A stretch of 32,000 bases of DNA, taken from positions 750,001 through 782,000 of the forward strand of contig NZ_CP036280.1 in assembly GCF_007748075.1 (NCBI RefSeq), in the 5' to 3' direction. Below, one piece after another: positions 1 through 32,000 of this stretch (positions within the stretch are counted from its first letter, which is position 1; every line of letters begins with the position of its first letter). This stretch comes from Mucisphaera calidilacus (lineage in GTDB: Bacteria; Planctomycetota; Phycisphaerae; Phycisphaerales; Phycisphaeraceae). The notes beneath the pieces were generated by a model. That model had not been told where the DNA came from, did no database searches, and saw nothing but the letters and a program-made list of their open reading frames with translations. A program made the position numbers and the translations under genes.

Positions 1-2
1 AC

Positions 3-1265
3 GATACCCTCGTCTACCTTGATGAGGACACCGACACCTCCGGCAGCGTCGCTGCTGATCACGAGATCCGCCTCATCAAGCGCATCTCCGGACCCGCCAG
101 CTACGACAGCAACACCAACGAGGGCGGCTTCAACAGCAACACCGCCGAGTCATGGACCTCCACCATCGTCGGCCGCGTCCTGCTCGATGGCGACACCAAC
201 GCCTCCGAACCCCGCACCATCGCCGGATACAAGGACCCCCAGTCGGGCGTCACCGGCGTCTGGGTCCTCGAGGGTGACGGCGGCGGCGACGATATCGGCT
301 TCTTCGAAATCGTCGATGAGTCCGGCGACGACAACGGCCCCGGCGGCTCCAACCTCAACGGCTACCGTCTCGCCACCACCGGCTTGCCCGTCTTCGCACT
401 CGATAACGACCCCGCGAACGACCCCACCACCAACGACGGCTCCGGCGACCGCGTCCTGGTCAACCCCGTCACCGGTGACCTGATCATCATGGAGTCCGGC
501 TTCTTCGACAGCCCCCAGCACGAGCCCTCCGTCATCCAGCGCGAGGTCGTCGACTACGACGCCTCCGGCGAAATCCTCTTCGGTGCATGGTCGCCCCTCC
601 TGCAGATCGACGGCAACCAGCCCGGCGACGACGACACCCAGATCGTCGACGGACGCTACACCGCATACGACCACATCAACAACGTCCTCTACTACCACGA
701 TCGTGATAACCCCTTCAGCGGCGGCGGCGGCAGCTACGACGGCGACTGGTGGTCCATCAATCTCACCACCGGCGAGACAAAGCTCGAAGCCACCGACGTC
801 GGCAACTTCCAGATCTACGACAACGGCACCTTCCTCGGCTTCTTCTCCTTCGACCAGGTCGGCATCGAGGGCGACTACGACAACGACGGCGAACTGACCG
901 ACGCCGACGTCGACCTCCTCGTCAACGCCATCCTCGCCGGCTCCACCGACCTCACCTACGACGCCAACAGCGACGGCGTGGTCGACGCCAACGATTACAT
1001 CCTCTGGCGCGATAGCCTCTACGGCACCACCGCCGGCGACGCCAACCTCGACTTCGTCGTCGACCTCCTCGACCTCTCCCTCCTCGCCTCCAACTTCGAC
1101 GGCCCCGGCCTCCACGGCGAAGGCGACTTCAACGCCGACGGACTGGTCGACCTCCTCGACCTCTCCCTCCTCGCCTCCAACTTCGACACCGGCAACGTCC
1201 CCGAGCCCGCAGGCCTCGCACTGCTCGGTCTCGGTGCCGCCGCCATGCTCCGCCGTCAGGCCTGA
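3..1265 (+). CDS. PEP-CTERM-anchored secreted protein with dockerin/EF-hand-like repeats (5' partial, runs off window start)
   Basis: Frame 3 is open from nt 3; the track starts it at an internal TTG (384). The C-terminus GNVPEPAGLALLGLGAAAMLRRQA is a PEP-CTERM sorting signal. Upstream repeats include DYDNDGELTDADVDLL, DANSDGVVDANDY, GDANLDFVVDLLDLSLLASNFDG and GDFNADGLVDLLDLSLLASNFD. Confidence 0.8.
   Translation, partial: DTLVYLDEDTDTSGSVAADHEIRLIKRISGPASYDSNTNEGGFNSNTAESWTSTIVGRVLLDGDTNASEPRTIAGYKDPQSGVTGVWVLEGDGGGDDIGFFEIVDESGDDNGPGGSNLNGYRLATTGLPVFALDNDPANDPTTNDGSGDRVLVNPVTGDLIIMESGFFDSPQHEPSVIQREVVDYDASGEILFGAWSPLLQIDGNQPGDDDTQIVDGRYTAYDHINNVLYYHDRDNPFSGGGGSYDGDWWSINLTTGETKLEATDVGNFQIYDNGTFLGFFSFDQVGIEGDYDNDGELTDADVDLLVNAILAGSTDLTYDANSDGVVDANDYILWRDSLYGTTAGDANLDFVVDLLDLSLLASNFDGPGLHGEGDFNADGLVDLLDLSLLASNFDTGNVPEPAGLALLGLGAAAMLRRQA
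1059..1187 (+). repeat. Exact 42-nt intragenic direct repeat (1059-1100 and 1146-1187) encoding VDLLDLSLLASNFD
   Basis: gtcgacctcctcgacctctccctcctcgcctccaacttcgac is read twice, 87 nt apart. Diverged copies occur at about 3290 and about 3378 in the next gene. Confidence 0.9.
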
Positions 1266-1290
1266 GCCTGAACCATCCTGATCAGTGACG

Positions 1291-1325
1291 AGGCCCCGTG
1301 GGTTCAACCCCGCGGGGCCTTTTCG
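1291..1325 (+). terminator. Rho-independent terminator candidate
   Basis: Stem aggccccg (1291-1298) pairs with cggggcct (1313-1320), followed by ttt. It lies 26 nt after the stop at 1265. The T tract is short. Confidence 0.55.
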
Positions 1326-1378
1326 TTGGCCACAAGCCGTTTCTGTGGCATCCTTAAAGACTTGGCGATCCGTCCGGA

Positions 1379-3505
1379 TTGCCCATATTCACACCACCTG
1401 ACACGGACCCCCCGATGACCCGATCGATGAACATCCCCTGCGCCGCCGCCGCAACCCTCCTCCTTGCAGCCCTCGCGGCCCCCGCCCACGCTCAACTCCG
1501 CGTGGTCTCCTACAACACCGCAGGCGGACCCCGCAACGGTCTCGACGACATCCTTCAGGCCATCGGCGACGAGGTCACCAACGGCGTCGCCAAGCCCATC
1601 GACGTACTCTCCCTCCAGGAACAGAACAGCGCCAACTCCACCACGCAGGCCATCGTCAACCTGCTCAACGCCATCTACGGCCCCGGCACCTACGCACGCG
1701 GAACCATCACGCCCGCCAGCACCGGTGCAGGCTCCCCGGGCGTCATCTACAACACCAACACTGTCAGCCTGCTCGCCGAATCGACCGTCGGCACCACCAG
1801 CAGCAACGGAGCCGCACGACAGGGCATGCGCTATCAGTTCCGACCCGTTGGCTACGGTTCCGAAGCCGATTTCTACGTCTATGGAAATCACTTCAAGGCC
1901 AGCCAGGGATCAACCAACGAAAACCGCCGCGACGTCGAGGCCACCGCCATCCGTGCCAACGCCGACGCCCTCGGCGAAGGCTCCTCCATCATCTACACCG
2001 GCGACTTTAACCTCTACTCCGCCTTCGAGCCCGCCTACATCACCTTCCTCCTCGACGAAGGCGCCGGCAAGGCCTTCGACCCCATCGACCGACGCGGCAA
2101 CTGGCACAACAGCTCCAGTTTCAAGGACGTCCACACCCAGGCACCCTCCACCAACCCGCCCTCCGGACTCGTCGGCGGCGGCGTGGACGACCGCTTCGAC
2201 TTCCAACTCGTCACCGAGGAACTCATGGACGCCGAGGGACTCGCCTACATCACCGGCTCCTACCACGCCTTTGGCAACAACGGCACCCACACCTTTAACA
2301 ACTCGATCACCACCGGCACCGGTGCCAGCCCTCAGATCCTCAGCCTTCTCACCACCGTCTCCGACCACCTCCCCGTCGTCGCCGACTACCAGCTCCCCGC
2401 CAAAGCAGCCATGGCCGTCTCACTGGCCGCCGACCGCGTTCTGGTCGGTGCATCGGTCGACGCAACCGTCGCCGTGACCAACACCGCGGGCGACACCCCC
2501 GCCGTCATCGCACCCATCGGCGCCGACGAACTCGACTACACCGTCTTCCTCCAGGGCATGAGCGCCGACAGCGTCTCCGGCTCAGCCGACGCCTTCGCCG
2601 GACCCGATGAGCACGTCCTCGCCGCCAACACCCAGCAGGCCGGAAGCTTCACCGTCGGCGGACTCTTTCAAACCACCAGCCAGAACACCAGCGACGACCC
2701 GATCTTCTCCGTCACCAGCCTCAACGTACTCGATCACGCCACGCCCTCCTTCGATCCCGCCGCCCAGGTGACGCAGCTCGTTCATGACTTCGGCGTCCTG
2801 CTCGCCGGCGATCCCACGCCCGAGCAGGCCTTCGCGCTCCACAACCTCGAAGCCACCGCTGGCTTCACCGCCAGCCTCGACCTCGACGCCATCCTCTCCA
2901 ACGACCTCGGCGAGATACAGCTCGACCTCCTCCCCTTCGCCGGCCTTACCGCGGGCAGCAGCACCGGTTTCACCGCGTCGCTGGAGACCGACAGCGTCGG
3001 CATCCACGACAACGTCTTCACGCTCCTCACCTCCGACGAGGACATCCCAGGCGAAACATCCGACCAACTCACACTCACCATCCGCGCCACCGTCGCCGCC
3101 GTCCAAGGCGACCTCGACGGATCCGGCACGCTCGACGCAGGCGACCTCGATACGCTCATCGCTCGCTTCGGCACCACCGCACCCGGCTACGACCTCAACA
3201 ACGATGCCGTCGTCGACGACGACGACGTCACCTACTGGCTCAGCGACCTCTTCGGCTCTGTGCGTGGCGACACCAACACCGACCTGAGCGTCGACCTCCT
3301 CGACCTCTCCAACCTCGCCGCCAACTTCGGCGAGCAGGGCACCTGGACCCAGGGCGACGTCAACGCCGACGGAACCGTCGACCTCCTCGACCTCTCGCTG
3401 CTCGCATCGAACTTCGGCTTCGACGGCACGCCCGTCCCCGAACCGGCCGCCGCAATGACCCTGCTCGCGCTCGGCGTCACCCGCCGACGCTCGCGGGGGG
3501 CGTAA
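1379..3505 (+). CDS. Secreted endonuclease/exonuclease/phosphatase (EEP) family protein with dockerin-like repeats and PEP-CTERM anchor
   Basis: EEP-type motifs are LRVVSYNTAGG, DVLSLQEQ and VSDHLPVVADY. The signal peptide MNIPCAAAATLLLAALAAPAHA argues for a true start at ATG 1415 or 1427, since 1379 is TTG. C-terminal repeats are GDLDGSGTLDAGDLD, GDTNTDLSVDLLDLSNLAANFG and GDVNADGTVDLLDLSLLASNFG, followed by VPEPAAAMTLLALGVTRRRS. Confidence 0.8.
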   Translation: MPIFTPPDTDPPMTRSMNIPCAAAATLLLAALAAPAHAQLRVVSYNTAGGPRNGLDDILQAIGDEVTNGVAKPIDVLSLQEQNSANSTTQAIVNLLNAIYGPGTYARGTITPASTGAGSPGVIYNTNTVSLLAESTVGTTSSNGAARQGMRYQFRPVGYGSEADFYVYGNHFKASQGSTNENRRDVEATAIRANADALGEGSSIIYTGDFNLYSAFEPAYITFLLDEGAGKAFDPIDRRGNWHNSSSFKDVHTQAPSTNPPSGLVGGGVDDRFDFQLVTEELMDAEGLAYITGSYHAFGNNGTHTFNNSITTGTGASPQILSLLTTVSDHLPVVADYQLPAKAAMAVSLAADRVLVGASVDATVAVTNTAGDTPAVIAPIGADELDYTVFLQGMSADSVSGSADAFAGPDEHVLAANTQQAGSFTVGGLFQTTSQNTSDDPIFSVTSLNVLDHATPSFDPAAQVTQLVHDFGVLLAGDPTPEQAFALHNLEATAGFTASLDLDAILSNDLGEIQLDLLPFAGLTAGSSTGFTASLETDSVGIHDNVFTLLTSDEDIPGETSDQLTLTIRATVAAVQGDLDGSGTLDAGDLDTLIARFGTTAPGYDLNNDAVVDDDDVTYWLSDLFGSVRGDTNTDLSVDLLDLSNLAANFGEQGTWTQGDVNADGTVDLLDLSLLASNFGFDGTPVPEPAAAMTLLALGVTRRRSRGA

Positions 3506-4757
3506 GCGACAGGCTGCTGAACATCCCCGCCACCGTCGCCGTCGCCAGCGACGCCAGCAGGCCCGCGATCATCGCACGCAGCGCAATATCCGCCAGCTTC
3601 GTCCGCAGACTCGGCACCAGCGCCGCGATCCCGCCGATCTGGATGCCGATCGACCCGAAGTTCGCGAATCCGCACAGCATGTAGGCCGCCATCATCCCCG
3701 ACCGCTCGTCCTCCAGCTCGCCGTTGTCGATGATCGCCTGCAGGTCCAGGTAGGCGATGAACTCGTTCACCGCCACCTTCGTCCCGATCAGCGAACCGAT
3801 CACCTGGCAGTCCTGCCACGACGAGATCCCGATCACCCACGCCAGCGGAGCGAACACCCAGCCGAAGATCCGCGACAGCGACATCGGCTCCTCCCACAGC
3901 ACCCACGCACTCAGCGGCCAGTTCACGAGATTCACCAGCGCCACGAACGCCAGGATCATCGCGATGATGTTCAGCCACAGACGCATCCCGTCCGTCGCAC
4001 CCTGCGCCGCGGCATCCACCAGGTTCGTCGACGTCCGGTTCAGCTCCAACGGCATGTGAGCGCCCGTCTTCGGATCCTCCGTCTCCGGCATGATCACCTT
4101 CGCGAACACGAACGCCGCCGGCGCACTCATCACCGACGCAGCAAACAGGTGCGGCCCCAGTTCGTCGCCCAGCATCGAGATGTAGATCGCCATCACCGAA
4201 CCCGCGATCGTCGCGAAACCACCCGTCATCACCGCAAACAGCTCCGACCGTGTCAGCCGCTCAAGGTAAGGCTTGATCACCAGCGGAGCCTCGGTCTGAC
4301 CGACAAACACATTCGCCGCGATCGCCATCGACTCGGCACCCGAAACCCCCAGCACCCGCGCCAGCAGCCGCGCAAGCGTCCAGATGACAACCTGGAGAAC
4401 CCCGAGGTGATAGAGAACCGCCATCAGCGACGAGAAAAAAATCACGATCACCAGACCGCTCGCCGCGAACGCGATCCCAGGGCCAAATGCCGGGTGCGTC
4501 TGCGTGTCCGCATACCCCTGGCCAAACAGCGTGACCACAGGACCCGTCGCCTGACTCACGATGCCCTTGAACACCCACGCCGCTCCCTTGATCGCCGCCT
4601 CGCCCGCCTCAGAGCGAAGCACCAGGAACGCCAGACCGATCTGAAGCAGATAACCCCACAACACGACACGCCAGGGAAACCGCGTCCGGTGCGACGAGAG
4701 TAGCCATGCCAGCAGCACAAGGACAGCCAGCCCGATGAGACCGCGTAGGATCAGCAT
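3477..4757 (-). CDS. nupC: NupC/CNT-family concentrative nucleoside transporter
   Basis: 426-aa polytopic membrane protein. The N-terminus MLILRGLIGLAVLVLLAWLLSSHR..FPWRVVLWGYLLQIGLAFLVLRS and the overall pattern are typical of NupC/YeiM-type transporters. ATG start at 4755-4757. Confidence 0.8.
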   Translation of the reverse strand: MLILRGLIGLAVLVLLAWLLSSHRTRFPWRVVLWGYLLQIGLAFLVLRSEAGEAAIKGAAWVFKGIVSQATGPVVTLFGQGYADTQTHPAFGPGIAFAASGLVIVIFFSSLMAVLYHLGVLQVVIWTLARLLARVLGVSGAESMAIAANVFVGQTEAPLVIKPYLERLTRSELFAVMTGGFATIAGSVMAIYISMLGDELGPHLFAASVMSAPAAFVFAKVIMPETEDPKTGAHMPLELNRTSTNLVDAAAQGATDGMRLWLNIIAMILAFVALVNLVNWPLSAWVLWEEPMSLSRIFGWVFAPLAWVIGISSWQDCQVIGSLIGTKVAVNEFIAYLDLQAIIDNGELEDERSGMMAAYMLCGFANFGSIGIQIGGIAALVPSLRTKLADIALRAMIAGLLASLATATVAGMFSSLSLTPPASVGG

Positions 4758-4873
4758 GGGTGGTCATGCTAGCCACTGGGAACCGCCCATGCACGAACCC
4801 GCGGTTTGGGTTCTGCGTCACGATGCACTAGACTGTTTGGTTCACCATAAAACCCCCTTTGGGAGATCACTCC

Positions 4874-5140
4874 ATGCAGCTTCAGGAAGCCCTCAATCTC
4901 GTTCAGCAGAAGTTCCAGGCCGAATCGCAGGGCGAGACCAGCGGCGAGGCCGCCGACAAGTACCAGGCCGCCTTCGCCGATTACCCCGTCATGATGGAAG
5001 TGGCCACCCATATCTTCGGCCACCAGATCATCGTCCAGAACGCCCAGCAGCAGATGGCCCGAGCCCAGCAGGCCGCAGGCGCAGCCGGCGGCGTTCCCAC
5101 AGGCGGCATCGTCACCCCCGGAGCCGGCGGCACAGCCTGA
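4874..5140 (+). CDS. Small hypothetical protein (Gln/Ala-rich)
   Basis: ATG at 4874 is preceded by gggaga (4861-4866); the track start at 4859 is TTG. Third-position GC is high. A terminator follows. No recognisable domain. Confidence 0.5.
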   Translation: MQLQEALNLVQQKFQAESQGETSGEAADKYQAAFADYPVMMEVATHIFGHQIIVQNAQQQMARAQQAAGAAGGVPTGGIVTPGAGGTA

Positions 5141-5174
5141 CCCCGGGTCGATGACCCCACGTGAACTACCAGGG

Positions 5175-5205
5175 CACACACGCCTCAAGGGGCGTGTGTG
5201 TTTTT
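5175..5205 (+). terminator. Rho-independent terminator
   Basis: Perfect 10-bp stem cacacacgcc (5175-5184) / ggcgtgtgtg (5191-5200), followed by ttttt (5201-5205). Confidence 0.8.
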
Positions 5206-5235
5206 GTGCGCAGGCCGCATCCAGGCCACGGCCGC

Positions 5236-5270
5236 AAAAAAAAGAAGCCGCAGGCGTTCAAGCCCGCGGC
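5236..5270 (-). terminator. Rho-independent terminator for the minus-strand gene 5311-5814
   Basis: The minus strand reads gccgcgggc-ttgaac-gcctgcggc (9 bp with one G.U pair), then ttctttttttt. Confidence 0.75.
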
Positions 5271-5310
5271 CTCACCACATCTCCCTGCGGGGAGTCGAGA
5301 AGCTGATCGT

Positions 5311-5814
5311 TTACTCAGCCGGTTCCGGGTCCGTCTCCGGACGTTCGGGGGCCGCATCCCGGATCTTCTCAAGCAGATTGCCGGTCGTCGCCTTGATCGC
5401 ATCCTTGGCCTTCTCACAGGCCTCTTCCACCATCGCGCTCACCGGGTGACCCTCAAGCCTCTCCAGGCACCGGTCGCACACGGCGTTGATGTAGCCAATC
5501 GCACGCTTGCTGCGCTTCGTGATCGTCTCGATGCCACGCTTGCCCACGGCCAGCGCCGCACCCGGCTTCTCGTCCTCGACCAGACGCTCCATCAGCTTGA
5601 CGCTCTTGTGCGCCGTCGCACGGTTGCTGGCGATCACGTGCTTGGTGCCCGCGTTGATGTGAATGACACAGTGACGCGCCATCTCAACCGGGCCTCGCTC
5701 AACGATCGGACGCTGTGGCTTCTCAGGAGCCTCGGGACCGTCCTGCGCAACAACCGGTGCTGAGAACACAAACAAAGCGGCCAGCGCACACGACAACACG
5801 GATGACACTCTCAT
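5311..5814 (-). CDS. Secreted hypothetical protein
   Basis: N-terminal signal peptide MRVSSVLSCALAALFVFSAPVVAQ. ATG start at 5812-5814, with a terminator downstream. No recognisable domain. Confidence 0.6.
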   Translation of the reverse strand: MRVSSVLSCALAALFVFSAPVVAQDGPEAPEKPQRPIVERGPVEMARHCVIHINAGTKHVIASNRATAHKSVKLMERLVEDEKPGAALAVGKRGIETITKRSKRAIGYINAVCDRCLERLEGHPVSAMVEEACEKAKDAIKATTGNLLEKIRDAAPERPETDPEPAE

Positions 5815-5922
5815 CGGGGAACCTTCCTTTCTGAGTCCGGGTGGGGTTGCCTGATCGACCCCAAATCTGAATCAGCCGCCCCTTGCGGCCTTCTCAGACA
5901 ACTCAACGCCCGCCTGCTGAGC

Positions 5923-6387
5923 CTATTGCACCGGCACGCGATCTTTTTCGACCCCGGCTCGAAATCGCAGCTTCCCACGCTCCGGACCGCACGCCTTGCA
6001 GTAATAATCCCGGCCGCGCATCGGCCTGCGGTACCGGCTGTGACACACGCCGCATCCCGGGCAGACCGCTCGCCAGCGACCCTCAGGCATCTCGGCCTCA
6101 CCCCGAACACGCGGCGCTATCCCGAGCCGAAGACAGGCCGCTTTCCACGCTAGGCCGTGACCCGCCTTCGGACCCGCGATCGCGTGTGCAATCTCGTGCA
6201 GGATCGTCTCACGGACCTCCGACACCTCATGACGCAACACGAAGTGACGCGACAACTCGATCCGCCGATCCGTGAAATTGCAGATGCCCAGCGCACGCCT
6301 ACGGTGATTGAAACCAAACGACCACCCCACAAGACCCTGCTCCGACATCAGACGCAGGGCGAGATTCTCAGCCTCAACGAGATCCAT
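5923..6387 (-). CDS. SprT-like zinc metalloprotease with C-terminal Cys4 zinc ribbon
   Basis: HExxH motif in ILHEIAHAI. The C-terminal CPGCG...CKACG forms a zinc ribbon. The ORF extends to GTG 6402, but ATG at 6385-6387 (MDLVEAENL) is preferred because a terminator hairpin abuts 6409. Confidence 0.75.
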   Translation of the reverse strand: MDLVEAENLALRLMSEQGLVGWSFGFNHRRRALGICNFTDRRIELSRHFVLRHEVSEVRETILHEIAHAIAGPKAGHGLAWKAACLRLGIAPRVRGEAEMPEGRWRAVCPGCGVCHSRYRRPMRGRDYYCKACGPERGKLRFRAGVEKDRVPVQ

Positions 6388-6408
6388 CACCCGGTTATAC
6401 ACCCAATC

Positions 6409-6442
6409 AAAAACCCCGTTGACACCGACGGCACCAACGGGG
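6409..6442 (-). terminator. Rho-independent terminator downstream of the LysM gene
   Basis: The minus strand reads ccccgttg-gtgccgtcggtgt-caacgggg, followed by ttttt (complement of 6409-6413). Confidence 0.65.
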
Positions 6443-6591
6443 CGGAGGGGAGAAAGTCTGTCATTAGTTATCTCGGTGGGGGAACCCGCTTCACTTGAAA
6501 ACAGAGCCCGATATCTTGAATCGGCTAACCCGAAACCTCGGCGAGCTGATAAACCGCCCCCTGATCAATGTGAACGGAATTCAAACAGGCG

Positions 6592-7053
6592 TTAATCCGG
6601 GATGATCAAGACCGTGCCGATCGCCATCTTGTTCGGATCGATGCCCGGGTTCGCCTCCGCGATCTCCTGCCAGCGGCGAACCGTGCCGTACTGCTCCAGC
6701 GAGATCGACGACAGCGTGTCACCCTTCTTCACCTCATACGTCTTGATCGCCGGCAACTGCTCAGGCGTCGCACGCTCGTCCACAGGCTCGGAATCCTCCG
6801 CGTAACCCTCCGATGGCGGCGGCGGCGGGCCCGGCTCCGCAAACTCAGGCTCCGCAACCCTGTCGATCGGCTCCGGCGGCGAAGCGAACGTCTCGTCCGC
6901 CACAGGGCTCTCACGGTGATACGTCAGACTCGATGAGGAGGGGGCCGGAACCGGCTCAGGCATCTGCTCCGGCTCGTAACGACAACCCGCCACGAGCGCA
7001 GCACTAACAACCAGAGCGAACAGAAAACCAACGTCAAATCGAATGCTGGGCAT
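6592..7053 (-). CDS. LysM peptidoglycan-binding lipoprotein
   Basis: Lipobox-like ALVAGC after a hydrophobic leader, then a Pro/Glu-rich linker. The C-terminal LysM domain is YEVKKGDTLSSISLEQYGTVRRWQEIAEANPGIDPNKMAIGTVLIIP. Confidence 0.8.
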   Translation of the reverse strand: MPSIRFDVGFLFALVVSAALVAGCRYEPEQMPEPVPAPSSSSLTYHRESPVADETFASPPEPIDRVAEPEFAEPGPPPPPSEGYAEDSEPVDERATPEQLPAIKTYEVKKGDTLSSISLEQYGTVRRWQEIAEANPGIDPNKMAIGTVLIIPD

Positions 7054-7162
7054 GGTGGGTCCTCGGGCATGGCCGCACTGCGGCCGGGGGCTTCAGGCCG
7101 ATCCTCTCCTCCCGAATCGGATTGTGACGCAAGTGACGCCGATCTTCAACGCAGCACCCGAC

Positions 7163-7783
7163 TCAGGCCTGCTCCTCGGCAGTCTCAACGTCCTCGTCGT
7201 GATCATGCGCCGAATCGCCCCAGTGCTGCTCAATCGTCTCCATGATCGCGTGGGTCGGCTCCTTCTGGAACTTCCAGTCATCGATCAGGATCCGCGACGG
7301 CGTGCCCTGATCCTCGTACTCCACGTACGCAATCCCCTTCTTCCAACGCGTCATATCGAGGTTCTTGATCTGATCCCACGTCGCCGACTTCCCGCCGTTC
7401 GCTCGCACCCCGTTCTCGTCAGCCTCCACCCACCAGCCGCCACTCGTGACCCCGCGGTAACCGTAGATCAGGCCCACCGGTGCCGTGATCGCAAGCATGA
7501 TGAACTGCGTGTAAATGTCGAAGTCCGAACGCTTCTTGATATTCGTCGGGTCCTGGGGCAGACCCTCTATCAACGCGTACTCTTCCCACTGCTCGTTCCA
7601 GTCAGGCGTCTCCGCCTTCGGGAACTCCTCCTCGAACGCACGGTACATCTTGTACTCACGCGCCTGCGCCGGATAGGTGTAGAAACCATCCTTCACGCAC
7701 AACGCCGCAAAGCCCAGGCAGACAACCGCGATGATCCCCAGACGCCACCGGTACCCCGAACTCACATACGCTTTGGTGCTCAT
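7163..7783 (-). CDS. Hypothetical membrane protein (two predicted TM helices, acidic C-terminus)
   Basis: Hydrophobic segments are WRLGIIAVVCLGFAALCV and FIMLAITAPVGLIYGY. ATG start at 7781-7783. Coding-like codon usage. Confidence 0.6.
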   Translation of the reverse strand: MSTKAYVSSGYRWRLGIIAVVCLGFAALCVKDGFYTYPAQAREYKMYRAFEEEFPKAETPDWNEQWEEYALIEGLPQDPTNIKKRSDFDIYTQFIMLAITAPVGLIYGYRGVTSGGWWVEADENGVRANGGKSATWDQIKNLDMTRWKKGIAYVEYEDQGTPSRILIDDWKFQKEPTHAIMETIEQHWGDSAHDHDEDVETAEEQA

Positions 7784-7833
7784 ACCGATCCCAGCCCTTA
7801 CTCTGAATGCGGCCCGCCTCCCGGGCCTCTCTT

Positions 7834-8109
7834 CTATCGTCCGTTCGACGGTCCACTTGCAGCATCGTCATCGGGATTCTTGTCCGATGCAAACCACAGC
7901 CGCCAGAAATGACGCACCAGCAGCTTCCCCATCACGTTATGCCTGAGGTCGCCATAGCCGCCCTCCGAAACCTGACGCGCGGGTATGCGGGGTGTGCGGA
8001 TCCTGCCACGCATCGCCTCCGACAGAAAATGACTCGTCTCGTCGATCATCCGACGCCGGATGTCACCGTAGTGAAAAGGATCCTGAGGCTGTCGGCGAGC
8101 GGGTTTCAT
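7834..8109 (-). CDS. Small hypothetical protein
   Basis: ATG at 8107-8109 (MKPARRQPQDPFHYGD...). The longer track ORF to 8274 would overlap the queA start region. No recognisable domain. Confidence 0.35.
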   Translation of the reverse strand: MKPARRQPQDPFHYGDIRRRMIDETSHFLSEAMRGRIRTPRIPARQVSEGGYGDLRHNVMGKLLVRHFWRLWFASDKNPDDDAASGPSNGR

Positions 8110-8230
8110 ACACGAGTCTTCCGTCAGAACGCGGCCCTGCCGCCAGCCACGAAGGGTCTCCACGAACCAGTATAGTCCCCAACAACCGCGCAACCCGCGT
8201 TGATCATCAACCCGACCCCAATTGACACTC

Positions 8231-9313
8231 ATGCGCACCGATGACCTCAACTTCGACCTCCCCGCCGAACGCATCGCTCAGCACCCCGCCGAGCCTCGCG
8301 ACACCGCGAAACTCATGCTCATCGACCGCGCCACCCGTCGCGTCGAACACCTCCGCGTCCGCGACCTCCCCAATCTCGGCATCCTCGGCTCATCAGACCT
8401 GATGGTCGTCAATGACACCCGCGTCCTGCCCGCCTCCTTCCACGGAATCCGGACCGACACCGGCGGCGCACTCCGCGGCCTCTTCCTCGAACAGACCGCC
8501 GACGGCCAATGGCTTCTCATGCTCGAAACCCGAGGCCACCTCAAACACGACGAGACCATCACCCTCCACGACACCCACGGCCAGCCAGCACTCACGCTCC
8601 GTCTGACCCAACACCTCGACGCCGGCAACTGGCTCGCACGCCCCGAAACCCACGCCGATCCCATCGACACCCTCGAACGCATCGGCACCATGCCCCTGCC
8701 TCCCTACATCCGCAAAGCACGCAAGCAGGCCGGACTCCCCGAGGTCGAGTCCGAAGACGCCCAACGCTACAACACCGTCTTCGCCGAGCAGGCCGGTTCC
8801 GCCGCAGCGCCCACCGCCGGCCTCCACCTTACACCCCAACTCCTCGAACAACTCTGCATCGCAGGCCTCTCCCTCGCCACCGTCACCCTCCACGTCGGTC
8901 TGGGAACCTTCGCACCCGTGCGCACCGAACTGCTCGAACAGCACGCCCTCCACAGCGAACGCATCGTCGTCCCGCCCGAAACCATCGCCGCGCTCCAGCG
9001 GACGCGCGAATCCAGCGGACGCATCCTCGCCGTCGGTACCACCTCCGTCCGCACCCTCGAATCCCTCCCCGACCCGCTCCCAGCCGACGGCTACACCGGC
9101 TCCACTGACCTCTACGTCCACCCAGGCCTCGACTTCAACTTCCGATTTACCGACCGACTCCTCACCAACTTCCACCTGCCCGGCTCCACACTCCTCGCCC
9201 TCGTCGCCTCCCTCCCCGGCGTCGGGATCGAACAACTCCTCGACTGGTACCGCACCGCCATCGACCACGACTACCGCTTCTACAGCTACGGCGACGCGAT
9301 GCTCCTCCTCTGA
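8231..9313 (+). CDS. queA: S-adenosylmethionine:tRNA ribosyltransferase-isomerase
   Basis: The N-terminus MRTDDLNFDLPAERIAQHPAEPRDTAKLMLIDR is typical of QueA, as are LPPYI, AAPTAGLHLT, HVGLGTF, AVGTTSVR and the length. ATG at 8231; the track start at 8222 is TTG. Confidence 0.9.
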   Translation: MRTDDLNFDLPAERIAQHPAEPRDTAKLMLIDRATRRVEHLRVRDLPNLGILGSSDLMVVNDTRVLPASFHGIRTDTGGALRGLFLEQTADGQWLLMLETRGHLKHDETITLHDTHGQPALTLRLTQHLDAGNWLARPETHADPIDTLERIGTMPLPPYIRKARKQAGLPEVESEDAQRYNTVFAEQAGSAAAPTAGLHLTPQLLEQLCIAGLSLATVTLHVGLGTFAPVRTELLEQHALHSERIVVPPETIAALQRTRESSGRILAVGTTSVRTLESLPDPLPADGYTGSTDLYVHPGLDFNFRFTDRLLTNFHLPGSTLLALVASLPGVGIEQLLDWYRTAIDHDYRFYSYGDAMLLL

Positions 9314-9335
9314 CCAGGAAACGTAGAATCGCCCC

Positions 9336-10346
9336 ATGCCCCTGGACCAGCCCGACGAACACCAGGCCTTTGGCGAGATGAGCATCGGCGATCATCTCGA
9401 AGAACTCCGCAAACGCATCCTCTACGCACTCATCGGCACCGGCGTCGCGGCCATCCTCACCTTCGCCTTCGGCTTCCAGCTCATCGCATGGATCGCCCGC
9501 CCGCTCCTCCAGGCACAGGAGGCCCTCGGCTACCCGCCCGCCGTCTACGCCTTCGACCCCACCGTCGGCTTCACATCCGTCTACCTCCGCGTCTCCCTCA
9601 TCGCCGCCGCCATCCTCGCCTCGCCCTGGATCCTCTACCAGCTCTGGCGATTCATCGCCGTCGGCCTCTACGCCCACGAGAAACGCGTCGTCCACATCCT
9701 CGCACCCTTCAGCGCCGTCATGACACTCCTGGGCGTCGCCTTCACCTACTACATCCTCCTCCCCATCTGCCTCGTCTTCTTCATCGGATGGGCCGGATAC
9801 TACCCCGAAGTCGAACCCGGCGACCGCGGACTCATGCTCAGCCTCATCTACGGCCGACCCGCCATCGAAACACCCGTCGAATCCGAACCCGACACCAGCG
9901 CCCTCCAACTCCCCGTCCTCCAAAACGACCCCGAAACCCTCTCCGAAGGCATGGTCTGGCTCGACGCACGCCTCGGCGCCCTCCGCGCCGTCATCGATGG
10001 GGAGGTCCACACCCTCATGGCACGCCAGCCTCGCATGCTCCAGCCCATGCCCGAACTCGGCCAGTTCATCGGCTTCGCCGCCTTCATGGGCCTGGGCATC
10101 GTCGCCGCCTTCCAACTCCCCGTCATCATGCTCGTCGTCGGATGGTCCGGCCTCATCGACCCCGCATGGGTCCGCGGCTTCCGACGCCACGCACTCCTCG
10201 CCGTCCTCGCCACCTCCGCCATCCTCACCCCCAGCGACCTGCTCAGCATGGTCGTCCTCGCACTGCCCCTCTACACCCTCTTCGAATTCGGGCTCCTCCT
10301 CATGGCATGGGTCTACCGCGACCCCTCATTCCCCGAAGACGCCTGA
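9336..10346 (+). CDS. tatC: Twin-arginine translocase subunit TatC (with extra loop insertion)
   Basis: MSIGDHLEELRKRILYALIG is the typical TatC N-terminus. Six hydrophobic segments are present, with a C-terminal ILTPSD motif. It is 336 aa, against about 250-260 for typical TatC. Confidence 0.85.
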   Translation: MPLDQPDEHQAFGEMSIGDHLEELRKRILYALIGTGVAAILTFAFGFQLIAWIARPLLQAQEALGYPPAVYAFDPTVGFTSVYLRVSLIAAAILASPWILYQLWRFIAVGLYAHEKRVVHILAPFSAVMTLLGVAFTYYILLPICLVFFIGWAGYYPEVEPGDRGLMLSLIYGRPAIETPVESEPDTSALQLPVLQNDPETLSEGMVWLDARLGALRAVIDGEVHTLMARQPRMLQPMPELGQFIGFAAFMGLGIVAAFQLPVIMLVVGWSGLIDPAWVRGFRRHALLAVLATSAILTPSDLLSMVVLALPLYTLFEFGLLLMAWVYRDPSFPEDA

Positions 10347-11107
10347 TCCCCCTCCGCATCTGCCTCAACTGGGGGGACGGCCAGCAAGTCGCCCGGATAG
10401 ACCGCCGCCTCGCAACGCTCGATCCCCACCGCATCCGCCACACGATAAGCCCCGATCGCCGTCCGCCGAAGCGACGCCAGATGCCCGCCCGTCCCCAGCG
10501 CCCGGCCGAGATCACGCGCCAGCGAGCGGATATACACACCCTTCCCGCAGTCAATCACCAGCCGCGCCACCGGCCACGCATACGCCTCCAGACGAATCCC
10601 GTCGACCCGCACCGGCCGCGTCGGCAAGTCGACAGCCTCGCCCGATCGTGCCAGCTCATACGCCCGCCTCCCCGCCACGTGAATCGCCGAATAGGCCGGC
10701 GGAGCCTGCTCGATCACCCCCACAAACCCCGGCAGAACATCCAGCACGTCCGCCTCGGCAGGGGGGTGGTCCACCGCCACCTCCGCCCGCTCCCCCTCCC
10801 GGTCATCCGTGGTCGTGAACGCCGACAGGTCCACCTCCGCCACGTACTGCTTGGGCTGGCCCATCAGCCGGTCCACCGCCCGCGTCGCCCGGCCCACGCA
10901 GCAGATCAGCAACCCCGTCGCCAGCGGGTCCAGCGTTCCCGCGTGCCCCGTCTTCACCCTCCCCGGCCCCTTGCCCCGAACCTTCGCACCCGCCGCCGAC
11001 AAACCACGACGCAGCACCCGCAAAACGTCCATCGAGCTGAGACGCAAGGGTTTATCGACGAGCAGCAGACCGTCATACACAGGAGCCGGATTTGGAGGGT
11101 GGTTCAT
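10313..11107 (-). CDS. truB: tRNA pseudouridine(55) synthase
   Basis: GLLLVDKP and GHAGTLDPLATGLLICCVGRATR include the catalytic Asp motif. ATG start at 11105-11107. The 3' end overlaps the tatC 3' end by 34 nt (convergent). Confidence 0.9.
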   Translation of the reverse strand: MNHPPNPAPVYDGLLLVDKPLRLSSMDVLRVLRRGLSAAGAKVRGKGPGRVKTGHAGTLDPLATGLLICCVGRATRAVDRLMGQPKQYVAEVDLSAFTTTDDREGERAEVAVDHPPAEADVLDVLPGFVGVIEQAPPAYSAIHVAGRRAYELARSGEAVDLPTRPVRVDGIRLEAYAWPVARLVIDCGKGVYIRSLARDLGRALGTGGHLASLRRTAIGAYRVADAVGIERCEAAVYPGDLLAVPPVEADAEGDQASSGNEGSR

Positions 11108-11148
11108 GATCGTCTAAGATACGCGGCTCGACGCCGTCGACGACCCCT

Positions 11149-11237
<89 letters not shown>

Positions 11238-11250
11238 TTGCTCGAGAAAA

Positions 11251-11283
11251 GCGGCCTTCAGAGCTTCTGAGGGCCGTTTTTTT
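11251..11283 (+). terminator. Rho-independent terminator after tRNA-Ser
   Basis: gcggccttcaga-gc-ttctgagggccg forms a stem with one mismatch/wobble, followed by ttttttt. Confidence 0.7.
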
Positions 11284-11299
11284 GTGTTCTTCTGACGCG

Positions 11300-11334
11300 C
11301 AGCCCCACAACAGCCCCATTTACAGCCCCATCTA
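11300..11334 (+). repeat. Three tandem 11-12-nt units cagcccca(N3-4)
   Basis: The units are cagccccacaa, cagccccattta and cagccccatcta. They lie at the left edge of the low-GC islet. Confidence 0.7.
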
Positions 11335-12077
11335 CCCTCTCCGCAGGAGGCTTAACTTGAGTCTTTGACCACCAATCAGAATGTAGAGTTTCAGATTGAT
11401 TCCGCCCGTGCTTCTCTAAGCCCCGCAAATAGGCTTGGGTTTGTCTTGACCTGACTGCCTCACGTTGCCTGTCTAAAGAAACAGCGTGAGCCAGAGAAAG
11501 CAGTGCCAGGGTTCGCTTGGCCAGACGTGGCTCGTCACCAGTCGACCCTTTTTGTCATGTCGTAGATATTCTGCCGTGGGTTCAAATCTTACGTGTTTTC
11601 CTCGGCTATAAATTGCACGCCGTCTTCACTAGGGTCCTGCCTTCAGCCTGACGCGACGCAAACGTGCTCTGATCTTCTGAAAGTCGTCACTTCTTCATCG
11701 AATAGCCTTGCCAAACTAAGGCCGGATGATCGTCTAAAACGAGCATGAAGAATGGATCAGGATTCAGAGTGAGGCGCACCGTCACGAATTATTGAGCATT
11801 GCGGTCGAGCATGAACCTCCTGTATGGAGGCAACATCAATCTGCGGTATAATTCAAAGCGAAGCATGATGAACCGTCATGTACGTGCTCAAGAAGGTGTG
11901 CAGCATGTCGTTCGCATCAATGATGTATTTGAGGAATCTTCTGATGTCTCTTGCAAGCCCCAATACTCAACGCCTCTCGGCTGAATCAACCGCACATATC
12001 ACTGTTACTCTGTATTTCAGCAATCGACCAACAATGCCCGCCCACCTGATCGTCATGTATCTACAGAAGGCACAAGT

Positions 12078-13388
12078 TTGAAGAGGCAGACGCGCAGACG
12101 GCGGTTTCAATTCGACAGCACGGATTCGTCTCGTGTTAACCACTACGTGTTCCGCTATCCAGCGAAGTTCCATCCGCCGGTTGCACGAGCCCTTGTAAGG
12201 GAATTCAGTGCCTTAGGCGATACCGTACTTGATCCATTCTGCGGCAGTGGGACTCTATCGGTAGAAGCCTTGCTGGCGGGGCGAAATGCAGTCGCTTTAG
12301 ACGTTGATCCCGTTGCGGTTTTCGTCACGCAGATGAAGTGCAAGCGATGGCAAATCTGTCGTCTCACCAAATCTACCAACACCTTACTGTCGATGGCAGA
12401 TGAACTGGAGCGATCTTCGTCGGAGTATAGACGACGTAGATTCCAAGATTTACCGAGGTCGCGGTTTCGCGCCGCCCTGTCAGCCGAACGACTCTGGGTA
12501 CCAGATATTCCAAACATCGAGCATTGGTTTCGGAGATACGTACTTCTCGACCTTGCGCGACTGTTGAATGCCATCTCATCAGCACCCATTGGACCAACTG
12601 CACGGAGTTTCCTACATCTTTGCTTCGCAGCAACCATCCGCGCTTCCTCCAATGCTGATCCTGTGCCAGTATCCGGCCTAGAAGTAACATCGCATATGCT
12701 CGCGAAGGATGCAGACGGACGTACTATAAACCCATTTGCGATTTTTCGTCGTCATGTGACTGCTTCACTCAAAGGAATGACAGCCTTCTCAGATGCGTGC
12801 CCAAGCAATGTGGTTAGCCAGGTTGCACAGCGCGATGCGGCAACAACGGATCACTATCCATATCCCATGGCGGATGTAGCCATCACTTCGCCCCCATATA
12901 ATGGGGCAGTCGATTATTATCGGAGGCATACACTTGAAATGTACTGGCTAGGCTTCACAGAAACACGCGAACAGCGCCTAGGGCTCCTCGACAGATATAT
13001 TGGACGACCATCTGTGCCGATGAGGCATAAGTTTGTGACATCTCCTTCTTACACGCCACTGATACACCAGTGGGAGAGCACAATGCGATCACATTCAGAG
13101 GCAAGGGCAAATGCGTTTTTGCATTATTGCACTGCAATGCGGCGTGTGTTTGCGGGACTTTATGCCGCGATCAGGCCAGGAGGTCGAGCCATTTTTGTTG
13201 TTGGGCGAAGCAATTGGAACGGACGCTCGTTGCCGACCGACCGCCTAATGCATGAGCTCGCAGGGGATCAGTATGATCTTGAAGATGTAGCATGGTATCC
13301 AATCAAGAATCGTTACATGTCATACTCCCGTCATAATAATGCTAATATTAATCGTGAATACGTGCTTATATACCGGAGGATTTCGTGA
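12078..13388 (+). CDS. DNA amino-methyltransferase (N6-adenine or N4-cytosine), motif I before motif IV
   Basis: YPAKFHPPVARALV...GDTVLDPFCGSGTLSVEALLAGRNAVALDVDP covers the motif X/I region (aa 27-77). ITSPPYNGAVDYY is motif IV (aa 271-274, nt 12888-12899). The start is uncertain: TTG 12078 is preceded by gaagg, there is no in-frame ATG, and GTG about 12144 is an alternative. Confidence 0.75.
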   Translation: MKRQTRRRRFQFDSTDSSRVNHYVFRYPAKFHPPVARALVREFSALGDTVLDPFCGSGTLSVEALLAGRNAVALDVDPVAVFVTQMKCKRWQICRLTKSTNTLLSMADELERSSSEYRRRRFQDLPRSRFRAALSAERLWVPDIPNIEHWFRRYVLLDLARLLNAISSAPIGPTARSFLHLCFAATIRASSNADPVPVSGLEVTSHMLAKDADGRTINPFAIFRRHVTASLKGMTAFSDACPSNVVSQVAQRDAATTDHYPYPMADVAITSPPYNGAVDYYRRHTLEMYWLGFTETREQRLGLLDRYIGRPSVPMRHKFVTSPSYTPLIHQWESTMRSHSEARANAFLHYCTAMRRVFAGLYAAIRPGGRAIFVVGRSNWNGRSLPTDRLMHELAGDQYDLEDVAWYPIKNRYMSYSRHNNANINREYVLIYRRIS

Positions 13389-15922
13389 TGGCCAACTCTA
13401 CAACTCTAGTTTCTGATGGTATCACGGCACTCGCTGATCACCACAAAGTTCACAGTAGGTCTGTGTCACTTTCCCCTGCTCTCGTCGGCTTACTCTCGGA
13501 GCAGCTATATCGCTCTCCAGTAAAAGCACTAGAAGAACTCGTCGTTAACTCTTTCGATGCTGAAGCGAATAGTTGCAGGCTGTATGTACCACAGCCTACC
13601 GAGATGGTCTCGCAGAGTAAGTCTGCTGTAATCGCTGTCTGGGATGATGGCTTTGGGATGGATGTGGCGGGGCTAACCGAGCTCTGGGCTATCGGCGATA
13701 GTCGTAAACGCGACCCAGATTTTATCACCGAGAAGCAAATCAAACGCAAGCAAATCGGTAAGTTTGGTATCGGGAAACTCGCGACCTACGCCGTTTGTGA
13801 ACGAGTCACTTACCTATCGTCAACGGCAAGTGGGCTCTTTGCGGTCACGATTGACTACAACGCCTTCGCCAAAGCAAGTAAGGGCACAGTCCAAGATGTA
13901 CCTCTGTCTATAGTCAAAGTACCCACAATCTCGGACTCAGGATTTGAGTCTGCAATCAATGCGCTTACTGATAAGCTTGGTATAGACTCACAATCGCTCA
14001 ATGAGCCCGGCTGGACGCTTGTCCTCCTAGAAAAGCTACGTCGCAAGGCTCAAGACATTACTCAAGGACGACTTCGCTGGGTTCTGGGCACGGCAATGCC
14101 ATTACAGGCTGACTTCGCGCTCTATCTCAATCGTACAGAAATTCTCAGCAGCAAGGAAGAGTATGAGACAGCAATTAATTTTGCTATACACGATCTTCCA
14201 AAACAGCGGCTGAAATCACTTACTGAAGAAACGGGTGAAGCTTGGACTATCAAAGACTCCATACTCCTCTGTGAGACTCTTCCCAAGGGTGTCGGTGGCA
14301 CAGTTCGCGTCTACAAACGTCCACTGACTGGTAAGAGCGATGATATTATCCGCAGCCATGGTTTTTTTATTCGTGTGAATGGCCGCTTGATCAACGAAGA
14401 CGATCCCTTATTCGGGCTAGATCCGTTGTCGCACAAGACGTTTTACCGATTTCGCGCCGACCTCGATGTAAACGACTTGGATGCGGTACTCCTCTCTTCG
14501 CGAGAAGAGGTTGGAGCATCGGATCAAAAGCGTGTCTTGGATGCCGTTATGCGGTGTGTATTTAACGAGGCACGGACGCAGTTCGAAAATAGTGACGGCA
14601 AGCTTTTTGGGGAGAATGAACACGTCCGAGAGTCTGATCGGCTGTTTGTTGCCCCACATTTGGTCGAGAGACCACTTGCAGACGTCCTGACACCGAACGC
14701 ATCAGCAGCAGAGACGAGTGATGCTGGAGTTTCGTGGTTCTACTTAGATGCGGCAACAGACGAAGACCTCTCTGAGATCATTGGTCGGCTCTATTCTGGT
14801 GAGCGATCAAAGTATCGCTATGACTTTGAAACACGAGGACCCAATGATCGCCTTGTTCGCTTTGAACCGAAGACTAACCGCTTTGTCCTCAACGATTCAC
14901 ATGAGTTCATTCGGGCACACGCTGAAGATGCTGGTTCACTCCGAACCCTTAAGGATCTTGTAACCGCAGATATGCTCCTTGAAGTTTATATGCGTGAATC
15001 CGGAGTTCGGAGTGAGGTGATCGGAGAGATTTTAGAGAACCGAGATGCGTTGTTGCGAGCGTTAGCTCGTGATCACGGTTTTTCTCTTGCCAGCATCGCT
15101 GGCGGGCTGCGCGACGCTGCGGCCAATGAACGAGATCTTGAGGTATACCTTGTCCGAGCAGTCAGGGCTCTCGGATTCAACGCGCAGCATGTGTCCGGTG
15201 CAGAGGAACCAGATGGTGTTGCACGGTTCATCAGCTATCCAGAAGGTGAGCGAAAGTTCATCTTAGAGGCAAAATCATCGACGAAAGTTCCTTCACTTGG
15301 TGCGATTGACTTTGGTGGTTTGAGACAACACGCCAAGGACAACAAGTGCGAGCGATGTCTTTTAGTAGCGCCCGACTATCCAGGTGGCTCAAAACAGGAT
15401 GACGCACAGGCGGCAAAGCGTGCAGATGAGTTAAAAGTCTCATGCTGGACGGTCGAAAACCTCGCCAGAGTAGTAGAATCTGCAGAACGTCGCCACATCA
15501 ACGCCAGAGACATCTACAAGATAGTCGATACTGCTTTCTCTCCAGATTCAGTCTGCGCTGCAGTTGAAGATCTACTCTCTGATCCTGGGGGAGACCTGTC
15601 CAGCCTCTACTCTGCAATTATTACAGTACTTCGTGGGCTAGAAGGGAAACTTCCCGATAGCACGCGGACAGTCAGCCAGATCGCAGGGAAGGTTGTCGAC
15701 ATCAAAGGCTTCGAAGGTGTCAATGAGGACAAGATACGCCACGCTATTGCGCAGATGGCCGGAGCATCGCGTGGAGCACTTCATCTCTCTGACGAAGATG
15801 CAGTCATCAACTCCACTTCTTTGAATGAGCTCGAAAATCGCTTGTCTTCCCATTTGACTGAAGGAGGAAACGGCCGATCTGAAGGACTATTTATGGAAAG
15901 TAATGGCACCGATAAGGGCTGA
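13388..15922 (+). CDS. GHKL (MutL/MORC/Hsp90-like) ATPase fused to a PD-(D/E)xK restriction-endonuclease-like domain
   Basis: Residues are numbered from GTG 13385. The N-box is E50-ELVVNSFDAEAN, G1 is D87-DGFGM and G2 is G125-KFGIGK. The C-terminal region is DLEVYLVRAVRALGF...EEPD610G...FILE628AK630S...CLLVAPDY. ATG 13388 overlaps the methyltransferase stop (TGATG). Confidence 0.75.
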   Translation: MANSTTLVSDGITALADHHKVHSRSVSLSPALVGLLSEQLYRSPVKALEELVVNSFDAEANSCRLYVPQPTEMVSQSKSAVIAVWDDGFGMDVAGLTELWAIGDSRKRDPDFITEKQIKRKQIGKFGIGKLATYAVCERVTYLSSTASGLFAVTIDYNAFAKASKGTVQDVPLSIVKVPTISDSGFESAINALTDKLGIDSQSLNEPGWTLVLLEKLRRKAQDITQGRLRWVLGTAMPLQADFALYLNRTEILSSKEEYETAINFAIHDLPKQRLKSLTEETGEAWTIKDSILLCETLPKGVGGTVRVYKRPLTGKSDDIIRSHGFFIRVNGRLINEDDPLFGLDPLSHKTFYRFRADLDVNDLDAVLLSSREEVGASDQKRVLDAVMRCVFNEARTQFENSDGKLFGENEHVRESDRLFVAPHLVERPLADVLTPNASAAETSDAGVSWFYLDAATDEDLSEIIGRLYSGERSKYRYDFETRGPNDRLVRFEPKTNRFVLNDSHEFIRAHAEDAGSLRTLKDLVTADMLLEVYMRESGVRSEVIGEILENRDALLRALARDHGFSLASIAGGLRDAAANERDLEVYLVRAVRALGFNAQHVSGAEEPDGVARFISYPEGERKFILEAKSSTKVPSLGAIDFGGLRQHAKDNKCERCLLVAPDYPGGSKQDDAQAAKRADELKVSCWTVENLARVVESAERRHINARDIYKIVDTAFSPDSVCAAVEDLLSDPGGDLSSLYSAIITVLRGLEGKLPDSTRTVSQIAGKVVDIKGFEGVNEDKIRHAIAQMAGASRGALHLSDEDAVINSTSLNELENRLSSHLTEGGNGRSEGLFMESNGTDKG

Positions 15923-16007
15923 GGCCAGATAATCATGTGGCTCCTTAGCAATCCAGATCACCCCCACACTCCCCGGCAACCACCCGCCGCGTCACCTAAC
16001 ATCCGGC

Positions 16008-17009
16008 ATGGCCAACATCGCAATCATCGGAGCAGGACTCGCCGGATCCGCCGCAGCCAAACGCCTGCGCGAAGCGGGACACAACGCCCTGCTCCTCGAC
16101 AAGGGCGCACGCCCCGGCGGCCGAACCTCGACCCGCAACATCAACAACCTCAGCTTCGACCACGGCGCCCAGTTCCTCACCGCCAAGACTGAAGACTTTG
16201 CCAAAACTGTCGAACAGTGGCACCACGCAGGCGTCGTCGCGCCCTGGAGCGCGAGATTCGTCGACCACGACGGCGACAGCCTCAAACCCTCCGACACCCC
16301 CACGCGATGGGTCGGCACGCCCGGCATGGCCGATATCGTCGCCCACCTCCAAAGCGGACTCGACGCCCGTTACCACGCCACCGTCACCAGGCTCCATCGC
16401 GTCGGCATGACCTGGCAACTCCAAACCGACGAGGGCGAGACCCGCAACGACATCACCCACCTCATCCTCGCCATCCCCTGCGAACAGGCCGTGAACCTCC
16501 TCAACACCGCCGCCTCCCCCGTCGCCAGGCAACTCAGCGACGTCACCAGCTACCCCTGCTGGACACTCCTGCTCGCCTTCGATCAGCCCCTCAACCTCCC
16601 CTTCGACGCAGCACGATTCCGCAACCACCCCGCGCTTGGCTGGGTCGCCAACAACTCCACCAAGCCCGGCCGACCCCGGAACGGCCCCGAGTGCTGGGTC
16701 GTCCAGGCCCATCCGCACTGGAGCGAAGAGAACCTCGAGGTCGACAAGCCACAAGCCGCCGAACAACTCATGCACGCGTTCCGACAACTCGCCGAGGAGT
16801 CATCCGTCCCCCTCCCCGACCCGCTGAGCATCAAGGCGCACCGCTGGCGCTACGCCCAGGCCAAACAACCCCTCGGCGAACCCTGCATCACGGACCCCGA
16901 CCACGGCCTGATCGTCTGTGGCGACTGGATGATCGGCCAACGCATCGAAGCCGCCTGCCTCAGCGGAGCCGCCGCCGCCAAGGCCACGCTCGATATCATC
17001 GCGTCATGA
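16008..17009 (+). CDS. NAD(P)/FAD-dependent oxidoreductase (renalase/amine-oxidase-like, COG3380-type)
   Basis: MANIAIIGAGLAGSAAAKRLREAGHNALLLDKGARPGGR is a GxGxxG dinucleotide-binding fold. The C-terminal GDWM..G.RIEAACLSG motif is typical of the family. Confidence 0.8.
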   Translation: MANIAIIGAGLAGSAAAKRLREAGHNALLLDKGARPGGRTSTRNINNLSFDHGAQFLTAKTEDFAKTVEQWHHAGVVAPWSARFVDHDGDSLKPSDTPTRWVGTPGMADIVAHLQSGLDARYHATVTRLHRVGMTWQLQTDEGETRNDITHLILAIPCEQAVNLLNTAASPVARQLSDVTSYPCWTLLLAFDQPLNLPFDAARFRNHPALGWVANNSTKPGRPRNGPECWVVQAHPHWSEENLEVDKPQAAEQLMHAFRQLAEESSVPLPDPLSIKAHRWRYAQAKQPLGEPCITDPDHGLIVCGDWMIGQRIEAACLSGAAAAKATLDIIAS

Positions 17010-17917
17010 CCACGCTCATCGGTCATCTCCGCCGCACCGCACAAACCCTCTGGCGTCGCGGACCAGGAGGATCACGCTGGCTCTACGTCGCCGGACTGCT
17101 GCTCATCGCCAGCGGCCTGCTCCACATCCCCGTCTGGCTGATCGACGGCACCCCGTGGACCGGAAGCGTCTCGTGGCGCAAGCCGATTCTCTTCGGCATC
17201 TCCACGGGCGTCACCCTCCTCTCCCTCGGCTGGGTCGTCGACCTCGTCTCCACAACGCCCCGCGTCTGGCTCAGCCGGGCCGCCAAACTCGTCGCGTTCG
17301 CAGGCGTCGCCGAAGTCGCCCTGATCACACTCCAGGCCTGGCGCGGCGAACCCTCGCACTTCAACAACACCACACCCCTCAACAGCGCGATCCACTACGC
17401 CATCGACGGCCTCGTCTCCCTCATCATGCTCAAAGTCCTCCTGCTCACGGCACTCAGCTTCACAGCGATCCGGCCCGCGCACAACAGACTCACCAGAGAG
17501 GACCGCCTCGGCGTCCGTTTCGGCATGATCGCGCTGAGCCTCAGCTGCCTCTTCGGCTTCTGGATGCTCCTCTACGGCATCCCCCGCGCCGAAGCAGGGC
17601 AGGACCCCGTTACCTACGGGCAGGCCGGCGTCCTCAAGTTCGTTCACGGCATGCCGATCCACGCGCTCCAACTCCTGCCCATCACCAACTGGCTCATGCT
17701 ACGCCTGGGTGTCAAACCCCCCAGACGTTTTATGACCACCCTCTGCCTCGCCCTCAGCACCACGCTGCTCACCCTCTACGCCTGCGTGCAAACCTTCCAG
17801 GGCCTCCCCCGCTTCGACGCCGGACCCGTCGCAGGCGTCGTCCTCCTGCTCGGTCTCGCACTCACCCTCCACCCCATCCTTACACTCGCAGCTCAGGCGT
17901 GGCCCGGTAGACGCTAG
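17006..17917 (+). CDS. Hypothetical polytopic membrane protein
   Basis: ATG 17006 overlaps the upstream stop (ATGA). About 8 hydrophobic segments, for example WLYVAGLLLIASGLLHIPVWL and ILFGISTGVTLLSLGWVV. The part of the track ORF upstream of 17006 is an out-of-frame overlap with the oxidoreductase gene. Confidence 0.65.
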   Translation: MTTLIGHLRRTAQTLWRRGPGGSRWLYVAGLLLIASGLLHIPVWLIDGTPWTGSVSWRKPILFGISTGVTLLSLGWVVDLVSTTPRVWLSRAAKLVAFAGVAEVALITLQAWRGEPSHFNNTTPLNSAIHYAIDGLVSLIMLKVLLLTALSFTAIRPAHNRLTREDRLGVRFGMIALSLSCLFGFWMLLYGIPRAEAGQDPVTYGQAGVLKFVHGMPIHALQLLPITNWLMLRLGVKPPRRFMTTLCLALSTTLLTLYACVQTFQGLPRFDAGPVAGVVLLLGLALTLHPILTLAAQAWPGRR

Positions 17918-18021
17918 TCTCATCGCGCGACTCACCATTCCCACCGCGGGTATATTGATACTGGACGTGTCCGTCGTGTGACACCCGCACCACACTCAGC
18001 AACACGGAATCGAGTCTCCCT

Positions 18022-19101
18022 ATGGCAACCGCATCAGACGGCATGAACTACGCACCCGTCGGCAAACCCCAGCCTGTCGTCAAACCCGGCGAATTCGCCT
18101 TCGCCGTCGCCGCCATGGACCACGGCCACATCCACGGGCAGACCAACGGCCTGCTCGGCGCCGGCGGGACTCTCAAGTACGTCTACGACAAACACGACAC
18201 CGAACAGGCACGCGCCTTCGCTGAACAGAACAACGCCACCCACGCCACCAGCCTCGACCAGATCCTCGACGACCCCGATATCAAACTCGTCGCCGCCGCC
18301 GCCATCCCCTCCGAGCGTGCCGCCCTCGGTATCCGCTGCATGGAGGCCGGCAAGCACTACTTCACCGACAAGACCCCGCTCACCACACTTGATCAACTCG
18401 AACAGGTCCGCGACGCCGTCCAGCGAACCGGCCGCAAGTACATGGTCTACTACTCCGAGCGCCTCCACGTCGAGTGCGCCATGCACGCCACGAAACTCGT
18501 ACAGCAGGGCGCGATCGGCCGCGTCATCCACGTCACCGGCTTCGGCCCCCACCGACTCGGCCCGCCCGAGGGACGACCCGACTGGTTCTACCGCAAGGCC
18601 CAGTACGGCGGGATCCTCTGCGACATCGGCAGCCACCAGATCGAGCAGTTCCTCACCTACGCCGGCTGCAGCGACGCCACCGTCCAGGCCGCCCGCGTCG
18701 CCAACTACAACCACCCCGACTACCCCGAACTCGAAGACTTCGGCGACTGCACACTCGTCGGCGACAACGGCGCGACGATGTATTTCCGCGTCGACTGGTT
18801 TACGCCCGACGGGCTAGGAACCTGGGGCGATGGCCGGACGTTTATCATCGGCACCGACGGCTACATCGAGATGCGCAAGTATTGCGAGGTCGCGTCCGGG
18901 CAGGATCTGGGCGACGTGCTCATTCTCGTCAACGGCGAGAACGAGCAACGCATGGAACTCAAGGATAAGGTTGGGTTTAGCTTCTTCGGCGACCTCATCC
19001 TCGACTGCCTGAACAACACCGAGAACGCCATGACTCAGGCCCACGCGCTCAAGGCTGCTGAGCTCTGCGTCCGCGCCCAGCAACAGGCGGTGCGGGTCTG
19101 A
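18022..19101 (+). CDS. Gfo/Idh/MocA-family oxidoreductase
   Basis: KLVAAAAIPSERAALGIRCMEAGKHYFTDKT matches the family's xxP..H.....al.aGKHv..EKP region. The size is about 360 aa. ATG start at 18022. Confidence 0.7.
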   Translation: MATASDGMNYAPVGKPQPVVKPGEFAFAVAAMDHGHIHGQTNGLLGAGGTLKYVYDKHDTEQARAFAEQNNATHATSLDQILDDPDIKLVAAAAIPSERAALGIRCMEAGKHYFTDKTPLTTLDQLEQVRDAVQRTGRKYMVYYSERLHVECAMHATKLVQQGAIGRVIHVTGFGPHRLGPPEGRPDWFYRKAQYGGILCDIGSHQIEQFLTYAGCSDATVQAARVANYNHPDYPELEDFGDCTLVGDNGATMYFRVDWFTPDGLGTWGDGRTFIIGTDGYIEMRKYCEVASGQDLGDVLILVNGENEQRMELKDKVGFSFFGDLILDCLNNTENAMTQAHALKAAELCVRAQQQAVRV

Positions 19102-19128
19102 TGCCCTAAAGCTGAGGCGGTCGTTTGA

Positions 19129-20010
19129 TCAGCCCTGGCGTCGGAGGCAGGCGAGTCCGAGGGTGAGCAGCAGGGCGGAGGCGGGTTCGGGGACGCTACC
19201 CCGGCTGCCGCCGGTGAGCCCCGGGACGGAATTGCCGAAGGTGGATGCGAGGACGGAGAGGTCGAGCAGGTCGACGAAGCCGTCGCCGTTGGCGTCGCCC
19301 TGTTCGAAGGTCTTGCCGATGGTGAGTTGGTCGCCGGGCTCGCGTCGGGGCGGGTTGAAGTTGGCGGCGAGGATGGAGAGGTCGAGTAGGTTGACATTGG
19401 CGTCGCGGTTGAAGTCGGCGGCCATCGGTTGGTGTAGAGGACCGTGGTGCCACTGAATTGTGGCTCGTCCTAAACCGGTGCTGACGCTTGCGACGACGAC
19501 ATCGACATCGAAGTCAGTTGTGAACGATGAGAGAGTCAGTCGGAAAGACTCGGTCGGGTCGGGCCAGACGGTGTACTCGCCGATCGGGGGGTGATCGAGC
19601 GGTACCTGCAGTTGATAGGTCAGTTCATCATCGGTCTCGATGGTGGCCTGAAATGGTTCGATATGGATCGGCCAGGAACCGAACGTGTCGCCGGGCTGCT
19701 TGCCGATGAGGCCGAAGGAGAGGGGGAAGGGATTGCTGTAGAAGAACTGTCCGTCGGGGGTACGGAGGATGCCAAGGGTGGCGTTGACGGTAAAGAACTC
19801 GCCCTGATCGGTCTCATCTCGAGCGAGGATGTTGTCGAGGTTGAGTTCTGCGGCCTCGAACGGGACGCTGAGGATGGACGACGTGTCCGCCTCGTACTTG
19901 CTCTCCTGCACGCCGACGACGTTGACGGAGTAGGCGACCTGCTGCGCGAGGGCGATCGATCCGGTGCTCAGGACGAGGACGCAGGCCGTGGCGAGACGTT
20001 GGGTGTTCAT
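19129..20010 (-). CDS. PEP-CTERM-anchored secreted protein with dockerin-like repeats
   Basis: Signal peptide MNTQRLATACVLVLSTGSIALAQQ. Repeats are ADFNRDANVNLLDLSILAANFN and GDANGDGFVDLLDLSVLASTFGN. The C-terminus is SVPEPASALLLTLGLACLRRQG. Confidence 0.8.
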   Translation of the reverse strand: MNTQRLATACVLVLSTGSIALAQQVAYSVNVVGVQESKYEADTSSILSVPFEAAELNLDNILARDETDQGEFFTVNATLGILRTPDGQFFYSNPFPLSFGLIGKQPGDTFGSWPIHIEPFQATIETDDELTYQLQVPLDHPPIGEYTVWPDPTESFRLTLSSFTTDFDVDVVVASVSTGLGRATIQWHHGPLHQPMAADFNRDANVNLLDLSILAANFNPPRREPGDQLTIGKTFEQGDANGDGFVDLLDLSVLASTFGNSVPGLTGGSRGSVPEPASALLLTLGLACLRRQG

Positions 20011-20196
20011 CGCTGATCTCCTTCTCGTGGTGATGGCGACGTGCGGGTTCGGGCTGGCCGCTCCCTGCTCCGTTTGCTGTTTCGGTTATCGCTACAGAGA
20101 ACTACGCGTCTTCCCGATGAATCATGCGCGTTGGAATCAGGGATGGCAATGAGAAAGCAGGGGGTGCGGCTCTGAAGACCGGGCGGTCCTGAGAGG

Positions 20197-20826
20197 TCAG
20201 GCGGGTTTGCGGGCGTGGATGGCCTGCTGGCCGGACTTGGGGTTGTGGACGGTCGATTCGAGGACCTCGAAGCCGGCGTCGCGGATCATGGCTTCGAGTT
20301 CGGCGAGGGTGAAGTTGACGATGGGCGGTGCCTTACCGACCCACTGCATGACGACGATGAGCCAGCGGATGGCGAAGCTGTAGTCCGACAGGCAGGGGGC
20401 TTCGAGGATCAGTTGGCCGTTGGGCTTGAGCAGCTGGTGGAAGCGGGCGAGCGTGGCTTTGGGGTCGTCGACGAGGTGGAGCAGTGCGAAGCAGGTGATG
20501 CCATCGAGGGTGCCGGCGAGCTGGTCGAAGCGTGGGTCGTCGATGGGGGCGCAGACGAACTCGGCGTTGGTGAGGCCGCGTTCGGCGGCGCGTTCGGCGG
20601 CGAGGTCGATGTGGGTCTGTGCGATGTCGACGCCTAGGACGTGGCTCACGTGGGGCGCGAGGTCGAGGGTTATGTGCCCGGAGGCGCAGCCGGCGTCGAG
20701 GACGCGGGCGTCGGGGCCGAGCCAGTCGGCGCAGCGTTGGATACGCGCGGCGAAGTTGGGCCCTTTCCTTGTCTGGGCGTCGTACTTGCGGGCTGATTTT
20801 TCCCAGAAGGTCTGTGCGTTGGGCAT
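20197..20826 (-). CDS. Class I SAM-dependent methyltransferase
   Basis: Motif I is RVLDAGCASGHITLDLA. A post-I acidic residue is present (GVDIA), followed by KPNGQLILE. 209 aa. Confidence 0.8.
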   Translation of the reverse strand: MPNAQTFWEKSARKYDAQTRKGPNFAARIQRCADWLGPDARVLDAGCASGHITLDLAPHVSHVLGVDIAQTHIDLAAERAAERGLTNAEFVCAPIDDPRFDQLAGTLDGITCFALLHLVDDPKATLARFHQLLKPNGQLILEAPCLSDYSFAIRWLIVVMQWVGKAPPIVNFTLAELEAMIRDAGFEVLESTVHNPKSGQQAIHARKPA

Positions 20827-20860
20827 GGGGTGGTCCGGGGGGGGATGTGAGGCATCCTAG

Positions 20861-21340
20861 TCAGTTTGTGGTGAAACGCGGCTTGTCTTGGATCTCCATG
20901 ACGTACCGGATCGCGAGTTGGAGACTGCCTTCGGAGTCGATCCAGCGTGTGGAGCCATGGTCGGTCCAGGGTTTGGGGGTGTTGTGGCCATGCTCATTGA
21001 GAATCAGCGTGCAGCGGATCTTGAGTTTCTGCATGACGGTTTCGGGTGGATCGGATGCGGTGAGGACCACGTGGATGTGGTTGGTGCGAACATTGAGCGC
21101 GTGGAGTGACCAGCCTCGGAAGATGCAGTGCTCCTGGATGGTGCGATCGAGCAGTTGCCGTTGGCTGCTGGAGAGGATGAGAGGGGGGTGTTTGAGGCGT
21201 GATCTGACGGCAGCGACACGACGTGGGTTGACATCAGCCAGTGGTTTGCCGGGCGTACGGTGGTCTTCATCGACAGAGCCACGCGGGTCTCCTGCGAGTC
21301 TGGTTCCTCGTGTGGTCCATGTGATGAAGTAGGTCGGCAT
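20861..21340 (-). CDS. IS200/RAYT-like HUH tyrosine transposase family protein (Y1_Tnp-like)
   Basis: HUH motif in RTNHIHVVLTAS, with a downstream Tyr in LQLAIRYVMEIQ. It is about 160 aa and a single gene, with a REP-like inverted hairpin doublet immediately upstream. Confidence 0.65.
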   Translation of the reverse strand: MPTYFITWTTRGTRLAGDPRGSVDEDHRTPGKPLADVNPRRVAAVRSRLKHPPLILSSSQRQLLDRTIQEHCIFRGWSLHALNVRTNHIHVVLTASDPPETVMQKLKIRCTLILNEHGHNTPKPWTDHGSTRWIDSEGSLQLAIRYVMEIQDKPRFTTN

Positions 21341-21389
21341 CAGCAGAGACTAGCAGATGCAAGGCAAATAAACAATAAAAATACACATT

Positions 21390-21465
21390 AACGAGCCCCG
21401 GACGGGCGTCCGGGGACAGGGGGTGTCGAGGGCGGATGTCCCGGGACGCCCGTCCCGGGCTCGTT
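21390..21465. repeat. REPIN-like inverted doublet of 29-nt units, each containing its own 8-bp hairpin
   Basis: The left arm is aacgagccccggacgggcgtccggggaca (21390-21418). The right arm is tgtcccgggacgcccgtcccgggctcgtt (21437-21465). The arms are 27/29 complementary. The two differences fall on paired stem positions and flip a C-G pair to G-C. Confidence 0.8.
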
Positions 21466-21494
21466 GTCGTGCGTGGTGTTGGCAAGGGGGTATG

Positions 21495-21522
21495 AAAAAA
21501 GCCTCGGGCGTGTGCCCGAGGC
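21495..21522 (-). terminator. Rho-independent terminator of groEL
   Basis: The minus strand reads gcctcgggc-acac-gcccgaggc, followed by tttttt. It lies 30 nt after the groEL stop. Confidence 0.85.
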
Positions 21523-21551
21523 CTGAGAGATTGATGGATTGGGACTTGGAT

Positions 21552-23183
<1,632 letters not shown>

Positions 23184-23227
23184 GCTGGTTGCTCCTTCTG
23201 TTGAGCGGTTTGCTGTTGTGGTCTGGT

Positions 23228-23515
23228 TTACTCGACGACGGCGAGGACTTCGGACTCGTCCATGACGAGGTACTCTTCGCCATCGATCTTGATCTCGGTT
23301 CCGCCCCACTTGGAGAGGAGGATGGTGTCGCCTTCCTTGACCTGGAAGGCGGAGCGCTCGCCGTTGTCGAGGAGCTTGCCCTGGCCGACGCGGATGACCT
23401 TGGCCTGCTGGGGTTTTTCCTTGGCGGACTCGGGCAGGAAGATGCCTGAGGCGGTTTTTTCTTCGGCGGCTACGCGCTGGACGAGGATCTTGTCACCGAG
23501 GGGACGAACTTTCAT
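23228..23515 (-). CDS. groES: Co-chaperonin GroES (10 kDa)
   Basis: [44 protein letters not shown]...[24 protein letters not shown]. It sits 44 nt upstream of groEL. Confidence 0.95.
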
Positions 23516-23554
23516 GGTTATCTCTCCGATTGGAAAAGGGTTGATTGGGGTTGA

Positions 23555-24049
23555 TCAGTTGTTGGCAACGTTCTGTGGCCACTGCCCGTGGTAGCGCCGG
23601 TCGATGAGCCGGCGGATGACGTTGAGCAGGGCTTCGATTCGGATGGGGAAGTTGACGACCGAGAAGGCGCCGAGTTGGAGGGCCTGGGTGACGTAGCGCT
23701 GGAAGGCGGCCGCGTCGAGGGGCTGGTTGTTGACGACGACGATGGGGGGTGCGTCGGGCAGTCGGTGCAGGACTTCGAGGAGCCAGAGCCCGCCTGATTC
23801 GACGGAGCTGGTCCCGCCGGTGGGTCGTTTGTCGGTTTCGCGGGGGGTGGCGAGGTCGACGAGAGCGGCGTGGACAGGGTGTTGTTCGGCGAGTTCGAGG
23901 GCTTCCCGGCCGGACTCGGCGACGAGGGGTGCGAAGCCCTGGGGCTTGAGCAGTTGGCCGAGGGGTGTGGCCCAGTCGGCGTCGGCCCGCTGGGGATCTT
24001 CCGCCAGCAGGACGTTGAATCGGCCTGTACTCGTGCCATGGTTCATCAT
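23555..24049 (-). CDS. Stand-alone receiver (REC)-like domain protein, atypical
   Basis: FNVLLAED supplies the acidic pair, HAALVDLATP the putative phospho-acceptor Asp and PPIVVVNN is beta4. There is no obvious conserved Thr/Ser or Lys-Pro. The preferred start is ATG 24047-24049, because the codons up to ATG 24139 are rare and AT-ending. Confidence 0.55.
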   Translation of the reverse strand: MMNHGTSTGRFNVLLAEDPQRADADWATPLGQLLKPQGFAPLVAESGREALELAEQHPVHAALVDLATPRETDKRPTGGTSSVESGGLWLLEVLHRLPDAPPIVVVNNQPLDAAAFQRYVTQALQLGAFSVVNFPIRIEALLNVIRRLIDRRYHGQWPQNVANN

Positions 24050-24062
24050 GCGGGTTGCAGAG

Positions 24063-24079
24063 TTGCAAGGCCGGTGCCA
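24063..24079 (-). promoter_or_regulatory. Sigma-54 (-24/-12) promoter core TGGCAC-N5-TTGCA
   Basis: The minus strand reads TGGCACcggccTTGCAa, an exact match to the core consensus and spacing. It is oriented toward the receiver-groES-groEL genes. The -12 GC lies about 15 nt upstream of ATG 24049. Confidence 0.5.
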
Positions 24080-24307
24080 CGGGTGCCGACGGGCGGGCGT
24101 GGCGGCCACGGCGTGTAAGTGTCTTATTTTCAGTGACATGCGGATGAATTGCGGACTGCGTGGTGTTCCTTAATAAGGATGCGGCTGCCGGGTGGCGGTG
24201 TGGGGGCGTGGCGGGGGTGTCGTTTTGGCAGAGTGGACGAGCCGCTGGGAGGGTTGACGGGTGCCTCAGGGTGTTGATGATCCGTGCCGCGGACGGGTTA
24301 AGGATTT

Positions 24308-25006
24308 ATGAAGCTGAGCATCATCATCCCGGTCTTCAATGAAGAGCAGACGGTGCGTGTGCTGGTCGAGCGGGTGTGGGCGGTGGATCTGGGGGGCGTG
24401 GAGCGTGAGGTGATTGTGGTGGACGATGCGTCGGCGGACGCTTCGCCTGCGGTGCTGCGTGAACTGGAGGCGGAAGGGTTGTGCGTCGTGCACCGGCATC
24501 CGGTGAACCAGGGCAAGGGTGCGGCGATTCGGACGGGGGTGTCGCGGGTGACGGGTGACATGGTGATCATTCAGGACGCGGACCTGGAGTACGACCCGGG
24601 CGAGTATCCGCGTGTGATGGCGCCGCTGCTGGAGAACAGGGCGGACGTGGTGTACGGGTCTCGTTTTCTGGAGCGTGATCAAGACCGGTTGTATGACCGG
24701 TGGCACGCGTTCGGCAACGGCGTGCTGACGTGGGTGTCGAATCGGTTTACGGGCTTGGGGCTGAGCGACATGGAGACGTGTTACAAGCTGTTCCGCGCGT
24801 CGGTGATCAAGGCGGTGGACATCGAGGAGCCTCGGTTTGGCTTTGAGCCCGAGATCACCGCGAAGGTGGCGAAGCTGGGCGTTCGTGTGGTGGAGGTTCC
24901 GGTGTCGTACGACGGGCGCACGTACAGCGCGGGGAAGAAGATCGGTTGGCGTGACGCGTTGTGGGCGCTGCGCTGCATCGTGAAGTACAGCCTGCGGCGT
25001 GACTGA
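24308..25006 (+). CDS. Family 2 glycosyltransferase (polyprenol-phosphate mannose/glucose synthase-like)
   Basis: MKLSIIIPVFNEE, VVDDASAD and IIQDADLEYDP (DxD region). 232 aa. Confidence 0.85.
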   Translation: MKLSIIIPVFNEEQTVRVLVERVWAVDLGGVEREVIVVDDASADASPAVLRELEAEGLCVVHRHPVNQGKGAAIRTGVSRVTGDMVIIQDADLEYDPGEYPRVMAPLLENRADVVYGSRFLERDQDRLYDRWHAFGNGVLTWVSNRFTGLGLSDMETCYKLFRASVIKAVDIEEPRFGFEPEITAKVAKLGVRVVEVPVSYDGRTYSAGKKIGWRDALWALRCIVKYSLRRD

Positions 25007-25144
25007 GACGTGGCGCTTTTTGCGTCGCGGGCGTGGTTTCTTCTAGCGTCATGCTGACATTGACTCTAGACTGAAATGTCCTGCGATTGTTTCAGATCGT
25101 TATTGGTTCAGTTCGTTTCATTCATTTCAAGACAGGAGACCGTC

Positions 25145-27223
25145 ATGACCACCTACACCACTGCGCAAATCAGGAATATCGTTCTGCTGGGCCAGCAAGG
25201 CTCCGGCAAGACCACGCTCGCCGAGTCGTTGTTGTTTTCGGCGGGTGCGATTGGTCGTGTCGGAGCGGTTCAGGACGGCAACACGGTGAGTGACTTCACG
25301 GACGAGGAGAAGGAGCACGGCCACAGTTTGTTCGCGACGCTGGTGAGTGCGGACCACGACGGTGTGCACCTGAATCTGCTGGACACGCCCGGTTCGCCTG
25401 ACTTCATGGGGCAGGCGATCAGTGCGTTGCCGGCGGCGGACACGGCGGCGTTGGTGTTAGACGCGGGCGAGCCGATCGGTTCGGTCTCGCGTCGCCTGAT
25501 GGCGATGGCGGAGGAGCAGCGACTCTGCCGGATGGTCATCATCAACAAGATCGACCACGCGCCGGAGGGCCTCGCGTCGGTGCTTGAGCAGGTTCAGAAG
25601 GTGTTCGGCAAGCGTTGCCTGCCGATGAACCTCCCTGCCGAGGGCGGGAAGAAGGTGGTTGACTGTTTCTTTGAGACGGAGGGTGAGAGCGATCTGGGCC
25701 CGGTCGAGGATGCGCACACGGCGATCATCGACCAGGTGGTGGAGATCGACGAGGACCTGATGTCGGTTTATCTGGAGCAGGGGCACGTGAAGCCCGAGCA
25801 GCTGCACGACGCGTTCGAGCAGGCGCTGCGTGAGGGTCACCTGGTGCCGGTCTGCTTTGTTGCGGCGCGTCCGCACGAGGACCACGAGAACCCGGTGGGC
25901 GTCAAGGAACTGGTGCGTGTGCTGGAGAAGCTCGCGCCGAGCCCGATCGAGGGCAACCCTCGGCCGTTCTTGCGTGGCGACGACACGGATCACGAGATCT
26001 TCGCGGACCACGATCCCGAGAAACACGTTCTCGCGCACGTCTTCCAGGTGCGCATCGACCCGTTCGTGGGCAAGATCTGCCTGTTCCGGGTGCACCAGGG
26101 GACGGTGACGGGTCAGAGTCAGCTGTTCATCGGTGACCCGAAGACGGGTGAGAGTAAGAAGCCGTTCAAGATCGGGCACCTGCAGAAGGTCCAGGGCTCG
26201 AAGCACTCGGAGATCGAGCAGGCGATCCCGGGCGACCTGGTCGCGGTGGCGAAGATCGAGGACATCCACTTTGATGCGGTCTTGCACGACTCGCACGACG
26301 AGGACCGGCTGCACCTGCGTCCGCTGCGATTCCCCGAGCCGCTGACGGGTCTTGCGGTCTCGCCGAAGAAGCGTGGCGACGAGCAGAAGATCGGCGATGC
26401 GCTCTCGAAGCTGCAGGAGGAGGACCCGACGTTCACGGTGACGCGTGACGCGACGACGCACGAGACGGTGATTCACGGTCTGGGCGAGTTGCAGCTGCGT
26501 GTGGTGCTCGAGGAGCTGAAGAACCGTTACAACGTCGAGGTGGACACGAAGACGCCTCGGATCGCGTATCGCGAGACGATCTCGTCGAAGGCGGAGGGTC
26601 ATCACCGTCACAAGAAACAGACGGGCGGCGCGGGTCAGTTCGGCGAGGTCTTTCTGCGGATCGAGCCACTGGAGCGTGGGACGGGCTTCGAGTTTGTGAA
26701 TGACACGTTTGGCGGTTCGATCCCGCATCAGTTCCTGCCCGCGATCGAGAAGGGCATCCGTCAGGCGCTCGAAGAGGGTGTAGTGGCGGGGTATCCGATG
26801 CAGGACATCCGCGTGAGCGTTTATGACGGCAAGCATCACCCGGTGGACTCGAAGGAAGTGGCGTTTATCACCGCGGGCAAGCGTGCGTTTGCCGAGGCGG
26901 TGGCGAACGCTTCGCCGGTGCTGCTCGAACCGATGGTTGATGTCGAGGTGACGGCGCCGGAGGGTTACCTGGGCGACATTACCGGTGATTTATCGTCGAA
27001 ACGCGGTCGTGTGCAGGGCACGGACATGGTGGGTTCGGGTCAGATGTGCATCAGCGCGTTGGTGCCGTTGGCCGAGGTTGCGAACTACCAGAGTGAGTTG
27101 CGCAGCATGACCGGCGGGCAGGGCAGCTACACGATGAGCATGAGCCATTACGACCCGATGCCTGCACACGTGCAGGAGAAGGTTGCCGCGGAAAGTCAGA
27201 AAGAATTGGTTGAAGCGGGTTGA
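25145..27223 (+). CDS. Elongation factor G paralogue, EF-G2 (EFG-II) type
   Basis: G1 is GQQGSGKTT, G3 is DTPG and G4 is NKID. The EF-G domain IV/V region is HHRHKKQTGGAGQFGEV...AFITAG. ATG 25145 is preceded by aggag (25134-25138). It is not in a str-operon context. Confidence 0.85.
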   Translation: MTTYTTAQIRNIVLLGQQGSGKTTLAESLLFSAGAIGRVGAVQDGNTVSDFTDEEKEHGHSLFATLVSADHDGVHLNLLDTPGSPDFMGQAISALPAADTAALVLDAGEPIGSVSRRLMAMAEEQRLCRMVIINKIDHAPEGLASVLEQVQKVFGKRCLPMNLPAEGGKKVVDCFFETEGESDLGPVEDAHTAIIDQVVEIDEDLMSVYLEQGHVKPEQLHDAFEQALREGHLVPVCFVAARPHEDHENPVGVKELVRVLEKLAPSPIEGNPRPFLRGDDTDHEIFADHDPEKHVLAHVFQVRIDPFVGKICLFRVHQGTVTGQSQLFIGDPKTGESKKPFKIGHLQKVQGSKHSEIEQAIPGDLVAVAKIEDIHFDAVLHDSHDEDRLHLRPLRFPEPLTGLAVSPKKRGDEQKIGDALSKLQEEDPTFTVTRDATTHETVIHGLGELQLRVVLEELKNRYNVEVDTKTPRIAYRETISSKAEGHHRHKKQTGGAGQFGEVFLRIEPLERGTGFEFVNDTFGGSIPHQFLPAIEKGIRQALEEGVVAGYPMQDIRVSVYDGKHHPVDSKEVAFITAGKRAFAEAVANASPVLLEPMVDVEVTAPEGYLGDITGDLSSKRGRVQGTDMVGSGQMCISALVPLAEVANYQSELRSMTGGQGSYTMSMSHYDPMPAHVQEKVAAESQKELVEAG

Positions 27224-27388
27224 TTCGCGAAGCTCAACACGTTGAGATGTATTTTGTCGCGTGTTAAGACGCGTAAAGCTCAAGCGGTTGCGTATGTGCA
27301 ACCGATGTTTGAAGCGTGTTCGCATCAAAGTGATGCGATTGACCTACAGGCAGTGGCATCGTCTGAAGCCGCACGAAAGGGAACATCC

Positions 27389-27709
27389 ATGGCGAAGAAG
27401 GCTGCAAAGAAGAAAGCCAAGAAGAAGGTCGCGAAGAAGAAAGTGGCCAAGCGTGTTGTGAAGAAGGCAGCGAAGCGCGTCGCGAAGAAGGCAACCAAGA
27501 AGGTTGCGAAGAAGCGCGTTGCCAAGAAGGTTGCCAAGAAGAAGGTCGCGAAGAAGCGCGTTGCCAAGAAGAAGGTCGCCAAGAAGAAGGTGGCCAAGAA
27601 GAAGGTCGCTAAGAAGAAGGTTGCCAAGAAGAAGGTTGCCAAGAAGAAGGTCGCCAAGAAGAAGGTGGCTAAGAAGAAGGTTGCCAAGAAGCGAGTCGCA
27701 CGGCGTTGA
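27389..27709 (+). CDS. Lysine/alanine-rich histone H1-like (Hc-like) nucleoid protein
   Basis: 106 aa composed almost entirely of K, A and V: MAKKAAKKKAKKKVAKKKVAKRVVKK...(VAKKK)n. ATG at 27389-27391. A terminator lies downstream. Confidence 0.7.
   Translation: MAKKAAKKKAKKKVAKKKVAKRVVKKAAKRVAKKATKKVAKKRVAKKVAKKKVAKKRVAKKKVAKKKVAKKKVAKKKVAKKKVAKKKVAKKKVAKKKVAKKRVARR
27560..27694 (+). repeat. Nine tandem 15-nt units gtNgcYaagaagaag encoding VAKKK
   Basis: Read directly. The units differ only at synonymous wobble positions (gtt/gtc/gtg, gcc/gct), apart from the last unit (aagcga). Confidence 0.9.
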
Positions 27710-27823
27710 TACCGGGCCGCTCCGGCGGCCTGAGCGTGATTGACCCTCACTTTTCCACTTAATCTTTGCCTGAGGCCCTCGCTGTGGCGGGGGAAGCACG
27801 GAACCAGCTAAACGACGATGCCT

Positions 27824-27849
27824 GGCGGCCCCTCGGGGCCGCCTTTTTT
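27824..27849 (+). terminator. Rho-independent terminator
   Basis: ggcggcccc-tc-ggggccgcc is a perfect 9-bp stem, followed by tttttt. Confidence 0.8.
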
Positions 27850-27885
27850 ATGGGGTCTGGGGCCTGATCGGACGTAGCCGGGGTT

Positions 27886-29043
27886 TCAGGAGGCGATGGC
27901 CTGGAGGACGGCGTCGGCGGCGAGGTCTTTGAATCGCTGGTTGCCGAAGGCCTCGTGCACGCGTGTGTAGAGCTGGCGTTGCTGCGCGACGGCTTCGGGG
28001 TTGGTGAGGAGGTTGCGTACGGCGTCGGCGACGGGTTCGGGGCGTCCGAAGTGGGGGATGAACTCGGGGACGACGCGTCCCTCGCCAAGCCACTCGCTGA
28101 TGAGGTTGGGGAGTGAGTAGGTGCGTGTGGTGGTGAGGAAGCGTCCGATGAAGAGCCAGGTGAGGTAGCGGACGTTGTAGAGCACGACGGTGGGGGTGCT
28201 GTGGCCGAGCGCTTCGAGGGTGGCGGTGCCGGAGACGATGAGTGCGGCGTCGGCCCAGTCGTAGACGGCGTCGGCGTGTCCGACGATGATGTCGGCGCAG
28301 TGATCGAGCGAGGCGGTGGCGGGGTGCTGGCGGATCTGCTTTTCGCGTCGCTCGTCGCTGGCGGGGATGACCACGTGGAGGTCCGGGAACTGTTGATGCA
28401 GCGTGCGGGCGACGCGTGTCATGGTTTCCCAGTTGAAGGCGACCTCAGCGGAGCGCGAGCCGGGCAGGAGGGCCAGTCGTTTGCCGGCGGGCTTGCTCAG
28501 GCAGTCGTGCGGCGTGGGCGGATCGTCGTTGATGCGGTCGAAGAGCGGGTGCCCGACGAAGGTGGCGGGCACGTCGCGTGCCTGGAACCAGTCGGGCTCG
28601 AAGGGCAGGAGACAGAGGACGCGGTCGGTCAGTCGGCGAAGCTTGTTGACGCGCCAGCGACCCCATGCCCAGAGCTGTGGTGCGACGAGGTGAATAATGC
28701 GTGCGTCGGGGAGCAGGTCGCGTGTGGCCTGGCAGACGTCCCAGTTGGCGGCGGGGCTGTCGATGGGGATGACGGCGTCGACGGGGTTCTGTTCGAGGTA
28801 GGCGCGGAGACGCTGGATGCGTCGTCGGTGGTCGACGACCTTGCGTGCCGCGTCGAGGAGCATGGCGGGGTCGTCGGTGGTCTGCTCGATGATCTCGCAG
28901 CCGGCTTCCTGGAGTCGTGGTCCGCCGAGGGCTTTGAAGCGGATATCGGGTTGTCGTCGTCGCAGTGCCTTGACGAGGCTGGCGCCGAGGATGTCGCCTG
29001 ACGGCTCGAAGGCGGTGAGCAGGATGACGGGGGATGCGGGCAT
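27886..29043 (-). CDS. lpxB: Lipid-A-disaccharide synthase
   Basis: MPASPVILLTAFEPSGDILGASLVKALRRRQPDIRFKALGGPRLQEAGCE, VAPQLWAWGRWR, LLPFEPDWF, LLPGSRSAEV, SGTATLE and SLPNLI parallel E. coli LpxB. ATG at 29041-29043; the upstream part of the track ORF runs through a tRNA. Confidence 0.9.
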   Translation of the reverse strand: MPASPVILLTAFEPSGDILGASLVKALRRRQPDIRFKALGGPRLQEAGCEIIEQTTDDPAMLLDAARKVVDHRRRIQRLRAYLEQNPVDAVIPIDSPAANWDVCQATRDLLPDARIIHLVAPQLWAWGRWRVNKLRRLTDRVLCLLPFEPDWFQARDVPATFVGHPLFDRINDDPPTPHDCLSKPAGKRLALLPGSRSAEVAFNWETMTRVARTLHQQFPDLHVVIPASDERREKQIRQHPATASLDHCADIIVGHADAVYDWADAALIVSGTATLEALGHSTPTVVLYNVRYLTWLFIGRFLTTTRTYSLPNLISEWLGEGRVVPEFIPHFGRPEPVADAVRNLLTNPEAVAQQRQLYTRVHEAFGNQRFKDLAADAVLQAIAS

Positions 29044-29075
29044 GACGTTCCTGGCCGCGCGACGGGGTTGACCAA

Positions 29076-29159
29076 TACCGGAGGTGGGACTCGAACCCAC
29101 AAGCCCTTGCGGGCAACGGATTTTGAATCCGTCGCGTCTGCCAATTCCGCCACTCCGGC
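29076..29159 (-). tRNA. tRNA-Leu (anticodon CAA), class II, no encoded CCA
   Basis: The reverse complement folds as GCCGGAG-TG-GCG..CGC-ACGGA-TTCAAAA-TCCGT, then the variable arm TGCCCGCAAGGGCT, then GTGGG-TTCGAGT-CCCAC-CTCCGGT-A. The anticodon loop gives CAA. Confidence 0.88.
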
Positions 29160-29257
29160 GTGCGGGGATGATTGTAGAGCACATCGTCAGCTTTGACAGC
29201 CCGTTGTAAACGGTGCGTGACGTGCGAGGTGTCGGGATGGCGTAGTATGGCGAGCGT

Positions 29258-30553
29258 ATGAGCGAACCGATGCCCGACCAGCCCGGATCTCTGCGTGCCT
29301 CGCCTCTCTGGCAGGTGCTCAAGGTGACGCGGCAGTTGCTGCTGCCGATCGATCTCGACACGGTGCTGCGTCAGGTGATCGACGTGGCCTGCGCGGTGCA
29401 TGACGCCGACCGGGCGTCGGTGTTTCTCTACGACGCGTCCACGCGTGAGTTGTACGCCCGGGTGGCGAAGGGTGCGGACGAGATCCGCTTCTCGATCGAG
29501 CACGGCATCGCGGGGCACGCGTTGCGTGAGCGTGAGATCGTGAACGTCCCGGATTGCTACAGCGACGAGCGGTTCAACAAGGACGTCGACAAGGCGACCA
29601 GCTACCGGACAAACAACCTGCTGACCGTGCCGCTGATCGGCGACGGCGACGTGCCGGTGGGCGTGTTGCAGGTGCTCAACAAGCGTGGCGGCCCGTTTGG
29701 TGTGGTGGACGAGGAACTGGCGGACGTGCTCTCGACGCAGTGTGCCGCGGCGGTGCAGCGGGCGATGCTCATCGAAGACCGTTTGATGCGTCAGAAGCTC
29801 GAGCGTGACCTTGATATCGCCAGCGACATTCAGCGACGGACGATGCCCGAGGAGGTGCCTCAGATCGCGGGTTACGAGATTCTCGGCTGGAGCCTGCCGG
29901 CGGAGCAGACGGGTGGCGATGCTTACGACGTGGCGGAGTTGCAGGGCGGGCGGATGGCGCTGCTGCTGGGTGACGCGACGGGGCACGGGATCGGTCCGGC
30001 GTTGAGCGTGACGCAGGTGCGTAGCATGTTGCGGCTGTCGCTTCGTCTGGATGCGCCGCTGGATCGCCTGGTGGAGCAGATCAATGCGCAGGTGATGGAA
30101 GACCTGCCGGCGGAGCGGTTCGTGACGGCGTTCTTCGGGGTGTTGGACGCGGGCCGGCACGAGGTGGCCTATCACGCCCCGGGTCAGGCGCCGATCCTGC
30201 ACTACAAGGCATCCGAGGACGCTTTTGAGCGGTTTGACGCGACGACCTTCCCGCTGGGCATTCTTGAGGAGATCGAGTTGGAGGCGCGGAGTTCGATCGC
30301 GTTGGCGCCGGGCGACGTGCTGGCGGTGATCAGCGACGGCGTGTTTGAGTATCAGAACGAGACGGGGCGACAGTTCGGCACTGATCGCACGGAGAACGCG
30401 ATCCGCAAAGGACACGCTGACGGGTGTCCGGGGATGCTGGCCGCGATCCGCGAAGACGTGTCGGCGTACGCTGACGGAGCGGTCCAGAATGATGACATGA
30501 CGGTGCTGCTGGTTCGTCGGCGGGCCGATGGTGAGTTGGAAAGCGAGTCCTGA
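29258..30553 (+). CDS. GAF-domain-containing PP2C/SpoIIE-family serine phosphatase (RsbU-like)
   Basis: The N-terminal GAF pattern is LDTVLRQVIDVACAVHDADRASVFLYD...GIAGHAL...NVPD...TNNLLTVPL. The C-terminal PP2C/SpoIIE pattern is IQRRTMP...GGDAYDV...LLLGDATGHGIGPAL...DGVFE...NDDMTVLLV. Confidence 0.85.
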   Translation: MSEPMPDQPGSLRASPLWQVLKVTRQLLLPIDLDTVLRQVIDVACAVHDADRASVFLYDASTRELYARVAKGADEIRFSIEHGIAGHALREREIVNVPDCYSDERFNKDVDKATSYRTNNLLTVPLIGDGDVPVGVLQVLNKRGGPFGVVDEELADVLSTQCAAAVQRAMLIEDRLMRQKLERDLDIASDIQRRTMPEEVPQIAGYEILGWSLPAEQTGGDAYDVAELQGGRMALLLGDATGHGIGPALSVTQVRSMLRLSLRLDAPLDRLVEQINAQVMEDLPAERFVTAFFGVLDAGRHEVAYHAPGQAPILHYKASEDAFERFDATTFPLGILEEIELEARSSIALAPGDVLAVISDGVFEYQNETGRQFGTDRTENAIRKGHADGCPGMLAAIREDVSAYADGAVQNDDMTVLLVRRRADGELESES

Positions 30554-30557
30554 AGCG

Positions 30558-31361
30558 ATGGCGTATCTCTCTGCGGTTGTCCCGTTCGGCTACAGCGATT
30601 TCACGGGTGAGGGGTTGTTGAAGCTCTACAAGCGGCTCGGCTGCGAGACGATTCAGGTGCAGCGGCACCCCGAGAAGGACCCGCCTGCTGCGGAACTACG
30701 GCAGAAGACCGAGGACGCGGGTTTGCGTGTTGATTCGTTGCACGGGCGATTCGGGGTCGATCTTGATCCCTCTTCACCGAGCGCGTCGATGCGTGCCGAG
30801 ACGATGCGTGTGGCCATCGAAGACGCGGCTTACTGCGCAGCGCTCGGGGGTGAGTGCGTGGTGTTGCATCCGTCGACGAGCGGCACCGTGACCGGTTCGA
30901 ATGCGCGTCAGTCACGGCTGGTGGAGTTTCTCGGCGAATTGGAGGGTCCGGCGCGGGACCATGGCGTGCGTTTTCTGCTGGAGAACCTGCCGCCTATTTT
31001 CCCGCTGGGGGGGCACGCGGTGGACCTGATCGAGGTGCTGGCTCAGATCAGGAGTGACCGGTACGGCCTGATTCTGGACACCGGCCACGCGAACATGGCG
31101 GAGAACCCGAAACTGCAGTTCGACACGATGTTTGAAGGCGGTTTATCGGCCATGCACGTGCATGACAACAAGGGAGTGCTGGACAATCACCTGTGGCCCG
31201 GCGAGGGGACGGTGGACTGGAAGCAGGTATCTTCGCGGATCGACGAGCTGGGTGATATTCCGTTGGCGTTGGAGGTCTTTCCGATGGAGGCTCAGCTCGA
31301 AGCACGGATCGAGGCGGGTGCCGGCGACGCGGTGCGTCGTCTGCTGGGGCTGGATTCCTGA
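30558..31361 (+). CDS. Sugar phosphate isomerase/epimerase (xylose-isomerase-like TIM barrel)
   Basis: CVVLHPS, LLENLP, LDTGHAN and HVHDNKGVLDNHLWPGEGTVDW are typical of the AP_endonuc_2/TIM-barrel family. ATG 30558; the track start at 30528 overlaps the upstream gene. Confidence 0.75.
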   Translation: MAYLSAVVPFGYSDFTGEGLLKLYKRLGCETIQVQRHPEKDPPAAELRQKTEDAGLRVDSLHGRFGVDLDPSSPSASMRAETMRVAIEDAAYCAALGGECVVLHPSTSGTVTGSNARQSRLVEFLGELEGPARDHGVRFLLENLPPIFPLGGHAVDLIEVLAQIRSDRYGLILDTGHANMAENPKLQFDTMFEGGLSAMHVHDNKGVLDNHLWPGEGTVDWKQVSSRIDELGDIPLALEVFPMEAQLEARIEAGAGDAVRRLLGLDS

Positions 31362-31478
31362 CCGGCATCCGGTTTGTGCTGTTAACTTGGGTTAGCTCCT
31401 GATAGGATATAACTCAAAGTCAGCAAGGCGGTTGTCGGCTTGCTGCATCGTGTGACCGACGGATCGAGCAGGCCGCGT

Positions 31479-32000
31479 ATGGGGTGCGTTCCTCTGAAAT
31501 TGATTCGACCGAGCACAGCGCACTTACTGGCTGTTTTGTGTCTGGGGGTGAGTTCGCCGACGCTGGGCCAGCCCGTGGCATCGGGTGTGGAATCGAGCAC
31601 TTCGGTGGAGATGGCCGCGATGCGCTTGCCCGAGGGGCAGGCCGTGGTGGCATCGGAACTGGACGGGCCGGCTTTCCCGGTGGGGCGTCTACGGTTGAAG
31701 TATGCGGAGACGCATCCCCAGCAGCCGGGGCTTGAGGTGTTGATGTCGTCTGAGGTTCGGCTAACGCCGACGCCTACTGGCTACGTGGCGGAGCGCGAGG
31801 GCGCACCGGTCGAGGTGCTGGCCCTGTCGTCGATCGGTCATGACGGCACGCGGCTGTTTCATGCCTCGGCGATCCAGATGATCAGCCGTTCGATCGCGGC
31901 GGGTCTGAACGAGCGTGGGCTGGTGGGTGTCTTCGTGGCGCCGGACCCGATCGAGATCGACGTGTATGGCGTCGATCAGCGGGTCGAGGGTGATGACGGG
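31479..32000 (+). CDS. Secreted hypothetical protein (3' partial, runs off window end)
   Basis: The frame is open from ATG 31479 to the window end, so with no stop it is absent from the track. Signal-peptide-like N-terminus MGCVPLKLIRPSTAHLLAVLCLGVSSPTLGQP. GC-rich third positions. Confidence 0.5.
   Translation, partial: MGCVPLKLIRPSTAHLLAVLCLGVSSPTLGQPVASGVESSTSVEMAAMRLPEGQAVVASELDGPAFPVGRLRLKYAETHPQQPGLEVLMSSEVRLTPTPTGYVAEREGAPVEVLALSSIGHDGTRLFHASAIQMISRSIAAGLNERGLVGVFVAPDPIEIDVYGVDQRVEGDDG

Follow-up and report, generated by a model that had tools for sequence, protein, structure and literature searches.

Two overlapping genes beside a tRNA gene of Mucisphaera calidilacus, one for a putative DNA methyltransferase and one for a predicted ATPase-nuclease fusion, raise the question of whether the pair is a restriction-modification system and what an ATPase would do in it. 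The window analysed is a stretch of 32,000 nucleotides (contig NZ_CP036280.1, positions 750,001 to 782,000); positions below count from its first letter, and every stranded feature lies on the forward strand. A sequence-only reading had proposed a restriction-modification-like system, with a fused architecture that it did not recognize as that of any named, experimentally characterized one.

The islet and its two genes

The two genes lie in an islet of about 4.6 kb (11290..15930) with a GC content of about 0.50, against 0.62–0.70 outside it; GC3 in the islet is 0.47–0.49 (ORF1 0.48, ORF2 0.47), against 0.80–0.87 in three flanking genes. The islet is taken to be horizontally acquired DNA. Its left border is a tRNA-Ser gene with anticodon GGA (11149..11237; ARAGORN; Rfam tRNA, 56.9 bits), and directly 3′ of this gene is a terminator-like hairpin (11245..11283) with an 18-pair stem followed by TTTTTTT. 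Another hairpin, GGGTTCAAATC (11575..11593), resembles tRNA-Ser over the T-arm only and was not called as a tRNA; the pattern GGGTTCRAATC has 2 matches in the window against 0.04 expected. This hairpin is possibly a vestige of a tRNA-derived attachment-site repeat.

ORF1 and ORF2 are the sole credible genes of the islet. The remaining open reading frames are short, overlap or run antisense to these two, or encode 61–68 amino acids in an 840-bp gap, for which a local blastx search, run on the proteins encoded beside the family members in the retrieved loci, returned no match. GC, GC3, ARAGORN and the survey of reading frames thus agree with the earlier description of a two-gene, AT-richer islet by tRNA-Ser.

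ORF1 (12078..13388; TTG start, 436 amino acids) and ORF2 (13388..15922; ATG start, 844 amino acids) are co-directional. Reading of the sequence confirmed the overlap first described, TGATG at 13386–13390, in which the stop codon TGA (13386–13388) shares a base with the start codon ATG (13388–13390); with the GGAGG ribosome-binding site in the 3′ end of ORF1 (13375–13379), the junction spans 13375..13390. The placement of GGAGG inside ORF1 and the TGATG overlap suggest translational coupling; the two genes, with that of the methyltransferase leading, probably share a transcript and are coupled in translation. The length of 845 amino acids originally given for ORF2 is correct from an alternative GTG start at 13385; a 100% identical public protein (P0001, ‘ATP-binding protein’, Mucisphaera calidilacus) has 844, and our residue numbers, counted from ATG, are one lower than those counted from GTG.

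Such a pair might be a decaying remnant, its genes intact by chance and unexpressed or inactive in this host. No integrase was found in the islet, a search for direct repeats flanking it gave nothing convincing, the 840-bp gap is apparently non-coding foreign DNA and the one promoter-like site found is weak, all of which would suit decay. However, both frames are full length and equal those of relatives in length, and all catalytic residues are intact; of the explanations weighed here, we give this one the least credence.

Domains and motifs of the two proteins

ORF1 is, as judged from motifs and profiles, a Type II-like, SAM-dependent DNA amino-methyltransferase and putative modification subunit. 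It matches Pfam N6_N4_Mtase (E=4e-17, 63 bits; cut-off 26.7), PADLOC MTase_II over its full length (7.6e-30) and the DNA methyltransferase family PHROG 18146 (2.9e-41), and its relatives in the PDB include 2zie (a putative modification methylase) and M.RsrI. The motifs picked out in the sequence-only reading translate as it had them, and the N6_N4_Mtase match backs the activity that it assigned. Motif I, DPFCGSGT (12231..12254), for SAM binding, precedes the catalytic motif IV, SPPY (12888..12899). The former is kept in partner methyltransferases elsewhere; of the 68 partner ORFs that were matched across 67 loci, 65 have SPPY, and both permutation classes are represented among them. The serine form of this motif is typical of N4-cytosine methyltransferases. 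ORF1 would thus modify an exocyclic amino group, and because motif IV is SPPY, the evidence points to N4 of cytosine.

ORF2, the putative restriction subunit, was modelled with AlphaFold2 (mean pLDDT 85.5), and its N-terminal half is predicted to be a MORC/Hsp90-like GHKL ATPase with a transducer domain. The GHKL (Bergerat-fold) domain (residues 26–208; 13463..14011) matches Pfam HATPase_c_3 (E=3.6e-18, 66 bits; cut-off 25), and a family profile matched Hsp90 and MORC2 in the PDB at about 1e-7. It carries the three superfamily motifs, ExxxNxxD (E50-x3-N54-x2-D57; ELVVNSFD at 13535–13558), DxGxG (D86-D-G-F-G-M) and GxxGxG (G124-K-F-G-I-G-K), on a fold matching MORC2, TRAP1 and Hsp90. In Foldseek, the N-terminal ~400 residues aligned over 420–500 columns to the ATPase modules of MORC2 and MORC3 (E 1e-11 to 1e-9) and also superposed on TRAP1. 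Foldseek, NCBIfam and conservation place an S5-like transducer, or middle domain, at residues 209–375 (14012..14512), whose flexible GKSDD loop holds the invariant K316. Here G325-F-F-I-R-V-N-G-R333-L-I agrees with the MORC signature in the S5 domain, GhXhhpXXRhl (PMC2292703), at 9 of 11 positions, and G325 and R333 are invariant.

A linker (14513..15127), comprising in the model’s secondary structure a long helix (residues 379–412), a small beta domain (476–502) and a helical bundle (515–579), is more variable than the catalytic cores that it separates. The model, Foldseek and Pfam searches of relatives then indicate a PD-(D/E)xK nuclease domain (residues 581–700; 15128..15487). In the C-terminal model (pLDDT 83.5) this domain matched FokI best (E 4e-6, 175 columns, rmsd 3.8), followed by HindIII and EcoT38I, and Pfam searches with the C-terminal domains of 23 family members found NA-iREase1 in 14, FokI_cleav_dom in 6 and Mrr_cat in 1. 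The predicted active site consists of E585, P608-D609 and E627-A-K629 (PDG...LEAK at 15209–15274). The remainder (residues 701–822; 15488..15853) is a helical region with a winged-helix-like domain and belongs to the less conserved portions of ORF2. It matched Cdt1/ORC winged-helix domains in Foldseek at probabilities of 0.94–0.99 with weak E-values (~0.2) and is a candidate DNA-binding or specificity element.

We examined conservation in 76 relatives from many phyla, including a clade of 30–34% identity and archaeal members. Invariant or nearly so were E50, N54, D57, D86, G88, G124, G127, G129 and K316 in the ATPase half and E585, D609, E/D627 (D in some relatives) and K629 in the nuclease. 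Invariance of E50, N54, the glycine motifs and K316 over such deep divergence speaks for selection to keep the binding and hydrolysis of ATP. Both the full Bergerat motif set and the PD...ExK nuclease noticed in the letters therefore stand, upheld by profiles, structural models and conserved residues.

Linkage to methyltransferases and a proposed mechanism

Relatives of ORF2 were found in 365 species genomes. They occur sporadically, in archaea as well as in different bacterial phyla, and their identity is nearly uniform (42–50%); the libraries searched contain no full-length model for the family. In a sample of 80 loci from other species’ genomes, a DNA methyltransferase lies near the ORF2 relative in about 71 and is the only recurrent neighbour, so the preferential linkage expected of homologues was strongly borne out. 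Methyltransferases of the ORF1 type account for 55 loci and circularly permuted N6_N4 enzymes of the beta class for 13; three further loci have another N6_N4 methyltransferase, a C5 methyltransferase with Vsr, and an ORF1-like match 3.7 kb off. Where an N6_N4-type methyltransferase is adjacent (67 loci), gene order varies (M->R 28, R->M 30, convergent 8, divergent 1). About 9 of the 80 loci lack a nearby methyltransferase, 4 of them being truncated contigs, and no third gene (controller, HTH or mismatch-recognition partner) recurs in the sample. In Burkholderia pseudomallei the two genes abut and are flanked by an integrase and a resolvase.

Type II restriction-modification is classically marked by partners that swap while linkage is kept, and linkage kept with three unrelated methyltransferase types in every gene order is its signature. 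The locus combines a motif-bearing methyltransferase, an adjacent endonuclease-fold gene and cross-genome linkage with swapping and changes of order, as a Type II system would. We regard this linkage, compared across genome sequences, as the decisive evidence for a restriction-modification reading.

The same loci bear on two other explanations. ORF2 could be a lone, methylation-independent defence nuclease of the Shedu kind, its GHKL domain sensing infection and the methyltransferase being unrelated or an orphan; VcSduA, the sole experimentally tested GHKL and PD-(D/E)xK protein, works alone (PMC12137116), and the loci without a methyltransferase would fit. Yet a methyltransferase is near in most loci, with three types swapped in, the genes overlap in the window and abut in Burkholderia, and neither DUF4263 nor a PADLOC Shedu model matches, so we consider a lone nuclease quite improbable. 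Alternatively, the pair could serve in methyl-directed nicking or repair, much like MutL-MutH or Vsr, with ORF2 reading the methylation set by ORF1 and processing mismatched or hemimethylated DNA instead of destroying foreign DNA. A GHKL domain joined to a restriction-endonuclease fold follows MutL/MutH logic (Iyer et al., PMC2292703), and one relative adjoins a C5 methyltransferase and Vsr. Against this stand the sporadic spread at near-uniform identity, suggestive of horizontal transfer, the setting in a foreign islet here and amid mobile-element genes in Burkholderia, and the absence of a conserved mismatch-recognition partner nearby. Restriction-modification systems with a C5 methyltransferase, moreover, usually include Vsr as well. 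A repair role is, in our estimation, very improbable.

We therefore favour, at a probability of roughly 70%, a Type II-like restriction-modification system that is complete in two genes and was acquired horizontally. ORF1 would recognize a particular short DNA sequence, methylate an exocyclic amino group within it and so protect the host chromosome; ORF2 would be the restriction enzyme, in which a helical linker joins a MORC/HgiDII-like GHKL ATPase/transducer to a FokI/HindIII-like PD-(D/E)xK cleavage domain, followed by a winged-helix tail. ORF2 may bind unmethylated target DNA, whereupon, as with MORC, MutL and Hsp90, ATP binding would shut a homodimer at its two N-terminal GHKL domains. Clamp closure would then pair two cleavage domains on the DNA, much as FokI must dimerize for a double-strand cut, and ATP hydrolysis would reopen the clamp for turnover. 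We infer ATP gating of cleavage by analogy with these ATPases, and the juxtaposition of two nuclease domains is conjecture.

A restriction-modification system might also use its GHKL domain otherwise, as a scaffold for dimerization or DNA binding, or to delay the nuclease in a new host. We found no report of an ATP requirement for cleavage by R.HgiDII, and with no conserved controller or HTH gene beside the pair, some other delay of restriction is plausible. This role is nevertheless unlikely, given the invariant catalytic E50 and N54, glycine motifs and candidate sensor K316, and the loss of defence in VcSduA E27A (PMC12137116). More specifically, and only tentatively, at odds short of even, we propose that the ORF2 family comprises ATP-dependent Type II enzymes in which a MORC-like, DNA-entrapping clamp assembles a FokI-type dimer only on unmethylated DNA. 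If true, the clamp would set these restriction enzymes apart as a subtype with a mechanism of its own, new among such enzymes, and the pair would offer a simple two-gene bacterial model of a MORC-type ATPase coupling DNA-methylation status to action on DNA.

Comparison with known systems

The restriction-modification-like reading drawn from the sequence is sound, sustained by the enzyme identities and the linkage, but its claim to a novel architecture was overstated, given R.HgiDII, R.VeiORF1182P, paraMORC3 and VcSduA; putative restriction enzymes joining GHKL to PD-(D/E)xK were listed in 2008, and the dependence of VcSduA on both activities was demonstrated in 2025. R.HgiDII, a SalI isoschizomer with an N-terminal GHKL domain, and R.BbrUII are real restriction enzymes bearing an ATPase module of the ORF2 type (PMC2441816; NCBIfam NF050001). 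Like these Type IIP enzymes, ORF2 has an N-terminal GHKL ATPase, a middle domain and an adjoining methyltransferase gene, and its residues 39–402 align to positions 15–359 of the 659 in NF050001 (E=2.8e-16). Membership of the BbrUII/HgiDII family was rejected because the match, in the ATPase half only, scores 59.2 bits against a cut-off of 550; the PADLOC restriction-enzyme model likewise covers only that half, at 31.8 bits, far below cut-off. The C-terminal half differs from that of HgiDII, whose fold is unassigned, in its FokI-like PD-(D/E)xK domain and winged helix, and the partner is an SPPY amino-methyltransferase rather than a C5 methyltransferase.

The same architecture as in ORF2 is described for the R.VeiORF1182P subfamily (Orlowski and Bujnicki 2008), putative Type II enzymes with GHKL and C-terminal PD-(D/E)XK domains that had 19 REBASE members in 2008 (PMC2441816). 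Verminephrobacter was not among the finds of a search seeded with a betaproteobacterial ORF2 relative. ParaMORC3 combines GHKL, S5 and a restriction-endonuclease fold with E-D-ExK (Iyer et al. 2008, PMC2292703), and phage defence by VcSduA (GHKL and DUF4263) depends in experiments on the GHKL glutamate as well as on the nuclease lysine, K557 (PMC12137116). ORF2 resembles both (Shedu type I-D) in uniting a GHKL ATPase, a middle clamp domain and a PD-(D/E)xK nuclease in one polypeptide, its nuclease lysine being K629 of 844 residues, but the relatives of ORF2 show linkage to methyltransferases, and VcSduA functions by itself. Shedu (SduA), including GHKL-Shedu/paraMORC3, was rejected: DUF4263 was detected neither in ORF2 (E<=1) nor in 23 C-terminal domains (E<=10).

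The best structural matches of the nuclease are the cleavage domain of FokI (Type IIS), HindIII and EcoT38I (E 4e-6 to 7e-3), with weak profile matches to FokI_cleav_dom and RE_HindIII and an identity of only 9–16%. The FokI site reads PD...DxK, recalling the D at position 627 of some relatives, but FokI has no ATPase and carries its own recognition domains. The N-terminal half is alike in fold to eukaryotic MORC2/MORC3 and to MutL/Hsp90 modules, with HATPase_c_3 in common, and carries a MORC-like S5 motif, G-F-F-x-R-V-x-G-R-L-I, deviating at 2 of 11 signature positions; unlike eukaryotic MORC proteins, ORF2 lacks chromatin-reader domains and has a fused nuclease. MzaB, the ATPase of the MZA system (22 bits; cut-off 850), and MutL (14.7 bits; cut-off 180) were rejected as assignments. 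The layout was predicted by the comparative genomics of 2008, and ORF2, as placed by these profile comparisons, belongs to a large, widespread family outside HgiDII and Shedu.

A methyltransferase and ATPase-nuclease pair in a low-GC islet

A methyltransferase gene and, coupled to it, a gene for an ATPase-nuclease fusion whose two active sites are intact lie beside tRNA-Ser(GGA) (11149-11237) in the planctomycete Mucisphaera calidilacus (Planctomycetota), and we assign a probability of roughly 0.8 to their being a restriction-modification system. ORF1, the DNA amino-methyltransferase gene, occupies 12078-13388 on the forward strand (TTG start, 436 aa). ORF2, encoding a GHKL ATPase fused to a PD-(D/E)xK nuclease, follows co-directionally at 13388-15922, its ATG (13388-13390) overlapping the ORF1 stop codon TGA (13386-13388), with GGAGG inside ORF1 8 nt upstream of the overlap. 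The ORF2 product is 100% identical to an 844-aa ‘ATP-binding protein’ of M. calidilacus. All motifs cited in the sequence-only reading translate as described and at the positions it gave; its ORF2 residue numbers count from an in-frame GTG at 13385, and numbering from the ATG is one lower.

The islet spans ~4.6 kb (about 11290-15930), starting directly after tRNA-Ser, and GC3 is 0.48 in ORF1 and 0.47 in ORF2 versus 0.80-0.87 in three flanking genes. Within the islet we found no further ORF with any support and no integrase, and a repeat search returned neither att-type nor convincing direct repeats. The 840 bp between the tRNA and ORF1 (11238-12077, GC 0.50) share the islet's foreign composition and contain no ORF with detectable protein similarity and no Rfam match; Rfam identified two tRNAs only. 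A hairpin at 11575-11593, CGTGGGTTCAAATCTTACG, includes the tRNA T-arm consensus GGGTTCAAATC. The motif GGGTTCRAATC occurs twice in the window, in this hairpin and in the real tRNA-Ser, versus 0.04 occurrences expected, and the hairpin may be a vestige of an old, tRNA-derived attachment site left by an integrative element that has since decayed. Further along, at ~18500-19000, GC skew switches from about -0.27 to +0.25, with a cumulative minimum near 18.5 kb, which could reflect a change of gene orientation or a replication landmark.

Domains, conservation and distribution of the ORF2 family

ORF2 matches Pfam HATPase_c_3 above cut-off (3.6e-18), and a full-length AlphaFold2 model using 89 relatives as input reached a mean pLDDT of 85.5 and a pTM of 0.70. 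Over its N-terminal ~400 residues the model resembles known ATPase modules, those of MORC2, MORC3 and TRAP1/Hsp90 (Foldseek E 1e-11 to 1e-9); of the 11 positions of the MORC S5 signature, ORF2 agrees at 9 and deviates at two. When residues 556-844 were modelled on their own (pLDDT 83.5), FokI was the best Foldseek match (E 4e-6, 175 columns, rmsd 3.8 Å), followed by HindIII and EcoT38I, all three being PD-(D/E)xK restriction enzymes, and the last ~100 residues resemble winged-helix domains at weak E-values of ~0.2. Profile searches of 23 family members gave weak, repeated C-terminal matches to NA-iREase1 (14/23), FokI_cleav_dom (6/23) and Mrr_cat (1/23), and none to DUF4263 (0/23). A PDB sequence search with ORF2 matched the GHKL part only (Hsp90, MORC2), and a PDB search with a C-terminal profile yielded noise, namely designed helical proteins at E>0.2.

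We assessed conservation across 76 relatives from genomes of many phyla, including a clade 30-34% identical and two archaeal MAGs. Invariant or nearly so were the ATPase residues E50-x3-N54-x2-D57, D86-x-G88 and G124-x2-G127-x-G129, the nuclease residues E585, P608-D609 and E627-x-K629, and K316 in a flexible GKSDD loop, a candidate transducer sensor lysine. Position 627 is D in seven sequences, giving the same DxK form as FokI. Conservation within the protein is highest in the two catalytic cores, which indicates that both enzymatic activities are under selection; its least conserved stretches include an insert at 161-200 and the winged-helix region.

Relatives of ORF2 were present in 365 of ~185,000 species genomes, scanned at one genome per species, and the family comprises >1,000 proteins from many bacterial phyla and some archaea. 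Clustered at 50% identity, its module of nuclease and winged helix gives 539 groups and is hardly found outside the family; full-length matches are all ~820-890 aa, with the module in the same place. Three shorter proteins (P0237, P0238 and P0245; 550-650 aa) carry the module C-terminally and have no Pfam GHKL match; either their gene calls are cut short at the N terminus or they represent a second architecture without the ATPase. The only matches in a plasmid collection were three weak ones to the GHKL part, so nothing there points to carriage on plasmids.

In public records the family goes by ‘ATP-binding protein’ or ‘HSP90 family protein’ (P0001, which is ORF2 itself, and its relatives P0018, P0021 and P0086), leaving the nuclease half and the restriction-modification context unannotated, and neither Pfam nor NCBIfam nor PADLOC has a model covering its full length. 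Pipelines that search for defence systems are therefore likely to list nothing but an orphan methyltransferase at such loci, and the family exposes a gap in defence-system annotation.

Methyltransferase partners

ORF1 scores 63 bits against Pfam N6_N4_Mtase (cut-off 26.7). Type II methyltransferase models derived from REBASE align with the whole protein (7.6e-30), which also matches a family of phage DNA methyltransferases (2.9e-41). Among solved structures, a putative modification methylase and M.RsrI are the nearest to it. Motif I (DPFCGSGT) comes first in ORF1, with motif IV (SPPY) ~220 residues later.

The sequence-only reading had made linkage of ORF2 homologues to methyltransferases a check on its proposal, and the linkage was found. 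At 80 loci fetched from the 365 genomes, with all flanking ORFs clustered, methyltransferases were the sole recurrent neighbours, and no third conserved gene emerged. The partner was an ORF1-type enzyme at 55 loci, a circularly permuted beta-class N6_N4 methyltransferase of ~290 aa at 13, and at one locus each another N6_N4 methyltransferase, a C5 methyltransferase then Vsr (Micromonospora) and an ORF1-like match 3.7 kb away. No methyltransferase was present at ~9 of the 80 loci, four of these being truncated contigs. Where an N6_N4-type methyltransferase gene (M) adjoins the ORF2-type gene (R), the 67 loci divide into 28 M-R, 30 R-M, 8 convergent and 1 divergent. Linkage that is kept as partners are swapped and order is shuffled is an established signature of Type II restriction-modification.

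Individual loci add variation. In Micromonospora sp. CA-249363 (8985-11074 of the fetched locus), genes for a C5 cytosine methyltransferase and a Vsr endonuclease come after the GHKL-nuclease gene; here a third methyltransferase type takes the place of the amino-methyltransferase. Methyltransferase genes flank the GHKL-nuclease gene on both sides at L062 (5645-6931 and 9562-10809), and at L057 the ORF2 match extends over ~3.3 kb (7001-10316) versus 2.5 kb, with a lower score (E 2e-99), which suggests that this copy is interrupted by an insertion or otherwise disrupted. The two Burkholderia pseudomallei genes abut exactly, with an integrase on one side and a resolvase on the other. Methyltransferase linkage, mobile context and conservation together oppose three other explanations, all of which fit poorly: that ORF2 is a Shedu-like stand-alone nuclease, that the pair is a MutL/MutH-like repair module, or that it is a dead remnant. 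We conclude that ORF1 and ORF2 are probably a real, horizontally acquired and functional restriction-modification pair.

SPPY occurs in 65 of the 68 partner amino-methyltransferase ORFs matched at loci L001-L080 and is kept in both permutation classes, with motif I first (ORF1-type, 390-490 aa) or last (beta-class, ~290 aa). SPPY has a known bias to N4-cytosine methylation. Its prevalence and the C5 partner suggest that the targets contain cytosine and are methylated at its N4, and the motif hints at a modification chemistry shared across the family, probably m4C.

Proposed mechanism and relation to known systems

We propose that ORF1 would methylate the host's sites and that ORF2 would work as a homodimer, in which ATP-driven GHKL closure, as in MORC, MutL and Hsp90, would join two FokI-like cleavage domains on unmethylated DNA and ATP hydrolysis would reset the enzyme. 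The chances of such an ATP gate are about even, its main rival within the restriction-modification reading being a GHKL module that serves as scaffold or timer only; read loosely, restriction-modification and gate combined are likely. The role of a GHKL ATPase in a restriction enzyme is a question raised in 2008, and an answer would bear on how GHKL-Shedu nucleases and MORC ATPases work as well. On the practical side, it could lead to new restriction specificities, and it would account for barriers to transformation in Burkholderia and actinomycetes, both of which carry relatives.

Membership of four described families was rejected: for BbrUII/HgiDII, the NCBIfam model matches the ATPase half only (59 bits versus a cut-off of 550); for Shedu, DUF4263 is missing; MzaB and MutL proper were likewise rejected. 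To see whether the family could be the R.VeiORF1182P subfamily of REBASE, a database was searched from the Burkholderia relative P0018, and the best 120 matches included no protein of Verminephrobacter. Literature searches on experiments with GHKL-containing restriction enzymes or HATPase_c_3 in restriction found only the 2008 analyses and Shedu papers.

The architecture, taken in the sequence-only reading as unrecognised, has precedents. An N-terminal GHKL domain was described in R.HgiDII and in four further REBASE subfamilies, one of which, R.VeiORF1182P (19 members), has a C-terminal PD-(D/E)XK domain (Orlowski and Bujnicki 2008, PMC2441816), and paraMORC3 was defined as GHKL plus S5 plus a restriction-endonuclease fold with E-D-ExK (Iyer, Abhiman and Aravind 2008, PMC2292703). 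Phage defence by VcSduA, a GHKL and DUF4263 Shedu nuclease fusion that has been equated with paraMORC3, depends on both E27 and K557 (Adams et al. 2025, PMC12137116). ORF1 and ORF2 are not a new category of system; the ORF2 family is a large, uncharacterised and under-annotated group of MORC-like ATPase-nuclease fusions, of a kind predicted in 2008 and with partial experimental precedent.
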